This document shows, in pieces, positions 1 through 64,000 of a stretch of DNA of 64,000 bases (within the stretch, counting starts at the first letter, position 1; every line of letters begins with the position of its first letter). The stretch is taken from contig CALCQI010000029.1 of assembly GCA_937897635.1 (NCBI GenBank), forward strand, positions 15,748-79,747, given 5' to 3'. The translations under genes and the position numbers were made by a program. This stretch comes from an uncultured Peptococcaceae bacterium (lineage in GTDB: Bacteria; Bacillota; Dehalobacteriia; UBA4068; UBA4997). A model generated the notes under the pieces. It was not told where the DNA came from. It made no database searches and saw only the letters and a list, made by a program, of their open reading frames with translations.

Positions 1-179
1 ACAGAGAAAAGCTTGCTTGCGCCATAGAAGAGAAAGAACTTTATCCAAGCAGCGTTTGTCAGGATGTTGATTTGGTCATTTTTGCTTTAATCGATAAAAT
101 AGAAGCCTTGTTTTGGGTACTTGAATTGGATTTACCAAATGGAGACATTATTGATAAGATCACAGGCATAAAACATTAA
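1..179 (+). CDS. 3' end of an unidentified CDS entering from upstream of the window; stop TAA at 177-179
   Basis: Frame 3 is open from position 3 to the TAA at 177-179 (..IDKIEALFWVLELDLPNGDIIDKITGIKH*). It converges on rpe and is followed by a shared hairpin. No family recognised. Confidence 0.25.
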   Translation, partial: REKLACAIEEKELYPSSVCQDVDLVIFALIDKIEALFWVLELDLPNGDIIDKITGIKH

Positions 180-213
180 ATAAAAAAGCGGTTTAAAGCT
201 GTTTTTGGTTAAG

Positions 214-285
214 AAAAAACTGTCATCCCAGCATTAGCGAAAAATCTTTTAAGATACTTCACTTAAGTTCAGGATGACAGTTTTT
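214..285. terminator. Long inverted repeat between convergent genes; probable bidirectional terminator
   Basis: AAAAAACTGTCATCC (214-228) pairs with GGATGACAGTTTTTT (272-285) around a 43-nt spacer, with A/T runs on both sides. It sits between the + strand partial CDS and the end of rpe. Confidence 0.45.
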
Positions 286-316
286 AAAAAATAGCATATA
301 ACCGCTTTTTTAGGCT

Positions 317-994
317 TTATTTGCAAGCGGCTTCAGCTGCTTTTCTTATATCGCTTACCGCTTTTGCTATATTGGGCTGCCCAAATATGCCCGTGCCCGA
401 AACTAAAATATTGGCGCCTGCTCTTACTACCTCCGCAGCATTGGCAAGGTAAATGCCACCATCCACCTGAATATCCGCGTCCACACCTTTTTCAAACATC
501 ATTTGACGCAAACGGCTGATTTTAGGCAAAGTACTTTTAATAAAAGATTGTCCGCCAAAACCGGGATTCACGCTCATTAAAAGCACCATATCCAGATCTG
601 GCAAAATTTCTTCTACAGCACTTAAGGAAGTTGCAGGGTTCAAAGCTACAGCCGCTTTAACACCCAGGTTTTTTATGTATTGAACACTTCTATGTAAATG
701 CTTGCAGGCTTCAGCATGAATACACAATAAATCTGCCCCGGCTTTTTTGAAATCCTCTAAAAAGCGGTCGGGTTCTTCTACCATCAAATGCACATCAAAA
801 AACATATTGCTGGTTGGCCTTAAAGCCTTAATAATAGGTGCTCCGTAGGAAATATTCGGCACAAAGGCTCCGTCCATTATATCCAAATGCAAATATTCCG
901 CTCCCGCAGCTTCCGCTTCTGCCACCTTGGCCCTTAAATTACCCATATCCGCAGCCAATAAAGATGTTGCGATCTTGATTTCTGTTTTGCTCAT
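317..994 (-). CDS. rpe: Ribulose-phosphate 3-epimerase
   Basis: 225 aa; TIM-barrel epimerase signature (HLDIMDG, MSVNPGFGGQ, DGGI). Conserved position after rsgA. Confidence 0.9.
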   Translation of the reverse strand: MSKTEIKIATSLLAADMGNLRAKVAEAEAAGAEYLHLDIMDGAFVPNISYGAPIIKALRPTSNMFFDVHLMVEEPDRFLEDFKKAGADLLCIHAEACKHLHRSVQYIKNLGVKAAVALNPATSLSAVEEILPDLDMVLLMSVNPGFGGQSFIKSTLPKISRLRQMMFEKGVDADIQVDGGIYLANAAEVVRAGANILVSGTGIFGQPNIAKAVSDIRKAAEAACK

Positions 995-1881
995 TAATAA
1001 CGCTCCTCCCGCTCCAGTAACTCCTCCAAAAGCATGATGTATCTTTCATACCTTTCTTTATTGAACTTACCTGTTGCCACAAGCTTTTTTACAGCACAAT
1101 CCGGTTCCTTGTAATGGCTGCAACCATCAAAACGGCATTTGCCCAAAACCTGCCTGATTTCAGGGTAATAGCTGGCAAGCAGTTCTTTTGTCATATCCTG
1201 CGGCAGATCCAAACGGGAAAAACCCGGGCTATCTGCCACCCAGCCACCGCAAGCAAGCGGTAAAAGCTGTACATGCCTTGTTGTATGTTTACCACGACCA
1301 AGCTTATTGCTGATTTCGCCAGTGGTTAAAGCCAAACCATCCTGAATCATATTCAAAATACTGGTTTTACCTACACCGCTTGGCCCCGCCATAATGCTGA
1401 TTTTATTTTTTAAGATATTTTGCAATTCCTCTTTACCCTTATTATTATGGATACCCGTAAACACTACCCTAAACCCTGCTTCCTTGTAAATATCGAAAGG
1501 AAACCTGCTTAAATCTGTAAATAAATCTTCTTTATTAAAGCAAACTACCGGTTCAATACCAGCATAGCCAACCAACACCAAAAGCCTGTCCAAAAGCATC
1601 CAATCGGGGCTGGGATCACGTACGGCAATAACCAAAACAGCTTGTTCTATATTGGCAGCCTTAGGACGTAAAAGCTGGTTTTGGCGCGGCAAAATTTCCT
1701 CAACCACTCCTTCGCCGTTGCCTAATGCCTGCATAAGCACCTTATCACCTACCAGTACACCTGCTTCAGCCTTTTTCAAACGCCCGCGCAAAGAACAGTT
1801 ATAAACTTGATTGCCAACCTGTACAAAGTAAAAACCCCCAAAGGCTTTTACTATAATACCGTTCAAAAGCTTATCTGACAT
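994..1881 (-). CDS. rsgA: Ribosome small-subunit-dependent GTPase A (RsgA/CpgA/YloQ)
   Basis: 295 aa; P-loop GPSGVGKTS and a C-terminal Zn-finger Cys cluster (CRFDGCSH..C). Overlaps rpe by 1 nt. Confidence 0.85.
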   Translation of the reverse strand: MSDKLLNGIIVKAFGGFYFVQVGNQVYNCSLRGRLKKAEAGVLVGDKVLMQALGNGEGVVEEILPRQNQLLRPKAANIEQAVLVIAVRDPSPDWMLLDRLLVLVGYAGIEPVVCFNKEDLFTDLSRFPFDIYKEAGFRVVFTGIHNNKGKEELQNILKNKISIMAGPSGVGKTSILNMIQDGLALTTGEISNKLGRGKHTTRHVQLLPLACGGWVADSPGFSRLDLPQDMTKELLASYYPEIRQVLGKCRFDGCSHYKEPDCAVKKLVATGKFNKERYERYIMLLEELLEREERY

Positions 1882-1892
1882 ACTCTCCCCCT

Positions 1893-3785
1893 TTATGGAA
1901 CATTTTTACTATAGACCACATCATCATCTAAAAGTATTTGAATAGTTCCTTTACCATAGAAAGGCACATCCTCCACTATGCTGTCGCCTCCGTTGTGGGT
2001 AGCATTATATTCCTCATGTGAACCTTTGGTATCTATTACAACTATTTTCACAGTATATTGTTCTTCAGTTACGGGAAGAGTATAGCTTACTCTGGCTGTG
2101 GAAGCCACTGTACCGGGGCCGTCGCTTAGCGTTAAATCGATGGTATTGCCTTCAAATATTTTACTTTTGGCCGCCGTACTTTGCGCAATGACCAAATCAG
2201 CAGCATAAGAGGTGCTTTCCTCCCTGCTTACCTTGCCAATCTCAAGATTATTTTCCGCAAGCTTGGCTCTGGCCTGTTCTAAAGTAAGCCCTAGCAAATT
2301 AGGCATGGTTATTTCCTTGCCCTTGCTTATATCCACTTCAACATTGCTGTTAGGCAAAACCTCAGAACCTGCAGTGGGCCTTTGTGCCACTATAGTACCT
2401 GGTGAAGCGGTATCATCCAAAACTTCTCTGGTGGTAACAGTAAGCATTCTGTTATTTATCATTAAAGTAGCTTCTTTAAGGGTTAAACCAAGAACATCGG
2501 GAACTACCTTTTTGGCAGGACCTTCACTTACATATAAGGTAATGATGCGTCCTTCCTTTACAGTTTGGCCTGCAGGTATATCCTGCGAGATAATTAGGTT
2601 TTCTTCAACTTCATCATCACTTCTGTATTCAAGGGCCGCCTGAAGATTAAGATCGGTAAGGGTTTGCTGAGCCAGCAAAACATCAGAACCTACAACACTC
2701 GGTACTACCACATCTTCATTAGCCCCAACAAAACTTTTGATAATACTTATAAAAATGATTGCGCTTATCAATACCAGCGCCGCAACGCTTATAATTATCC
2801 AACTGGTACTGCTTAGTTTATTTTTATCTTTGAATTTGGATAGCAAAACAGATTTAGCTTTTCTTCCCTTAGGATTTTCATCAGCATTATTTGTTGTTTC
2901 ATTTTTTTGAACTGTATTGAAATCATCGTTTTTATATTTAGTATTATTTTGTCCGGAAGATGCTTTTTGAAAATCAAGCTTTTTTAAATTATCACGCATA
3001 TCCTTAGCTTTGGCATAACGCAGCTGGGGATTTTTACGCATAGCGCGCATAACAATAAAGGAAAGCTCCAGCGGCACCTCGGGGTTTAATTTATGAGGCG
3101 GCATTACCTCGCCCTGAATATGCTGCATAGCCACACCAATTGCATTATCACCCAAAAAAGGCTGTTTGCCCGTAAGCATTTCATAAAGCACCACACCTGC
3201 AGAATAAATATCCGAGCGTTCATTGGCACTGCTGCCTTGTACTTGTTCAGGCGACATATAATGTACAGAACCCATAACATCACCGGTATAGGTTTGGGTT
3301 ATATCGGTAAGTGCAACTGCAATGCCAAAATCCGTTACTTTTACCTGCATATTTTGATCCAATAATATATTATGCGGCTTGATATCACGATGGATCACAT
3401 TATGATCATGCGCGTGCTGCAGAGCATCTAAAATCTGCGAAGCTATATCGGTTGCTAAAACCACAGCAAGCCTGCCGTTTTTTTCTATATATTCTTTAAG
3501 GCTGCAACCTTCCACATATTCCATTACCAGATAATGACTGTCTTCCGTGAAAACAACATCATAAATACTTACTATATTAGGGTGTGAAAGGCAGGCTACC
3601 GCTTGTGCCTCATTACGAAAACGCCTTACAAAAGCTTCATCACTGGCAAACTGCTCCCGTAAGATTTTTATGGTTACCAAGCGGTTCAACAATACATCCC
3701 TTGCCTTATATACCAAAGAGGTACCGCCTGAGCCTATTTTCTCCAAAATTTCATAGCGATCATGGAAGATTTTTCCTGTATCCAT
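1893..3785 (-). CDS. prkC: Hanks-type Ser/Thr protein kinase with a C-terminal TM segment and PASTA repeats
   Basis: 630 aa; kinase motifs GSGGTSLVYKA, HRDIKPHNILL, DFGIA; a TM segment; then three PASTA-like repeats. Confidence 0.9.
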   Translation of the reverse strand: MDTGKIFHDRYEILEKIGSGGTSLVYKARDVLLNRLVTIKILREQFASDEAFVRRFRNEAQAVACLSHPNIVSIYDVVFTEDSHYLVMEYVEGCSLKEYIEKNGRLAVVLATDIASQILDALQHAHDHNVIHRDIKPHNILLDQNMQVKVTDFGIAVALTDITQTYTGDVMGSVHYMSPEQVQGSSANERSDIYSAGVVLYEMLTGKQPFLGDNAIGVAMQHIQGEVMPPHKLNPEVPLELSFIVMRAMRKNPQLRYAKAKDMRDNLKKLDFQKASSGQNNTKYKNDDFNTVQKNETTNNADENPKGRKAKSVLLSKFKDKNKLSSTSWIIISVAALVLISAIIFISIIKSFVGANEDVVVPSVVGSDVLLAQQTLTDLNLQAALEYRSDDEVEENLIISQDIPAGQTVKEGRIITLYVSEGPAKKVVPDVLGLTLKEATLMINNRMLTVTTREVLDDTASPGTIVAQRPTAGSEVLPNSNVEVDISKGKEITMPNLLGLTLEQARAKLAENNLEIGKVSREESTSYAADLVIAQSTAAKSKIFEGNTIDLTLSDGPGTVASTARVSYTLPVTEEQYTVKIVVIDTKGSHEEYNATHNGGDSIVEDVPFYGKGTIQILLDDDVVYSKNVP

Positions 3786-4513
3786 TAAAGCACCTCCCCA
3801 TTATCGCTAAAATCCACAACTATAGCGCTAATATCATCGGCACTACCGCCAAAAACAGCCAGTTCAGCAAGCTGTTCAACCATTTGCCGCGGCTCTTGAA
3901 CAGAAGATAAAACAGTTAAGATTTGGCTTGTAGTTATGGCATTACTCATACCATCCGTACATAAAAGCAATCTATCGCCTTTTTTTACATCCAGAGCATA
4001 AACATCCACCTCTACCCTGGGTTCACAGCCTAAGGCACGGGTAAGAATATGCTTATTGGGGTGTTCTTTGGCCTGGGCACTTGTAATACCGCCCTCGCGC
4101 ACCAATTGCTCTACTACAGAATGGTCTTTGGTGATTTGGCTTATGGCATTGCCCCTCACCATATATGCTCTGCTATCGCCAACATTGGCTATAAACAGTT
4201 TTTTTCTTTTCAGCCAGGCAATGGTTATGGTAGTACCCATGCCCTTTTGGTTTTCTTCATTATCGCTTTGCGTATAAATAAGGTCATTGGCATAATAAAC
4301 CGCTTCACGCAAGGAATCCTCGGGGTTTTCCCTGCCCGCATTTTTTAGTGATTCCACAATTCCTTTAACAGCCATGGCGCTGGCAACTTCACCGGCCATA
4401 GCACCACCCATGCCATCCGCAACTATAAAAAGCTTGAGATTTTCATCGGCAAATACACTGTCTTCATTATTGTTTCTGCCTTGTCCAACCTGTGATAAAT
4501 TACCAAATTTCAC
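3785..4513 (-). CDS. prpC: PP2C-family Ser/Thr phosphatase (PrpC/Stp)
   Basis: 242 aa; VADGMGG and DGMS motifs. ATGA overlap with prkC. Confidence 0.85.
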   Translation of the reverse strand: MKFGNLSQVGQGRNNNEDSVFADENLKLFIVADGMGGAMAGEVASAMAVKGIVESLKNAGRENPEDSLREAVYYANDLIYTQSDNEENQKGMGTTITIAWLKRKKLFIANVGDSRAYMVRGNAISQITKDHSVVEQLVREGGITSAQAKEHPNKHILTRALGCEPRVEVDVYALDVKKGDRLLLCTDGMSNAITTSQILTVLSSVQEPRQMVEQLAELAVFGGSADDISAIVVDFSDNGEVL

Positions 4514-5574
4514 TTTTGCACCTCCCGGCTGAAATGGCGGCGTAACTGACCGCAGGCGGCATCAATATCGCTTCCTCTGGATTCCCTTAATGTAACCTCT
4601 ACTCCTGAGGCGGCCACCGCTTCCGCAAATTTTTGTAAAGTTTCTGGTTTGGCGGGCAAAAATCCTGTTTCTTTTACCAAATTAGCTTTAATCAAATTAA
4701 CATGTGCCAATTGCCCTTTTAATAATTTAGCCAAGGCTAAAGCCTCTTTCTGGCTATCATTAACACCTTCAAAAAGGGCATATTCATAAGTTACCCTTCT
4801 GCCTGTTTTAGCGCTGTAATTTTGCGCCGCACCAATTAATCCCTGTATAGGATATTTTTGGTTAATAGGCATTATTTTATTCCTTAACTCATCATTTGTT
4901 GCGTGAAGAGAAACAGCAAGGCCAATGGCCAATTTTTTTTCAGCCATTTCATTTATCTGAGGAACCAAACCGCAGGTAGATACAGTAATGCGTCTTTGTC
5001 CTATCTTAAGCCCTTTTTCATGGTTCAAAAGTGAAATCGATTTTAATACTGCGGCCAAGTTAGCCAAAGGTTCACCCATACCCATATAAACCACATTGCT
5101 TATGCCTGTATAACCATGTTTTTCACACCATGCATCAGCCGCCAGTACCTGGCTTACTATCTCACCTGCCGTAAGGTTACGCTCCAAACCGTTAAGTCCT
5201 GTGGCACAAAAGGCACAGCCCATGCCACAGCCTGCCTGAGTGCTTATACATACAGTTTGCCTATCGCGTGAATTTTTCCTTTCATAAAGCATGATGACTA
5301 TTTCAACCAGGATGCCATCAGCAAATTCCAACAACAGTTTGGCGCTGTCTTGATTATGATTGATTTGCTCTTTGACGATTTTTGGGCTGCAAACAGTTGC
5401 ATTTGCCTGTAAAAAAGCAGTAAGCTCCTTACCTAAATTAGACATTTCAGCAAACTCAACAATGCCCTTTTGATGCACCCAACTAAAAAGCTGTTTGCCC
5501 CGAAAAGCAGGAAAACCATGCTCTTTAAGGTAAGCACACATTTCATTTTCATCAAGACTGCGTAATTCTATCAT
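4510..5574 (-). CDS. rlmN: 23S rRNA/tRNA adenine-C2 methyltransferase, radical SAM (RlmN)
   Basis: 354 aa; CGMGCAFCATG radical-SAM cluster motif. Conserved position upstream of prpC. Confidence 0.9.
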   Translation of the reverse strand: MIELRSLDENEMCAYLKEHGFPAFRGKQLFSWVHQKGIVEFAEMSNLGKELTAFLQANATVCSPKIVKEQINHNQDSAKLLLEFADGILVEIVIMLYERKNSRDRQTVCISTQAGCGMGCAFCATGLNGLERNLTAGEIVSQVLAADAWCEKHGYTGISNVVYMGMGEPLANLAAVLKSISLLNHEKGLKIGQRRITVSTCGLVPQINEMAEKKLAIGLAVSLHATNDELRNKIMPINQKYPIQGLIGAAQNYSAKTGRRVTYEYALFEGVNDSQKEALALAKLLKGQLAHVNLIKANLVKETGFLPAKPETLQKFAEAVAASGVEVTLRESRGSDIDAACGQLRRHFSREVQK

Positions 5575-5600
5575 ATTGTTTTTTTTTTTCCTTTTTCGCT

Positions 5601-6953
5601 TTAATCAGTCTGCTTACACAAACGAGCCATAAAAAAGCCATCTATGCCATGGATATGCGGCCAAATTTGCCACATTGCGGCACCGTCGGTATGCCAACTT
5701 TCAGGCAGGTTAGGTATACTTTCCAACTTCCATTCAGGATGTTTTGCCAAAAAGGCTTCAATAACATCCCCGTTTTCTTCGCTTGCTACGGTACAAGTAC
5801 AATAAAGCAATGCCCCACCGGGCTTTACGCATTTTGCCGTGTTTTCAAGGATCCTACTGCCCATAGCAGCCATTTCCATAATTACGGCAGGGCTTTTCTG
5901 CCAGCGGGAATCCGCTCTTTTCTGCAATACACCTAAACCCGAACAAGGCGCATCTATCAAAGCATAATCCGCCCAGTTTTCCAAAGCTTTATTTGGCCTG
6001 GAGGAATCGCTTACTTGGCTTTTTACTATATTAACACCCAAGCGCTTACAATTTTGCTCTATCAATTGTATTTTGTGGGGGAACATATCAAAGGCGCGGA
6101 TTTCCCCTTGATTATTCATCAATTGTGCCAAATGAGTGCTTTTGCCACCGGGCGCGGCACAAACATCCATCACCTTACTACCGGGCACGGGAGCTAAAGC
6201 ATGCGCAGCCAGCATAGCACTTTCATGCTGGGGATACACTAGGCCCTTGCTGAAAATCTCCTGCTTTTGCAAAGCCGAGCCTTTGGGCAAATAAAGTGCA
6301 TCAGGTGCAGCTTCACCGCAGGTTACTTCTATATTATTTTTTTTGAACAACTCTATACATTCTGGTACAGAAATTTTTAGGGTATTTACTCTTACGGAAA
6401 AAGGTGCGGGCTGATTATCATATTCGCAAATAGCTATGGTAGCCATGGGGCTTATTTTATCCATCCAACGCTCCACCAGCCAACGTGGGTGAGAATAACA
6501 AACACTTATGTAATTTGCTAAATCCTTTTCCTTATCGGGAAAAGTTATTTTATCCCTTTCCCTGTCTATGGTACGCAAAGTTGCATTCACCAAGCCCACC
6601 GTACCCTGATGCCCATATTTTTTGGCCAACTCCACCGCTTCATTTATAGCCGCGGAAACAGGTATTTTATCCATATAGTAAAGCTGGTACACTCCCAGCC
6701 TTAAAATGAGTAATATCCACATTGGCAGCTTGGCTAATGGTTTTTTGGTAAATTGGTCAATTATATAATCTATGGTTCCTTGCTGGCGTAGTGTACCGTA
6801 AACCAGCTCCGTGGCAAGGCCGCTATCCACAAGAGGCATTTTATGCTTTTTCAATTCCTGGTTTAAGGCTATATTACTGTAGGCACCGTCTTTTTCTACC
6901 CTGCCCAAAACCAATAAGGCTACTTCTCTTGGGTTTGACTTTTGCATTTTCAA
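5601..6953 (-). CDS. rsmB: 16S rRNA m5C967 methyltransferase (RsmB/Sun)
   Basis: 450 aa; NusB-like N-terminus and a SAM-binding motif (DVCAAPGGKS). Position between fmt and rlmN. Confidence 0.85.
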   Translation of the reverse strand: MKMQKSNPREVALLVLGRVEKDGAYSNIALNQELKKHKMPLVDSGLATELVYGTLRQQGTIDYIIDQFTKKPLAKLPMWILLILRLGVYQLYYMDKIPVSAAINEAVELAKKYGHQGTVGLVNATLRTIDRERDKITFPDKEKDLANYISVCYSHPRWLVERWMDKISPMATIAICEYDNQPAPFSVRVNTLKISVPECIELFKKNNIEVTCGEAAPDALYLPKGSALQKQEIFSKGLVYPQHESAMLAAHALAPVPGSKVMDVCAAPGGKSTHLAQLMNNQGEIRAFDMFPHKIQLIEQNCKRLGVNIVKSQVSDSSRPNKALENWADYALIDAPCSGLGVLQKRADSRWQKSPAVIMEMAAMGSRILENTAKCVKPGGALLYCTCTVASEENGDVIEAFLAKHPEWKLESIPNLPESWHTDGAAMWQIWPHIHGIDGFFMARLCKQTD

Positions 6954-6954
6954 A

Positions 6955-7644
6955 TTAGTCCCTCCGCGCTCCCAACGCCAATAAAATAAACCTGAATAGA
7001 GTCAAAATAGACATAAGCAAAGCCGCTACATAAGTAAGAGCTGCCGCATCCAAAACCTTTTTGGCTTTCGGCACTTCATCACGAGTAAGGTAGCCGCCAC
7101 CTTCCAAAGCCGCTACAGCACGGGAAGAGGCATTATATTCCACAGGCAGGGTAACCAATTGAAAAAGCACTACCGCCAAAAACAGCACTACGCCTATAGC
7201 AGCAATATCAAAAGAACCCATAATCAAACCTATCACCAAAATTATCCAGGAAGCATAATTGCCAAAGTTTGCCACAGGCACTATCATAGAACGTATTTTT
7301 AAAGGCATATATTCCTGCGCGTCCTGAATTGCGTGCCCTACTTCGTGTGCCGCAACACCTATAGATGCCAAAGATGTGCTGTTATACACGCTGTCTGAAA
7401 GACGCAGAACTTGACTTCTGGGATCATAATGGTCAGTCAAATTGCCTCTGATATGCTCTATCCTTACATCGCCCAAACCATTGGAATCCAAAAGCGCACG
7501 TGCTACCTGAAAGGCCGTATAATTGTTACTGGACCATTCTTTGGAATATTTTTTAAAAGTAGACTGTACTTTCGATTGTGCCCAAATAGTAACGATAATG
7601 CCCGGTATCAACAAAATCATTGTATAGTCGAACCAATACATCAA
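6955..7644 (-). CDS. Membrane zinc metallopeptidase (Zn_peptidase_2/YugP-like family)
   Basis: 229 aa; HEVGHAIQ zinc motif and several TM segments. Confidence 0.55.
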   Translation of the reverse strand: MMYWFDYTMILLIPGIIVTIWAQSKVQSTFKKYSKEWSSNNYTAFQVARALLDSNGLGDVRIEHIRGNLTDHYDPRSQVLRLSDSVYNSTSLASIGVAAHEVGHAIQDAQEYMPLKIRSMIVPVANFGNYASWIILVIGLIMGSFDIAAIGVVLFLAVVLFQLVTLPVEYNASSRAVAALEGGGYLTRDEVPKAKKVLDAAALTYVAALLMSILTLFRFILLALGARRD

Positions 7645-7692
7645 TGTTCCTCCTTTTATTTATTAACAATCTATTTAACCTAAAAGTATCTT

Positions 7693-8655
7693 TTATTCAA
7701 ATAATGCGTTTTCTTTTTTTTGGCCACGCCACCAATCCACAGCCGCCATTACACCTTTGCCTGCTGGTTTTACCTTCAAAAGCTGCAACAAACCTTTGCC
7801 GCACACTACATTCACCTTATTGTTAGAAGATTTATAAACCGTGCCCACAGGCAAGGAACTTGATTCATCGCTTAAAGCAGCCAGAACTATTTTCAAGGGC
7901 TGACCTTCATACAAAGTATATGCCGCAGGACTCGGAGATAACCCCCTTATCAGGTTGCAAACAGCTGTATTTTCCTTATGCCAAGCAATTTTTTCCAAAG
8001 ACCTGTCGATTTTGGAAGCATAGCTGGCATGAGCATTTTCCTGCGGTTCCCTGGGTGCCAAGCCATCCGCTATCAAGGCAACCGTATCCACAATCAACTC
8101 ACTGCCGACCCTGGCAAGTTTATCATGCAAAGTGCCTATAGTATCCATAGGTTCTATGGCAACAGACTGCTGTAATATCATATCCCCCGTATCCAAGCCT
8201 TTATCCATATACATTGTGGTAATACCTGTTATATCCTCACCGTTTATGATAGCCCAATGAATAGGCGCAGCCCCCCTGTATTTAGGCAAAAGGGAAGCGT
8301 GAATGTTTACCGCTCCCAAAGGAGACAAATTCAATAACGGCTCTTTCAAAATCTGCCCAAAAGCCGTTACTACCAACAAATCGGGCTTTGCAGCCTTTAT
8401 TTGCGCCAAAAAAGCTTCCTCATTCACATTATTGGGGCTGATAACAGGCAAATTGCGGCTAATTGCAAATGCTTTTACAGGAGTTGGCGTCAAAACAGCC
8501 TTCCTGCCCTTGGGACGGTCAGGCTGAGTAACCACTAAAGAAATATTATAACCTGCTTCAAGCAAAGCCTTAAGCGGCAACACTGCAAAATCAGGGCTGC
8601 CCATATACACTATATTGAGCTTTTTTAATTTATTTTCTGTTTTAGCTTCTGTCAT
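7693..8655 (-). CDS. fmt: Methionyl-tRNA formyltransferase
   Basis: 320 aa; IVYMGSPDFAV N-terminus. SD AGGAG 5 nt before the ATG at 8655. Follows def. Confidence 0.9.
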   Translation of the reverse strand: MTEAKTENKLKKLNIVYMGSPDFAVLPLKALLEAGYNISLVVTQPDRPKGRKAVLTPTPVKAFAISRNLPVISPNNVNEEAFLAQIKAAKPDLLVVTAFGQILKEPLLNLSPLGAVNIHASLLPKYRGAAPIHWAIINGEDITGITTMYMDKGLDTGDMILQQSVAIEPMDTIGTLHDKLARVGSELIVDTVALIADGLAPREPQENAHASYASKIDRSLEKIAWHKENTAVCNLIRGLSPSPAAYTLYEGQPLKIVLAALSDESSSLPVGTVYKSSNNKVNVVCGKGLLQLLKVKPAGKGVMAAVDWWRGQKKENALFE

Positions 8656-8695
8656 AAAAACTCCTATTAAAAATTACTTGCTATCTTAAAAAATC

Positions 8696-9172
8696 TTACT
8701 TTTTGATTTTGCCTTTAATTTTAACAGGCTTTGTTTTAATTGCCTTATCAACAAACAAAATGCCATCCAAATGATCTATTTCATGCTGAAAGGCACGCGC
8801 TAAAAAACCTTCGCCCTCTTTAACAAATTTATTGCCGTGCCTATCCATGGCTGCAACTTTTACCCAAGCAGCACGCGCAACAGGCCATTGCTCGCCTCTT
8901 ACACTTAAACAACCCTCTTCATCTATTTCTTCGCCTTTTGCCTCCAAAATAATGGGGTTGACCAATTCTATCAATCCATCGCCCACATCTATAACCACTA
9001 CCCTTTTGCTGATACCAACCTGGGGAGCCGCTAAACCAACACCTTCTTCCACTTTCATGGTTTCGGCCATATCGTCCAATAAACGCCCCAAATTTTCATT
9101 AAAGCGTTTTACTTCAACCGCTTTGGCTCTTAAAATTTCATCGCCTATTTGAACTATGTTAAATACTGTCAC
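8696..9172 (-). CDS. def: Peptide deformylase
   Basis: Motifs EGCLS and HEIDHLDG. The ORF runs to a TTG at 9202, but SD AAAAGGGTGA sits 5 nt before the GTG at 9172. Confidence 0.85.
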   Translation of the reverse strand: MTVFNIVQIGDEILRAKAVEVKRFNENLGRLLDDMAETMKVEEGVGLAAPQVGISKRVVVIDVGDGLIELVNPIILEAKGEEIDEEGCLSVRGEQWPVARAAWVKVAAMDRHGNKFVKEGEGFLARAFQHEIDHLDGILFVDKAIKTKPVKIKGKIKK

Positions 9173-9233
9173 TATAATCACCCTTTTAATCAATTTACCC
9201 AACCAGTATATTATATCATAAAAATAATTTTTT

Positions 9234-11435
9234 TTACATCATAGTTATGGGTTCAACATCTATTGCTACCATAACCTTTTTATTTAGCTGCTTCTCAGCA
9301 ACCAATTGTTCCAGGGCTTTTTTGACATCCTTACGCATTATACCCAAATTACTGCCTTTCAAAACCAGCTGATGCCTGTAACGATCCTTAATTTTTTCCC
9401 GTGGACAAGCAGAAGGCCCCAAAATAACATATTTATCTCCTCTTAAAATTTCCAAAGCCGAAGACAGCCTGCGTTCCGCATCTTCAAGTAAAGTTTTGTC
9501 GGTACTGCTTAAAACCAAACGGATGAAATCACCATAAGGAGGATAACCGAAAAGACTGCGGCGTTCCAGTTCTTCCTCATAAAAATTCTTGTAATCCTGC
9601 CTTACAGCGGCTTTGATCACCGAATGCTCGGGATTATAAGTTTGCACGATCACTCTGCCGGGCTTATGCCTGCCTGAACGCCCGGCTACCTGCGCTATAA
9701 GCTGAAAAGTCCTTTCCCCGCTACGATATTCAGGCAAATTCAAACTCGTATCTGCAGCCACTACCCCAACCAAAGTAAGGTTAGGAAAATCCAAGCCTTT
9801 GGCCACCATTTGAGTACCTACCAAAATATCTGTTTTGCCGTCCAGCATTGCTTTATAAACCGCCTCATAAGCACCTTTTTCAGTAACGCTGTCTCTATCC
9901 ATACGAGCAATTTTAGCTTCGGGTAAAAGTTTTTTGGCGGCAGCAGCAATTTTTTGCGTACCTGCTCCAAAATAACGAATGGCAGAAGAACCACAAACAG
10001 GACAGGTTTGAGGCGGTGTAAGCATCCTGCCGCAGTAATGACATTTTAATTTGCCTTCTTGAGGATGATAAGCCATAGAAACCGAACAATGCGGACATTC
10101 CACCACATAACCACAATGACGACAGGAAACAAAGGTATCAAAACCACGTCTGTTCAAGAATAACAGGCTTTGCTCACTTTGCCGCCAATTCTTTTCAAGC
10201 TCTTTTGCCAATAAGGAACTGAATACAGAATTGTTACCTTCTTTAAGCTCCTGTGCCATATCCACTATTTGGATTTGAGCAAGCTCACGCTCATTTACCC
10301 TGTGCGGCAATTCCACAAGCTTATATTCACCATTTTGGGCTTTATAATAACTTACAAGGTCAGGCGTAGCACTACCCATTATCAAATGAGCACTTGTTAA
10401 TGAACAGCGCTTTAAGGCAGCTATACGGGCGTTAAAACGGGGGTTATTTTCCTGCTTGTAGCTCACTTCGTGCTCCTCATCCATGACAACGAGCCCTAAA
10501 TTCGGCATAGGCGCAAAAATTGCAGAACGTGCCCCAATAACTACAGGGTAACGCCCATCCGCAATAGCCTGCCAAGTTTTGCGTCTTTCCGCAGCAGTAA
10601 GGCCTGAATGCAAAACAGCTATTTTAGTTTTTAGCCTTTGCATAAAAACACTAACTGTTTGCGGAGTTAAAGCAATTTCAGGAACCAGTACAATAACATC
10701 TTGACCTAGGCCGATAGTACGTTCAGCCATTTGCAGGTAAATTTCCGTTTTACCGCTGCCCGTTACGCCCTGCAGCAAGATAGGGCGTTCAGAAGAGTTA
10801 AACTCTGCTTCTATGGCAACTAAAGCACTAATTTGATCCGCATTCAATTGATGCGGTTTTTGAGGTACCACAATGCTTTTTTCTTGCCACCAAACACTTT
10901 CTTTAACTTCTATGTATCCTTTATTTTTTAAGTTTTTTATCTGTGCTGAAGTTGCTCTCACTGCTTTTTGTAATTCCAAAGGCGTTATACCGGGATGTTT
11001 GACCAAATAATCCAAAATAGCCTGAGATTTGGGTGCCTTACGGCCTTCAATAATATACTTTAGCGCATATAATTGTTTTATGGTTGAACCGGCAGGCAAC
11101 CTGCCCGTTAAGGCCATACTCGCAGGCAGCATTGCCTGTACTACCGATACAAAAGTAGTTAAATAATAATCCGCCAAATAGCGTGCCAAAAACAGTAAAT
11201 CATCAGTTAAAACAGGCTTTTCACTCAAAGTACGGATGATATTTTTGATTTTGGCATTATCAAAATCTACTTCATCCACAATATCCACTACCACGCCTTC
11301 CAGCTTTTGTGTGCCGAAAGGCACTTCTGCTATCATGCCTCGTTCAATAGACATGGAAGCGGGAATGCCATAATGGAAAACACGGTCAAGCGCCGCGGCC
11401 TTGCGGTTTACTACAATAGCTGCGTATTTAACCAT
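9234..11435 (-). CDS. priA: Primosomal protein N' (PriA helicase)
   Basis: 733 aa; Walker A GVTGSGKTE, DEEH box, and a Cys-rich zinc-binding insert (CRHCGY..CPHC). Confidence 0.9.
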   Translation of the reverse strand: MVKYAAIVVNRKAAALDRVFHYGIPASMSIERGMIAEVPFGTQKLEGVVVDIVDEVDFDNAKIKNIIRTLSEKPVLTDDLLFLARYLADYYLTTFVSVVQAMLPASMALTGRLPAGSTIKQLYALKYIIEGRKAPKSQAILDYLVKHPGITPLELQKAVRATSAQIKNLKNKGYIEVKESVWWQEKSIVVPQKPHQLNADQISALVAIEAEFNSSERPILLQGVTGSGKTEIYLQMAERTIGLGQDVIVLVPEIALTPQTVSVFMQRLKTKIAVLHSGLTAAERRKTWQAIADGRYPVVIGARSAIFAPMPNLGLVVMDEEHEVSYKQENNPRFNARIAALKRCSLTSAHLIMGSATPDLVSYYKAQNGEYKLVELPHRVNERELAQIQIVDMAQELKEGNNSVFSSLLAKELEKNWRQSEQSLLFLNRRGFDTFVSCRHCGYVVECPHCSVSMAYHPQEGKLKCHYCGRMLTPPQTCPVCGSSAIRYFGAGTQKIAAAAKKLLPEAKIARMDRDSVTEKGAYEAVYKAMLDGKTDILVGTQMVAKGLDFPNLTLVGVVAADTSLNLPEYRSGERTFQLIAQVAGRSGRHKPGRVIVQTYNPEHSVIKAAVRQDYKNFYEEELERRSLFGYPPYGDFIRLVLSSTDKTLLEDAERRLSSALEILRGDKYVILGPSACPREKIKDRYRHQLVLKGSNLGIMRKDVKKALEQLVAEKQLNKKVMVAIDVEPITMM

Positions 11436-11512
11436 TAGGCACTCCCCTTCCTTTTATATTAAAAATACGCCATAATAATAATTATTAATTATAGCATATT
11501 TGTAGCCTTATT

Positions 11513-11881
11513 TCAGCCTTTTGGTCTGCAAAATAAAGCAGCCAAAAAAGAAAATATCAAAGCGGCAGAAATACCCGCACTGGTGATTTCGAAAATACCG
11601 GTTATAATACCTATCAAACCAACGCTATCACCTTCCAGTATAGCCCCCTTAACTAAAGAATTGCCAAAACTTATAATAGGTATACTGGCTCCCGTACCCG
11701 CAAATTCCACAAATTTATCATAAATACCAAAACCACCCAAAACAGTGCCTATGACCACAAAAAGACACATAGTGTGAGCAGGTGTAAGCTTGGCTTTATC
11801 CATTAAAATTTGGCCGGCCACACAAATTAGTCCGCCAACCACAAAAGCAATCAAAACCTGATATACGTTTTCCAACATCAT
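11513..11881 (-). CDS. spoVAEb: Stage V sporulation protein AEb
   Basis: 122 aa membrane protein of the SpoVAC/SpoVAEB family, last gene of a spoVAC-D-E triad. Confidence 0.7.
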
Positions 11882-12891
11882 TCAAGCACCTCCAAAGCCA
11901 CAGCATGAGCAATGCCGGGGATACTTTCATTTTGTTGATAAGTTAAAGGCGACATCAACGCACCCGTAGCTACTAAAAGAGCCTTTTTCAACCTGCCGGC
12001 CAGCATTTCATTATAAATATAACCATAAGCTACCGCCGCCATACATCCGCAGCCACTGCCACCCGCAAAAGGCTTTTGCTCCTCGCTGTAAATCAAAACC
12101 CCGCCATCGCAGATTTTTTCGCTTTCTACCATTAAACCGGCATTATGCAGCAAATCAACAAGTATTTTGCTGCCTACACGCCCTAAATCACCCGTTAATA
12201 TCAAATCATAATAATCTGCTGCCACATCCCTTTCCTTAAAATGATTGATAATGGTTTGGGCGGCAGCGGGAGCCATGGCCGCACCCATATTGAAAGGATC
12301 CTTTAACCCCATATCCTCGATCGCACCAATGGTTACGGCAGTTATTTTGGGACCATTTCCCACATCTTGCACCACAGCACTGCCTGCCGCTGTAACCGTA
12401 AGCTGGCAGGTATCATTCTTCTGTGCTCCATATTCATTGGGGTAGCGGAACTGCTTTTCCGCTGCATTATTATGGCTGGAAGTAGCCGCAAGCACCGTAT
12501 GGGCACCACCGGCAGATACCAGTAAAGACGCCAAAGCTAAGCTTTCCATCGCTGTGGAACAAGCCCCGAAAAGCCCCAAAAACGGAATTTTTAAGCTGCG
12601 TGCAGTAAAGCAAGAGGAACTTAACTGGTTTATCAAATCCCCCGCCAAAAACATATTTACTCCATTAGTATCAAGATTAGCTTTTTTTAAGGCTTCCAAA
12701 CAGGCTTGCTCAAGCAAGCACTGTTCGGCTTTTTCAAAGCTTTCTTTACCCAGCCAAGGCTCTTTATGAATAATATCAAAACATCTGCCCAAGGGCCCTT
12801 CGCTTTCCATATGCCCAACCGCCGTACCTGTAGCCGTAACAACCGGCGGTACCGGGAAAACCCAGGTTTGCCTGCCTTGCAGAATCATCAA
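11878..12891 (-). CDS. spoVAD: Stage V sporulation protein AD (thiolase-fold, DPA-binding)
   Basis: 337 aa; thiolase/KAS-like fold with [10 protein letters not shown]. Overlaps spoVAEb by 4 nt. Confidence 0.85.
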
Positions 12892-12904
12892 ACATTACCT
12901 CCGA

Positions 12905-13372
12905 TCAAGCTATAAAAGCTAAAATAATATAACGGATAATAGCAACCACAAAAGCTGCAACCACACCAAAAACTATCACAGGCCCCGCTACCTTAAACAT
13001 ATTGCCACCCACACCCAGCACAAAACCTTCACTGCGGTACTCAAGAGCGGCCGAGGCCATGCCATTAGCAAAACCCGTAATAGGAACAGCTGAACCTGCA
13101 CCCGCCCACTGGGATATTTTATCATAAACTCCCATACAGGTAAGGATTATGGCTAAAATTATCATCACAGCTCCTGTGGGGTTTGCGGCATTGGTTTTAC
13201 TAAAATCAAAAAAATAAATAAAACAAAACTGTACTACCTGCGCAAAAGCACAAATAAGGCCGCCTACCAAAAAAGCTTTGCAGCAATTCAAAAAAACTGG
13301 TGGCTTTGGCACCTGTGCCTGTACCAAGCGATTATATTCCAAAGCTTTTTTACTGAGTTGATTTTTTTTCAT
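12905..13372 (-). CDS. spoVAC: Stage V sporulation protein AC
   Basis: 155 aa membrane protein of the SpoVAC/SpoVAEB family. SD GAGGG before the ATG. Confidence 0.8.
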   Translation of the reverse strand: MKKNQLSKKALEYNRLVQAQVPKPPVFLNCCKAFLVGGLICAFAQVVQFCFIYFFDFSKTNAANPTGAVMIILAIILTCMGVYDKISQWAGAGSAVPITGFANGMASAALEYRSEGFVLGVGGNMFKVAGPVIVFGVVAAFVVAIIRYIILAFIA

Positions 13373-13513
13373 ATCGATCCCTCACTTTGCTGAATAAGGT
13401 TATTTTGTGAAATTTTTTTACTAATATGCCACCAAATTTTAACAAAACAAACGTATTTCCAATTAATGCATATAAATTTTTTAGTTTGTTAAAATAAAAA
13501 GGGAGGGATAACA

Positions 13514-14227
13514 ATGCTTTTATTAGTTATACGCACCATTATTTTATATATCATCACCATGATTGCAATGAAGGCAATGGGCAAAAGACAACTCGGACAA
13601 TTACAGCCTTTTGAGCTGGTAGTTATATTGGTCATTTCGGATTTGGCCACTCTTTCCATGCAAAACAGCGGTGTACCGATAGTAAACAGTATTATACCCA
13701 TAGCTACTATAACCGTTTTGCAAATAAGTATAGCTATTATCAATTTAAAAAGTGAAAAAGCGCGTCGTTTTGTTTGCGGTACACCTTCTGTTATTTTAAA
13801 AAACGGGGAAATTTTGGAAGGAGAAATGCGTAAACTGCGCATGAATGTGAACGACCTTTTAGAACAAATGCGTGCCAAAGGCTTCTTTGATATTTCGGAA
13901 ATAGAATATGCGGTAATGGAAACCAACGGCCAATTAAGCATTATGCCACGCGCTGAAAAACGTCCTTTACAGCCTGATGACCTTAACTTAGACCTTGATT
14001 ATGAAAGACCAGCAATAACCCTTATATTGGATGGCAAGGTAAACGAAAAACACCTTCAGGAGGCAGGCCTTGATTTGAATTGGTTGAAAAAGGCTTTGGC
14101 TAAGCATAATATAAAAAATACTGATAAGGTTTTTTTTGCAAGCATAGACGCAAAGGGGCATCTTTTTTGCCAGCTAAAAGCTAAAGACCCCGAAAAAGGC
14201 AGCCCCAAACCAATAAGAGAAGATTAG
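13514..14227 (+). CDS. DUF421 (YetF/YdfS-family) membrane protein
   Basis: 237 aa; N-terminal TM helices followed by a YetF-like soluble domain. SD AAAGGGAGGG 6 nt before the ATG. Confidence 0.65.
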   Translation: MLLLVIRTIILYIITMIAMKAMGKRQLGQLQPFELVVILVISDLATLSMQNSGVPIVNSIIPIATITVLQISIAIINLKSEKARRFVCGTPSVILKNGEILEGEMRKLRMNVNDLLEQMRAKGFFDISEIEYAVMETNGQLSIMPRAEKRPLQPDDLNLDLDYERPAITLILDGKVNEKHLQEAGLDLNWLKKALAKHNIKNTDKVFFASIDAKGHLFCQLKAKDPEKGSPKPIRED

Positions 14228-14252
14228 ATTGCAAAAAAAGGAAGTTGATAAA

Positions 14253-14678
14253 ATGCCGCGTAAAATCCCCAAAAATAAACAGCATAATGGCCAGCTTGTA
14301 CCTGTTTATATAGGTCTTTTTATAACTGTGATAATAATTCTGTTTTTAGGTATTGGTAATTTACTTTTTTTGAGTTTTAGCAGCTCACAAATAGCAGAAC
14401 ACTTTGAAGCATTGGAAATGGCCTTAAAAGATGAAAATTGGCAAGAAGCCAATACTGTATTCAAGGAAACAAATAATCATTGGGACAATCAAAAAGCCTG
14501 GTGGCAAATGACCATAGACCACAAGGATGTGGAAAAGATAGATAACAGCTTTACCGCACTTTATGCAAATATTTTAACCTATAATAGCAAAGCTGCCATC
14601 AAAGAACTTTATATACTGCAATATAATCTTTTGCATATTCCCGAAGTTGAAGCTATCAGCATTACCAATATCCTATAA
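14253..14678 (+). CDS. DUF4363-family protein (commonly paired with DUF421)
   Basis: The ORF runs from 14229, but SD AAGGAAG sits 8 nt before the ATG at 14253. One N-terminal TM segment. Confidence 0.5.
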   Translation: MPRKIPKNKQHNGQLVPVYIGLFITVIIILFLGIGNLLFLSFSSSQIAEHFEALEMALKDENWQEANTVFKETNNHWDNQKAWWQMTIDHKDVEKIDNSFTALYANILTYNSKAAIKELYILQYNLLHIPEVEAISITNIL

Positions 14679-14683
14679 TAAAA

Positions 14684-14706
14684 AATACCGATCAAAGATC
14701 GGTATT
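14684..14706. terminator. Bidirectional intrinsic terminator
   Basis: AATACCGATC-AAA-GATCGGTATT perfect 10-bp stem, U-rich on both flanks. Lies between the convergent DUF4363 gene and glmM. Confidence 0.6.
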
Positions 14707-14806
14707 TGCATATTTGGGTTATAAACTGATAAAAGCAAAGATCTACAAAAGGCATAACAAATCTTTTTTATAGCCAAAAATAAATTCAAATTAAACATGG
14801 CTGATT

Positions 14807-16147
14807 TTAACCTAGGTTTTTATAAATGATTCGGGAAATCCCCTCAACTATTTCATGCAATTCCTCTTCATTCGGCCCTTCCGCCATCACCCTTAACAAA
14901 GGCTCCGTGCCTGAAGGACGTACAAGTATCCTGCCTTCTTCACCAAGCTTGTCTGCACCTGCGTGAATGGCTTCCATAATTTGAGCATTGCTATCCCAAT
15001 CTACTTTGGTTTTTACACGCACATTTTTCATTACCTGGGGCAGGTGCTGCATTTGTGCAGCCAAATCCGAAAGCACTACTCCTTCCTTTTGCAAAACTGT
15101 TAAAAGATACAATGCCGTTACCAAACCATCACCTGTGGTGTTGATATTGCTGAAAATGATATGCCCGGATTGTTCGCCGCCAAGCACAGCACCTGTTTCC
15201 AGCATTTTTTCCAGTACATAGCGGTCGCCCACTTTTGTGCTTAACACCTGTATGCCCGCTTTTTCCATGGCTATTTTAAGCCCCATATTGCTCATTATGG
15301 TAACTACAAGCTTATTTTCAAACAACTCACCGTTTTTCTTAAGATGGTTTGCACAAATGACCATGGTTTTATCGCCATCAAGCAAAACACCTTTTTCGTC
15401 AACTGCCATCAAACGGTCGGCATCACCGTCGAAAGCCAAACCGATATCCGCCTTATGATAAACCACGGCACGAGATAAGCTTTCAGTATGAGTACTGCCA
15501 CAATCGGCATTTATATTCAAGCCGTTAGGCGCGCAGTTTATACTGATAACATCCGCACCCAGTTTTTTAAATATCCCAGGCGCTATTAAGCTGGCAGCAC
15601 CATTAGCACCATCCACAACTATTTTCAAACCGCTTAAATCAGAACCTATTTGCTCTACCAGATACTCAGCATAAATTTCGGCAGCATTGGGCATCCTGCT
15701 TACAATACCCACATTCCTACCCGTTACCCTGTTGATTTCACCCTGCTTCAAAATCAATTCCTCTATTTCATCTTCCACAGCGTCGGGCAGTTTATAACCG
15801 TTACTGCCAAAAAATTTAATACCATTATCCTCCGCAGGATTATGAGATGCGGAAATAACTATGCCGGCAACGGCATCTTCTTTTTTGGTAAGGTAAGCCA
15901 CCCCCGGTGTGGGAATAACACCCAAAAGCACGGTTTCCAAGCCTGCGGCGCAAATACCTGCGGCAATAGCCGATTCTAACATAGTACCCGAAATACGGGT
16001 ATCCCTTCCCACCAAAATTTTATTACCGCCCTGGTTTTTTTTATTGAGCACATAAGCTCCCTTAAAACCAAGCTGAAAAGCCAATTCAGGAGTAAGTTCT
16101 ATATTAGCTACTCCTCTTACACCATCTGTACCAAATAAATTACCCAT
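14807..16147 (-). CDS. glmM: Phosphoglucosamine mutase
   Basis: 446 aa; active-site SASHNPAEDNGIKF and Mg motif GDGDADR. Confidence 0.9.
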   Translation of the reverse strand: MGNLFGTDGVRGVANIELTPELAFQLGFKGAYVLNKKNQGGNKILVGRDTRISGTMLESAIAAGICAAGLETVLLGVIPTPGVAYLTKKEDAVAGIVISASHNPAEDNGIKFFGSNGYKLPDAVEDEIEELILKQGEINRVTGRNVGIVSRMPNAAEIYAEYLVEQIGSDLSGLKIVVDGANGAASLIAPGIFKKLGADVISINCAPNGLNINADCGSTHTESLSRAVVYHKADIGLAFDGDADRLMAVDEKGVLLDGDKTMVICANHLKKNGELFENKLVVTIMSNMGLKIAMEKAGIQVLSTKVGDRYVLEKMLETGAVLGGEQSGHIIFSNINTTGDGLVTALYLLTVLQKEGVVLSDLAAQMQHLPQVMKNVRVKTKVDWDSNAQIMEAIHAGADKLGEEGRILVRPSGTEPLLRVMAEGPNEEELHEIVEGISRIIYKNLG

Positions 16148-16175
16148 ATTTCTCCCTCCGGCATTTGCCGCATTA

Positions 16176-17399
16176 TTATTTATTATTTATCTGCAAATTC
16201 ACAGTTTGCGGCTCAATTTTCATAGAGCTTATACCTGAAGGCATATCACCGTTAAGATATATATTATAGCTGCCCGGTTTTAAACCATCAACATCCGCCT
16301 CTATATTTATTTGATTGGCCTGCAATTCATCAACAATTGATTCAGGTCCCTTAACCTTTACCTTTGCTACATTTTGTTCTAATTTATAATTATAATCATC
16401 ATTTTGATTTTCAACGGAAATAAGGATATTCTCCAGCGTACGTTCCGTGATTTTTTCTATTTTCACCAAAACGTTGATTTTCTGGTTGAGCGATAATTCA
16501 ACACCTTCCGTATTGACCAGATCTACTTTAACGCTTATATCCCCTTTGGCTTTGGCAATATTTATAGGCGCTGTATAAACATAGGATATTTCGTCGAGTT
16601 TGGCTTGGTCACCGTAAACACCTACAAGATCAGGGCTTATTATAACCCTTGTAACCATATAGCCATCTGAAGGTTCACCTGAAATAGAGGCACTTATAGG
16701 CGCAAGCTTATAAGCAGATTCTGTAACAATGGGAATAAGCACCTCCACTGTAGACGGTTCCACGGTAAGCCAGCTGTTAAGGTTGTTACCGCTTGCATCA
16801 CGCACATAAACAGGTAAATTTTCCGCATAATTGCTGGTCAATCCCGCAATCGCCGCATTTATATAAACACTATCTATAGCTTCTACCTTGCTTTTGGGGC
16901 CAGAGATAATAACCTGGCTTGGATTAAGTACCGCATCCAAATACTGGTAACCCTCAGCAGGTTTTTCCGTACTGTAAAAAACATCAACCGATTTTTGTAC
17001 TTCTATAAGCTGTTCCAATTCAACCGCAACCTCCACGGGATAAACTGAAACTATCGTTACTTTATTTGGCTTTTCTGTTTGTACCTTAGCCATGTTTTGG
17101 CCTATAGAAGCATTTTGTAAATCCACATAAACATTTATATCCCTGGTCAACAAATCATTCACAACATCACGTTCACCCTGAACCCTTACTCTTATAATAG
17201 AAGGTTTTTCACTTACCGCTGTATTGTCAGGTATATTGTGAAAACCAAGCGGTACGTCCAAAACTCTTTCTATATTGGTATTTTGGGCCGCATTAACATA
17301 AAACCACATAACCAAAGCCAAAATCAAGGCAAAAATTCGTAAAGTCCATTTGTTTTTTAAAAAATCCTTATTTATAAAAAGCTTTTTATTCATCTCCAT
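16176..17399 (-). CDS. cdaR: YbbR-domain regulator of diadenylate cyclase
   Basis: 407 aa; N-terminal TM segment plus repeated YbbR-like beta domains. Conserved position between cdaA and glmM. Confidence 0.75.
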   Translation of the reverse strand: MEMNKKLFINKDFLKNKWTLRIFALILALVMWFYVNAAQNTNIERVLDVPLGFHNIPDNTAVSEKPSIIRVRVQGERDVVNDLLTRDINVYVDLQNASIGQNMAKVQTEKPNKVTIVSVYPVEVAVELEQLIEVQKSVDVFYSTEKPAEGYQYLDAVLNPSQVIISGPKSKVEAIDSVYINAAIAGLTSNYAENLPVYVRDASGNNLNSWLTVEPSTVEVLIPIVTESAYKLAPISASISGEPSDGYMVTRVIISPDLVGVYGDQAKLDEISYVYTAPINIAKAKGDISVKVDLVNTEGVELSLNQKINVLVKIEKITERTLENILISVENQNDDYNYKLEQNVAKVKVKGPESIVDELQANQINIEADVDGLKPGSYNIYLNGDMPSGISSMKIEPQTVNLQINNK

Positions 17400-18213
17400 T
17401 CCTCCTTTGCCAAAAACGAGGATTGGAAGCTACCATATTTAAAAAGTTATCTTCCAAAACTTTCTTCAAACCTTTTTCATCCAAAGAACGGATAAGCTTT
17501 CCATCCTTGGATACAGAAATACTGCCTGTTTCCTCTGAAACAACTACAATAATAGCATCCGAAACCTCTGAAAGGCCTATAGCTGCACGGTGTCTGGTAC
17601 CCAAAGCCATGCTTATATAGGGGTTATCGGTAAGCGGTAAAAAGCAGGCTGCGGCCACAACTCTGTTCCCCCGTATAATAGCCGCTCCATCATGCAAGGG
17701 TGTTTTATTAACAAAGATATTCACTAAAAATTCCTCAGAAACCAAGGCATCCAATTGAATACCTGTTTCAATATAATTGTTCAAGCCGGTTTCATTTTCA
17801 ATGACCATCAGCATACCTGTACGGGTTCTGGCACCTGATGTAGAAGCTTTAACCACTGCATCTATGGTACGCCCCATATCCACCTCGGGCGCTACGAATA
17901 AAGACCGCGAAAAAAAGCCGCCCCTGCCTATTTGCTCCAAGGCACGGCGCAATTCAGGCTGGAATATTACAGCTAAAGCCACAAAAATCACCGCCCATAA
18001 TTGGCTAAGTATCCATTGAATTGTTTTGAAACCCAAAAAATCAGCTATGGTAGCGGCAATAAACAGTATTATAATACCTTTGATAAGCTGTACCGCGCGG
18101 GTACCTCTTATAATAAGCAAAAGACGGTATATAACATAAGCTACTATAACTATATCCAATACATTTATCAATATAGACCAAACACCCGAATATTGAAAAA
18201 ACTGGCTGAACAA
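17386..18213 (-). CDS. cdaA: Diadenylate cyclase CdaA (DAC domain, 3 TM)
   Basis: 275 aa; DAC motifs DGAIII/RHRAA. TTG start with SD AAGGGGGTG at 5-nt spacing. Confidence 0.85.
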   Translation of the reverse strand: MFSQFFQYSGVWSILINVLDIVIVAYVIYRLLLIIRGTRAVQLIKGIIILFIAATIADFLGFKTIQWILSQLWAVIFVALAVIFQPELRRALEQIGRGGFFSRSLFVAPEVDMGRTIDAVVKASTSGARTRTGMLMVIENETGLNNYIETGIQLDALVSEEFLVNIFVNKTPLHDGAAIIRGNRVVAAACFLPLTDNPYISMALGTRHRAAIGLSEVSDAIIVVVSEETGSISVSKDGKLIRSLDEKGLKKVLEDNFLNMVASNPRFWQRRNGDE

Positions 18214-18518
18214 ACAGGCACCCCCTTAAAATGCTTTAACAAACACCCCTTTGGAAAATTTAATTAAATATAAAACTATAAAACCTTTTTTAAATTAAGG
18301 ATTTTTTTTATATTTCGACGGCATGAAACACAATTCCTGTTTTGATATTCCTTTATTTAACTATTTTTCAGAAATAAAACTGCTGGAAAAAGAACCTGTA
18401 ATATAGTATAATATATTAATGCACATAAACAGTTTGTCCTTAAAATTATTATTATAAACAAACTTTTTTAATGCAATAATTTATAGTTTTCATCTGTATT
18501 TATGTAGAGGTGCATAAA

Positions 18519-19340
18519 ATGGCAAAAAATTCCAGGATTATTAAAGTTTATATATCTATTTCCGTTATTTGCCTTATTCTGGGGGCTTTGCTTACTATGT
18601 CCATTCACGCAAACAACAGCAGTGAGACAACTGCAAATACAGAACAGCAAAAAAATGCCACTTTGATAGAGCTTATAGATAATTTGGAACAAGAAAGCGC
18701 GGATTTGGAAACAAAAGTTGAAGAGATCCGTGCCTATATAGCTACTGCCAGTGAAGAACACGGTACAAACCCGGAAATGGTGGCAAGGCTACAAAAAGAA
18801 CTGGAAATCCTAAAATTTTTGGCTGACCAAACAGAAGTTACAGGTGAAGGCATAGCCATAACCCTTGATGACAATGTAGCAGGTGCTGAAGCTGCCAAAG
18901 GTACGCTTTCCAAAGAAGATTATTTCCCTGAAAACTATATAGTACACGATAGCGACTTACGTTATTTATTAAACGGTGTGGCTTACCTTGCCGAGGCAAT
19001 TTCTATCAATAATCAGCGCCTGGTAAATACCAGTGATATTCGCTGTGTAGGTACTGTTATCATGGTAAACTCCACCCGTCTTGCTCCTCCTTATGAAATA
19101 AAACTAATTGGACCTTCCAATTTACTGGAAGCAGCCCTTTTAGCTTCCGACCAATACATTTACCTAAAAAACAAGGACATGCCACTTAAAATAAGTAAAA
19201 GTGAAAACCTTGTTTTACCCGCTTATACCAGCACTATTTCAACTACTGTATTAAAGTCTGCAGAAACCCATATCCCAAAAACAGAGAATCTGCAAACAAC
19301 GGCTGACCATAAAAATACAGGCACTGCTTCTGATCAGTAA
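18519..19340 (+). CDS. DUF881 (YlxW/YlxX-like) division-associated protein
   Basis: N-terminal TM, coiled coil, DUF881 C-terminus. SD AGAGG 8 nt before the ATG at 18519 (the ORF track starts at a GTG at 18510). Confidence 0.65.
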   Translation: MAKNSRIIKVYISISVICLILGALLTMSIHANNSSETTANTEQQKNATLIELIDNLEQESADLETKVEEIRAYIATASEEHGTNPEMVARLQKELEILKFLADQTEVTGEGIAITLDDNVAGAEAAKGTLSKEDYFPENYIVHDSDLRYLLNGVAYLAEAISINNQRLVNTSDIRCVGTVIMVNSTRLAPPYEIKLIGPSNLLEAALLASDQYIYLKNKDMPLKISKSENLVLPAYTSTISTTVLKSAETHIPKTENLQTTADHKNTGTASDQ

Positions 19341-19358
19341 GCACAAGGAGTGAGCATA

Positions 19359-19766
19359 ATGAAACTTAAATTAATTTGGATGCCTTTGGTATGCCTTATA
19401 TTGGGAGCTCTTATAGGCTCTATACTCACCTTTAGCGTACCTGTTCTTTACGCCAAATATTTATCTATTGCGGTACTGGCAGCCCTTGACTCTTTGCTTG
19501 GCGGTATCCGCGCTATTTTAGAACATTCTTTTGATGGAACTATCATGCTTTCAGGCTTTTTTACCAATGCCTTGCTGGCCGCTGCTTTAGCCTTCCTGGG
19601 GGATCAAATAGGTGTGGATCTATATCTTGCGGCAGTTTTTGCCTTTGGTTTACGCTTATTCAACAACCTTGGTTATATACGCCGCTATATAGTAAACAAT
19701 ATCCGCAAAAACAGAATTGCCAAAAAACAACTTAAAAAGCAGGGTTTAAACGATGAAATCCAATAG
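19359..19766 (+). CDS. sbp: Small basic membrane protein (Sbp/DUF1290-like)
   Basis: About 135 aa, hydrophobic with a basic C-terminus. SD AAGGAG 8 nt before the ATG at 19359. Sits between two DUF881 genes. Confidence 0.5.
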   Translation: MKLKLIWMPLVCLILGALIGSILTFSVPVLYAKYLSIAVLAALDSLLGGIRAILEHSFDGTIMLSGFFTNALLAAALAFLGDQIGVDLYLAAVFAFGLRLFNNLGYIRRYIVNNIRKNRIAKKQLKKQGLNDEIQ

Positions 19767-20502
19767 CAAATTACCATGGCAGGTGCCTTTGGCAATTGCT
19801 CTTCTGATTTTCGGCTTTTTGGTAACTATTCAATATAATACACAAGTTCAATTAAATAATTCCTTGGAAAACCAAAAAACCGAAGACTTAGTAGCGATAG
19901 TCAAAAGCCTTAATGAAAACAGAAATAAACTGGAAAATGAGTTGGCAGAGCTTACAAGCACTTACCAATCACTGGACTTGAAAGACAGCTTGGAAAAGCA
20001 AATAGAACAGCTTTCCAATTTTATAGGCACTGTACCTGTTATAGGGCCGGGCATTACTATTACCATTACAGCCGATTCTCCGTTAATGAATGTTGACCTT
20101 GTGGATATAATAAACGAATTAAGAGTTACAGGAGCTGAAGCCATAGCGGTAAACGATGTGCGCATAACCTCATACACATCTATAGGTGAAGGAGTAGACG
20201 CAAACAACAATGCCATAATCACTATAAACGGCTCCCGCCTTCTTACTCCTGTAGTCATAAAAGCTATAGGCAAACCCGCAACTTTACAGGAAGGCCTTAC
20301 CTTCCCGGGCGGCATCATCGATAACCTGAATACACTTTATAATATATACCCAACCATCAAGCAAAGTGAAAAGCTTACTATCCCTGCTGCCAATGTAAAT
20401 ACAGACCCGATTTATAAAAAGAAATATGAAGCACCGGTTATCGATAATACTGCTACTCCTTCTCCTGGCACTAACGTTATCGGACAACATCCTGCAATTT
20501 AA
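19753..20502 (+). CDS. DUF881 (YlxW/YlxX-like) protein, second copy
   Basis: 249 aa; same architecture as 18519..19340 (TM, coiled coil, DUF881). Confidence 0.65.
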   Translation: MKSNSKLPWQVPLAIALLIFGFLVTIQYNTQVQLNNSLENQKTEDLVAIVKSLNENRNKLENELAELTSTYQSLDLKDSLEKQIEQLSNFIGTVPVIGPGITITITADSPLMNVDLVDIINELRVTGAEAIAVNDVRITSYTSIGEGVDANNNAIITINGSRLLTPVVIKAIGKPATLQEGLTFPGGIIDNLNTLYNIYPTIKQSEKLTIPAANVNTDPIYKKKYEAPVIDNTATPSPGTNVIGQHPAI

Positions 20503-20544
20503 TAAAGTATCCATAAAAGTTATAATTGTTTTTGGCTTAACAAT

Positions 20545-20577
20545 AAAAAGCATCAGATATATATCTGATGCTTTTTT
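20545..20577. terminator. Bidirectional intrinsic terminator
   Basis: AAAAAGCATCAGATAT/ATATCTGATGCTTTTT perfect palindrome between the convergent DUF881 gene and ilvB. Confidence 0.7.
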
Positions 20578-20595
20578 GATTATCTCTTATAAAAA

Positions 20596-22281
20596 CTATT
20601 TATCACCTTTGAATAAAATCATTTCATCAATAGAACGTCCGCATAAAACCACCGGATAAACCATTTCCTCGCAGCTTACTTTACATTCTATCAAGGTTGC
20701 TTTATTATTATCCATGGCTTCTGCCAAAATTTCCTGGATCTGCCCCGTATGCTCCATGGTATAAGTTTCCATGCCATAAGCTTGGGCAAGCTTAATAAAA
20801 TCGGGGTTGCCGGGCATATCTACAGAATAATAATTTTCTTTCATATAGAATTTTTGCAGCTGCCTTACCATACCCAAATTATTGTTATTGAAAAGCAATA
20901 CCTTAATGGGCAAATTCTCCGCAGAGGCAGTAGCAAGTTCATTAAAAGTCATTTGGAAACTGCCATCACCTGTTACGCAAAAAACTATGGATTCAGGGCT
21001 TGCCAACTGCGCTCCTACAGCAGCAGGCAAACCATAGCCCATGGTTCCCAAACCACCCGAGCTGATAAAGCCTTTGGCCCTGCGGGCTTTATAGAACTGC
21101 GCAGCTACCATTTGGTGCTGGCCTACGTCTGTTGTAACTATAACATTGTCCCTAGTCATTTCCGAAAGCTGATGCAAAACCTTGCGCATAGTTAAAGCCT
21201 CGTCATCCTTGCCTTCATAATATACACCCTGCTCAGTAGGACGCCACGCTTCCACCTGCGCCAGCCATTCGGGATGTGAAGCTTGGTTCAAGCACTTAAG
21301 CATATCCTTGATAATAGAAGCCGCATCTCCCACAATAGGTACTTTGGGAATGATGTTCTTACCTATTTCCGCAGGATCTACATCTATATGGATGATTTGC
21401 GCATTAGATGCAAAATCAGGCATATTGCTGGTTACCCTATCATCAAAACGTGCGCCAATTGCCAAAAGCACATCACAATTACAAACAGCTATATTAGCCG
21501 CAGGGCAGCCATGTATACCTACCATACCCATATAAAGATTGTTTTTGTAGGGAAAAGCTCCTTTGCCCATCAAGGTAACAGCTACAGGAGCATCCAAACG
21601 CTCCGACAGTTCCAATAACAAGGCTTCCGCACCTGAATGAACTATACCACCACCCACATAAATAACGGGTTTTTTAGACTGATTCAAAATTTTGCAGGCC
21701 AGCTTTATTTGCGAGGGGTGCCCCTTAATAGTTGGTTTATAACCAGGCAAATCGATTTGTCCGGGGATTTTGGCAGTACACTCACTATCTGCAACATCCT
21801 TGGGTAAGTCTATAAGTACAGGCCCCGGACGACCCGTACTTGCTATATGAAATGCCTCCCGTACTATTTGCGGGATCTGGTTTGCTTCCGTTACCAAATA
21901 ATTATGTTTGGTGATAGGCTTGGTTATACCTGTTATATCCACTTCCTGGAAAGCATCCGTACCCACAATACTTTTCGGTACCTGGCCTGTGATCGCAACC
22001 ATAGGTATGGAGTCCATAAAAGCCGTGGCAATACCTGTAACCAAATTGGTTGCCCCCGGGCCGGAGGTAGCAATACATACCCCGGGCATACCCGCTATAC
22101 GGGCATAACCGCTGGCAGCATGAGCCGCTCCCTGTTCTGTACGAGTTAAAACATTATGAATGGATGAATGGCGCAGAGCTTCATATAAACCCAATACAGT
22201 ACCGCCGGGGTAACCGAAAACGGTTTTTACTCCTTCATATTCCAAACATTTTATCAATGCTTCCGAACCTTTCATCGTCAA
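20596..22281 (-). CDS. ilvB: Acetolactate synthase large subunit (ThDP-dependent)
   Basis: 561 aa; ThDP-binding motif GDGSFQM..N and a typical N-terminus (SEALIKCLEYEGV). Confidence 0.9.
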   Translation of the reverse strand: MTMKGSEALIKCLEYEGVKTVFGYPGGTVLGLYEALRHSSIHNVLTRTEQGAAHAASGYARIAGMPGVCIATSGPGATNLVTGIATAFMDSIPMVAITGQVPKSIVGTDAFQEVDITGITKPITKHNYLVTEANQIPQIVREAFHIASTGRPGPVLIDLPKDVADSECTAKIPGQIDLPGYKPTIKGHPSQIKLACKILNQSKKPVIYVGGGIVHSGAEALLLELSERLDAPVAVTLMGKGAFPYKNNLYMGMVGIHGCPAANIAVCNCDVLLAIGARFDDRVTSNMPDFASNAQIIHIDVDPAEIGKNIIPKVPIVGDAASIIKDMLKCLNQASHPEWLAQVEAWRPTEQGVYYEGKDDEALTMRKVLHQLSEMTRDNVIVTTDVGQHQMVAAQFYKARRAKGFISSGGLGTMGYGLPAAVGAQLASPESIVFCVTGDGSFQMTFNELATASAENLPIKVLLFNNNNLGMVRQLQKFYMKENYYSVDMPGNPDFIKLAQAYGMETYTMEHTGQIQEILAEAMDNNKATLIECKVSCEEMVYPVVLCGRSIDEMILFKGDK

Positions 22282-22288
22282 AACCTCC

Positions 22289-22768
22289 TTATTTCAAACC
22301 GCGCACCATAGCCAATTCGCCTGTTCTTACTATTTCTTTTATGCCATAAGTTCTTAAGGCCTCTTGAATAGCATCCAGCTTCTTTTGTTCGCCTGTAGCT
22401 TCAATAATAAGGCTATTTGGGCTTATATCCACTATCCTGGCACGGAAAACATCTACTATTTGCATAACTTCACTACGTTTGGCGGCATCCACCTGTACTT
22501 TGATGAGTACAAGCTCCCGCTCTATATATTCTTCTTCGGTGATATTGCTTATTTTCAATACCTCTATAACTTTGTGAAGCTGTTTCATAACTTGTTCTAT
22601 TTCCCGCTCATCAGCATCCACTACTATAGTCATACGGGAAATATCAGGCCTTTCCGTAGTACCCACGGCAAGGCTTTCAATATTATAAGCGCGGCGCCCG
22701 AACAAACCCGCTATTTTAGCTAAAACGCCTGCTTTGTTTTCAACCAGTACGGATAATGTGTGTCTCAC
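22289..22768 (-). CDS. ilvN: Acetolactate synthase small (regulatory, ACT) subunit
   Basis: 159 aa; MRHTLSVLVENKAGVLAKIAGLFGRRAYNIESL is the canonical IlvH/IlvN N-terminus. Confidence 0.85.
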   Translation of the reverse strand: MRHTLSVLVENKAGVLAKIAGLFGRRAYNIESLAVGTTERPDISRMTIVVDADEREIEQVMKQLHKVIEVLKISNITEEEYIERELVLIKVQVDAAKRSEVMQIVDVFRARIVDISPNSLIIEATGEQKKLDAIQEALRTYGIKEIVRTGELAMVRGLK

Positions 22769-22787
22769 TTTATTACCCCCCTTTTTA

Positions 22788-24476
22788 CTATTTTACAGTA
22801 ACAGCTCCTGTGGAAGCTGAAGTTACCCTGCCCGCATATTTTGCTAAATAACCCTTAGTGATTTTAGGCTCTGGGCAAACCCATTTGGCTTTACGCTCAG
22901 CTAGAATTTTTTCATCCACCAAAAGCTCTAATTTACCGTTTTCAATATCAACGTTGATAATGTCGCCTTCCTCTACCAAACCTATAAGACCACCTTCGGC
23001 AGCTTCGGGAGAAACATGGCCTATAGAAGCACCGCGAGTGGCACCTGAAAAACGTCCATCTGTGATTAAGGCCACGCTGGAACCTAGACCCATGCCTTGT
23101 ACGGCAGAAGTTGGGGTGAGCATTTCCCTCATACCGGGGCCGCCTTTGGGCCCTTCATAGCGAATTACTATAACATCACCCTCTTTGATACCGCCTGCCA
23201 TAATAACTTCCACGGCTTCCTCCTCACCGTTGAACACACGGGCAGGGCCTTGGTGCTGCATCATTTCAGGCACTACACCCGCTTTTTTCACTACAGCACC
23301 ATCGGGAGCCAAATTCCCCCTTAAAATAGCCAGGCCGCCTTTTTGGCTGTAAGCTGTTTCCTTGCTGCGGATCACATCATGATCCAAAATTTGCGCGCCT
23401 TTAATGTTAGCTTTTATGGTTTTACCTGTTACCGTCATTATAGAAGTATCAATAAGAGCATTCCTATCCAGCTCTGCCATTAAGGCACTTAAACCACCTG
23501 CTGCGTGCAAGTCCTGAATATGGTAAGTACCTGAAGGAGCAAGCTTGCAAAGATGGGGTGTTACAGCTCCTATTTCGTTTATCATATCTAAATTTATTTT
23601 TACACCTGCCTCATGAGCAATGGCAGGAAGATGTAATATAGTATTGGTTGAACAACCCAAAGCCATATCGGCAATTACTGCATTCCTGAAAGAAGCCGCA
23701 GTCATGATCTGGGAAGGCCTTACATCATCTTCCAAAAGTTCTATCACTTTCATGCCCGCCTCTTTAGCTAAACGGATACGAGCGGCTTCAATAGCAGGTA
23801 TAGTACCGTTACCTGGTAAACCCATGCCTAAAACTTCTGTCATACAGTTCATGGAATTAGCTGTAAACATACCCGAACAGGAACCACAGCCAGGGCAGCA
23901 ATTTTCTTCTATTTTTTGTAATTCTTCAGCATCTATTTTATTAACGCTATAAGCACCTACCGCCTCAAAAGTAGAGTTAAGATCCAGTACCTTGCCTTTA
24001 TAACTGCCTGTGAGCATAGGGCCGCCACTTACAAAAATACTGGGCAGATCCAAACGGGCAGCTGCCATCAACATACCCGGTACTACTTTATCGCAATTTG
24101 GGATAAACACAAGCGCGTCAAAAGCGTGGGCAAGTGCCATAACTTCAATGGAATCAGCAATAAGTTCACGGCTGGCCAAAGAATACTTCATCCCCTCATG
24201 GCCCATGGCAATACCATCACAAACCGCTATAGCCGGAAATTCCAAGGGTGTACCTCCTGCCATACGCACGCCTGCTTTAACAGCCTCAGCCAACTGGTGT
24301 AAATGAATATGACCCGGCACTACCTCATTAAAAGAATTTACTATACCCACTAAAGGAAGCTCAATTTCTTCTTTGGTAAGGCCCAAAGCATAAAGCAGGG
24401 AACGCTGAGGCGCCCTCATAAAACCATCTTTCATTATATCACTTTTCATTTTTGGTTTGCCGCAATCACAACTCAT
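22788..24476 (-). CDS. ilvD: Dihydroxy-acid dehydratase
   Basis: IlvD/EDD family with a Cys-ligand region (CPGCGSC). SD GGGAGG 8 nt before the ATG at 24476; the ORF track extends to a TTG at 24482. Confidence 0.9.
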
Positions 24477-24482
24477 TTTCAA

Positions 24483-24775
24483 AACCTCCCGTATAATTAT
24501 AAAATCATAAAAGCTGGGCTAATATAAAAAACCCCTCATCCCCCAATCAGGGACGAAAGGTTATTCCGTGGTACCACCCCACTTGCCATGCAAAAAACAC
24601 AGCCTCTTAACAAGGATAACGCCCTTTAACGGCTTTTCCTACTGGATTTCAGAAAAGCAACTCCAGAGGGACACCAAAACCCTGCTGATATGGGCTCACA
24701 CCGTACCCCACTCGCTGTAAAAGCAAATAGCTTCAGCCTGTCTCTATCATCGTTATTAGCTATAAAATAATAACT
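24483..24775 (-). promoter_or_regulatory. T-box riboswitch leader upstream of ilvD-ilvN-ilvB
   Basis: Minus strand shows an AGAGA box, then AGCGAGUGGGGUACGGUGUGAGCCC (near-identical to the glyQS leader distal motif in this window), then the T-box sequence GUGGGGUGGUACCACGG (+ coords 24566..24580), a hairpin and UUUUUU just before the ilvD SD. Confidence 0.6.
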
Positions 24776-24782
24776 TTTTATT

Positions 24783-24810
24783 AGTATAACACGAATATGC
24801 AATATGTCAA
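24783..24810 (-). promoter_or_regulatory. Sigma-A-type promoter for the ilv T-box leader
   Basis: Minus strand TTGACA (24810..24805), 17-bp spacer, TATACT (24788..24783). Confidence 0.5.
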
Positions 24811-24872
24811 GTAAAATAAAATGAAGACTTGGGCCGCAAACAGCCTTTAAGGCTATAGCTGCCAAAAAATAA

Positions 24873-24907
24873 AACCAAGCAGTAAAATAAGGACTTACTG
24901 CTTGGTT
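24873..24907 (-). terminator. Intrinsic terminator downstream of ridA
   Basis: AACCAAGCAGTAA...TTACTGCTTGGTT 13-bp stem, followed on the minus strand by a U-rich run (GGTTTTATTTTTTGG). Confidence 0.6.
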
Positions 24908-24941
24908 TCCTTTTTATAATTAATGGATTTAAACCAAACTT

Positions 24942-25325
24942 TTACTTAGCCAAAGCTATAGCTTCTGCCTCAATAAGCACATCCTTGGGTAAACGGGCAA
25001 CCTCAACACAAGAACGTGTGGGAGGATTATCACCGAAAAATTCAGCATAAACTTCATTTATAGCACCAAAAGCAGCCATATCTTTAATAAACAGGGTAAC
25101 TTTTACTGCCTGCCGCAAGGAGGAACCTGCTTCTTCTAAAATAGCAGCTAAATTACTAAGCACCTGCCTGGTTTGTGCTTCAACACCGCCCACAACTATT
25201 TCACCGTTTGTGGGATTAATGGGTATTTGGCCTGAAGTAAAAACAAAATCCCCAACCTTTAAACCCTGAACATAAGGGCCTATAGCAGCCGGAGCTTTAG
25301 CAGTGGCAATAATTTTTTTTGACAC
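24942..25325 (-). CDS. ridA: RidA/YjgF-family reactive-intermediate deaminase
   Basis: [14 protein letters not shown]-terminus and [11 protein letters not shown] region. SD GGAGGTG 7 nt before the GTG at 25325; the ORF track runs to an ATG at 25352. Confidence 0.8.
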
Positions 25326-25530
25326 TTCAAAACACCTCCAAATATTTTGCATATATTATAGCATAGCCGTAAATGGCTATTGCTGGCTTTTACCTTACGG
25401 TAAAACCTTAACTATAAAATTGCGGTAATCCCCCAAATATACCATCTGGGGTTTATGATTATTATAACATATAAAAAAAAATGCCACAATAACTATATAT
25501 TATGTAAAGGCAGGTTACCCTGCCTAAAAA

Positions 25531-25788
25531 TTATTGACCTTGGCTTAATTGCTGAGCTTTATTTTGTGCCTGTAAAAGAGATTGTTGAGTTGCCATAGCT
25601 GTTGGATACCAGCCATTTTTTTGCATGATATTAAAAATATCATGGTTGGCGCGTACATGGTCTTGGCCTATTTTAATAGTATCCTGTAATAAGGCTTCAC
25701 AAGCAACTTCGGTTGCAAATCCCGTGTAAATTTCCGATAAATGTTTTGCGTCTTTCAGTGAATCCCAAGCTATCATTTTATCATCCAT
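25531..25788 (-). CDS. Coat-F-domain spore coat protein (YraD/YraF-like)
   Basis: Coat_F-like segment DHVRANHDIFNIMQKNGWYP. SD GGAGGG 6 nt before the ATG at 25788; the ORF track starts at a TTG at 25803. Confidence 0.55.
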   Translation of the reverse strand: MDDKMIAWDSLKDAKHLSEIYTGFATEVACEALLQDTIKIGQDHVRANHDIFNIMQKNGWYPTAMATQQSLLQAQNKAQQLSQGQ

Positions 25789-25828
25789 TTTATTCCCTCC
25801 CAATTGATTTTTTTATTGATTTTATTTA

Positions 25829-26032
25829 CTAGCCAGAATAGGATGCGCTATCAACATGGCTTTTTAAAATACCAAAATGGCTTTGGTGCATTTGAGCTAT
25901 ACTTTTAAGAGTAGAACTTAATGCGGGGTCAGTTACTTGGTTAGCGTAATCGTTGAGCTTTTTCATTTCATTCTGTTCTTTTTCCATGCAATCGTTTATA
26001 TACATTAATTCTTTTTGAGTCAATTGTGCCAT
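25829..26032 (-). CDS. Small coat-F-like spore coat protein (YraE-like)
   Basis: 67 aa, helical, resembling the N-terminal half of a Coat_F domain. SD AAGGAGGA 7 nt before the ATG. Confidence 0.45.
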   Translation of the reverse strand: MAQLTQKELMYINDCMEKEQNEMKKLNDYANQVTDPALSSTLKSIAQMHQSHFGILKSHVDSASYSG

Positions 26033-26116
26033 TTTTATATCCTCCTTTTGTTTTTTCCTTGAAAAGACGATAAATAAAATGCTCTTAAAGCACTTTTGTT
26101 TGCCATTTCTTTACTG

Positions 26117-26275
26117 TTACTTGTCGCTTCTTTTGGATGAAAAAGTTTTGCAAAAAGTATTGTCAGGGTGGCTTACATTTCCTGCATTAGAGGAACATAC
26201 CTGAATTTCATTAGCTTCACAATCATTATTACAGTTATAAACGCATTCCTCCACAAGACAATTTATTTTATTCAT
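26117..26275 (-). CDS. DUF1540 cysteine-rich small protein
   Basis: INCLVEECVYNCNNDCEANEIQVC matches the DUF1540 Cys pattern. SD AAGGAGGTG 5 nt before the ATG at 26275. Confidence 0.6.
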   Translation of the reverse strand: MNKINCLVEECVYNCNNDCEANEIQVCSSNAGNVSHPDNTFCKTFSSKRSDK

Positions 26276-26397
26276 TATTACACCTCCTTTAAAAATGTTC
26301 TTCAAGTATTTTGCCCTTAACCTTTAGATAATATCTAAAAAAGCTACCAAAATATTTTGGTAGCTTTTGCCAATTCTATTAAAATTTTTTTGAATTT

Positions 26398-27105
26398 TTA
26401 TTTTTTGTTTTTCATAACTATTTCATCATAATTAACTACTGTATCGGGCTTCATAAGAATGCACCTGCTTTGAGTTTTGTTTTCTATTTGTTTTTTGAAG
26501 TTTTCACCATCCTGCTCAATTAAAGAATAGGTGTCATAATGTACAGGTACAACATATTTGCAGTCAAGCCAGCCCGTAGCAATAAGAGCATCGGTTGGAC
26601 CCATGGTAAAATTCCCGCCTATAGGTAAAAAGGCCACATCAATATCGTGCTTACCTATAATACGCCCAATATCACTGAACAAACCCGTATCACCAGCATG
26701 ATAAAAACAAACACCGTCTAACCAGAATAAATAGCCGCAGGCTATACCGCAGGCAGTGCCGTTAGGCAAAGAAGAACTGTGCCAAGCCTGAGTTTGTTTT
26801 ACCTTGAATAAATCAGGGAACACAAAAGCACCGCCCGTACCCATGCCATGCACATTAGGCACCCCTTGTTTAATTAGCCATTCCGAAAGTTCATAGCTTG
26901 CAATTACGGTAGCGCCTGTACGCTTGGCTATTTCAACAGTATCGCCCAAATGATCACCATGAGCGTGCGTTACTAATATATAATCGGCGACAATATCACG
27001 CGGATCTGTTTTTGCAACAGGATTGCCTTTTAAGTAAGGGTCTATCAAAATGATTTTGCTTCCCATCACACTTACACAAGAATGTCCGTAAAAAGCTATT
27101 CTCAT
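26398..27105 (-). CDS. Metallo-beta-lactamase-fold hydrolase (UPF0173-like)
   Basis: HAHGDHLGD motif. SD GGAGGTG 5 nt before the ATG at 27105; the ORF track extends to 27165. Confidence 0.75.
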   Translation of the reverse strand: MRIAFYGHSCVSVMGSKIILIDPYLKGNPVAKTDPRDIVADYILVTHAHGDHLGDTVEIAKRTGATVIASYELSEWLIKQGVPNVHGMGTGGAFVFPDLFKVKQTQAWHSSSLPNGTACGIACGYLFWLDGVCFYHAGDTGLFSDIGRIIGKHDIDVAFLPIGGNFTMGPTDALIATGWLDCKYVVPVHYDTYSLIEQDGENFKKQIENKTQSRCILMKPDTVVNYDEIVMKNKK

Positions 27106-27193
27106 AAAAACACCTCCGAATATAAAGCTATAATTTAAAAAATCTGTTTCTTTATCATAGCACAAATCCGCAGGCTTTACAATATTATTGGAA

Positions 27194-27406
27194 TTACCAA
27201 GCTATCATACCCAAAACCAACATAAACAGTACCAAAACCAACCAAAAATTAGGGCATACCATAATGTACAAAAACAAAGCACAGGTAGCACCTAAAAACA
27301 AGTACCAAACAATGCTGTGCAAGGTACAGCGGATATTTCTTTTAGGGCGACAGCCTTTGCCGCCGAAACCGCCAAAACCGCCGAAACAATTTTTTAACCC
27401 TGTCAT
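27194..27406 (-). CDS. Small Gly-rich (GGFGGFGG) double-TM protein, possibly sporulation-associated
   Basis: 70 aa. SD AAGGGGG 7 nt before the ATG. The N-terminal GGF repeats are encoded by an AAACCGCC(G/A) DNA repeat, followed by two hydrophobic segments. No family assigned. Confidence 0.35.
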   Translation of the reverse strand: MTGLKNCFGGFGGFGGKGCRPKRNIRCTLHSIVWYLFLGATCALFLYIMVCPNFWLVLVLFMLVLGMIAW

Positions 27407-27471
27407 AGCAAAACCCCCTTTAGCCTATATTATGCCAAAAAGGGCTTAAAGTGCCTGTATAGATATTAAAA

Positions 27472-30400
27472 TTATTTAAGTTTGACCACATGGTTTGAAC
27501 CAAGAAAATAAAGCATTGCTTCCTTTACAGGTTCTTTGCATATTTCAGTAAAAGCTTTTGCGTATAAGGAAAGCTGTTTACCATATGCATCCAATAATTC
27601 AGCATCAGTTTTACCAACACTGCGGCCTGACTTATAATCCACAATTACCCAGCCTTCAGCTTCCTTAAATACTAAGTCTATTGTACCCTGCAGGAGTATT
27701 TTATCATCACTTGCCAACAAGGTTTCCAATTCTTTAGCAGGCAGGGCATAAATAAACTGAAGTTCCCTAAATACTTTTTCGGCTTTTTTCAGCCTTGCCC
27801 CGGTTGCGGAAGCAAAAAAGTTCCTTATTGACTGCTTATCACCGGCTAAAAGCTGAGTTTCCGCATCCGTTATATGTTCAAGAAGGCTTTCTATCTGCAA
27901 ATCCACATCCCCATTATAATCTATATTCTCCAATAAGAAGTGCAGGATGATACCTCTGCGGGCATAGTTTAGCCCAGCGGCTTCTGCCAGCACAGAACGC
28001 TGTTCTTCCTGAACAAAATCTACTTTGGCTTGCTCCATAACATCCTTATTTTTTTGGTTCAGCTCAGTTACTGTCCACTTAGAAGGAATTTTGGTTGCTA
28101 CAGCATATGGATAGCGCCATGACAGCTCATAAGCAAGTTTATCATCAAGTACTTCATCGACTATTGCTTCATCTTCAAAAATCTTTTTTAATTCATAAGA
28201 ATTCATGGCTTCAGCCTTAACAGATTCAGTTCCTGTAATATTATTTACAATATTTATTAGAAAACGGCTTTTATCCTCTAAGAAGTCTTGCTGCCACTCC
28301 TCATGTGCCAAGCCTGCCCAATCAGTCAATGCGGCACCTGCTGGGTGGCGTATCAAAGCCAAAATCAATAAATCCAAATAACTGCTGCACTGCTTGATCA
28401 CACCGGGAGAAAACTGCCATGATGCCAAATCCATAAAACTGGCGCCGCGCATAACCGCTTTAACCAAATTACGGGAACTGGCCGTTAAAATAAGGTGTTC
28501 TTTAGCCCTTGTCATGGCTACATATAAAATTCTCAATTCCTCGGCAAGGCTCTCCGCCTTGATTTTATGCGCCAAAACACGGTGCGAAACCGTATTGAAT
28601 TTTATGTTTTTTTCTAAATCCACACAACGCAAGCCCAAGCCCATATCACGGTGCAAAAGCACATCCCTTTTTATATCCGTTAAATTAAAAGGCCGGCCCA
28701 AACCTGCCACAAAAACAATAGGGAATTCCAAGCCTTTGCTGCGGTGTATGCTCATAATGGTTACAGCATCGGCACCACTTTTAAAGCCTGCGGGTACCTG
28801 GCCCTGCTCCAAGTTACGTTCCAAATAATCAATAAAGCCGCCCAGCCCTTTATAAGAATATTTTTCGTAATCCAAAGCCTGTGCTTTTAAGCTGCGTAGA
28901 TTATGCTGTCTGATATTGCCATCACTTAAGGCTCCCGCAAAACTGTAAAAACCCGTTTCCCTATAGATTTGGCTTAAAAATTCGCTGATACTACCCTGTT
29001 TGACCCTTTGCCGCCATGTTTGTAAATTTTGCCAAAAAAATAAGGCTTTTGAATTTTGAGCAGCTTTCAAGGCATCATAAAAATCCCCTTCACTGTTTTC
29101 CGCTTTTATTTCCGCCAATTCCTCCAAGCTAAAACCACCTATGGCCGAGTGCATTAAAGCCGCAAGCTCTATGTCCTGCCTTGGATTATCTAATACTTTC
29201 AAAAAGCTAAATATAGTTTGAAATTCAGCGTTTTCATAGTAATTATCCACAGCGTCCGTTAATACCGGTATCCCCATGCCTGCAAGCTCTTTGGCCATAA
29301 TAACTGAACGGGTACGCGCAGCCCTAAGCAAAATCACTATATCCTTGTATTTTGCGCCTTCCGCTATAAGCTGTTTGATACGCTTGCCTATAACCCTAGC
29401 CTCTTTTTGAGCTCCATCAAGGTTTTCCAAAAACTCTTCATTTTCCTCATCCGCCATTTCTTCCTTACCCACGGCTATGATGTTAAGCTCAACAGGCACT
29501 GTATTTTCTTCATCTTTTCCTGAAATTAAGGCAGCTTTGGCATCATAATCTATTTCTGTACTCTCACCTACCATAAGCTGGCGAAAAATAAAGTTTACTG
29601 CATTGATGATGCCGGCCTCACTTCTGAAATTATGCTGCAGATCTATACGTTTGCCGCCGTTATAGGAACCATAAGCATGGAATTTGCCCATAAAAAGTCC
29701 CGGCTCCGCCAAGCGAAAACGATAAATGCTTTGCTTAATATCCCCCACCATAAAGCTGTTGTTGCCACGGGCAAGGGCATTTAAAATAGCTTCTTGTACC
29801 TGGTTTATATCTTGATACTCATCAACAAAAATTTCTGTAAAACAGCTTTGTAGGTCTGCCGTTACGCCGTTTTTTTCATCTGTTAAAAGCTGCAAACAAT
29901 AATGTTCCAAGTCATTGAATTCCAGCAGTTTTTTGCTTTTTTTGGTTTGCTGCCAAGCTTTACAATAAGCTTCCGTTAAATCTACCAAAGCCGTGGCCAT
30001 AGGAGCAAGCCTGCTTATCTGCACAGACATGGCTTCTTCAGTATATGCCGTATAATGGGTTTTAATTGCTTTTATGCCGTCTTTAACGCTATTCCTTAAG
30101 TTTTGCACCCTTTTTTTGATATCTTCATCTGCGCCCGCTTTGGCTGTAATAACAGGCAGCCTGGCAAATTCAAGCTTATTTACCGCTTCGGCAAAGTTGT
30201 TCCAGCCGGCAAAGTCTGAATCTGCCAGCCTGTTCAAGCTTTTTGCTTCCTCGCCTATTACGGGCAAATATTTTTGCAGGCCGTTTTGTTCTTCCCTACA
30301 ATAGGCCACCGCTTTATTGATAAGCAAGCTTAAACCCTTGATATCCTCTGCTGCCGCTTCCACAAGATATTTCAGCCATGTTTCCGCGCTGCCTTCTTCA

Positions 30401-31005
30401 TAAGGTGTTTTTAAGCTTTTTATCCAGTTCAAGGGGTTTGGCATACTATAGCTGAAATCTGCTGTTTGCAAAACCAAACTGCGCAAATTTTCATCACCTA
30501 CACCCCTGTTATAATGGCTAAGTAAAAGCTTGAGCGGTGAAGGCTCCATTAGGTAATATTCTTCAAACAAATCATCCAACACCTTGGTTTGCAAAGCTGA
30601 AAGCTCCGCCTGGCTGCCAATGCGAATTTTAGAATCTAAATCCAATAAATAAAAGTATTTTGTGATAATATCCAAACAAAAAGCATGCAGTGTTGTTACA
30701 TGAGCCCTTTGTAAAAGTGAAAGCTGGCGCCTTAAATGATCGTCCGCAGGGTTTTTAAGCAAACCTTCGTTGATAGCCTTGCCCAAGCGGTGGCGCATTT
30801 CCGCGGCAGCGGCATTGGTATAAGTTACTACCAGAAGATTATCCACATCCACAGGGTTTTTACTATCCATTATCCTTGTGATGATTCTTTCGATTAAAAC
30901 AGAGGTCTTGCCCGAACCTGCTCCCGCGGCCACCAAAAGGTTTTCACCCCTGTTTTCGATAGCCTCTTTTTGGCTTACTGTCCAGCTTCTACTCATCAAC
31001 CTCAC
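27472..31005 (-). CDS. addA: ATP-dependent helicase/nuclease subunit A (UvrD-like helicase plus RecB nuclease)
   Basis: 1177 aa; Walker A AGAGSGKTSVL and a C-terminal RecB-nuclease motif (DYKSG). Overlaps addB. Confidence 0.9.
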   Translation of the reverse strand: MRLMSRSWTVSQKEAIENRGENLLVAAGAGSGKTSVLIERIITRIMDSKNPVDVDNLLVVTYTNAAAAEMRHRLGKAINEGLLKNPADDHLRRQLSLLQRAHVTTLHAFCLDIITKYFYLLDLDSKIRIGSQAELSALQTKVLDDLFEEYYLMEPSPLKLLLSHYNRGVGDENLRSLVLQTADFSYSMPNPLNWIKSLKTPYEEGSAETWLKYLVEAAAEDIKGLSLLINKAVAYCREEQNGLQKYLPVIGEEAKSLNRLADSDFAGWNNFAEAVNKLEFARLPVITAKAGADEDIKKRVQNLRNSVKDGIKAIKTHYTAYTEEAMSVQISRLAPMATALVDLTEAYCKAWQQTKKSKKLLEFNDLEHYCLQLLTDEKNGVTADLQSCFTEIFVDEYQDINQVQEAILNALARGNNSFMVGDIKQSIYRFRLAEPGLFMGKFHAYGSYNGGKRIDLQHNFRSEAGIINAVNFIFRQLMVGESTEIDYDAKAALISGKDEENTVPVELNIIAVGKEEMADEENEEFLENLDGAQKEARVIGKRIKQLIAEGAKYKDIVILLRAARTRSVIMAKELAGMGIPVLTDAVDNYYENAEFQTIFSFLKVLDNPRQDIELAALMHSAIGGFSLEELAEIKAENSEGDFYDALKAAQNSKALFFWQNLQTWRQRVKQGSISEFLSQIYRETGFYSFAGALSDGNIRQHNLRSLKAQALDYEKYSYKGLGGFIDYLERNLEQGQVPAGFKSGADAVTIMSIHRSKGLEFPIVFVAGLGRPFNLTDIKRDVLLHRDMGLGLRCVDLEKNIKFNTVSHRVLAHKIKAESLAEELRILYVAMTRAKEHLILTASSRNLVKAVMRGASFMDLASWQFSPGVIKQCSSYLDLLILALIRHPAGAALTDWAGLAHEEWQQDFLEDKSRFLINIVNNITGTESVKAEAMNSYELKKIFEDEAIVDEVLDDKLAYELSWRYPYAVATKIPSKWTVTELNQKNKDVMEQAKVDFVQEEQRSVLAEAAGLNYARRGIILHFLLENIDYNGDVDLQIESLLEHITDAETQLLAGDKQSIRNFFASATGARLKKAEKVFRELQFIYALPAKELETLLASDDKILLQGTIDLVFKEAEGWVIVDYKSGRSVGKTDAELLDAYGKQLSLYAKAFTEICKEPVKEAMLYFLGSNHVVKLK

Positions 31006-34000
31006 CCCCTGCCGCTTCAGCCATGGCTGCTATAGCTTCCTCATTGCTTAATTCGGGCTTGTCTGCCATAGGCAAATCAGCCGTCTTCTCAGTAGCACAC
31101 AAGGCATTATAATCACAATTATCACAGGCCAGCATATCCCCGTAAAATAAAGGTTTGGGGGCTGCAACACCCGCCATTACGGCATTAAGGGTGTTTTGAA
31201 TCTGCTTATACAGGAATTTTTGGATGATTTGATAATCCTGCTCACTGATACCACTGTTTTTACCGAAGCTGCCATCTTTTTTAATATAAACGGGCATTAC
31301 CTTGCCGTTCCCACTTTCAATGGCTTCTGCCAAGGCAATACTTTCGGGGGTAAGCAAGGCAAGACCTTTTAATTTAAGGTTTTGATAAGGCTTTGTATAA
31401 TAATCCGGTTCATTAACAAGCTGGATATTTTCCCGTACAGAACTATAAAACATACCAGCAGGCTTAGCCTCCTTGGCATATTTTTTAGCTGCATCGTTCA
31501 AGACGGCCTGCAAATAAACAGGCATTTGCCAGTTGATACCGTTATAAATATCCACAGGGTTCAAGTCCCTCTGAGCCATTTTGTAATCGATTATCCTATA
31601 GTAAGCTGTATCACCAATTTCAGCTTTATCTATGCGGTCGATAAAACCATGCAGGCCAATGCTTTTTTCATTGTTCAGCGCCACAGACAAACCTTCAATA
31701 GGCGCACCCTCACCAAAATAAGCTTCCCACGCTACAGGCACAAATTTGCCCAAAGCAAGCTGTGTAGTTATATCCATTAAGGCATTTACAGCTACATTGA
31801 TCATTTTGATTTTGATATATCTGTTTTTACCGTCCGCCGCTAATATACCGCCCAATTTAGGATCGGATAAATTTTCTACAGCCTGCTCCACAAGTGTTTT
31901 TAGCATTGCTTTATTCACAAGCGACCACTCTGTTTCCGCATGAGTTAGCTCTGCCAATACCGTAGCCAAAATTTCATGGTATATGGTACCTATATCAGGT
32001 ACTTTTACTTTATATTCCTGCCTGGGTTTAAGCTTTAAGCCATAATTTGCAAAATAGCGGCAAGGACAATAATTAAAGCTTTCCAAACGTGAAATACTGC
32101 TGGTTTGCATATTCCCATAAAGAGCTTGTACTTTTGCTTTGCTTAATGGATTTTGATTGGGCTTATAGTAAATGCCCTGCACTATTTTTCCCAGCTCATA
32201 GGCGTATTCGGGAAGCTCTTTAAAATAATTGTAAATTTGCCGTAATTCAACAGACTCAGTTTTACCTTCTTTAAAGTTAAGTAAGGCTTCACGCAGATAA
32301 TTCAAACCTGCCTTGCCGCCTGTTATAACTTGTTTGCCGCCTTCTTCAACGGTAAGGTTGGGAAAAAGCGCCAAAAGATTGTTCACAAACAAGGAAGGTT
32401 CAAGGCTTTGGCCGTCATCATCATTGGCAACATAACTTACATAAAGTTTTTCACTGCTGCGGCTCAATGCCAAATAAATTAAATAATTTTCCTCCAACTG
32501 CTGCTTGCGTTGGCTTGGTGCAAGCTTTATGCCATAGTTAGGCAGCATATCACGCTCTGAACTGTTGAGTAGGCTATCTTCCACAACTCTTGCAGGAAAA
32601 ACACCATCATTGGCACCCATTACAAATACCGCTTTAGCATCGGGGGTACGGCTTTTGGCAATATCGGAAACAAATATTTCATCCAAAACAGGCGGTATGA
32701 GCCTGGTTTCCAGTTTGCTAAAGCCACTTGCCAAAATTTCTGCTAAATTTTCAAAAGAAAGCTTGTCCTCACCCAAAAAATAGCTTATTTCCCCAATCAT
32801 ATTCACTATGCCTTTAAGTATGTAGTCATTCTCTTCAGCTTTAATCATTTCACCTGCCAAACGCAGGGTTTCCGCCTGTTTTTTTAAGGTAGTTTCTACA
32901 TCTAAATCAGTTAAAAGCTCAAGCAGGCTTTGGCAAATCAAAGTAACAGTTGGTTCGTTTTTTAATTTATCAGCAAATTTCTTCAATGCCCTTACTGCCT
33001 TGAACCTGATTTGATTCACCGTTTCCAGATTTTGTGCTGTATCCTCATTTTTATTTTTACTGTAGTATTTGCTCCAAGGCTCAGCTTTTTTCCAAGAACT
33101 GCTCCTTATACCGCAGGCAAGGCAGTAATTTTCCAAAATATCTACTTCTTCATCCTCTACAGGTATAAGACCGCATTTAAGATAACGGAAAACTGCTTCA
33201 TGCTGCCAATCCTCCGACATTACCTGCAAAGCCGCCCCAATAAGCTCCGCTACAGGGTGATATATCAACGGGCGTGGTATATCCATAAAACAGCTTAAGC
33301 TATATTCCTGAAAAATTTCGGGCAGCAGGCTTTCATAATCTGCGCTGTTACGCAAAACCAAAGCTATATCCTTTTGCCTGTAGCCGCAGTTACGGCACAA
33401 ATTAACTATTTTACCCGCAATACACCTTATTTCAGCTTCTTTATCATTGTTTTTTATAATATGTATATTTTTTGCTTCAGCGCAGGCAGTGTAGTCAGCA
33501 AAAGCAAAGGCCTTTTCCACCAAAGCCAAATCAGAGCTTTGGCTGTAACGCTTGCCTGCTTGTAAATTTATGTATTCAACGGGTATACCGTTTTTTTCAG
33601 CCAAATGGAGCAATATCTTATGGCTTTGCCAGGTGTTGGCAAAAATATTACCTTCTTTAAGTTCAGTTTGTTTAATAAGCTTGGGCTCTAAACAAAAACC
33701 TATATAGACCTCCGCGCAATTCTTTAAGAGGCTTTCTATAACTTTCATTTGGGCCGGGTTGAAATCCGTAAAACCTTCTAACCATACTTTTGCATTCTTG
33801 AGCCAATTTTTATTGGGGATAGCCTGAGCGGCCAGGCTTAGGGAGGTGCTTTCATCCAAATAATCTTTGCCTATTATATGCATAAGCTCTTCGTAAATAA
33901 GGGCTATATCATTCAGCTTATCTGACGTTAAACTTCTTTTATCTTCTTTTTTAAGCAAAAAAGCCGCCTCAAAAACAGCCTTGGGCTCTATTTGATAGCG

Positions 34001-34393
34001 TTCCATTTCTTTGATTATATTCAATAAGTTAGCCACAAACCCACTATGGCGGGCAGCCTTTTTAAAAACCGAAAGTTTTCCCAAGTGCTTTTTTAAACTT
34101 TGGCTAATGAGCATTGCTTTGCCCATATCGTCCAGCCAGGGCAAATTTGCCCAAGGCTCGTCCTTTTTGATTTTATGAACAAGCCTGCCAAAGCTCAATA
34201 TTTCGCCACGAATACTACCGCCAAGCCCCGGATAAGCCGCCAATGTCATTTCATTTATCAAGCTAGCCTGATCGGGCACAACCATTATTAAAGGATCACC
34301 CAATGGACTTTTTTTTAAGTCCTCGGCAATTTGGTTAATACAATAAGCGGTTTTACCGCTGCCGGCCCTACCCAAAATAAAATGCAGTGCCAT
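30989..34393 (-). CDS. addB: ATP-dependent helicase/nuclease subunit B
   Basis: 1134 aa; N-terminal GRAGSGKT and a C-terminal Fe-S Cys cluster (CDNCDYNALC). Confidence 0.9.
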   Translation of the reverse strand: MALHFILGRAGSGKTAYCINQIAEDLKKSPLGDPLIMVVPDQASLINEMTLAAYPGLGGSIRGEILSFGRLVHKIKKDEPWANLPWLDDMGKAMLISQSLKKHLGKLSVFKKAARHSGFVANLLNIIKEMERYQIEPKAVFEAAFLLKKEDKRSLTSDKLNDIALIYEELMHIIGKDYLDESTSLSLAAQAIPNKNWLKNAKVWLEGFTDFNPAQMKVIESLLKNCAEVYIGFCLEPKLIKQTELKEGNIFANTWQSHKILLHLAEKNGIPVEYINLQAGKRYSQSSDLALVEKAFAFADYTACAEAKNIHIIKNNDKEAEIRCIAGKIVNLCRNCGYRQKDIALVLRNSADYESLLPEIFQEYSLSCFMDIPRPLIYHPVAELIGAALQVMSEDWQHEAVFRYLKCGLIPVEDEEVDILENYCLACGIRSSSWKKAEPWSKYYSKNKNEDTAQNLETVNQIRFKAVRALKKFADKLKNEPTVTLICQSLLELLTDLDVETTLKKQAETLRLAGEMIKAEENDYILKGIVNMIGEISYFLGEDKLSFENLAEILASGFSKLETRLIPPVLDEIFVSDIAKSRTPDAKAVFVMGANDGVFPARVVEDSLLNSSERDMLPNYGIKLAPSQRKQQLEENYLIYLALSRSSEKLYVSYVANDDDGQSLEPSLFVNNLLALFPNLTVEEGGKQVITGGKAGLNYLREALLNFKEGKTESVELRQIYNYFKELPEYAYELGKIVQGIYYKPNQNPLSKAKVQALYGNMQTSSISRLESFNYCPCRYFANYGLKLKPRQEYKVKVPDIGTIYHEILATVLAELTHAETEWSLVNKAMLKTLVEQAVENLSDPKLGGILAADGKNRYIKIKMINVAVNALMDITTQLALGKFVPVAWEAYFGEGAPIEGLSVALNNEKSIGLHGFIDRIDKAEIGDTAYYRIIDYKMAQRDLNPVDIYNGINWQMPVYLQAVLNDAAKKYAKEAKPAGMFYSSVRENIQLVNEPDYYTKPYQNLKLKGLALLTPESIALAEAIESGNGKVMPVYIKKDGSFGKNSGISEQDYQIIQKFLYKQIQNTLNAVMAGVAAPKPLFYGDMLACDNCDYNALCATEKTADLPMADKPELSNEEAIAAMAEAAGGEVDE

Positions 34394-34488
34394 AAGCTTT
34401 ACCTCTTCTATCCAAATTATAAGGCTATTTTTTTCTTCTTATATTTTATTAATCATAATTTATCAAATTTGAAATATTAGCAAATAAA

Positions 34489-35295
34489 CTATAAAACTAT
34501 TTTTTCTTCCTTACCACCTACAAAAAGGCTCATTTCCTTAAAGCCTGCTTCCTTTACAAGCTGATAAGCCTCTTTTAAGTCTTCACCTACAGAATAGGTA
34601 CGGTGGGCATCGGAACCGCAGGTTATAATGGTGCCGCCCATATCATGGTAACGTTTGATTATCTTAAAAGAAGGATGTGGACCATTAAGGCCATAGCGCC
34701 AACCTGAACTGTTCACCTCGATACCGCGCCCTGTTGAAATAAGCTCCCACAATATATCCTGCACCAAAAGCTTGCATTCGGAAGCTTCAAAACTGCGGCA
34801 GGGATAATCTGCAACCCTTAAAATCATATCTAAATGCCCCAGAACATGAAAATAAGTATGAGCTTTAATATTTGTTAAAATTTCTTCCAAATAGGCTGTA
34901 TAGGCCTGCAATTGATTCTTTCCCGCTGTAAAACTGCCGTCATAAATATCACACCTTTGACAGGAATGAACCGAACCAATAATGAAATCAGGTTTCATTT
35001 TTTCTACAAAAGCCCAGTTTCTGTCCGCAAGGTGTGGTTGCATACCTATTTCCACACCGCCTAAAATTTCTAGCTTGCCTGCAAATTTCTCTTGAACACG
35101 TTTTAGGTTTTTATAATATTCTTCAATATCAAATACTTTATCACCTAAGCCAGGATAATCAAAATCCACATGGTCGGTATAGGTGATACCGCTGAAATCC
35201 AAATCATAAGCTATTTCCGCTATCCTATTCATAGTTAAGTGTGAATCAAAAGACATTTGGCTGTGCAAATGACAATCATAATAACCTGTTCTCAC
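34489..35295 (-). CDS. PHP-family phosphoesterase (HisJ-type histidinol-phosphatase-like)
   Basis: 268 aa; PHP metal-binding motif (DCHLHS..HVDF...GSDAH). Confidence 0.55.
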   Translation of the reverse strand: MRTGYYDCHLHSQMSFDSHLTMNRIAEIAYDLDFSGITYTDHVDFDYPGLGDKVFDIEEYYKNLKRVQEKFAGKLEILGGVEIGMQPHLADRNWAFVEKMKPDFIIGSVHSCQRCDIYDGSFTAGKNQLQAYTAYLEEILTNIKAHTYFHVLGHLDMILRVADYPCRSFEASECKLLVQDILWELISTGRGIEVNSSGWRYGLNGPHPSFKIIKRYHDMGGTIITCGSDAHRTYSVGEDLKEAYQLVKEAGFKEMSLFVGGKEEKIVL

Positions 35296-35318
35296 ATGAA
35301 CCGCCCCTTCTTAATATT

Positions 35319-37115
35319 TTAGTTTACCAAATACTCCGCTTTCAAAAGCCTTTGATAAAGCTGTTCATCTACTTTTGCTTCCACATAAATGCCTTCATTG
35401 CGATATTCCTCCAAGCTGATAGCGGCATCATTATGAAGTGCCGCAAGCATTGAAGCCTTGCTATAAGGCAACAGCACTTTTACAAAATGAGCGGCTCCCG
35501 GCAGCATTTCCGTGATTTCAGCCAAAAGCTCAGCTAAGCCGATCACCTTTTTAGCGGAAATAGCTACAGAATGCTCATAATGACCCAATAATCTTTTTAA
35601 GTAGCCCTCGCTTGTAATAGTATCCACTTTATTTATGGCAATAACAGTAGGCTTGTGTTCAGCTTTAAGATAAGACAAAACCTCTGTTACGGCCTTTACC
35701 TGCTCTTCCACTTCACTACCCGAACCATCCAAAACGTGCACCAACAAATCGGCTTCCACAACCTCTTCCAAAGTGGCTCGGAAAGCCGCTACCAAATGAT
35801 GCGGCAGCTTACGGATAAAACCCACTGTATCCGTAAGCAGTGCCTGACGGTTATCGGGCAGGGTAATTTTTCTGGTAGTAGTATCTAGTGTGGCAAAAAG
35901 TTTGTCCTCCGCCATTACATCAGAACCCGTTAAGGCATTCAGCAATGTGCTTTTGCCTGCATTTGTATAACCTACCAAAGCAATTACAGGTATGCTTTGG
36001 CCGGTTCTTTGTTCACGATGCAATTTACGGGTTTTAACTACTTGCTCCAAACGGCTTTCCAGCTCCGTTATCCTTTTGCGGATATTCCTGCGGTCAGCCT
36101 CCAGCTTGGTTTCGCCGGGACCCCTTGTACCTATGCCACCTCCCAAACGGGAAAGCACCTCGCCCTGCCCTACCAAGCGTGGCATCATATAGCGTAGCTG
36201 TGCTAATTCAACCTGGAGCTTGCCTTCATTGCTTTTGGCTCTGCCTGCAAAAATATCCAAAATAAGCATGGAACGGTCTATAATAGCTTTACCTGTTGTC
36301 TCCTCCAAGTTTCTGATCTGTACAGGAGAAAGTTCATCATCAAAAATAATGCTGTCTATACCTAAAATTTGGCATTTAAAGCGCAGTTCTTCCAGTTTGC
36401 CTTTGCCTATATAGGTTGCAGCATCAGGTACGGAACGTTTTTGCAGCATATTATCTACCACTACCAACCCTGCCGTATCAGCAAGCTGTTTCAGTTCCGC
36501 CAAACTGTATGAAGACATGGCCTCAGTGTCCCTGCCGCTTATAGCTACCAAAAGCGCCTTGGGAGCATCTTTGATTTCCTCATGAAATTCCAGTTTTTTT
36601 TCGGCTTCCTTTTCGATAAGCGAAACCTGTGCCTGCATATCTAAATTTAAGATACTTCCCAGATTAGGGTAAAGCAAAGGTTGTGGCAAATTTTTACCTA
36701 AAATCCCCCAAGCCAAACCCACATTAGTGGTTTTGCCTTCCGCATCCACACCTATTGCAACTATGCAATCAAAGCGTAAAAGCGGTAAAGCCGTTAAATC
36801 CACCATACTTAAAGTACCATCACCGCCCGGATGTGTATGAATACAGCGAAACCCCGAAAGACGGCTTTTAGCTTCTCTGCCTTTTAAGGCTTCCAAAGAA
36901 ACAGAATGATTATCCCCTACTTCAACATGGTTGATATGGCCTTTACGATCCACATAAAGCAAGATTTCCTTATTGATATTCGCTGTAATAACAGCAAGCT
37001 CATCCGCCAGTTCTTTAGAAACTATTTGGTTGCCCTGTAAAGTAAACTCTGTGAGCTTTTCAATTTTAGACAACCAAAACTTGCTTATACCACTAACATT
37101 TCCCTTGATTTCCAT
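35319..37115 (-). CDS. hflX: GTPase HflX with an N-terminal JAMM/MPN+-like extension
   Basis: HflX N/M domains and G1 GYTNAGKST, G3 DTVGF, G4 NKVD. SD GGGGAGG 4-5 nt before the ATG at 37115; the ORF track runs to a TTG at 37157. The extra N-terminus carries E..HTHPGGDGTLSMVD. Confidence 0.85.
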   Translation of the reverse strand: MEIKGNVSGISKFWLSKIEKLTEFTLQGNQIVSKELADELAVITANINKEILLYVDRKGHINHVEVGDNHSVSLEALKGREAKSRLSGFRCIHTHPGGDGTLSMVDLTALPLLRFDCIVAIGVDAEGKTTNVGLAWGILGKNLPQPLLYPNLGSILNLDMQAQVSLIEKEAEKKLEFHEEIKDAPKALLVAISGRDTEAMSSYSLAELKQLADTAGLVVVDNMLQKRSVPDAATYIGKGKLEELRFKCQILGIDSIIFDDELSPVQIRNLEETTGKAIIDRSMLILDIFAGRAKSNEGKLQVELAQLRYMMPRLVGQGEVLSRLGGGIGTRGPGETKLEADRRNIRKRITELESRLEQVVKTRKLHREQRTGQSIPVIALVGYTNAGKSTLLNALTGSDVMAEDKLFATLDTTTRKITLPDNRQALLTDTVGFIRKLPHHLVAAFRATLEEVVEADLLVHVLDGSGSEVEEQVKAVTEVLSYLKAEHKPTVIAINKVDTITSEGYLKRLLGHYEHSVAISAKKVIGLAELLAEITEMLPGAAHFVKVLLPYSKASMLAALHNDAAISLEEYRNEGIYVEAKVDEQLYQRLLKAEYLVN

Positions 37116-37162
37116 AAAACCTCCCCAAAACCATAAATCATATTCTAAATTGAACAAAAAAT

Positions 37163-37867
37163 TTATTCCCAGGCAAATATGCCTTCATAATTTCCCGTTA
37201 ATGTTATTTCATTAAGATTGCCAACTCCGAAACCATATTGATGAGCCAAAACCAAATATTCCGCATCCCTAGTATCTGCTCCTGCATAAAGGGCAGACAA
37301 GCTATCCAAAGCAACGGCATCTGTAGAAGCAATTATAAAAGAAGGCTCATTACAGGTATTGGCCTCCACTATCAAATTATCCACGATATTGAATTGAGGT
37401 GTTAAGGTTTGGTATAGATCCACCAGTGCCCTTGCCGAATGGGTGGCCGTAAATTTATCCTTAGCTGCATTACTTAAAAGCGCTGTTAAATTATATATAG
37501 AAAGCGCAAAAGCGTTGCGATTCAAGCCAGCCATTGAGGCAACATTAAAAATAACATCCGCCTTGGCGGCTTTTTCGTATACTTCTATTTCCTCCACCAC
37601 CAAGGGTTCAGGTACTTTTACTTTTGTAAAAGTGTTGTTAGTTAAATTTGTACTTAAAGTAATATTTTCAATACCTTTTTCCGCTAAAGCTTCCTTAAGC
37701 GATTCTGCTAAAAACACAGCAGTGGCAGAGTGAAGATTTATTAAAACCACAGCATCGGGAAACAAAAAATTATTTATGCCGCCAAAAGGGGTAAAGATGT
37801 TTTGCAAAGCCTGTGTGATACTTTTTTTATCATCTTTATAAGCCTGCTCTACCGCAACTAAAGACAT
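37163..37867 (-). CDS. DUF362-like protein
   Basis: 234 aa; C-terminus IIASTDAVALD..YLVLAHQYGFGVGNLNEITLTG matches the DUF362 C-terminal region. SD AAGGAG 7 nt before the ATG. Confidence 0.45.
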   Translation of the reverse strand: MSLVAVEQAYKDDKKSITQALQNIFTPFGGINNFLFPDAVVLINLHSATAVFLAESLKEALAEKGIENITLSTNLTNNTFTKVKVPEPLVVEEIEVYEKAAKADVIFNVASMAGLNRNAFALSIYNLTALLSNAAKDKFTATHSARALVDLYQTLTPQFNIVDNLIVEANTCNEPSFIIASTDAVALDSLSALYAGADTRDAEYLVLAHQYGFGVGNLNEITLTGNYEGIFAWE

Positions 37868-38013
37868 TTGGCAACTCCTTAAGGTTATTTTTTAATACTG
37901 ATTATAAATAACTTTTTTATACAAATACACTTTTGATTTCATCTTTAATTATATAACATAGGCAGCTTAATTCCTAGTGCTTATTCAAAAATATGGTTGC
38001 AGAGGTGCTTTTA

Positions 38014-38043
38014 GAACAATAATAAGGCCACTCTTTTAGAGAA
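38014..38043 (-). terminator. Intrinsic terminator downstream of the MoaD-like gene
   Basis: AAGGCCACTCTT-TTAGAG-AAGAGTGGCCTT perfect 12-bp stem with a U-rich tract on the minus strand. Confidence 0.55.
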
Positions 38044-38065
38044 GAGTGGCCTTAAAAACATGGTT

Positions 38066-38299
38066 TTAACCGCCCAATACCACAGGTTGAATAACTATAT
38101 GATCGCCATCCTTGAGCAGTTGAGTTTTTTCTACCATGGTTCCATCTATACTAACAAGTTTTATTAGGTGGGCAGGAATATTAAAGTGGGTAAAAACTGC
38201 TTCTACTTGAGTATCCTGCTGCAGTTCAAGGCTTAAAGGCTCACGATGCCCCGTATATTGTTTTAAATAACCCTTGAATTCAACTGTAACGGAAATCAT
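38066..38299 (-). CDS. MoaD/ThiS-family ubiquitin-like sulfur-carrier protein ending in Gly-Gly
   Basis: 77 aa; beta-grasp pattern (..LKDGDHIVIQPVVLGG*). SD AGGTGA overlaps the ppdK stop, 6 nt before the ATG. Confidence 0.65.
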   Translation of the reverse strand: MISVTVEFKGYLKQYTGHREPLSLELQQDTQVEAVFTHFNIPAHLIKLVSIDGTMVEKTQLLKDGDHIVIQPVVLGG

Positions 38300-38309
38300 G
38301 TTTTATCAC

Positions 38310-40943
38310 CTATTTATTGCGGGGGCCATGGGCAATGGCAGCCTGAGCAGCAGCCAAACGGGCTACGGGCACACGGAAAGGAGAACAGCTTACATAATCC
38401 AAGCCCATGAGATAGCAGAATTCAATAGAAGAAGGATCGCCGCCATGTTCGCCGCAAATACCCAATTTTATATCAGGACGGGTAGCACGGCCTTTAACAA
38501 CTGCCATTTCCACCAACTGGCCAACACCTTTTCTGTCCAAACGAGCAAAGGGATCGGATTCATAGATTTTATTTTTATAATAATCATCCAAGAATTTACC
38601 TGCATCATCACGGGAGAAGCCAAAAGTCATCTGGCTCAAATCATTGGTGCCGAAGGAGAAAAATTCGGCTTCGGTAGCAATTTCATCTGCCGTTAAAGCA
38701 GCACGGGGGATTTCTATCATAGTACCTACCATATATTTCATTTCAATACCGGATGCAGCAATTACTTCATCAGCAGTTGCTTTAACAACATCTTTAACAA
38801 ATTTAAGCTCTTTGATTTCGCCTACTAAGGGGATCATGATTTCAGGTACAATATTAAAACCTTTTTCCTTTTTCACTTGAACCGCAGCCTCTATAATGGC
38901 ACGGGTCTGCATTTCGGCAATTTCAGGATAAGTAACAGCCAAACGGCAGCCACGGTGACCCATCATGGGGTTAAATTCATGCAGGGAATCGATTTTAACT
39001 TTAAGATCAGCAATACTAACATTCATATCCTTAGACAGTTCGGCAATGGTTTCATCGTCTTGGGGCAGGAATTCATGAAGCGGGGGATCCAAAAGACGTA
39101 CGGTAACGGGGCGTTCACCCATTACTTCATAAATACCAACAAAGTCTGCTTTTTGGAAGGGCAATAATTCCGTCAAAGCGGCTTTTCTTGCTTCCACAGT
39201 TTCGGATAAAATCATTTTCCTCATTTTGGGAATACGTTCTTCATCAAAGAACATATGCTCGGTACGGGTCAAACCAATACCTTCGGCACCAAAATCAACA
39301 GCGTTTTGGGCATCCCTTGGGGTATCCGCATTAGTACGCACCTTCATGCAGCGATATTCATCCGTCCATTTCATAAAACGCGCAAAATCGCCTGAAATGG
39401 AAGGCTCATTGGTTTTAACATCGCCTAAATAAACATTGCCTGTGGAACCATCTAAGGAGATATAATCGCCTTCTTTTACGGTTACACCGTTTATGGTAAA
39501 GTATTTTTCTTCTTCATGCATTTTAATATCGCCGCAACCTGCTACACAGCAGGTACCCATACCACGGGCAACTACCGCTGCGTGGGAGGTCATGCCACCG
39601 CGAACCGTTAAAATACCCTGAGAAACCATCATGCCCTCAATATCTTCAGGAGAAGTTTCCAAACGAGCAAGCACTACCCTATTGCCTGCTTCCTTAGCCG
39701 CTTTGGCTTCTTCAGCAGTGAAATATACTTTACCTGCCGCAGCGCCGGGGGATGCGGGCAAACCGGTAGTCAAAACCTTAGAGGCTTTCAAGGATCCCGC
39801 ATCAAATACAGGGTGCAATAAAGCATCTAGTTGTTTTGGCTCTACACGGGCAACAGCTTCTTTTTCGGTGATCATTTTCTCATCTACCATATCTACGGCA
39901 ATTTTCAAAGCTGCCGCAGCGGTACGTTTGCCGTTACGGGTTTGCAGGAAGAACAATTTTTTATCCTCAATGGTAAATTCCATATCCTGCATATCCCTGT
40001 AGTGTTTTTCCAAGGTTTGAGCAATATCCATAAACTGCTTGTAAGCTTCGGGCATATCTTTTTCCAAAGTAGCAATGGGGCTTGGCGTGCGAATACCGGC
40101 AACTACGTCTTCACCTTGAGCATTGATAAGATACTCACCAAAAATAAGTTTTTCGCCTGTAGCAGGGTTACGGGTAAAAGCAACACCTGTGCCGGAAGTA
40201 TCACCCATATTGCCAAATACCATCATTTGTACGTTTACTGCAGTACCCCAATCACCGGGAATATCGTTCATGCGACGGTAAACAATGGCACGGGGATTAT
40301 CCCAAGAACGAAATACTGCTTTTACAGATTCCAATAGTTGGGTTTTGGGTTCCTGAGGGAATTCTGTTCCCATTTCTTTTTTATAAAAGTCTTTATATTT
40401 AACAACTATGTCTTTCCAATCTTCAGCCGTCATATCCGTATCCAGGTGAATATTTTTTGCTTCTTTTATTTCATCAAGCACTCTTTCAAAAGAGGCTTTG
40501 GGAAGACCCATAACAACATCTGAAAACATTTGGATGAAACGACGATAAGAATCATAAGCAAAGCGGGGATTATTAGTTCTTCTTGCCAAGCTTTCTACCG
40601 CTACATCGTTTAAACCCAAATTCAAAATCGTATCCATCATACCGGGCATGGAAGCACGTGCACCGGAACGAACTGAAACTAAAAGAGGATTCTCTATATC
40701 ACCGAATTTTTTTTGGGAAATTTTTTCCAATTCAGCCATAGCAACATCAATTTGCCCTATGATCCCATCACTAATTTTGCCGCCTTGAGCATAATAATCA
40801 TTGCAGGCTTCTGTAGTAACCGTAAAACCTTGAGGAATAGGCATGCCCAAATTGGTCATTTCCGCCAGGTTAGCGCCTTTACCACCTAATAAGGGTTTCA
40901 TGGAAGCATTGCCTTCTTTAAACATGTAAACAAATTTCTGCAT
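38310..40943 (-). CDS. ppdK: Pyruvate, phosphate dikinase
   Basis: 877 aa; N-terminus LLGGKGANLAEMT, phospho-His region GGMTSHAAVVARG, PEP-utilizing C-terminal TIM barrel. Confidence 0.9.
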   Translation of the reverse strand: MQKFVYMFKEGNASMKPLLGGKGANLAEMTNLGMPIPQGFTVTTEACNDYYAQGGKISDGIIGQIDVAMAELEKISQKKFGDIENPLLVSVRSGARASMPGMMDTILNLGLNDVAVESLARRTNNPRFAYDSYRRFIQMFSDVVMGLPKASFERVLDEIKEAKNIHLDTDMTAEDWKDIVVKYKDFYKKEMGTEFPQEPKTQLLESVKAVFRSWDNPRAIVYRRMNDIPGDWGTAVNVQMMVFGNMGDTSGTGVAFTRNPATGEKLIFGEYLINAQGEDVVAGIRTPSPIATLEKDMPEAYKQFMDIAQTLEKHYRDMQDMEFTIEDKKLFFLQTRNGKRTAAAALKIAVDMVDEKMITEKEAVARVEPKQLDALLHPVFDAGSLKASKVLTTGLPASPGAAAGKVYFTAEEAKAAKEAGNRVVLARLETSPEDIEGMMVSQGILTVRGGMTSHAAVVARGMGTCCVAGCGDIKMHEEEKYFTINGVTVKEGDYISLDGSTGNVYLGDVKTNEPSISGDFARFMKWTDEYRCMKVRTNADTPRDAQNAVDFGAEGIGLTRTEHMFFDEERIPKMRKMILSETVEARKAALTELLPFQKADFVGIYEVMGERPVTVRLLDPPLHEFLPQDDETIAELSKDMNVSIADLKVKIDSLHEFNPMMGHRGCRLAVTYPEIAEMQTRAIIEAAVQVKKEKGFNIVPEIMIPLVGEIKELKFVKDVVKATADEVIAASGIEMKYMVGTMIEIPRAALTADEIATEAEFFSFGTNDLSQMTFGFSRDDAGKFLDDYYKNKIYESDPFARLDRKGVGQLVEMAVVKGRATRPDIKLGICGEHGGDPSSIEFCYLMGLDYVSCSPFRVPVARLAAAQAAIAHGPRNK

Positions 40944-41111
40944 TTTTATTCACTCCCCCTTTAAATTTAGCCCCTTGTTTGGTTTCAAAATTAAAAAACT
41001 TTGAAATATCATACTAATTTTACAGGATTCCTAATAATATGTCCAGCTACCAAATCAAGTATATTTAATGCAATACTTAATAGCCAGCTATATCAATGTT
41101 TCACTAAATAA

Positions 41112-43196
41112 CTACATAACTATTTTAGCCAAATCACCTATTTTATCTGTAACACCAACAACCTTTGCCAAAAGTGCTAAACGGTTGTTGCGAACAGCCT
41201 CATCTTCAGCCATTACCATTACCTGATTAAAGAAATCATCTATTAATGGTCTTAAAGTGCCTATAGTTTGCAAAGCTGCCAAATAATCATGCTCAGCAAG
41301 TAACACAGCAGTTTTAGCTTCCACTGCCACAACACCTTCGTAAAGTGCTTTTTCGGAACTTTCGTTAAGCAAGGCCTCTTTTACCATACCATCGGTATTA
41401 GCGTTTTTAAGCAGGTTAGCGGCTCTGGTAAAACCAGCTATAAGTTCGGCAAACCCTGCTTCACTGCGAAAGACCTGTAAAGCCATAGCCTTTTGATGGC
41501 TTTCCACCGGTTTATCAAAGGGCTTGCTCAAAACGGAGTTTACAACGTCATATTCTGCCCCCTCTTCTGTCATTATATTATCTATTCTTTGTTTGAAGAA
41601 ATTTACTAGATTAGTTACTGTATCCGCTTTATTTGATACCATTTTTACAAGCTTGAGATCATATAAATCATAAGCTGCGGCAAAAAGTTCGCTTATGGAG
41701 AGATCCAGTTGTTTTTTAATTATTATTTGGGCAACCCCCATAGCCTGACGCCTCATAGCATAGGGATCCTGTGAGCCTGTGGGAAACATTTCCTGGCCAA
41801 AAAAGCCTACCAAGCTATCTATACGGTCCGCCATGGCCAAAGCTTGTCCTGCTTTGGTTTCGGGCAATACATCCCCTGCAAAACGAGGCTGATAATGTTC
41901 TTCGATAGCCAAAGCTACCTGTTCTTCTTCATTGTATACCTGGGCATAATATTTACCCATAGTACCCTGTAATTCCGTAAATTCATAAACAGCATGAGAA
42001 ACCAAGTCGCACTTCATCAATTGGGCAGCACGAACAGTTGCTTTTTGATCAGCTTTGCTGTAAGCCAGTTTGGCCGCTATTATAGCGGCTAATTTAGCTA
42101 CACGTTGTACTTTTGCTGCCAATGTACCCAACTTTTCATGGAAAACTATATTTTCCAAACGGGGCAAATTTTCCTCAAGCGGTTTTTGGCAATCCTCTTG
42201 CCAGAAGAAAGCGGCATCCGCCAAACGGGCCTGCAATACTTTTTCGTTGCCTGCCTGAACTGTTGCCAAATGGTCGCTGTTGCCGTTGCGTACAGCTATA
42301 AAATGGTTCAAAAGCTTGCCTGCTTTATCAAAAACAGGAAAATAACGCTGGTGTTCCCTCATAGGAGTTACAATAAGCTCTTCCGGCATATCCAAGTAAT
42401 TTTCACTGAAATTGCCCATTAAGGCTGTGGGATATTCCAAAAGGTAAGTAACTTCATCCAAAAGTTCTTTATCCTCTTTTACTGTCATACCTGCTTTAGC
42501 CGCCACTTCCTGAATTGATTGCCAGGCCAAAACTTTACGCTTGTTTTGATCCACTATTACATATTCTTTGGCCAAAGTTTCCTCATAAACTGCAGCATTT
42601 TTGATTTCAAGCTGCTGGCTGCCCAAAAAGCGATGTCCGCGGCTTACACGACCTGCTTTTACTTTAGCAAGCTCAAGCGGCAGTATTTCCTCACCAAACA
42701 AGCTAACTATCCAACGGATGGGACGGGCAAAACGCATTTCCTCATAGCCCCAGCGCATGGGTTTGGGGAAATAGATTTTATGGATAACTTCCACCAACAG
42801 TTTAGGCAATACTTTAACTGCGGCTTCACCTTTTTTTTCTTTGGCGGCATATACATAAGGCACGCCATTCAACTCTTTGATTGTTAAGTTTTCGGGCAAG
42901 AAACCCTGGCTGCGGCAAAAACCTTGCAAAGCCTTGGTAGGGTTACCCTCGGCATCATAAGCCGCTTTTTGAGCGGGCCCCTTTACTTCTATAGTAATAT
43001 CGGGCTGTTCTTCAGCCAATTGTTCAACTATTAAAGTTAAACGCCTGGGTGTACCCAAAGTTTTTATAGATTTGTAAGCCAAATTGGCTTCCTTAAGTTT
43101 AGTTTTGGTAAGCTCCGCCATTTGAGCCAAAGCAGGCTCCATAAAACGAGCAGGGATCTCCTCTATGCCAATTTCTAATAATAAATTCTTAGCCAT
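41112..43196 (-). CDS. glyS: Glycine--tRNA ligase beta subunit
   Basis: 694 aa; begins immediately after glyQ. Confidence 0.9.
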   Translation of the reverse strand: MAKNLLLEIGIEEIPARFMEPALAQMAELTKTKLKEANLAYKSIKTLGTPRRLTLIVEQLAEEQPDITIEVKGPAQKAAYDAEGNPTKALQGFCRSQGFLPENLTIKELNGVPYVYAAKEKKGEAAVKVLPKLLVEVIHKIYFPKPMRWGYEEMRFARPIRWIVSLFGEEILPLELAKVKAGRVSRGHRFLGSQQLEIKNAAVYEETLAKEYVIVDQNKRKVLAWQSIQEVAAKAGMTVKEDKELLDEVTYLLEYPTALMGNFSENYLDMPEELIVTPMREHQRYFPVFDKAGKLLNHFIAVRNGNSDHLATVQAGNEKVLQARLADAAFFWQEDCQKPLEENLPRLENIVFHEKLGTLAAKVQRVAKLAAIIAAKLAYSKADQKATVRAAQLMKCDLVSHAVYEFTELQGTMGKYYAQVYNEEEQVALAIEEHYQPRFAGDVLPETKAGQALAMADRIDSLVGFFGQEMFPTGSQDPYAMRRQAMGVAQIIIKKQLDLSISELFAAAYDLYDLKLVKMVSNKADTVTNLVNFFKQRIDNIMTEEGAEYDVVNSVLSKPFDKPVESHQKAMALQVFRSEAGFAELIAGFTRAANLLKNANTDGMVKEALLNESSEKALYEGVVAVEAKTAVLLAEHDYLAALQTIGTLRPLIDDFFNQVMVMAEDEAVRNNRLALLAKVVGVTDKIGDLAKIVM

Positions 43197-44113
43197 TATT
43201 TTTGACCCCCTTCCACATCTAAACCAAGATGGGCTCTGATTTCTTTATCCTTGAGCATGGGGTAACCCATTTTAGCCCTTTGTTCCACATAAGCCGCCGC
43301 ACACATTTTAGCTAAATTACGCACCCTGGCAATAAAGCTTTGCCTTTCGGTAACACTGATAGCACCACGAGCATCTAAAAGGTTAAAAGTATGCGAACAT
43401 TTCAAGGCATAATCATAAGCAGGCTGTACTATTCCTGTAGCGATCACTCTTTCGGTTTCTTTTTCGTACATATCAAAAAGCGTAAACAGCATTTCCGTAT
43501 CCGCAATTTGGAAATTATAGGTGGAATAGTCGACTTCGTTCTGGTGGTATACATCACCATAGCTAATGCCTTCCACCCACTCTATATCATAAACACTGTC
43601 CACGCCCTGTGTAAACATAGCCAAGCGTTCAATACCATAGGTTATTTCGCCGCATACCGGCTTGCAATCGATACCGCCGCATTGCTGGAAATAGGTGAAC
43701 TGGGTAACTTCCATACCATCCAGCCAAACCTCCCAGCCTAAGCCCCAAGCACCCAAAGTGGGGGATTCCCAGTTATCCTCAACAAAGCGGATATCATGTT
43801 CATCGGGGTTAATGCCTATAGCGCGCAGGCTGTCCAAATACAATTCCTGAATATTATCGGGAGATGGTTTCAGGATGACCTGATATTGGAAATAATGCTG
43901 CAAACGGTTGGGGTTTTCGCCATAACGGCCATCCGTAGGACGGCGACTGGGCTCTACATAAGCCACATTCCATGGTTCCGGCCCCAAAGCGCGCAAAAAT
44001 GTGGCAGGGTTCATAGTGCCCGCCCCTTTTTCAATATCATAGGGCTGCAGGATGATACAGCCATGCTCACCCCAGAATTCTTCCAGCTTCAAAATCAATT
44101 GTTGGAAATTCAT
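43196..44113 (-). CDS. glyQ: Glycine--tRNA ligase alpha subunit
   Basis: 305 aa; N-terminus [14 protein letters not shown]. Confidence 0.9.
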
Positions 44114-44410
44114 CTTAAACCTCCCAAAATCATTTTATAAAACCTTAATAAACTTGTATATTTATAACAGCCCTTGGGCTTTTATAAACAAATAAAAAAT
44201 CCCATCCATGCCACTAACTGGCAGGGACGAGATTGCTCCCGCGGTTCCACCCTGTTTGGTAAAAACCCACTTATTTTTTTAACGGCCTTGCCGGCGGTAA
44301 ACCGCTGCTCAGGGGTGCCTTCTTTCCGATGGGCTTTCACCATATCCCACTCGCTTTTACGGAAATACTTGTTCCCTTCCTAGCATTTAAATATGAAATT
44401 CTACTACGAA
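44114..44410 (-). promoter_or_regulatory. Glycine T-box riboswitch leader of glyQS
   Basis: Minus strand has the canonical T-box AGGGUGGAACCGCGGG (+ coords 44238..44254), a distal motif AGCGAGUGGGAUAUGGUGAAAGCCC, and a specifier-loop context GAAAGAA-GGC-A (Gly codon; + coords 44317..44319). A hairpin plus U-run precedes glyQ. Confidence 0.8.
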
Positions 44411-44413
44411 ATC

Positions 44414-44442
44414 ATTCTAACATTACGCCTGTGATTTGTCAA
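44414..44442 (-). promoter_or_regulatory. Sigma-A-type promoter for the glyQS T-box leader
   Basis: Minus strand TTGACA (44442..44437), 17-bp spacer, TAGAAT (44419..44414). Confidence 0.55.
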
Positions 44443-44446
44443 TCGG

Positions 44447-45208
44447 TTACTTAGTGGATAAGCCTGTATATTGTGCAAGTACAGCCCTGGCTTTTGGGGC
44501 TTTTTCCAAGTAATAATCCATATAGTTGGCAATTGCCGTATCTATTTCTTCCCGCATTGACTTAGTTATTTTAAGATTAAAAAGCCGACGCAAATCGGAA
44601 TCCAAAATTTTGGCCATGGTACGCACAGCACCCACCGAAACAGGGCTGGCATTATAAAGCCCCAAACAGCTTTCGCAAATAATGCCGCCGCGCGCTGCGC
44701 TCAAGGCAAATTTACCGTTATGGAGCCCTCTTTTACAGCTCACACAGGAATCTAAATATGGGCGGTAACCTAAAACAGCAAGCATACGCAAATCAAAAAA
44801 ACGCATAATCATATAAGGATCATCCGCGGCCTGCAAAAGTGTCAAAACGGTAAATACCAGCACATAAACCTGTTCGTTAGCCTTGCCTTCCTCTAAAACC
44901 ATATCCACTATTTCGGCAATATAGGAAGCATAAGCTATTTTATCCAAGTCCTCACGCAAAAGTCGCATACTTTCAATGCTTTGCCCTTGCGTAACCAGTT
45001 TAAGGCCTTTGGAATGGCTGAAAGTAAGGGTGCTTACAGAAAAAAGCTGGGTAACCGCCTTTAAACTGCTGTTGGTTTTACGTACACCTTTGGCAAGAGC
45101 AGAAATTTTGCCTTGTTTGCGTGTTAAAACTACTAAAAGCCTGTCCGCTTCCCGGTAATCCCTGCCCCGCAAAATTATAGCCTCATCAGTTATCGCTCTG
45201 GTATCCAT
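44447..45208 (-). CDS. recO: DNA repair protein RecO
   Basis: RecO N-terminal OB fold (EAIILRGRDYREADRLLVVLT) and a C-terminal Cys cluster (CVSC..C..C). Start taken at the internal ATG at 45208 next to the era stop; the ORF track runs to 45235. Confidence 0.8.
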   Translation of the reverse strand: MDTRAITDEAIILRGRDYREADRLLVVLTRKQGKISALAKGVRKTNSSLKAVTQLFSVSTLTFSHSKGLKLVTQGQSIESMRLLREDLDKIAYASYIAEIVDMVLEEGKANEQVYVLVFTVLTLLQAADDPYMIMRFFDLRMLAVLGYRPYLDSCVSCKRGLHNGKFALSAARGGIICESCLGLYNASPVSVGAVRTMAKILDSDLRRLFNLKITKSMREEIDTAIANYMDYYLEKAPKARAVLAQYTGLSTK

Positions 45209-45209
45209 A

Positions 45210-46112
45210 TTAAACCTCTTTTGAATCGTAACCAAAATTCTTTAACATATTATCATCATTACGCCAATCCTTTTTCACCTTTACCCTAAGTTCCAAAAAT
45301 ATTTTATCGCCAAAGATATTTTCCAGTTCCGGCCTTGCCAAAGATCCTATTTGTTTAAGCATGGCACCACCTTTACCTATAATAATACCTTTTTGGCTGT
45401 CCCGTTCCACACAAATAGCCGCTCCCACATAAAGCACACCGTTTTCTCTTGGTATCATATCCGTAATGTTCACGGCTACGGAATGGGGTATTTCCTCCCT
45501 GGTAAGCTCAAACACTTTTTCCCGGATGATTTCCGCCATTATCTGCTGTTCGGGCTGATCCGTAACGGTATTGGCATCATAATACAAAGGACCTTCGGGC
45601 AAATATTTTACCAATACTTGCAAAAGTTCCGTTACATTATCACCTTTCAAGGCAGATACAGGCACAACCTCGGCAAAATCCAGTAAATTTTTATACTGTT
45701 CAATAGACAGCAAAACTTGTTTAGGTTCCAGTAAATCGGTTTTGTTCAAAATCAAAAATACAGGGCAGCCACAATCCTTCAAAAAGCGTGAGATGTATTC
45801 ATCACCGCCGCCCAATTCGACAGAGGCATCCACCAAGTAAAAAATCACATCCACATCACCAACTATACTGCCCGCGGTTTTATTCATGTATTCACCCAGC
45901 TTGTGCTTGGGCTTATGCACACCGGGGGTATCCAAAAAAACCGCCTGCATTGTATCATCCGTATAGATGCCATGGATTTTATTCCTTGTAGTTTGAGCCT
46001 TATCCGACATTATGGCTACTTTTTTACCGAGCATTTGGTTCAAAAGCGTTGATTTTCCTACATTTGGCCTGCCTATGATACCTACAAAGCCCGATTTGAA
46101 TCCTTTTCCCAT
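45210..46112 (-). CDS. era: GTPase Era
   Basis: G1 GRPNVGKSTLLN, G3 DTPG, G4 NKTD, and a C-terminal KH domain. Start taken at MGKGFKSGF; the ORF track runs to 46172. Confidence 0.85.
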   Translation of the reverse strand: MGKGFKSGFVGIIGRPNVGKSTLLNQMLGKKVAIMSDKAQTTRNKIHGIYTDDTMQAVFLDTPGVHKPKHKLGEYMNKTAGSIVGDVDVIFYLVDASVELGGGDEYISRFLKDCGCPVFLILNKTDLLEPKQVLLSIEQYKNLLDFAEVVPVSALKGDNVTELLQVLVKYLPEGPLYYDANTVTDQPEQQIMAEIIREKVFELTREEIPHSVAVNITDMIPRENGVLYVGAAICVERDSQKGIIIGKGGAMLKQIGSLARPELENIFGDKIFLELRVKVKKDWRNDDNMLKNFGYDSKEV

Positions 46113-46128
46113 ATCATTCTCCCATATT

Positions 46129-47145
46129 CTATTTTTGTTCGGTTGTTTCTGCCAAAATTTCAAAAGCAACATTCTGATCCACTATTTCTACCCAGGTTTT
46201 ACCGGGCTTAAGGGTAAATTCATTGCCTTCATCATATCCATATTTGGCGGGACCATCCAAACTTTCCCTTACCCAAATACCTTCTTGGGCAATACCATCC
46301 CGAATCAACCAGGCAGGGCCACTACCCAGCAAATCTATTTCCAGCCTGCCCACGCTATCCAGCATTTTCGAATTTACTTGCTGAATGATTATATTATCGG
46401 CACTGAGTCTTTCACCGGTTTCATTATCTGTATAAGGAGTATCCCTGACACTGCGCAAATATCTACCTGTAGCAGCATCATAGGTAAAGCTGATTTTACC
46501 GCCGCTGTAGGGCAATTTAACTATTTGAGCCAATGTACCTGTTACAGTTGCAGCCTCGCTATCAAATTTAAAACCCATTATCTCCTTTTGAATACCATAG
46601 TCCTTCTTTTCTATTTGTTCCCACAAATTAGGTGTACTTGTATAAAGGTTATGTGGCGCTTTGCGAGCTTTGTCCCGCCAAAAGCCTTTGGACCAGGAAA
46701 TTTCATCTATAGAATCTACCACACCTTTTTTTAAATAGCTGTAGGCATCAGGGCTGCCGCCGCAGTGGATAAATACCCCCTGCCAACCCCTGGCAATATC
46801 AATAAGATAAGGCCTAGCACTGCGCACAGGGCCTATTTTTGCCGCCTCACCACTGAAATAAACGGCTAAATAACGGCTGATACCACCTTCTGCAGGCACT
46901 TCATAAACTAAATCCGCTTGGTTAAGGCCCGATTGCATCCTAGCACCTGCCTGATTATCTATGCTTACGCAAACAGGCCTTAAGGCCAGTTCATTTAAGC
47001 CCTCGCCTGTAAAGGGGTTTGTATAGGCAAAAGTTTCTTTAATATAAGTATTTTGATTTCCTTCATTTTGCTTACTACAGGAAGTAAGCATTACCAAAGC
47101 ACACAGGAAAATAAGAAGCAAAGGCAAACTTTTCAATTTCAGCAT
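46129..47145 (-). CDS. DUF3048 (YerB-like) lipoprotein
   Basis: 338 aa; lipobox LTSC after a signal peptide. Segment PVCVSIDNQAGARMQSGLNQADLVYEVPAEGGISRYLAVYF matches the DUF3048 N-domain. Confidence 0.55.
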   Translation of the reverse strand: MLKLKSLPLLLIFLCALVMLTSCSKQNEGNQNTYIKETFAYTNPFTGEGLNELALRPVCVSIDNQAGARMQSGLNQADLVYEVPAEGGISRYLAVYFSGEAAKIGPVRSARPYLIDIARGWQGVFIHCGGSPDAYSYLKKGVVDSIDEISWSKGFWRDKARKAPHNLYTSTPNLWEQIEKKDYGIQKEIMGFKFDSEAATVTGTLAQIVKLPYSGGKISFTYDAATGRYLRSVRDTPYTDNETGERLSADNIIIQQVNSKMLDSVGRLEIDLLGSGPAWLIRDGIAQEGIWVRESLDGPAKYGYDEGNEFTLKPGKTWVEIVDQNVAFEILAETTEQK

Positions 47146-47185
47146 AGCATTACCCCTTTACTGAAAAATTTCTCTGATAAATGCC

Positions 47186-47563
47186 TTAAAACAAAGCAAT
47201 TATTTTGGGCAGAAAAACAATAAGCCCTGTTGCAGCCGCTGCTATAGCCATTATAAGCACCGCGCCTGCGGCAACATCCTTAACATATTTGGCAAGCGGG
47301 TTTATTTGGGGGCTTACTTTATTCACCAAAGCCTCAAAAGCTGTATTGAGCATTTCAAAAGCCAAAACCATTGCCGTAACAAAAATTATGGCCACCCATT
47401 CCAAAGCGCTTATACGCAATAAAATGGCGGCTAAAATAACAGCAAGCGCCGACCAACAATGAAAACGCATATGTCTCTCCCTGAGATATGCGTTGATAAT
47501 ACCGGAAATGGCATATTTGAAAGATGCGATTTCAGAATAACATTTCATAAAATTACCCCACAA
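47186..47563 (-). CDS. dgkA: Diacylglycerol/undecaprenol kinase (DgkA family)
   Basis: 125 aa, 3 TM; AYLRERHMRFH motif. The true start may be the internal Met at 47548. Confidence 0.75.
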   Translation of the reverse strand: MWGNFMKCYSEIASFKYAISGIINAYLRERHMRFHCWSALAVILAAILLRISALEWVAIIFVTAMVLAFEMLNTAFEALVNKVSPQINPLAKYVKDVAAGAVLIMAIAAAATGLIVFLPKIIALF

Positions 47564-47566
47564 GCC

Positions 47567-48037
47567 TTATCTGTTGATGCCTAAATTTTTTAAAACCTGA
47601 TTCTGCCTTTCAAACATTACTGCCTCCTCCAGCTCTCCCAACTCATGGTCATAACCCAATAAATGCAATAAGCCGTGCAGGAACAAAAACGCCATTTCCC
47701 TTTCGGCACTATGCCCGTATTCTTCGGCCTGACTGAGCATGGTATCCACCGAAATAACTATATCACCCAAAGAACTGTCACGCGGGATCTTTTCGTCCGC
47801 CTCAAACAAGGGAAAAGAAAGCACATCCGTGGCGGCATCTTTGTTCCTGTATTGATTATTAAGTTCCTTGATTTCTTCATCTGTGGTCAAGAGCAAACTC
47901 AGCTCTAAGCGCCTTCTAGGCGGAAGGCGGCGGCTCTTTTCCGTTTGCAGGGCTTCCCTTGCTACCATTCTTAGGAGCCTCTCCTGTTTGTTTGTCAGCT
48001 CCATCTTGTTTTGCTGATTGGTTATTCGTAACTTCAT
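47567..48037 (-). CDS. ybeY: Endoribonuclease YbeY (rRNA maturation)
   Basis: 156 aa; zinc motif HGLLHLLGYDHE. Confidence 0.85.
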   Translation of the reverse strand: MKLRITNQQNKMELTNKQERLLRMVAREALQTEKSRRLPPRRRLELSLLLTTDEEIKELNNQYRNKDAATDVLSFPLFEADEKIPRDSSLGDIVISVDTMLSQAEEYGHSAEREMAFLFLHGLLHLLGYDHELGELEEAVMFERQNQVLKNLGINR

Positions 48038-50207
48038 TTTTTAACGCTCCCTTTATTTCCTTACCCCGTTTTTGCAGCTCTTTTTCCAATTGATCGGGGT
48101 AGGTTATGCGCTGATGGTTCAAGCCTGCCAAAACTTTGGTAAAGGCACTTGCAATAACATCCAGATCTTTAAAAGTCAAAGCACAATTCGTAAGCTGGTT
48201 ATCATCAAACTTACCCTTGATTACTTCCCTTATTTTACCTTCAACCTGACCGCTGGTAGGTGATTTCATAGCCTGTACCGCGGCCTGTACGCTATCTGCC
48301 AAAAGTACTATGGCCGCCTCCTTGCTTTGAGGTTTGGGGCCGGGATAACGGAAATCACTTTCTCTTATGACATCATTTCCTGTATTGTTTTCCAAAGCCT
48401 TGTGGTAGAAAAAGGAAACCAAACCCGTACCATGGTGCTGCTCAATAATATCGCGGATGACTTCCGGTATTTTATATTCCCGTGCCATCTCAGCACCTTC
48501 CTTAGGGTGAGAAGTCAAAATCAGGGTACTTAAGCTGGGCTGCAGTTTATCGTGCGGGTTTTCACCGCCTTTTTGATTTTCAATAAAGAAATAAGGACGT
48601 TTGATTTTACCAACATCATGAAAATATGATGCCACCCTTACCAAAAGACTGTCGGCACCTACTTCTTCCGCCGCGGCTTCCGCTAAATTGGCAACTAAAA
48701 TACTGTGGTGATAAGTACCGGGAGCTTCTATCATCATTTTCTTTAAAAGCGGATTATTGGAATTGCTTAATTCCAAAAGCCTTACAACAGTAGTTATTTT
48801 AAACACGCTCTCCAAGAAAGGCATAGAACCTATGGCCATGATCATGGAAATAATGCCATTCAAAACCCCAAAGATAATACCTATAACAATAAGTGAAAGC
48901 TCATAATTCCACATCAACCCCCACGCCAAAACCACTGCTACATAGGCAAGCGATATTTTAGCTGAAGCTATGGCATAACGGCCACGCTCATCCATACCGG
49001 ATACCTGAGATATACCTACAAATCCGCCTACCATAGCTGTAAGCACATAAAAAAGCTGGCCATTACATAAAATGCCAATAAAAACAGCCATAATGGCGGT
49101 TGTAAAAACTGCTACATTACGGTTGATCAAAGCTGATACCAGCATGGAAAAAGCCGCTATGGGAATAAGCAAGCCCATCATAGCATCGGTTTGCCAATTT
49201 GATGAAAAACTTATCAAAGTAAAAATTTTACCTATAAAGAGATTGATATTTATTAAAAGACCAAGCAGTATAATATTGGTTTCCTTGGCATTCAGCTTTT
49301 TGCTGTATTTGTTTATATAATTCATGATCAGCCAATAGCATAAGGCTACTAAAAGAGCAAGCCCCCAATAAGGCATGACTTTAGAACCGTCATGCTGCAT
49401 ACCCAAAGCCTGAAGTGTTTCAATATTTGTGGCAGATACGGTATCGCCCTTTGCTATCAAGAGCCCGCCCGGTTTTACGGTTACCTGTACCGCCTGTACT
49501 GTAGCCATTTCCTTTTCCACCGCTTCAAGGGTAGCCACTTGGTCATATACACGGTTAGCGGAATAGGGTAGAGCTTTTAATACACCTCTCATAAAGTTTT
49601 CCGCCTGATAGGTAAAGTTTTCTTTTTTCAGATTTTCAATCAGCTCAACACTTAAATTTACCTGTCTGTTTTCATCCACATCAGCAGCATAAACAGCAGA
49701 TACAAGCTCTTTTAAGGTTTCGGTAAGCTTTAAAATCATATTTTCATTAGCTTTTAAGGCATAAATAATAGCTTCATTAGTTATGGTTTCGGGCAAAACC
49801 TTTTGCAGTGCTTCCGTTTTAGCTGTTAAAGTAGGTAATTCCTCATCATTTTTTACCCTATCGATTTTAGCAAAAATATCATCAATGGCTTTATTTATAT
49901 CACCCACTACACCGTCATTACGGCTGTAAACTTGCCCTATGGCGGCGGCAGCGGCTTTTTTAGCTTCTGCAGTACGTATCTCACTTACATAAGTAGTGGA
50001 GGATCCGTAATAATAAACATCCTTGTCCGCAATATCCCCCTCTTTATAGGATAACTGCTCGGGTATAAAACCCAGCGCCAGGATAAGAAAAGTGAGCACA
50101 GCAAAAACAAGCCACCAGGCCCAATGATAAAGCCTGGTTTTTGGTTTATTTTTACTTTTTAACGGTTTAACAGGTTTAATTAAAGAATCCGCCATTATAA
50201 CCTCCAA
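47916..50207 (-). CDS. pgpH: 7TM-HD membrane phosphodiesterase (PgpH/YqfF-like c-di-AMP phosphodiesterase)
   Basis: 763 aa; extracellular N-domain, 7 TM, HD domain (HHSILVANLA..HD). Low-complexity C-terminal tail; the 3' end overlaps ybeY by 122 nt. Confidence 0.8.
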   Translation of the reverse strand: MEVIMADSLIKPVKPLKSKNKPKTRLYHWAWWLVFAVLTFLILALGFIPEQLSYKEGDIADKDVYYYGSSTTYVSEIRTAEAKKAAAAAIGQVYSRNDGVVGDINKAIDDIFAKIDRVKNDEELPTLTAKTEALQKVLPETITNEAIIYALKANENMILKLTETLKELVSAVYAADVDENRQVNLSVELIENLKKENFTYQAENFMRGVLKALPYSANRVYDQVATLEAVEKEMATVQAVQVTVKPGGLLIAKGDTVSATNIETLQALGMQHDGSKVMPYWGLALLVALCYWLIMNYINKYSKKLNAKETNIILLGLLININLFIGKIFTLISFSSNWQTDAMMGLLIPIAAFSMLVSALINRNVAVFTTAIMAVFIGILCNGQLFYVLTAMVGGFVGISQVSGMDERGRYAIASAKISLAYVAVVLAWGLMWNYELSLIVIGIIFGVLNGIISMIMAIGSMPFLESVFKITTVVRLLELSNSNNPLLKKMMIEAPGTYHHSILVANLAEAAAEEVGADSLLVRVASYFHDVGKIKRPYFFIENQKGGENPHDKLQPSLSTLILTSHPKEGAEMAREYKIPEVIRDIIEQHHGTGLVSFFYHKALENNTGNDVIRESDFRYPGPKPQSKEAAIVLLADSVQAAVQAMKSPTSGQVEGKIREVIKGKFDDNQLTNCALTFKDLDVIASAFTKVLAGLNHQRITYPDQLEKELQKRGKEIKGALKNEVTNNQSAKQDGADKQTGEAPKNGSKGSPANGKEPPPSA

Positions 50208-50216
50208 GCTTAAAAC

Positions 50217-51233
50217 CTATACCCATTTACGGTCATAGGCTTCGATTATTTTTTGTACAAGCGGATGCCTTACTACATCCAAACGGGTCAAATAACAAAA
50301 TGACAAGCCTTCCACATCCTTAAGCTTTCTTTCCGCATCTATCAAGCCTGAACGCTGATCGGAAGGCAGATCTATTTGGGTTATATCGCCTGTGATAACA
50401 GCTTTTGAACCTATACCCATGCGGGTAAGAAACATTTTCATTTGCGGAGGCGTGGTATTTTGAGCCTCATCCAAAATAATGAACGCTTCCTCCAATGTTC
50501 TGCCGCGCATATAGGCAAGCGGCACTACCTCTATGATATTGCGTTCTATATATTTGGCGGCCATTTCCGTACCTAAAATATCATCCAAAGCATCATAGAT
50601 TGGCCTTAAATAAGGGTTTACCTTTTCCTGCATATCACCCGGTAAAAAGCCCAGTTTTTCCCCTGCCTCTACAGCAGGGCGTACCAATACTATGCGGATA
50701 ACTTCTTTTGCTTTAAGAGCGGCAACGGCCTGAACCACTGCCAAGTAGGTTTTGCCCGTACCTGCGGGGCCTATGCCAAAGGTAATATCATGCTTTCTTA
50801 TTGCATCTATATAATAACGCTGACCCAGAGTTTTAGCTTTTATTTGTTTACCCCTGGGTGTTACATAAATTGTTTTTGTAAGCTCGCCCATATCCTGGTT
50901 TTGCCGGTGGTGGTCCAGATTAAGAGCATAACTTACGGAAGCAGAGGTAATGTTTATACCTGCTTCCGCCAATACTAATAAATGATGAAATACTTTTTCA
51001 GCCTTACCTGTTTGTTCAGGCGTTCCTTTTATAACTATTTCACCACCACGGGCAATTATTTGGCTTTTTGTAAGTTTTTGGATTAAGTTTATGTGTTCTT
51101 CACGCTCACCGGATATATTGACAATGTGCTTATTGGGTATAGTTATTTTAACCTCGGCTTTTGGGTTATTTGCTGTAGTTACATCATGCAGCGGTGTTTT
51201 TGACAAATTTATCCCTCCCAATAAATTCTGCAC
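50217..51233 (-). CDS. phoH: PhoH-like ATPase (PhoH/YbeZ)
   Basis: 338 aa; Walker A GPAGTGKTYLA. Confidence 0.85.
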   Translation of the reverse strand: MQNLLGGINLSKTPLHDVTTANNPKAEVKITIPNKHIVNISGEREEHINLIQKLTKSQIIARGGEIVIKGTPEQTGKAEKVFHHLLVLAEAGINITSASVSYALNLDHHRQNQDMGELTKTIYVTPRGKQIKAKTLGQRYYIDAIRKHDITFGIGPAGTGKTYLAVVQAVAALKAKEVIRIVLVRPAVEAGEKLGFLPGDMQEKVNPYLRPIYDALDDILGTEMAAKYIERNIIEVVPLAYMRGRTLEEAFIILDEAQNTTPPQMKMFLTRMGIGSKAVITGDITQIDLPSDQRSGLIDAERKLKDVEGLSFCYLTRLDVVRHPLVQKIIEAYDRKWV

Positions 51234-51319
51234 CTCTTCCCAGTAAATTGTTTTTGCATAGCCTTATTATAATACTTTCAACAGCTTTTTACCACTTTAT
51301 TGCGGCTACTTTCTCTTAT

Positions 51320-52495
51320 CTATTTTCTGATACCTATTTCCTCAATACATTCCCAAATTACCTGTACTTGATAAATCCCCCCATCTGACGTTAAAAGCTT
51401 TTGGGTTTCCTTGGTTATTTCAGCATTTATAGGTATACTTTTTTTTACAGCGGCAGCAGCACGTTCCAAGGCTTCCAGTTTAGCCTCTTCTTCACTTATT
51501 TCCCTGTAAAAGGTATATGTTGGCTGATAACTTAATTTAGTTATTTCGACGGGCAAAGGTATATTCCTCCATAAATAAAGGCCCTGTACAGAGGTATCTA
51601 CTAAATTTATCTTGTAATTATCTCCTGTTTGGGCTTTCTTATCCGCCCACAGTAAAATTTTCTTATCATTATCAGGGCTGCTCAAATAATATTCGTTGAT
51701 AATTTTGCCGCTGTTTTGAGTGATTTCCTCTTTAGTTAAACACTCACCAAAACCGTAGTACCATACTCTGGCCTTGATAATGGCATCCGCTATACCGTCT
51801 TCAAGGGGTTCCACAAGCACCTGGCCTTTGCTTACGGTATCGCCTTCTTTAACTTTAGGCTCACCGTGCATGATCAAAATTTCCTCTATAAGGCCATCCT
51901 TAGCTGCCAATATAGAGCCTTGGCTTTTGGTTTTATCTTCAGGAGCCAGTACGGTTTTTTCCGCAACATTTATATGTATCATAGTTCCTTGCCTAGTAAT
52001 ATTGATCCAGGCCAAATTAGGCAAAGCCTTTTTAATGGCTTTCTCCATGGCGGTAAAATCCGCCTCTTTAATCCTGGCACCCGCATAGATTCCATAATCT
52101 TGCGCTACCAGTTTTATTTCTTGTTCTTTTAATACTACAAGTTCCTCTTTGCTTTCCACACCCACAAAAAACACAAAACCCGAAAGTATATATAAACCTG
52201 CCACAAAAATAAAAATACCTACAGGTAGCATGATCCTTTTTTTCATATATTTCAGGGAAAAGTGAAAACCTTTGCCGTAAACTATCCTGAAACTACTTTT
52301 GGATTTATGAGCCAAATGCCTTAGTTCACCCAACTGTTTATAGTACAGCTTGGCTTCTACAGTACCATTGGGATACCATATAACATCATATACATCGATG
52401 CCGCTTTGCAATGCCAAATTCAACAAGGGTTCCGCACCTTTAGTAATGCGGATTTTTACATAACCCAACAACCAGCCCCAAATTTGCGCAAGCAA
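51320..52495 (-). CDS. yqfD: Sporulation protein YqfD
   Basis: 391 aa; YqfD-like N-terminus followed by a TM segment. Follows yqfC as in Bacillus. Confidence 0.7.
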   Translation of the reverse strand: MLAQIWGWLLGYVKIRITKGAEPLLNLALQSGIDVYDVIWYPNGTVEAKLYYKQLGELRHLAHKSKSSFRIVYGKGFHFSLKYMKKRIMLPVGIFIFVAGLYILSGFVFFVGVESKEELVVLKEQEIKLVAQDYGIYAGARIKEADFTAMEKAIKKALPNLAWINITRQGTMIHINVAEKTVLAPEDKTKSQGSILAAKDGLIEEILIMHGEPKVKEGDTVSKGQVLVEPLEDGIADAIIKARVWYYGFGECLTKEEITQNSGKIINEYYLSSPDNDKKILLWADKKAQTGDNYKINLVDTSVQGLYLWRNIPLPVEITKLSYQPTYTFYREISEEEAKLEALERAAAAVKKSIPINAEITKETQKLLTSDGGIYQVQVIWECIEEIGIRK

Positions 52496-52497
52496 AC

Positions 52498-52806
52498 CTA
52501 TACCCCCTCATCATCCAAAAAAATACCTATTTCCTTGATATTGCCTTCTATAAGTATTTCCTCGCTGCTTAAATTACGCAGTTGCAGCTTAACGCCTTTT
52601 GCGGAAACCATACCCTTATGTACCCGCAAACGTATTTCTTCCTGCGTATATTTTATAATACCCTTATGGTTTTCCACCCCAAGGCGTAAATTGCCAACCA
52701 AAGTTATACGCGGCAGATCCAAAGCCAATTCTTCCGGCAACTCCAAAAAATCGGCAAAAGCCGTGCGGATCTTTTCACCTTTGCTCTTCTTATATTTTAC
52801 AGACAT
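52498..52806 (-). CDS. yqfC: Sporulation protein YqfC
   Basis: 102 aa; YqfC-like (LPRITLVGN..L.VENHKGII). Confidence 0.65.
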   Translation of the reverse strand: MSVKYKKSKGEKIRTAFADFLELPEELALDLPRITLVGNLRLGVENHKGIIKYTQEEIRLRVHKGMVSAKGVKLQLRNLSSEEILIEGNIKEIGIFLDDEGV

Positions 52807-52913
52807 AAAAACACCCCTTAATAATGTATGCGCAAAGCAGCCGCATATGAAATCAATTAAAAAGTTGAAATAAAGGCTTCTAGGCAGTACAATATTGCTC
52901 AGGGAGTGATTTT

Positions 52914-53906
52914 ATGACCAAAGTTTTGATTCTAACTTCAAAAAAACGCGTTAAAAAATATAGTAAGCCTGAAGATATACCCGAAAACTGGCAAATAGTG
53001 TTTTTGGATAAGGCCTATACCGAAGATGAAGCATTAAGAACAGGTGCCGATGCCGATTTTATTTTGGTAGATGTTATTTACCCTGTTTCAGCAAATTTGA
53101 TAGCCAAAATGCCCAACCTTAAGCTTATTCACACCGAAGGCGTAGGCTATGACCGCATTAATACTAACGCCGCTGCCCAAAGAGGTATTTATGTTTGTAA
53201 TAATGCGGGGGTTAACGCCGCTTCAGTAGCTGAACAAACCATACTGCTCATGCTTGCGCTTTTGCGCAGACTTTTGGAAGGTGATAAAGAAGTGCGCTTA
53301 GGCAGGCTTTCCGAAACCAAGTCTCGCTTTATCCTTGATGGTATTACAGAACTGGGCTCTTGCCATGTGGGGCTTATAGGCTTGGGGGCCATAGGTTTGG
53401 AAACCGCCAAAAGGCTGAATGCTTTCGGTTGTAAAATAAGCTACTATGATATAAAAAGAGCCCCTGCCGAAACAGAAGCTGAACATGGTTTAACTTTTCT
53501 GCCTTTAAAAGATTTGTTAAGCGTGGCGGAAATAATAAGCCTACACTTGCCCGTTTTGCCTGATACCGTAAATTTGATAGATGCCGAGATGTTAAAAATA
53601 ATGAAGCCAAATACTCTTTTAATCAACACCGCACGGGGAAAAATAATAGACCAAAAAGCGTTGGCTGATGCACTGGTAAACGGTAATATAAAAGGCGCAG
53701 GGCTGGATACTTTATACCCCGAACCAACAGGCAAAAACCATCCACTTTTGAATTTGCCTGAAAGTGTTCAATATAAGCTGGTATTTTCCCCGCATATCGG
53801 CGGCACTACCAACCAGGACTTTGAGCGTGCCCACCATAATGCCTGGCTGAATATGCAAAAAGTTGCTAACGGTGAACGACCAAACAATATAGTTAACGGG
53901 CTGTAA
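52914..53906 (+). CDS. D-isomer-specific 2-hydroxyacid dehydrogenase (NAD-binding)
   Basis: 330 aa; Rossmann motif GLIGLGAIGLETAKRL and a catalytic R..E..H arrangement. Confidence 0.75.
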   Translation: MTKVLILTSKKRVKKYSKPEDIPENWQIVFLDKAYTEDEALRTGADADFILVDVIYPVSANLIAKMPNLKLIHTEGVGYDRINTNAAAQRGIYVCNNAGVNAASVAEQTILLMLALLRRLLEGDKEVRLGRLSETKSRFILDGITELGSCHVGLIGLGAIGLETAKRLNAFGCKISYYDIKRAPAETEAEHGLTFLPLKDLLSVAEIISLHLPVLPDTVNLIDAEMLKIMKPNTLLINTARGKIIDQKALADALVNGNIKGAGLDTLYPEPTGKNHPLLNLPESVQYKLVFSPHIGGTTNQDFERAHHNAWLNMQKVANGERPNNIVNGL

Positions 53907-53934
53907 TAATATTTTGATAAGCTTTAAGTAATCC

Positions 53935-53977
53935 AAAAGCTGTCCATTAAAGGTTTTTAACCTAATGAACAGCTTTT
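53935..53977. terminator. Bidirectional terminator between the dehydrogenase and the deacetylase genes
   Basis: AAAAGCTGTCCATT...AATGAACAGCTTTTTT, 13-bp stem with one mismatch and flanking A/T runs. Confidence 0.55.
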
Positions 53978-53995
53978 TTATACTTGAAATAAAAT

Positions 53996-55333
53996 CTATA
54001 TCAGCTTAGCCAAAGCAATGATAGCAGTTTTATGGTCTATAACATTGCCCTTTACCGCGGCATTCCTGCCGAAAGCTTTTTCACAAGCATTGTTAAAGGT
54101 TTGAGCATTAACTTTAGCTTCCATATTGAATTTTTTGCCCTGCAAAGGCAAATAGCCTTTATCCGCCGCCGCTTTAATGGCACCGCTGTAAGGATGTTTT
54201 ATTTTTACATTACCGAAAAAACCGGCAGGGTTTTTCTTTAAGGCTTCAAAGCGTATAGCAAAACCCTCATTACCACACAGCATCATGGCAAGTTCACCCA
54301 TAATCAAGGGCATTTCGGGCTTTATTTTATTATCACGGTAAACTATAACATAACCCTTTTCTACCAGTTTAAGTGCAGCTTCATATATTTCATCTTTTTT
54401 ACCTATATCAGTAAAAGGCGAATATTCGCAAAGCTCTTCTACAGTTACTACTTTGTAGCCGTATTGGTTTAGGATTTCCAATTGTTGGGGCAAGCCATCG
54501 GCAATGGGGGTACGGCGTGCCATATTATAGCCGTCCTTTTGGAAAATTATTTGGCCACACAAAGCATTGGGATCTTCCGCAAGCAGTTTGGCAATGTGCT
54601 CATAGGTTGCCTTGACTTCCTCTTCATAAGTGGCACAGGGCAGCCAACCTGCACCATCATAGCTTGCTGCCATATATTGATAGCCCATTTTTTCATAGGC
54701 ATCGTAACTTGTAAAACCACCTTCTATTTTATCTACATAATGCGGCGGACGGGAAAATTTCATTTCATAATTAAATTTTTCTTTTAAGAGATCATGTAAT
54801 TTTTGCAGATCGTCCACTACCTCATCTACATTTTGCAGGTAGGTGCGTTTACCGTAAACCAAAGGCTTTTTGCCAAACAGCACATGAGAATAGGTGTGGT
54901 TGGTTATTTGGTGGCCGCCAGACAAAATACGGGCTACCAATTCCGGGCAATGCACAGCGCCCCCCAGCTTATCCTCATTTATATCAGGATAATGGTCAAA
55001 TTTCACACCGCCCCAAGAAGCGGAACCATGCTCGCCGGCAACATCAGGGTAGTTATTTGAAGTATCACCAACTATATCGAAAGTGCCCCTAGCCTTATAT
55101 TTTTCCAGGCTCTGCAAAAGTGAAAGCGTGAGCGGCGCCCCATTTATATCATTGGAACAGGGCTTATTCATGGGGCCGTCATCGAAGGTCATCGCACATA
55201 CTTTTTCATCAGTTTGCACGCGTTCCAGCCTTCTTACCTTGGAAAGATAAACAGGCTTATTGCCTTCAATAACTTTTTTGAATTTTCTTTTGGTCTTTTT
55301 AGCAAGCCCTATGCCTGTAGTAAGTAAAGACAT
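53996..55333 (-). CDS. NodB-family polysaccharide deacetylase with a C-terminal repeat extension; no signal peptide
   Basis: 445 aa; NodB motifs TFDDGP, HTYSH, RPPHY. Hydrophilic Lys-rich N-terminus. C-terminal ~170 aa holds two weakly SLH-like repeats. Confidence 0.75.
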   Translation of the reverse strand: MSLLTTGIGLAKKTKRKFKKVIEGNKPVYLSKVRRLERVQTDEKVCAMTFDDGPMNKPCSNDINGAPLTLSLLQSLEKYKARGTFDIVGDTSNNYPDVAGEHGSASWGGVKFDHYPDINEDKLGGAVHCPELVARILSGGHQITNHTYSHVLFGKKPLVYGKRTYLQNVDEVVDDLQKLHDLLKEKFNYEMKFSRPPHYVDKIEGGFTSYDAYEKMGYQYMAASYDGAGWLPCATYEEEVKATYEHIAKLLAEDPNALCGQIIFQKDGYNMARRTPIADGLPQQLEILNQYGYKVVTVEELCEYSPFTDIGKKDEIYEAALKLVEKGYVIVYRDNKIKPEMPLIMGELAMMLCGNEGFAIRFEALKKNPAGFFGNVKIKHPYSGAIKAAADKGYLPLQGKKFNMEAKVNAQTFNNACEKAFGRNAAVKGNVIDHKTAIIALAKLI

Positions 55334-55346
55334 TTTATTTCCCCCA

Positions 55347-56093
55347 TTACTTTTTAATAATATCCAACATTACACAATAACCCCAATAGGCCATGGAGCG
55401 GCAAATTTTTAAGGTATTTCTGCCACGGCAGGCTTTATAAAACTGGGATACACCTTTGCGCCTGCGTGGGGTGTGTTTTTGGATGACCCCCACACAATCA
55501 CCGTTTTTGACTGCTGTTTTCAAACTTTGCAGGCTAATCTCTTCGGTATTTATTAAAGTGTAGGCATTGCCCACCTCATATTTGGAGTGAGCATCACTGC
55601 CGCCTGTTTGCAAAAGCTTGTGGGCTTTGGCATAAGACAAAGCTTCCTGATTGGCATTGGGATTTTTAAAATAAGCTCTGGCATTTGCAGTTTCAATACC
55701 ATCTACATATTTGAAAAAATCAGGTTTTTCCTGAAAACGCCCTGCTTTTTGAAATGGATGCGCCGCTACCACTATACCGCCTTTTTTACTAATTTCCGCT
55801 GCCGCCTTACGGCCTGCAGGCAGGCCTTTAGCAGTAAGCTTTGCCATATCTAAAGGCTCGTCCAAAAACAAGCCTAAAATATGCCCGTCCGTTGTGGAAA
55901 CCTCACAAGCAGGAATAAGCAAAAGCTCCGTATCGGTATGCATGAAATTTGCAGGCAGGTAAGAAAGATTATGGTCCGCAACTGCTATGGCAGCCAAACC
56001 ACAGGCTTTAGCTGCCATAACGATTTCAGGCAAGCTATGTACGCCATCATTGGATTTATTGGTATGAATGTGCAAATCGGCTTTTATTTCCAT
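55347..56093 (-). CDS. PHP-domain metal-dependent phosphoesterase
   Basis: 248 aa; HIHTNKSNDG..ADHN..H..GGSDAH PHP metal ligands. Cytoplasmic. Confidence 0.65.
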   Translation of the reverse strand: MEIKADLHIHTNKSNDGVHSLPEIVMAAKACGLAAIAVADHNLSYLPANFMHTDTELLLIPACEVSTTDGHILGLFLDEPLDMAKLTAKGLPAGRKAAAEISKKGGIVVAAHPFQKAGRFQEKPDFFKYVDGIETANARAYFKNPNANQEALSYAKAHKLLQTGGSDAHSKYEVGNAYTLINTEEISLQSLKTAVKNGDCVGVIQKHTPRRRKGVSQFYKACRGRNTLKICRSMAYWGYCVMLDIIKK

Positions 56094-56111
56094 ATTTTTA
56101 CCTACTTATAG

Positions 56112-57332
56112 CTACTTATTTTTGGCTTTGACAAAAAGGGATTTAAAATAGACCCGTGCTGGCTTATTGTCCCCTTTGGATTTTATACCGTCTTTCACCT
56201 TAGGGTTAAGCATATCCGCAATACCGCCAAAAACCTTGCTCAATTTACCTGCTTTGGCATAACCGATAACAGCTATTTTATCGCTGGTACCGTAAATCAT
56301 TTTGGTTTGCCACTTATAAGTGCTTGGTTCTATGTGTATGGCCTTTTCAGGGTTAGCCATGTTATAACCAAGCGCAAACCAGTTATAGCTAAAATTAGTT
56401 TGAGCTATCCTGGTAAGGTTATAAGAACCCCAAACTCTGGGGTTTATCTCCAGCATTTTGAAAATGCCATCCTCCCCCTCTTTAGTGGTTTTGAATTCAA
56501 GCATGGCAATACCGCTGTAATCCATGGCTTTTATCATCTTTTTTGCATAACCTTCCAGAATATCTATCTTCACGCGCATGCAGCAGCTTGAAGGACCGCC
56601 AGTAACCGGGTATTCCCTGAGCCTTTTGTGGCAGATAAAATCTATTATTTCCCCCTCTTTTGCCAATACGGAAATACCATAACCGCCACCGGCCAAGTAT
56701 TCCTGAACAATTGGGTAATCTTTTTCCAAATCATAAAAAAAGTTGAAGCGATCCTTGAATTTTGCCTTGCTGTGGCAAATTGCATAACGGTCTTTGGCTT
56801 TGATGCCAAACTTTTCACCGCACACGGGCTTCACCACACAAGGCAAAGGTACCGAATTGAAATATTCCTCCATGTTTTGGCCAAGCTTTACAGAATATTC
56901 ACGGGGCACAGGTATATTCAGCTTTTCTGCCAAAGCTACTACCTGTTTTTTATCATTTGCCATATCCAATTGTGCTTGGCTGGGTATATATAAACCACAG
57001 ATTTCACGAAAACGCTCTGTAACCTGTGGTTCGGCCAATAAAGCCAGGGTTTTGGCACCAACGGGAATAAGCACGCATTTTTCCCCGTTTTTTTGGGAAA
57101 GTTTTGCACATAAACCATAAATAGCTTCCAAATAGTCTTCGGGCTTGATATTCATATTAGGCAACCAAACCCTTTCTTTAGGGTATTTGGAATAAAAACC
57201 CAAAGGCTCCATAAAAGTTTCTGTACCACGCTCATCACTTTGAGCAACTGCTACATTGATACCTCTTGCCACCAAATCCCTAATTATAGCAAGCGACATT
57301 TTATATTTAACATCTGTAATTACCGCAAACAT
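56112..57332 (-). CDS. ATP-grasp-fold ligase
   Basis: 406 aa; ATP-grasp core (VVKP..GG.G...EYL.GG..G.S, LEINPR). SD AGGAGGA before the ATG. Confidence 0.6.
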   Translation of the reverse strand: MFAVITDVKYKMSLAIIRDLVARGINVAVAQSDERGTETFMEPLGFYSKYPKERVWLPNMNIKPEDYLEAIYGLCAKLSQKNGEKCVLIPVGAKTLALLAEPQVTERFREICGLYIPSQAQLDMANDKKQVVALAEKLNIPVPREYSVKLGQNMEEYFNSVPLPCVVKPVCGEKFGIKAKDRYAICHSKAKFKDRFNFFYDLEKDYPIVQEYLAGGGYGISVLAKEGEIIDFICHKRLREYPVTGGPSSCCMRVKIDILEGYAKKMIKAMDYSGIAMLEFKTTKEGEDGIFKMLEINPRVWGSYNLTRIAQTNFSYNWFALGYNMANPEKAIHIEPSTYKWQTKMIYGTSDKIAVIGYAKAGKLSKVFGGIADMLNPKVKDGIKSKGDNKPARVYFKSLFVKAKNK

Positions 57333-57364
57333 AATGTCCTCCTGATTTTGGTTTAAACCAACAG

Positions 57365-57393
57365 GTGTGGATGTAGAAAAACTACATCCACAC
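57365..57393. terminator. Perfect 12-bp hairpin between the yqfB-position gene and the ATP-grasp gene
   Basis: GTGTGGATGTAG-AAAAA-CTACATCCACAC. Clean T-run only on the + strand; on the minus strand it sits just upstream of the ATP-grasp SD. Confidence 0.4.
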
Positions 57394-57402
57394 TTTTAAA
57401 AA

Positions 57403-57987
57403 TTAAATTAAACGCCTTCTTTTCCTTAAAGCCAAAGGAGGCCCCAAAAGCTCCGACATAACTATGATCTGTTTTATATCCTGCATAGTTTTGCCTTCAA
57501 AAACATGATGAGTATTTTCCTCCTCAACTATTTTTTCAAGAAATACTTTTGGTGATGGTTCGAAAGTTACCGTTGCCGTTTTTGCGGAGGGCAAAACAGT
57601 TTTGTTTATTATGGGTTTTGGTTCCGTCTTGGAGGCAACAGCTAAAGGCTCTTGTAAAATTATTGGCTCACGTTTTTCTTTTTGAATAGGTTCGGGACGT
57701 ATCATATCCTGCCATTCCGCTTTACCTGCAGCTTCCGAAGCCGCCTTTTTCATGGCTTCCTCAAGCCATTTAGGTAGGCCTACAGACTTTTCCTGCATTG
57801 GCCTTTCAACAGGTTCAACAGAAGGTTTTTGCCTGCCCAGTTCTTCATCATAATCATATTCTTCGTAATTGTATTCTTGGTAATCTTCAGGCTTTTGTGT
57901 AGTTTTAGGCGGCTGTTTCTTTTGATTTTTCTTGCCAAAAATTTCCGTCAAGGCTACAATAAGGGCTAAAATGACCCATATTTCCAT
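57403..57987 (-). CDS. Membrane-anchored hypothetical protein at the yqfB position of the floA operon
   Basis: 194 aa; N-terminal TM helix, acidic Tyr/Glu-rich region, Pro/Lys-rich linker. SD GGAGGTGA 7 nt before the ATG. Confidence 0.4.
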   Translation of the reverse strand: MEIWVILALIVALTEIFGKKNQKKQPPKTTQKPEDYQEYNYEEYDYDEELGRQKPSVEPVERPMQEKSVGLPKWLEEAMKKAASEAAGKAEWQDMIRPEPIQKEKREPIILQEPLAVASKTEPKPIINKTVLPSAKTATVTFEPSPKVFLEKIVEEENTHHVFEGKTMQDIKQIIVMSELLGPPLALRKRRRLI

Positions 57988-58022
57988 GCAGGCATCACCT
58001 CCCCGCTTTCAAAAAAAGCTCT

Positions 58023-59015
58023 TTATTTATCGGCATCTGTTGAAGACCCTTGAGAAATACCTGTACGCATATTAGTATCCGCCTGGATATTTTGCATCTG
58101 AAAATAATCCATTACACCAAGCCTGCCGTTACGGAAAGCTTCTGCCATAGCAAGCGGCACTTCAGCTTCCGCTTCCACAACTTTAGCACGCATAGATTTG
58201 ATTTGAGCCATCATTTCCTGCTCGGTAGCTACAGCCATAGCACGACGTTCTTCCGCCTTGGCCTGGGCAATCTTCTTATCGGCCTCTGCCTGGTCGGTTT
58301 GCAGTTGGGCACCTATATTCCTGCCGATATCAACATCTGCTATATCAATAGAGAGTATTTCAAAAGCTGTGCCTGCATCCAAGCCTTTTGCCAATACAGT
58401 ACGAGAAATGGAATCGGGGTTTTCCAATACTTCATTATGGCTATTGGAAGAACCAACAGTGGTAACTATACCTTCACCAACACGGGCAATAACAGTTTCC
58501 TCGCCCGCACCGCCTACCAAACGGTCAATATTCGCGCGTACAGTCACCCTTGCCCTTACTTTTACTTCAATACCGTTTTTAGCCATAGCGGCAATCACGG
58601 GGGTTTCAATAACTTTGGGATTAACACTCATTTGTACGGCCTGCAAAACATCACGTCCTGCCAGATCAATAGCGGCAGAACGCTCAAAAGGCAAATTGAT
58701 ATTTGCTCTTTCGGAAGCTATCAAGGCATTTACTACCCTATCCACATTACCGCCCGCCAAATAGTGGGCTTCCAACTGGCTTACTTTTACATTCAAACCC
58801 GCTTTTTCCGCCTTGATAAGGGGATTTACTATTTTAGCGGGGCTTACCCTTCTTAAACGCATACCTATCAAATCGATGATACCTACTTTGGCACCTGCTG
58901 CCAAGGCGGATATCCACAAACGTATAGGTACAAAACTGAAAATCATCAGCACCAGAAAAATAACCAGAAGCAGTAAAATTAAACCACCAATATTAAAGCC
59001 TGAAATAAAACCCAT
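58023..59015 (-). CDS. floA: Flotillin-like protein FloA (YqfA, UPF0365)
   Basis: 330 aa; N-terminal TM, SPFH-like body, Ala/Glu-rich coiled coil. Confidence 0.85.
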
Positions 59016-59044
59016 ACTTTTACCTCCTGTTTTTATTTTTAATA

Positions 59045-60376
59045 TTATTCGTCATCACCTATAGCACGCACTATCACACTGCTGCCATCCACCTTTATAA
59101 CTTTTATTCTTTGCCCTACGGGAATAAAAGATCCTTCTGTAACTACATCTACCCTTAAACCGTTTATATCAACAGCGCCGCTTGGCCTTAAAGGTGTAAG
59201 CACAACACCTATCATACCCAAATAACCGTTCCAATCGGGCGGCTGGCTCAAATAACCTTCATCCGTACCTTCTTTGGTATGCAGTATCAGCTTGTTCCAA
59301 ATCCTTCTGGTTTTACCTACTTTAAGGCTTATAACTACAAGAGCTATCAGCACTATTAACGCTATGCCCAGTTGCAACATGGCTACACCAAAGCTTGGTG
59401 CAACCATTATCACTGCCGCAACCAAACTTATAACGCCTAAAACCCCCGCAACACCAAAACCAGGAATGACAAAAAGCTCTAAGGCCATAAGTACCAGGCT
59501 TAAAACGAACAAGGCAACCGCTATCCAACCCGCATAGCCTGCCATTAAGCCACCCGTAAAATACAAGGTAAGCGCCACTATGCCTATAAAACCCGCTATT
59601 CCGAAACCTGCAAAGAACAATTCCAAAACCAAACCGCTTATGCCAATGGCAAGCAATGCACCCGCTACAGCGGGGCGGGTAAGGAATTGAGACATGGCTT
59701 CTTGGAAAGTTAGATCTATTTTTTCTATTTGCGCATTTTCCAAATCATATTTTACTAAAACATCGTTTAGCGTATTGGCTATACCGTCTGCCATTTTTAA
59801 CTCAACTGCCTGCGCTGCACTTAAAGTTAAAAGTTTATCTTTTTCTATTATTCCCTCTATGGCAATATCACTATCCACCATAGCGGCTGCTGTTAAACCA
59901 TCCCTGCCGTTTTGTTGTGCCGCCGACTTTATTTCCGCCGCAAAGAAGGAAACTATTTTTTCATCCGCTTTTTCATCACCCAGCCTGGGTTCTGCGGCTC
60001 CCATGGTAGCAGAAGGCGACATTACTATTTGATCACAAGCCTGTGCTATTAACGCACCTGCGGAAATGGCCTTACTGTTCACATAACATATAGTATAGAT
60101 AGGTGAATTTGCTATAATATTTTTTATATCCACTGCCGCAGTAGCATAGCCCCCGTAGGTATCCAGTTCTAAAAGCATATAGTCGGCATTTGCCGTCAAG
60201 GCTTCACTATAAGCACGCCCCACATATTCCGTCATACCGCTATCGATATCACCCGCGATTTTGAACCGATAAACAACATCATTGTTTACAGCATCCAATT
60301 CCTGTGCCGCAAGCGCTGAAGATCCAAAAACCACAAGCAATAAACAAATCATAATGACCATTATTTTTTTGGGCAT
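59045..60376 (-). CDS. nfeD: NfeD-family membrane-bound ClpP-class protease (YqeZ)
   Basis: 443 aa; signal peptide, ClpP-like domain, multiple TMs, C-terminal OB-fold. Upstream of floA as in Bacillus. Confidence 0.8.
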
Positions 60377-60628
60377 ATTATACCTCCGCTTCTTGTAATC
60401 AACAAATCGGTTTATTAAACTATATTATACACCATTTGCTAAAATAAATAAATGAAAAACGTTAAAACAGCTTTACATAGCAATAGACAAAAAAAATTCA
60501 ATACTTGTTCCCTATATTTCTAGAAAAATGATTTTTTGTTTTACATTGGATATTATACTAAAAAATTTTAAGTAAGCTATTTTAAAGCAGTGATATCCCA
60601 AAACGCTGATAACACAAAGATAAATAAA

Positions 60629-60686
60629 AAACAGCACCAAGAGTGCTGTTTAAAAATAGTAAAGCCTAACTTAAAAGTTAGGCTTT
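60629..60686 (-). terminator. Tandem intrinsic terminators downstream of rpsU
   Basis: AAACAGCAC-CAAGA-GTGCTGTTT (60629..60651) and AAAGCCTAAC-TTAAAA-GTTAGGCTTT (60661..60686), each followed on the minus strand by U-runs. Confidence 0.65.
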
Positions 60687-60718
60687 TATGACTGTATGTT
60701 GAGAAGGGGATTACGCCT

Positions 60719-60895
60719 TTAGTTCCATTTACGTTTCCTTGCGGCCTCAGATTTTTTCTTTCTTTTTACGCTAGGCTTTTCGTAATGTTCATGTTTGCGC
60801 ATTTCCGACATAACACCGGAACGCTGACAAGTACGTTTGAAACGACGTAACGCACTATCCAAACTTTCATTTTTACCTACTCGTACTTCACTCAT
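60719..60895 (-). CDS. rpsU: 30S ribosomal protein S21
   Basis: 58 aa, [21 protein letters not shown]... SD GGAGGG 6 nt before the ATG at 60895; the ORF track runs to 60937. Confidence 0.9.
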
Positions 60896-61015
60896 TGTCT
60901 TCCCTCCCCTCAGTTGCACCGGATAAACACTATACAAGAGTGTATAGTTCTAGACCATTATAGCTAAATTTTCGGAATTAGTCAACCGTAAGTATTGTAA
61001 AATATAAGTATTTTA

Positions 61016-61357
61016 CTAGCAAATATCACCTAATAATGCTCCGCCCAATAAATGATAATGTAAATGCGGCACTAATTGCCCCGAATCGGCACGACAATTG
61101 GTGGTAAGCCTGTAGCCGCTTTCATCTATGCCTTGTTCCTTGGCTATTTGTTTGGCTACCCATTGTATTTTAGCCAACAAGGCTATATCCGCAGCTTCTG
61201 CATCTGCTATGGAGGTTATGTGTTTTTTAGGAATAATCAAAATGTGTACAGGAGCTTTGGGCGCAATATCCTTAAATGCCAAAACATCGGCATCCTCATA
61301 AACCACATCAGGTGTTATTTCTTTGTTGGCAAATTTACAGAACAAGCAATCACTCAT
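61016..61357 (-). CDS. HIT-family (histidine triad) nucleotide hydrolase
   Basis: C-terminal HLHYHLLGG triad and N-terminal DCLFCKF. SD GGAGG 8 nt before the ATG at 61357. Confidence 0.8.
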   Translation of the reverse strand: MSDCLFCKFANKEITPDVVYEDADVLAFKDIAPKAPVHILIIPKKHITSIADAEAADIALLAKIQWVAKQIAKEQGIDESGYRLTTNCRADSGQLVPHLHYHLLGGALLGDIC

Positions 61358-61443
61358 GTAAAAAACCTCCATATCTATTTAAAATATAGCTGGCTTATAA
61401 AAATATAAATCCAGTATATTACCTGTAATGACGAATGTCAACC

Positions 61444-62763
61444 TTAAGCATACAAATAGCCGTCTTGCCAAGATTTTAGCATCACTTCCTCTATAGTACC
61501 CAGTTTATGCTCACCGCAAACTGCAACAGGCAGGTAATTTGGCGTATGACCAACATAATAAAGGCCTCCCTGCTTTTTTTCGGTTTGCTCCCAAAGTACT
61601 TTTATGGTTTGACCTATATAATTTTCCGCAAAGGCCTTTTCAGATGCTATAGCCAAGCTGCCCAAGGCTGCTGCCCTTGCCGTTTTCTGCTTTGTTCCCA
61701 CCTGGTTCGGCAAAGACACAGCCAGCGTGCCTTCCCTTACAGAATAGGGAAATACGTGCATTTTGGCAAAAGCCATCTCCTTAGCAAAAGCCAAACCACT
61801 TTGGAACATAGCTTCCGTTTCGCCAGGAAAACCCACCATTATATCCGTAGTGATGGCAACATTGGGGATTATATACCGTATTTTGGTAAGCAGGCTGCGG
61901 TAATAAGCTGTGGTATAGTTACGGCGCATGGCTTTAAGTATATCGTCTTGCCCTGCCTGCAAAGGTATATGAAAATGCGGGCATATATTAGTGTGCCCCT
62001 GAACTACCTTTAGTAATTCATCCGTAACTTCCAAAGGCTCAATAGAACCCAAACGCAGCCTTTCCAGCCCCTCTATGCAGGCAAGCCTTTTCACAAGCCC
62101 AGCAAAATTGACTTTATCCGCTAAATCCGTACCATAAGCACCCGTATGAATGCCCGTAAGCACTATTTCCTTAAACCCCTCTTTTACCAAAGCCTGCGCC
62201 TGCAGCAAGACTTGCTCCGGCGGATTGGAACGCACAGGCCCCCTAGCATAAGGTATTATACAATAACTGCAAAACTGATTACAACCATCCTCTATTTTTA
62301 AGTTTGCCCTGGTTCTGCTTTGATGTGGATTTACAGTATTTATAGCTACAAACTCCGTAGCTTTTGCTACATCACTTACCTGCATAAAAGTTTTTTGTCC
62401 ATTTTTACACTCATGCAGGTAATTTTCCACCAGGTTTACTATATTTGCTCTGTCATCCGTGCCTATTATCATGTTCACGCCTTCAATTTGGGCTATTTTC
62501 TCTTTTGCTACCTGAGCATAACAACCCGTGGCAAGCACTATTGCATTAGGGTTATTTCTACGGGCACGTCTTAGCATTTGGCGAGACTTTCTATCCGCCA
62601 AATGGGTTACCGTACAGGTATTTATAATATACAAATCGGCCTTATCTTCAAAATCCGCCACTTGCCAGCCTGCGGTTTCAAACAACCCCAAAATAGCGGC
62701 ACCTTCCTCTTGATTAACCTTGCAGCCCAAAGTATAAAGGGCAACCGTTTTCTGAACAGGCAT
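61444..62763 (-). CDS. mtaB: Radical-SAM tRNA methylthiotransferase (MtaB/YqeV-like)
   Basis: 439 aa; MTTase N-domain LGCKVNQ, radical-SAM CxxxCxxC (CNQFCSYC), TRAM C-terminus. Confidence 0.8.
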   Translation of the reverse strand: MPVQKTVALYTLGCKVNQEEGAAILGLFETAGWQVADFEDKADLYIINTCTVTHLADRKSRQMLRRARRNNPNAIVLATGCYAQVAKEKIAQIEGVNMIIGTDDRANIVNLVENYLHECKNGQKTFMQVSDVAKATEFVAINTVNPHQSRTRANLKIEDGCNQFCSYCIIPYARGPVRSNPPEQVLLQAQALVKEGFKEIVLTGIHTGAYGTDLADKVNFAGLVKRLACIEGLERLRLGSIEPLEVTDELLKVVQGHTNICPHFHIPLQAGQDDILKAMRRNYTTAYYRSLLTKIRYIIPNVAITTDIMVGFPGETEAMFQSGLAFAKEMAFAKMHVFPYSVREGTLAVSLPNQVGTKQKTARAAALGSLAIASEKAFAENYIGQTIKVLWEQTEKKQGGLYYVGHTPNYLPVAVCGEHKLGTIEEVMLKSWQDGYLYA

Positions 62764-63512
62764 TAGGCTTTACCCCCTATATCGCCCCAGGCAAACATGA
62801 TTATGGCAACAGCACTTACAGCCGCCGTTTCCGTACGCAAAATCCGTGGACCCAGTGTAACAACTTCCGCCCCTTTGGCTTTGGCCGTTTTAACCTCTGC
62901 CACCGTTAAACCACCTTCAGGGCCTATGATAACCGCCGCTTTTTGAGGCGGTTTTGCCGCTAAAAGCTTACTCAAACTATTTTCGGTTTCAGATTCCCAG
63001 GGCATGATGATTTGAGTATTTTCAGGCAAGCATAATAAGGCATTTTGCAGATTTTGCACAGGTAAAATTTCGGGTATTTTATCCCTGCCGCATTGTTTGG
63101 CGGCGGCTTCGGCTATTTTTTGCCAACGTTTTTGCCTATCTATGGCTTTATCACCTTTAAGCTGTACTACACTGCGTTCACAAGCCAAAGGAATAACTGT
63201 GCTTACACCCAGCTCCACAGCTTTTTGAATGATAAGCTCCATTTTTTCGCCTTTAGCAATGCCCTGCAATAAATAAAGCTGTAAATCAGCCTCTTTGGCC
63301 GCAGGCAAAACCTGTTTCAGCAACAATTCCACCCTATTTTCGTTGATTTTAATGATTTCCGCTATAAAAGGGCTATTGCCGCACACCACTTCCAGTTCTG
63401 CACCCACAGCTTTACGCAATACCAGGCTTATGTGCCTGGCATCACTGCCTTCAATATATATATCATCGCCTATTTGCGGGTCTTTTTTAGTTTCCACAAA
63501 AAAACGGCTCAT
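62763..63512 (-). CDS. rsmE: 16S rRNA m3U1498 methyltransferase RsmE
   Basis: 249 aa; PUA-like N-terminus and SPOUT C-terminus. Overlaps mtaB by 1 nt. Confidence 0.8.
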   Translation of the reverse strand: MSRFFVETKKDPQIGDDIYIEGSDARHISLVLRKAVGAELEVVCGNSPFIAEIIKINENRVELLLKQVLPAAKEADLQLYLLQGIAKGEKMELIIQKAVELGVSTVIPLACERSVVQLKGDKAIDRQKRWQKIAEAAAKQCGRDKIPEILPVQNLQNALLCLPENTQIIMPWESETENSLSKLLAAKPPQKAAVIIGPEGGLTVAEVKTAKAKGAEVVTLGPRILRTETAAVSAVAIIMFAWGDIGGKA

Positions 63513-64000
63513 AGATCCTCCCTTACAGCGGTTAAAGCTACCCAGCCCTTTTCTTCTTTGGTTTCTGTTAATTTAAAGCCTGCTGCCTTTAAAGCATTTA
63601 TTACTTCCGCAAGCCTTTCTTCAATAATACCCGAAACCAAAACTTTGCCCGTATCTTGCAAAAACTCCTTGAATAATGGGCTCATGGCTATAATAACATC
63701 TGCCACTATATTGGCAACTATAATATCATAGCCGCCTCCTATTTGTTTACACAAGCCTTCATCCTCTATAATATTTCCCCAAAAGCCTGTATAATGCTCA
63801 TCTGCTATGCCATTTCTTTTAGCATTTGCTATGGCTGTAGCAACGGAATATTGGTCTATATCCACAACTGTTGCGGAAGCTGCGCCCAAAAGCATGGCTG
63901 ATATGGCAAGTATACCGCTGCCACAGCCTAAATCCAACACTTTATCCCCCGCATTAAGACTGTTTTCTAAGGCTTCAAGACATAAACGGGTAGTATAATG
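63509..64000 (-). CDS. prmA: Ribosomal protein L11 methyltransferase, 5'-truncated by the window edge
   Basis: The frame is open to the window edge and reads ..[34 protein letters not shown].. (PrmA SAM motif). ATGA overlap with rsmE. Confidence 0.8.
   Translation of the reverse strand, partial: [163 protein letters not shown]

Follow-up and report, generated by a model that had tools for sequence, protein, structure and literature searches.

A MoaD/ThiS-superfamily protein with a C-terminal Gly-Gly encoded directly behind ppdK in a small clade of uncultured Clostridia

Results

A small Gly-Gly protein gene follows ppdK

The window analysed here is a stretch of 64,000 nucleotides from the genome of an uncultured Peptococcaceae bacterium. 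On its minus strand, the gene for pyruvate phosphate dikinase (PPDK) is followed by a short ORF whose product, MISVTVEFKGYLKQYTGHREPLSLELQQDTQVEAVFTHFNIPAHLIKLVSIDGTMVEKTQLLKDGDHIVIQPVVLGG, has 77 residues and the C-terminus VVLGG (Table 1); we refer to this protein as Ubl. Reading of the sequence confirmed what a preliminary description of the window had reported, namely a Gly-Gly-ending ORF of this length 10 nt past the ppdK stop, with a Shine-Dalgarno sequence overlapping that stop. The ppdK gene is complete, its stop codon TAG occupies 38310..38312, and the 10-nt spacer that separates it from Ubl reads GTGATAAAAC. The Shine-Dalgarno sequence matches its anti-Shine-Dalgarno counterpart over 7 nt.

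Eleven nucleotides past the Ubl stop codon lies an intrinsic terminator with a 13-bp stem and a 6-nt loop (dG -21.2 kcal/mol, z = -6.2 against shuffles). The hairpin that had been described at this place is thus real, while its earlier coordinates (38014..38043) were about 10 nt off. Upstream of ppdK, a promoter-like site is a candidate start of the ppdK-Ubl transcript; promoter-like sites are rarer in its region than in shuffles of that region, and the site is a consensus match alone.

Table 1. Features in and around the ppdK-Ubl unit and elsewhere in the window
Feature	Position	Strand	Remarks
Promoter-like site TGGACA-17-TAAAAT upstream of ppdK	41017..41045	-	10/12 consensus matches; candidate transcript start
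ppdK, pyruvate phosphate dikinase, 877 aa	38310..40943	-	cistron 1; strong PPDK_N, PEP-utilizers and PEP-utilizers_C matches
Shine-Dalgarno sequence AGGTGAT of Ubl	38305..38311	-	overlaps ppdK TAG; 5 nt before ATG
Ubl, 77-aa MoaD/ThiS-superfamily beta-grasp protein, C-terminal Gly-Gly	38066..38299	-	cistron 2, behind ppdK
Intrinsic terminator of the ppdK-Ubl unit	38013..38054	-	stem 38023..38054, U-rich tail 38013..38022
Block conserved with L007, holding TGTTATATAAT (extended -10-like)	37948..37996	-	alignment with L007 ~1714..1765; likely promoter
DUF362 protein, 234 aa	37163..37867	-	PF04015, 51 bits; predicted first gene of a separate downstream unit
HflX GTPase, 598 aa, with extra N-terminal JAMM-like domain	35319..37115	-	TIGR03156, 473 bits
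JAMM-like domain of HflX	~36711..37115	-	motif codons 36798..36839
T-box leader	24546..24759	-	Rfam RF00230, 109.7 bits; upstream of ilvD and acetolactate synthase (ilvB/ilvN-type) genes

Fold and family placement of Ubl

In its NCBI record (MDD2568179.1), Ubl is already labelled 'MoaD/ThiS family protein [Clostridia bacterium]'. Its score against the Pfam ThiS family (PF02597) was 23.4 bits, a narrow margin over the gathering cutoff of 22.5, and the alignment joined Ubl residues 10-77 to profile positions 5-76 of 76. An AlphaFold2 model built from a 40-sequence alignment was a confident beta-grasp (pLDDT 91.9, pTM 0.77) with the secondary-structure order E-H-E-H-E-E-E. When compared with the PDB by Foldseek, this model gave TM scores of 0.65-0.81 to SAMP1, MoaD and Urm1, the top matches being SAMP1 (3po0) and the MoaD entries 1nvi, 1fm0, 1vjk and 6jbz, which are E. 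coli and mycobacterial MoaD and a P. furiosus MoaD-like protein. Residues D66, G76 and G77 were invariant among the 40 aligned relatives. The Pfam score, the modelled fold and the VVLGG* end all bear out the earlier assignment: Ubl has the beta-grasp fold of the MoaD/ThiS superfamily, and its C-terminal Gly-Gly is free.

A word-indexed protein search with Ubl returned two homologues only; the wider family became visible when 1.84 billion representative proteins were searched exhaustively with HMMER, which gave 195 matches at E <= 1e-3. Among the 150 matches listed of these 195, nearly all are 74-90 aa long, align end to end and have a GG terminus. The preliminary description had left the choice between MoaD, ThiS, CysO and TtuB to a profile search. 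In ours, a profile of the 40 family sequences matched, among PDB entries, the P. furiosus MoaD-like protein 1vjk best (1.9e-12), followed by PfSAMP2 (2e-9), with weaker matches to E. coli MoaD (~1e-6), ThiS (1.6e-5), CysO (2e-3) and TtuB (0.06). On these E-values Ubl is, as far as profile similarity goes, MoaD/SAMP-like rather than ThiS-, CysO- or TtuB-like. It fell below the cutoffs of the NCBIfam MoaD models (TIGR01687 moaD_arch, 16 bits against 49.5; NF008347, 12.9 against 94), and no NCBIfam ThiS model was reported at E <= 1. The Pfam family Ub-Mut7C (PF14451) was not reached either (17 bits, gathering cutoff 23), and 39 of the 40 family members fit it about as well as they fit ThiS.

Some candidate relationships were discarded. 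Matches to DARPin and ankyrin proteins, obtained with a two-sequence profile against the PDB, were an artefact of a short 'YTGH.E...L..gA.V' motif summed over repeats and were gone with the 40-sequence profile. A Ubl defence system of the Bil/CBASS type was rejected since PADLOC gave no match for the Ubl, DUF362 and PHP proteins, and for HflX it gave generic GTPase similarity only. Some members of the wider family are fused to further domains (Mut7-C, CN hydrolase, TM1506, tandem Ubl), but these vary too much to point to a function.

Conservation of the ppdK-Ubl pair

More than 20 contigs, all from a single uncultured Clostridia species, encode an identical Ubl, and the gene order is glyQS-ppdK-Ubl-DUF362-hflX-PHP-addBA in every case. 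On seven contigs of this species compared with the window the Ubl protein is identical, and the only nucleotide difference, a single one found in two of the seven, is synonymous. Four MAGs of the species are available at NCBI. Fragmented hflX, addB and ppdK genes in two MAGs (GCA_036789305.1 and GCA_036797205.1; L001 11137..12040, L002) reflect N-masked stretches and small indels relative to the window and no real disruption. An ENA contig of 1246 nt from the same species (P0001) encodes a Ubl variant without the four residues IQPV right before VLGG, a deletion that could be either a real population variant or an assembly error.

In the collections searched, only two diverged Ubl orthologues were found, both metagenomic. 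One (P0002, locus L007) is 62% identical to Ubl and lies 17 nt past ppdK; over its C-terminal 438 residues, the PPDK encoded there shares 93% identity with that of the window. The other (P0003, loci L016 to L018) is 50% identical by pairwise alignment and lies 23 nt past ppdK, the C-terminal region of which is 78% identical to that of the window. In L007 and L016 the 17- and 23-nt spacers are Shine-Dalgarno-like, and a strong hairpin with a U-run follows Ubl (dG -22.5 and -28.9 kcal/mol). Three lineages thus share ppdK, a Shine-Dalgarno spacer of 10, 17 or 23 nt, Ubl and a strong hairpin. The genes beyond the terminator differ, with a membrane protein gene in L007 and a convergent AP_endonuc_2 gene in L016; DUF362 follows in neither. 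In all three lineages the Ubl ORF is intact and retains the D-G-D motif, Pro72 and the GG terminus. The motif GYLK-x-YTGHREP is invariant in this clade and missing from the consensus of the wider family. Nei-Gojobori dN/dS values for Ubl against the 62% and 50% orthologues were ~0.11 and 0.21, with dS saturated. With the Pfam score and the modelled fold, these values mark Ubl as a real gene, beyond a chance ORF, and point to purifying selection.

As controls we took 80 ppdK loci of GTDB species representatives, mostly Clostridia, with ppdK 69-76% identical to that of the window and, in 71 of them, at least 600 nt of downstream sequence. An HMM of Ubl found no Ubl within 10 kb of any of these 80 genes. 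A search with the three-sequence Ubl alignment had no match in the GTDB genome collection, and JGI metagenomes gave the same species alone. It seems that the GTDB species representatives do not include the lineage itself: their best match to ppdK has only 76% identity, and the Ubl patterns match none of them.

Because the arrangement is shared by two relatives while Ubl does not occur in the 80 control loci, the promoter-like site, ppdK, Ubl and the terminator are, judged by their sequence and order, a clade-specific conserved bicistronic operon. This answers in the affirmative the earlier question of whether the ppdK-MoaD adjacency recurs in relatives. It also strengthens the earlier proposal of co-expression: since two diverged relatives have this two-gene arrangement too, terminator included, Ubl is almost certainly co-expressed with ppdK. 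The link of Ubl to DUF362 and HflX is, by the same comparison, specific to the species of the window.

Partner genes and the context of distant relatives

The preliminary description had found none of the usual partner genes in the window, and this holds for a larger region. No gene of the ThiF/MoeB, MoaE, ThiG/H, CysM or AOR (aldehyde:ferredoxin oxidoreductase) families, and no other molybdenum- or tungsten-cofactor (Moco/Wco) biosynthesis or thi gene, was found in the window and the 10 kb past each of its edges (~84 kb), and the Ubl HMM found no second copy of Ubl in the window.

The gene context was read for five relatives outside the ppdK clade. One that is 41% identical to Ubl (P0006) lies 18 nt upstream of an AOR gene. 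P0042 is directly downstream of an AOR gene that has ThiF two genes before it and is also flanked by MoCF_biosynth, two MoeA genes and an ABC transporter. For P0159, too, the gene directly upstream encodes AOR. P0005 and a ThiF gene are arranged divergently, and P0004 lies between an FTCD-type gene and Hsp33. AOR therefore adjoins three of the five sampled relatives and ThiF is near two, so that, within these five contexts, the closest relatives of Ubl include AOR-adjacent MoaDs. Ubl itself does not adjoin an AOR gene; its neighbours are ppdK and DUF362.

The downstream unit and the JAMM-HflX gene

Right after the Ubl terminator, a block of ~50 nt is nearly identical between the window and L007, though the genes that follow it differ. 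It is likely, from this conservation and its extended -10-like element, that the block is the promoter of the next transcription unit, separate from that of Ubl, and that it probably stayed where it was as other genes came to lie downstream of it.

The first gene of that predicted unit encodes a DUF362 protein. LarA enzymes use a sulfur-containing nickel-pincer cofactor. Genes of the LarA-type clan (DUF362/Lar_N, CL0471; PMC11770544) occur one to four genes from Ubl or its relatives in three independent contexts (37163..37867 on the minus strand of the window, L013 2829..4121 and L100 6340..7485), which may be chance.

The HflX encoded next is extended at its N-terminus by ~190 aa, in which no Pfam family was matched. 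This extension contains E50...H93-T-H95-PGGDGTL-S103-MV-D106, which fits the JAMM motif EXnHS/THX7SXXD (PMC300881) exactly, with all elements present. The same N-terminal domain was found, by tblastn against plasmid records, in a Fusobacterium HflX (WP_016339937.1, 600 aa) that is annotated only as 'GTPase HflX'; the two proteins are 42% identical overall and all five JAMM residues are invariant. The JAMM-like HflX region is placed at ~36711..37115 on the minus strand of the window; in locus L106, HflX with this domain is at 5998..7800. A single-sequence model of the domain, with a pLDDT of only 55, had Rpn11, PfJAMM1 and CSN5 as top Foldseek matches (E ~4e-3). Pfam RadC and Prok-JAB matched the Fusobacterium copy below threshold (E 0.025 and 0.069) and did not match the window copy, a two-sequence profile gave marginal AMSH and cytidine-deaminase matches only, and neither a PDB sequence search nor the word-indexed protein search returned a match for the HflX N-terminus. 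Given the exact motif and the presence of the same domain in the Fusobacterium protein, the JAMM label, which the preliminary description had already used, appears reasonable, and this architecture also exists outside this genome. A literature search on HflX with JAMM or JAB found nothing relevant on a fusion between HflX, which is a ribosome-splitting GTPase, and a metalloprotease-like domain.

Discussion

We consider it somewhat probable, on balance, that Ubl is a sulfur carrier of the MoaD type whose gene left an AOR/cofactor cluster for the 3' end of ppdK, where it would be co-transcribed and translationally coupled, with an unlinked E1 to activate its product. The MoaD copies linked to AOR genes are its nearest sequence relatives (30-41% identity), and Ubl most likely descends, to judge from these similarities, from MoaD copies that travel with tungsten AOR genes. 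Such AOR-linked MoaD genes, possibly forming a mobile cluster, were described by Iyer, Burroughs and Aravind in 2006 (PMC1779556), the same association was reported in archaea by Makarova and Koonin (PMC2948915), and TK1065 of Thermococcus kodakarensis adjoins AOR (PMC11323500). Like Ubl, the AOR-linked proteins have ~76-80 residues, a beta-grasp fold and the consensus ...L.DGD.I.ifP..aGG. Unlike them, Ubl is encoded behind ppdK, with no AOR, E1 or cofactor gene near, and bears the clade-specific motif K-x-YTGHREP. The preliminary description had itself named a simply relocated carrier as the outcome that would undo its proposal, and the family relationships favour that outcome.

According to this model, the Ubl gene would have been inserted directly behind ppdK in an ancestor shared by a small clade of uncultured Clostridia. 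As the sequence strongly suggests, it would be the second cistron of a transcript that starts at the ppdK promoter and ends at the hairpin 11 nt past the stop, and would be translated by coupling or re-initiation at AGGTGAT-N5-ATG. By analogy with the family, a MoeB/ThiF-type E1 encoded elsewhere in the genome would then adenylate the Gly-Gly terminus, which would be turned into a thiocarboxylate. In the most tentative step, suggested by the relatives, the sulfur may be passed to a thio-cofactor pathway, most probably molybdopterin or tungstopterin synthesis for AOR-type enzymes. The link to ppdK would then be one of expression (constitutive, high and glycolysis-linked), with no shared reaction.

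Several observations count against a relocated carrier. No E1, MoaE, Moco/Wco gene or AOR lies within ~84 kb of Ubl, and no specific NCBIfam MoaD model matches it. Co-translation with a glycolytic enzyme that is typically abundant would also supply far more carrier than cofactor synthesis normally requires. In addition, the tight adjacency to ppdK was kept while Ubl diverged to 50% identity, which speaks against relocation alone and could reflect a functional tie to PPDK.

Canonical E. coli MoaD, as seen in the MoaD-MoaE and MoeB-MoaD structures (1fm0, 1nvi, 1jwb), shares the fold (TM 0.65-0.66) and the C-terminal GG with Ubl. In contrast to canonical MoaD, Ubl has no moaE, moaA or moaC neighbours and misses the NCBIfam MoaD equivalog. 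ThiS (1f0z) is, like Ubl, a PF02597 member ending in GG, but it is shorter (66 aa); Ubl lacks thiF, thiG and thiH neighbours and its profile match to ThiS is weaker than that to the MoaD type. As to Ub-Mut7C, one relative, P0083, is fused to a Mut7-C RNase domain, whereas Ubl stands alone with a free GG.

It is also conceivable, though unlikely, that Ubl works with PPDK, either as a non-covalent small subunit or regulator or as a covalent modifier of PPDK or other glycolytic proteins. Such a role would explain why selection keeps Ubl translationally coupled to ppdK. The three lineages share no other neighbour; their spacers measure 10-23 nt, the pair has a dedicated terminator, and the genes downstream differ. 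The clade-invariant GYLK-x-YTGHREP could then be a new interaction surface, and there is a parallel in the MoaD-type Ubls of T. kodakarensis, which supply sulfur for the tungsten cofactor and in addition become conjugated to proteins (PMC11323500). However, the 80 ppdK loci that have no Ubl indicate that PPDK is not generally in need of such a partner, our literature search on PPDK with MoaD or ThiS found no biochemical precedent, and gene order in three related lineages can be plain inheritance.

With this in mind, one may speculate further that Ubl was captured into the ppdK operon to serve central carbon metabolism, a broader idea to which we give slightly less credence still. According to this speculation, Ubl would act either as a covalent modifier or small subunit of PPDK or as a dedicated carrier that brings sulfur to the tungsten cofactor of a GAPOR-like glycolytic enzyme of the AOR family; in its boldest form, the ribosome-associated JAMM-HflX would strip Ubl from its targets. 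In the GAPOR-like variant, Ubl could be co-regulated with PPi-dependent glycolysis, the parallel being UblB of T. kodakarensis, which is needed for glycolytic growth (PMC11323500).

The preliminary description had likened Ubl and the nearby JAMM-HflX to Ubl conjugation/deconjugation modules, and one may picture Ubl as a SAMP/TtuB-like modifier with the HflX JAMM as its isopeptidase, possibly acting at the ribosome. We regard this as very unlikely. The comparison with archaeal SAMP1/SAMP2 and P. furiosus SAMP2-JAMM1 (3po0, 4hro, 5lda, 5ld9) is attractive in that Ubl has a free GG terminus, SAMP1 is its top structural match, PfSAMP2 is the second-best profile match of its family, and the same strand encodes, at a distance of 0.9 kb, a JAMM motif that is complete and shared by Fusobacterium. 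In contrast to the archaeal systems, the host is bacterial and the JAMM domain is fused to HflX and belongs to another transcription unit, behind a strong terminator and a conserved promoter-like block. Nor is the adjacency conserved: it is absent in both ppdK-Ubl relatives (L007 and L016), no Ubl ORF lies within 6 kb of the Fusobacterium JAMM-HflX gene, and a tblastn search with Ubl had no match in a 2.1-Mb Fusobacterium replicon that carries JAMM-HflX or in the plasmid records as a whole. CysO-Mec+, QbsE-QbsD and HcyS-HcyD likewise combine a GG-motif Ubl with a JAMM-family protein in the vicinity. In these modules the JAMM protein processes the C-terminus of the carrier or releases the product, and an E1 and a sulfur-accepting enzyme are encoded in the same operon. 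Unlike their carriers, Ubl already ends in GG, so that no JAMM processing is needed, and it has no E1 and no CysM/MetY near it and only a weak CysO profile match. The Ubl locus therefore does not present the conserved neighbourhood of Ubl, JAMM peptidase and E1, and on the best reading of gene order JAMM-HflX appears to be an unrelated neighbour of Ubl, with no sign of joint work.

Least probable of all is that Ubl is a passenger in decay or without function, left over from an AOR/MoaD cluster and surviving only through its place inside a strongly expressed operon: its much faster evolution than that of ppdK (62% against 93% identity between window and L007), the four-residue deletion before the GG tail in one variant and the lack of partner genes nearby would fit, but the ORF is intact with D-G-D, Pro72 and GG kept in three lineages, dN/dS is well below 1, the protein is identical on seven same-species contigs whose lone difference, in two of them, is synonymous, and the Shine-Dalgarno sequence and terminator are conserved.

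Ubl was already annotated as a MoaD/ThiS family protein; its operon context is unusual and narrowly distributed. If Ubl is a relocated carrier, annotators should take a 'MoaD/ThiS family protein' beside ppdK neither for a subunit of PPDK nor for a ubiquitin-like system. The nearby JAMM-HflX may be the more interesting lead, as an intact and unannotated JAMM-like domain on a ribosome-splitting GTPase, found in a Clostridia genome and in Fusobacterium. Should the coupling to ppdK prove to be a functional tie, Ubl would act on or for a glycolytic enzyme in bacteria, which would matter more. If Ubl is a relocated carrier, as we favour, it is one more orphan MoaD-type carrier, which is not surprising; it would mean that mobile, AOR-linked MoaD genes can detach from their clusters and survive by hitch-hiking on a housekeeping operon.

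Follow-up and report, generated by a model that had tools for sequence, protein, structure and literature searches.

The window analysed here, a stretch of 64,000 nt, contains three closely spaced genes for an ATP-grasp ligase, a PHP-family metallohydrolase and a CE4 deacetylase-like protein. Based on their conserved order, the occurrence of ATP-grasp–PHP fusions and the co-evolution of their products, these three genes are one self-contained, portable operon and functional unit. We tentatively propose that the operon is an intracellular amino-sugar re-tailoring module that would de-N-acetylate its substrate, re-N-acylate it in an ATP-dependent manner and remove a phosphoester, a reading that we consider possible but short of probable. 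Judging by the searchable literature, the cassette has not yet been described. Neither the trio nor its domain combination was found there, in agreement with the first-pass annotation, which had not recognised a described pathway; an earlier in silico mention is possible in the amidoligase survey of Iyer et al. 2009.

All three genes lie on the minus strand and encode, in order, the ATP-grasp carboxylate-amine ligase (56112..57332, 406 aa), which constitutes a family of its own, the CehA/McbA-type PHP metallohydrolase (55347..56093, 248 aa) and the NodB-type CE4 protein (53996..55333, 445 aa). The gaps between them measure 18 and 13 nt, and the open reading frames are found exactly where the first-pass annotation had placed them. 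The trio is located between a yqeZ/floA/"yqfB" block and yqfC/yqfD/phoH. Family models recognise NfeD (YqeZ, 59045..60376) and FloA (YqfA, 58023..59015) in the upstream block, as well as YqfC (52498..52806), YqfD (51320..52495) and PhoH (50217..51233) beyond the CE4 end. This agrees with the Bacillus-like flanks described earlier, with the exception of yqfB: the 194-aa product encoded between FloA and the trio matches no family, and the name is therefore a positional label only. The gene for a 2-hydroxyacid dehydrogenase (52914..53906, plus strand) had been called divergent, which holds with respect to yqfC but not to the trio, with which it is convergent.

The CE4 and dehydrogenase genes share a bidirectional intrinsic terminator hairpin, composed of an A-run, a stem and a U-run, that lies between them (53935..53977). 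It folds with –26.5 kcal/mol (z = –5.6), none of 200 shuffled sequences folds as well, and it is the 3′ end of the operon. A second, terminator-like hairpin with a 12-bp stem (57365..57393, minus strand; –27.4 kcal/mol, z = –3.6) follows the stop codon of the yqfB-position gene and precedes the ribosome-binding site of the ATP-grasp gene. It probably serves the upstream nfeD-floA operon as a leaky terminator or as a processing site. Within 150 nt upstream of the window's trio, the best sigma-A score is only 6, and the operon here lacks its own promoter. The GC content across the trio (0.39–0.44) is the same as that of the flanks in the window; nothing therefore suggests recent foreign DNA, and we rejected a recent horizontal insertion.

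The ATP-grasp gene is carried by about 420 species-level genomes (at least 420), mostly Oscillospiraceae and other abundant, poorly studied gut Clostridia. To describe the neighbourhood, the 80 best loci from other genomes were compared. At these loci, the ATP-grasp gene is followed by the PHP gene (77/80) and the CE4 gene (77/80) in the same order and on the same strand, in genomes with GC contents from 35% to 69%. Such an arrangement is far beyond chance, and the concern raised in the first-pass annotation, that the trio might not be co-conserved elsewhere, is not borne out. The PHP gene is missing at three loci (L008, L042 and L072), and the neighbourhood of locus L020 holds no substitute deacetylase in place of CE4. 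Two fusions of ATP-grasp and PHP were found (P0016 and P0085). Moreover, comparing identity matrices between the three proteins gives correlations of r = 0.84–0.89, a level reached in none of 500 permutations; judging by these matrices, the three proteins co-evolve.

No further neighbour is conserved with the trio. When the flanking ORFs of the 80 loci were clustered, leaving antisense shadow ORFs of GC-rich genomes out of the count, nothing recurred in more than 11 loci, and the recurring neighbours were ABC transporters, a cysteine desulfurase, a MATE pump and a histidine kinase. The dehydrogenase was rejected as a fourth member, as it occurs within 10 kb at only 2 of the 80 loci, with ~30% identity. 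The yqf flanks are present at none of these loci. The 80 loci show no linkage of the trio to glycosyltransferases, flippases or other envelope genes, which leaves the substrate unconstrained and counts against the amino-sugar reading. A phage, endolysin or defence origin was likewise rejected: the viral contigs scanned contain no relative of the cassette, INPHARED gave one weak match of 24% identity, and PADLOC gave only a partial match of 20.6 bits to the N-terminus of the PHP protein.

Upstream of the operon in other genomes, sigma-A-type promoters with an extended –10 element are strongly enriched (37 of 77 regions score at least 10, compared with 9 of 385 controls). The same regions contain sigE-like motifs in 0/77 and sigK-like motifs in 1/77 cases. 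Expression of the operon is thus predicted to be vegetative, from sigma-A-type promoters. Some loci have long leaders, for which a riboswitch was considered and rejected, since Rfam returned no match; by eye, these leaders resemble duplicated or degenerate promoters with a small GGGG/CCCC hairpin.

Pfam and NCBIfam scores support the earlier assignment of the three proteins to the ATP-grasp, PHP and CE4 families, and the catalytic centres are intact except for motif 5 of CE4, where a lysine is found. The CE4 protein is the most conserved of the trio, with a mean pairwise identity of 58%. Its catalytic domain (54422..55225, minus strand; residues 37–304) matches Pfam Polysacc_deac_1 with 57.3 bits (cutoff 23.1), and hhalign relates the protein to canonical CE4 enzymes with a probability of 99.4%. 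The fold is the distorted (beta/alpha) barrel of CE4 enzymes. The AlphaFold2 model has a pLDDT of 86 and is matched by Foldseek to PdaC, Bc1960 and SpPgdA, with E-values of about 1e-11 and target TM-scores of 0.77–0.84. The catalytic base D51 and the metal triad D52/H146/H150 are present in 33/33 members, as are R195, P197 and Y199 of motif 3, so that motif 1 (TFDD), motif 2 (H-x3-H) and motif 3 (RxPY) are all recognisable. In contrast, the catalytic-acid histidine of motif 5 (LxH) is absent. K266 occupies its place in 33/33 members, and hhalign pairs the IIFQKDG of the trio with the canonical VILFHDG, aligning K266 with the histidine of VILFHDG or IVLMHDG. This replacement by an invariant lysine suggests that the CE4 protein may do something other than classical de-N-acetylation.

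Comparing the CE4 protein with the secreted enzymes PdaC, SpPgdA and Bc1960, its best structural matches, reveals that motifs 1 to 3 are held in common, whereas sequence identity is only 14–21%. The trio protein further differs from them in its motif-5 lysine, in the lack of a signal peptide, in two conserved inserts of ~40 and ~13 residues, the longer of which spans residues 88–127 (WGG..DHYPD), and in sharing its operon with cytoplasmic enzymes.

At its C-terminus, the CE4 protein bears an SLH-like tail (53999..54421, minus strand; residues 305–445) with two SLH motifs. Searched alone, the tail matches Pfam SLH with 25.4 bits (cutoff 20.8); 13 of 15 members match, the best with 2.5e-12, and the family profile matches the SLH structures of OmpM and Sap in the PDB. 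Like the SLH domains of OmpM and of the S-layer proteins Sap and SpaA, it has an F-x-D start and a TRGE-like motif. However, it has two recognisable motifs rather than three, and belongs to a protein without a signal peptide. The residues that define the SLH ligand site, a sugar-binding Trp, a Gly and the Arg of the TRAE motif, have been described (PMC10628300): the equivalents of both the Trp and the Gly are absent from all 33 trio tails, and the TRAE Arg is kept in 24/33, the copy in the window having Met instead.

SLH domains usually attach to wall polymers on the cell exterior (PMC10628300), but none of the 33 CE4 homologs has a hydrophobic N-terminal segment or signal peptide. The same applies to all three trio families, in which neither a signal peptide nor a transmembrane segment was detected, as the first-pass annotation had noted; the median maxima of the Kyte-Doolittle 19-residue window are 1.21, 0.91 and 1.33. 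The trio proteins are thus predicted to be intracellular. The CE4 protein begins with a conserved, cationic amphipathic helix (55262..55330, minus strand; residues 2–24), which is not a signal peptide and is present in the AlphaFold2 model. Its net charge is +4 and its hydrophobic moment ranks among the highest 3.5% of all windows in the same protein; on these hydrophobic-moment statistics, the sole basis for the membrane-helix idea, it may act as a peripheral membrane anchor. Helix statistics also indicate a cationic, amphipathic C-terminal helix in the PHP protein. Taken together, the absence of export signals, the terminal helices and the SLH-like tail point to the cytoplasmic face of the membrane. 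These helices, the tail and the His-to-Lys exchange had been overlooked in the first-pass annotation.

The PHP protein scores 32.5 bits with PHP, 51.3 bits with PHP_C and 93.3 bits (cutoff 80) with the NCBIfam CehA/McbA metallohydrolase model NF038032. Its nearest sequence match is 3e0f, a putative phosphoesterase (E = 1.3e-6). In the family alignment, H8, H10, H41, E64, H112, D167 and H169 are invariant, and D16 and H71 are conserved in at least 90% of members. As the HxH and D/H/E/H/H/D-x-H ligands are all there, the predicted metal centre is intact. CehA and McbA are carbamate hydrolases, and the label 'phosphatase' is therefore not certain for the PHP protein.

The ATP-grasp protein has a three-domain ATP-grasp fold. 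It matches Pfam ATPgrasp_Ter (PF15632) with 37.5 bits (cutoff 29.1), a match that covers residues 208–330 only, and no ter gene that would indicate a tellurite-resistance neighbourhood was present among the recurring neighbour families examined at the 80 loci. K168 of the VVKP strand, Q210 of the QEY hinge and E295, N297 and R299 of the E-x-N-x-R motif are invariant in 25 sequences. The nearest folds are carboxylate-amine ligases: PylC, the uncharacterised 2pn1 protein and the L-amino-acid ligases BL00235 and BacD. The trio protein shares 13–21% identity with these, and differs from them by its own C-terminal extension (residues ~330–406) and an invariant GGPSSCC loop. We regard it as a putative carboxylate-amine ligase acting via an acyl-phosphate.

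The chemistry, substrate and location that we infer for the pathway comprise three steps, given here in no fixed order. The CE4 enzyme would take the N-acetyl group off a hexosamine-containing substrate. The ATP-grasp enzyme would activate a carboxylic acid, which could be an amino acid or some other small acid, to its acyl-phosphate and join it to the freed amine, creating a new amide. The PHP metallohydrolase would remove a phosphate ester, be it one on the donor, on the acceptor or on the product. All of this would occur at the cytoplasmic membrane face, possibly on a lipid- or nucleotide-linked precursor of the cell envelope.

Amino-sugar tailoring is the best reading because distant relatives of the ATP-grasp protein, with only about 24–27% identity to it, pair with a GlcNAc de-N-acetylase and a GT4 enzyme or reside in a glycan cluster. 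A full-length relative in Priestia megaterium is encoded in an operon with a PIG-L GlcNAc de-N-acetylase, a GT4 glycosyltransferase and a choline-kinase-like phosphotransferase, which suggests that a sugar de-N-acetylase partner recurs with a non-homologous deacetylase fold. In Halorussus, the gene is part of a GT2/GT4/flippase cluster and adjoins a gene for a GINT1_N-domain protein. These contexts, together with the predicted intracellular location, lend partial support to the cytoplasmic amino-sugar modification suggested in the first-pass annotation. The absence of PHP from three loci and the lack of the canonical Trp and Gly in the SLH-like tail speak against it.

The trio is reminiscent of NodB and NodA of rhizobial Nod factor synthesis, where a leaderless intracellular CE4 enzyme is likewise coupled to an amine acylator, the role that the ATP-grasp protein would play here. 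NodB and the trio CE4 protein have the CE4 fold, the metal triad and the catalytic base in common. However, the acylating partner in the trio is an ATP-grasp ligase instead of a NodA acyltransferase, a NodC-type synthase is not linked, and the trio CE4 protein scores only 23.9 bits with the NodB model (cutoff 240). The motif-5 lysine, the SLH-like tail and the PHP partner are further differences.

A more specific version of amino-sugar tailoring, which we regard as unlikely, holds that the operon puts a new N-acyl (e.g. aminoacyl) group on a hexosamine of a wall precursor, for peptidoglycan or a secondary wall polymer, at the inner membrane face. This would be a new cell-envelope modification, widespread in Oscillospiraceae and related gut Clostridia, with an atypical CE4 enzyme that uses Lys in place of His as catalytic acid and a cytoplasmic SLH-fold module that recognises the lipid-linked precursor.

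Alternatively, the trio might make or salvage a soluble cytoplasmic metabolite, either a glucosamine-based small molecule similar to mycothiol and bacillithiol or an amino sugar recycled from wall turnover, an explanation that we think somewhat unlikely. The middle steps of mycothiol synthesis are carried out by the phosphatase MshA2, the deacetylase MshB and the ligase MshC, and bacillithiol is made by the GT4 enzyme BshA, BshB and BshC. The three activities of the trio would fit the former, with the same chemistries of phosphate removal, de-N-acetylation and ATP-dependent ligation to a free amine of a GlcNAc glycoside, and the Priestia operon recalls the BshA/BshB/ligase logic. In line with this, the nearest ATP-grasp folds are all small-molecule enzymes, the operon has no linked export or polymerisation genes, and the CE4 insert at residues 88–127 could form a lid over the active site that suits a small substrate. 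Nevertheless, all folds differ: the deacetylase is CE4 and not LmbE/PIG-L, the ligase is ATP-grasp and neither tRNA-synthetase-like nor BshC, and a PHP protein would serve as the phosphatase. There is also no linked glycosyltransferase to make the starting glycoside, and an SLH-like tail and amphipathic terminal helices are unexpected in a soluble pathway.

The first-pass annotation had further suggested that the operon could work in the mother cell; on this reading it would be a sporulation system that modifies glycans of the spore cortex, coat or exosporium. Missing leaders would then be explained by the origin of coat proteins in the mother-cell cytoplasm, for which SafA and SpoVID, coat proteins that have wall-binding LysM domains but no leader, are a precedent. 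In the window genome the trio sits immediately upstream of yqfC/yqfD, its copy there has no sigma-A promoter of its own, and the distant Priestia relative is found on a plasmid among spore-coat and exosporium genes. Yet no sporulation gene recurs in the 80 neighbourhoods, and the CE4 protein stays far below the cutoffs of the sporulation deacetylase models PdaB (TIGR02764, 44.7 versus 237.4 bits) and PdaA (TIGR02884, 20.7 versus 298 bits). As a general explanation, a sporulation link is rejected on the neighbourhood conservation and the promoter type described above, and overall we consider it quite improbable. The earlier interpretation thus stands as regards a functional unit, the cytoplasm and an amino sugar, but not as regards sporulation.

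We see only a very slim chance that the CE4 protein reaches the wall by a non-classical route, for instance lysis or a holin-like system, and is, once bound there, a conventional deacetylase of peptidoglycan or polysaccharide, while the other two proteins serve a separate cytoplasmic step. The closest structures to its catalytic domain are indeed peptidoglycan deacetylases, and the usual extracellular role of SLH domains would be in accordance with such a function. Against this stand the missing signal peptides, the scarcity of phage matches, the loss of the canonical sugar-binding residues and of the motif-5 histidine, and the tight coupling and co-evolution of the CE4 protein with two cytoplasmic enzymes. 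Finally, although each domain family alone is widespread and functionally diverse, fortuitous adjacency of three unrelated genes is in effect already refuted by gene order, fusions and co-evolution, and we give it virtually no credence.

For annotation, the lesson is that the link of the trio to the adjoining sporulation genes is accidental. The operon presents two enzymological oddities: its CE4 family has Lys in every member where the catalytic His is expected, and an SLH-fold module is attached to a protein that lacks a leader and is apparently cytoplasmic. It represents a so far undescribed cassette that is widespread in abundant, little-studied gut Clostridia. If it does change an amino sugar of the envelope, it would change what lysozyme, phages and innate immune receptors encounter on these commensals.

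The ATP-grasp, PHP and CE4 genes that lie between the yqfB position and yqfC form a portable operon and are not a property of the yqf locus. ATP-grasp relatives were sought in one genome per GTDB species and found in 420 genomes, the best 80 loci of which underlie the linkage counts. These loci belong mostly to Oscillospiraceae and other Clostridia and span GC contents from 35% to 69%. A PHP gene follows the ATP-grasp gene in 77/80 of them and a CE4 gene likewise in 77/80, with constant strand and order and short gaps. FloA, NfeD, YqfC, YqfD and PhoH were found at none of the 80. Two proteins, P0016 and P0085 (~650 aa), carry the ATP-grasp and PHP domains fused in one chain. Moreover, pairwise identities covary among the three proteins (matrix correlations r = 0.84–0.89), a level reached by 0/500 permutations. 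The first-pass annotation would have abandoned the grouping had the genes not travelled together; since they are co-conserved, fused and correlated in identity, it stands. PHP is truly absent from three loci (L008, L042 and L072). At L020, CE4 is missing though the contig runs well past the site, and a search nearby found no substitute. Clustering all flanking ORFs of the 80 loci revealed no further conserved partner, the commonest unrelated neighbour occurring at 11 loci.

In the window, the three ORFs are real and all lie on the minus strand, separated by gaps of 18 and 13 nt: the ATP-grasp protein (406 aa, 56112..57332), the PHP metallohydrolase (248 aa, 55347..56093) and the CE4 deacetylase (445 aa, 53996..55333). 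Family scans bear out their initial assignments. The first matches Pfam ATPgrasp_Ter weakly (37.5 bits, residues 208–330), with all NCBIfam models far under cutoff. The second matches PHP, PHP_C and NCBIfam CehA/McbA (93.3 bits vs cutoff 80), and the third scores as a CE4 polysaccharide deacetylase (57.3 bits vs 23.1). The same scans place NfeD/YqeZ, FloA/YqfA and a family-less 194-aa protein on one flank and YqfC, YqfD and PhoH on the other, which is the Bacillus gene order. The proposed flanks thus hold except for the 194-aa gene (57403..57987, minus strand), which is yqfB by position only: its product has a single hydrophobic segment at the N-terminus and a middle rich in Glu, Pro and Lys, and neither Pfam nor NCBIfam has a model that matches it. 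A D-isomer-specific 2-hydroxyacid dehydrogenase gene (52914..53906, plus strand; best NCBIfam match glyoxylate reductase, below cutoff) is a further insertion between yqfC and the trio. Previously called divergent, it is in fact convergent with the trio and divergent from yqfC only. We discarded it as a partner, as it recurs at only 2/80 loci with ~30% identity. GC content is unchanged across the trio, and the remainder of the window holds housekeeping genes.

Two other features of the window were recorded. A T-box leader (24546..24759, minus strand, 109.7 bits) immediately precedes a block of dihydroxy-acid dehydratase (22788..24482) and acetolactate synthase (20596..22281) genes; the arrangement looks typical of branched-chain amino-acid T-boxes. 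In a 612-aa HflX-type GTPase (35319..37157, minus strand), domains are recognised only from residue 217, which leaves an N-terminal extension of ~215 residues without an assigned domain.

The trio's predicted transcription differs between the window and other genomes. In the window, the upstream gene and the ATP-grasp ribosome-binding site are separated by a strong hairpin (57393..57365, minus strand; –27.4 kcal/mol, z = –3.6), after which there is no space for a promoter. A bidirectional terminator (53935..53977; –26.5 kcal/mol, z = –5.6) lies 3' of the CE4 stop codon. The window's trio is probably transcribed by read-through from the nfeD-floA operon. Elsewhere the operon has a predicted promoter of its own: matches to TTGACA-17-(TGn)TATAAT that score at least 10, typically ending ~30 nt ahead of the start codon, occur in 37/77 upstream regions compared with 9/385 random windows. 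SigE-like patterns were found in 0/77 of these regions and sigK-like patterns in 1/77. Promoters of this type suggest vegetative, housekeeping-type expression. As the yqf neighbourhood is not conserved either, the earlier suggestion that the trio could operate in the mother cell loses its basis, and the sporulation angle was dropped. At five loci (L004, L043, L046, L048 and L060), the region about 120 nt ahead of the ATP-grasp start is distinctive: the promoter lies ~90 nt upstream, and a GC-rich leader separates it from the gene. The first hairpin of this leader is variable, its (T)ATACTA box is conserved, and a GGGG-loop-CCCC hairpin adjoins the ribosome-binding site. The leader has no match in Rfam and may represent either a promoter duplication or a small structure with a regulatory role.

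CE4 is the most conserved of the three proteins (mean pairwise identity 58%). Its catalytic domain (residues 37–304) resembles the peptidoglycan/chitin deacetylases PdaC, Bc1960 and SpPgdA at 14–21% identity. D51, D52, H146, H150, R195, D226 and W230 occur in 33/33 homologs, and so does a Lys (K266) at the motif-5 position. Profile alignment of the family with canonical CE4 enzymes (probability 99.4%) sets IIFQKDG on VILFHDG, and the Lys therefore stands for the catalytic-acid His. Two inserts flank motif 2: one of ~40 highly conserved residues (88–127, WGG..DHYPD), modelled with low confidence, and a second of ~13 residues. The C-terminal 140 residues form an SLH-like module with two motifs. 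The tail alone scores 25.4 bits against the SLH model (cutoff 20.8), 13/15 homologs match (best 2.5e-12), and the family profile matches the SLH domains of V. parvula OmpM1 (8BZ2, 8BYM) and B. anthracis Sap. In such domains, a Trp, a Gly and the Arg of TRAE mediate the binding of pyruvylated wall polymer (PMC10628300). In the CE4 tail, the Trp/Gly equivalents are absent in 33/33 homologs; the Arg is kept in 24/33 and is Met in the window's copy.

The canonical PHP metal ligands are all conserved: H8, H10, H41, E64, H112, D167 and H169 without exception, D16 and H71 at 90% or more. The closest solved relative by sequence is 3e0f, a putative phosphoesterase (E = 1.3e-6). Phosphatase activity is likely, not certain, because the namesakes of the CehA/McbA model are carbamate hydrolases. 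The family's conserved C-terminal tail (residues ~202–248; 55347..55490, minus strand) falls outside the Pfam PHP/PHP_C matches (residues 6–50 and 146–200). It consists of a basic patch, RRRKGxSQ, and then an amphipathic helix that includes a Cys (consensus Y-x3-C-x-L-x-D). The C-terminal helix is cationic (charge +3), its hydrophobic moment ranking in the top 1.8% of the protein's own windows. CE4 begins with a conserved helix of the same kind (top 3.5%, charge +4). As first described, the proteins are leaderless: no CE4 homolog has a signal peptide and none of the three families a TM segment.

Distant ATP-grasp relatives are found on annotated plasmids at 24–27% identity. The Priestia megaterium relative aligns with the ATP-grasp protein over 366 columns (probability 99.6%). 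Its operon on WSH-002 plasmid p1 (L086, 7022..11219) encodes a PIG-L GlcNAc de-N-acetylase, a GT4, the ATP-grasp protein and a choline/ethanolamine-kinase-like phosphotransferase; its surroundings are spore-coat, DUF4183 and giant-repeat exosporium-type genes. The operon has the look of a bacillithiol-like route that tailors glycosides for the spore surface. Association with a sugar de-N-acetylase thus recurs, here through a non-homologous deacetylase fold. A Halorussus relative, annotated 'carboxylate--amine ligase', lies within a GT2/GT4/flippase cluster and is followed by a protein with GINT1_N, a Pfam domain named after a glucosamine transferase. These two contexts repeatedly tie this ATP-grasp branch to hexosamine/glycan chemistry.

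The best-supported reading, in line with the cytoplasmic modification of an amino-sugar or peptide-sugar substrate first proposed, is a three-enzyme intracellular module for amino-sugar de-N-acetylation followed by re-acylation. The data show the operon structure, linkage, fusion, folds, intact catalytic centres and promoter type, from which we infer the chemistry, substrate, step order and location. CE4 would de-N-acetylate a hexosamine-containing substrate, the ATP-grasp enzyme would ligate a carboxylic acid to the amine so exposed, and the PHP enzyme would cleave a phosphate ester from donor, acceptor or product. That the proteins are leaderless and carry amphipathic helices at their termini suggests that they act on the inner side of the membrane, where their substrate may be a lipid-linked envelope precursor; the non-canonical SLH-like tail would then be a recognition or oligomerisation module. 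At the P0085 locus (L081, 8001..12752), CE4 lies ~1.5 kb downstream of the fusion gene, with opposite-strand bactofilin and M23 peptidase genes between them. Such genes serve cell shape and wall remodelling, and may hint at an envelope role. Three points chiefly weaken the reading: no glycosyltransferase or export gene is linked to the trio, the canonical acid His is missing from CE4, and the gene contexts cited in support belong to distant relatives.

The logic of the proposed module resembles that of NodB/NodA, with de-N-acetylation then N-acylation, and that of the phosphatase, deacetylase and ligase steps in mycothiol and bacillithiol synthesis, but the folds differ. The cassette is neither phage-borne nor a known defence system. 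The trio had not been recognised as a described pathway, and full-text literature searches on the domain combination, which did not cover one key survey, likewise gave nothing relevant. The cassette occurs widely in gut Clostridia, and its enzymology is unusual in two respects.
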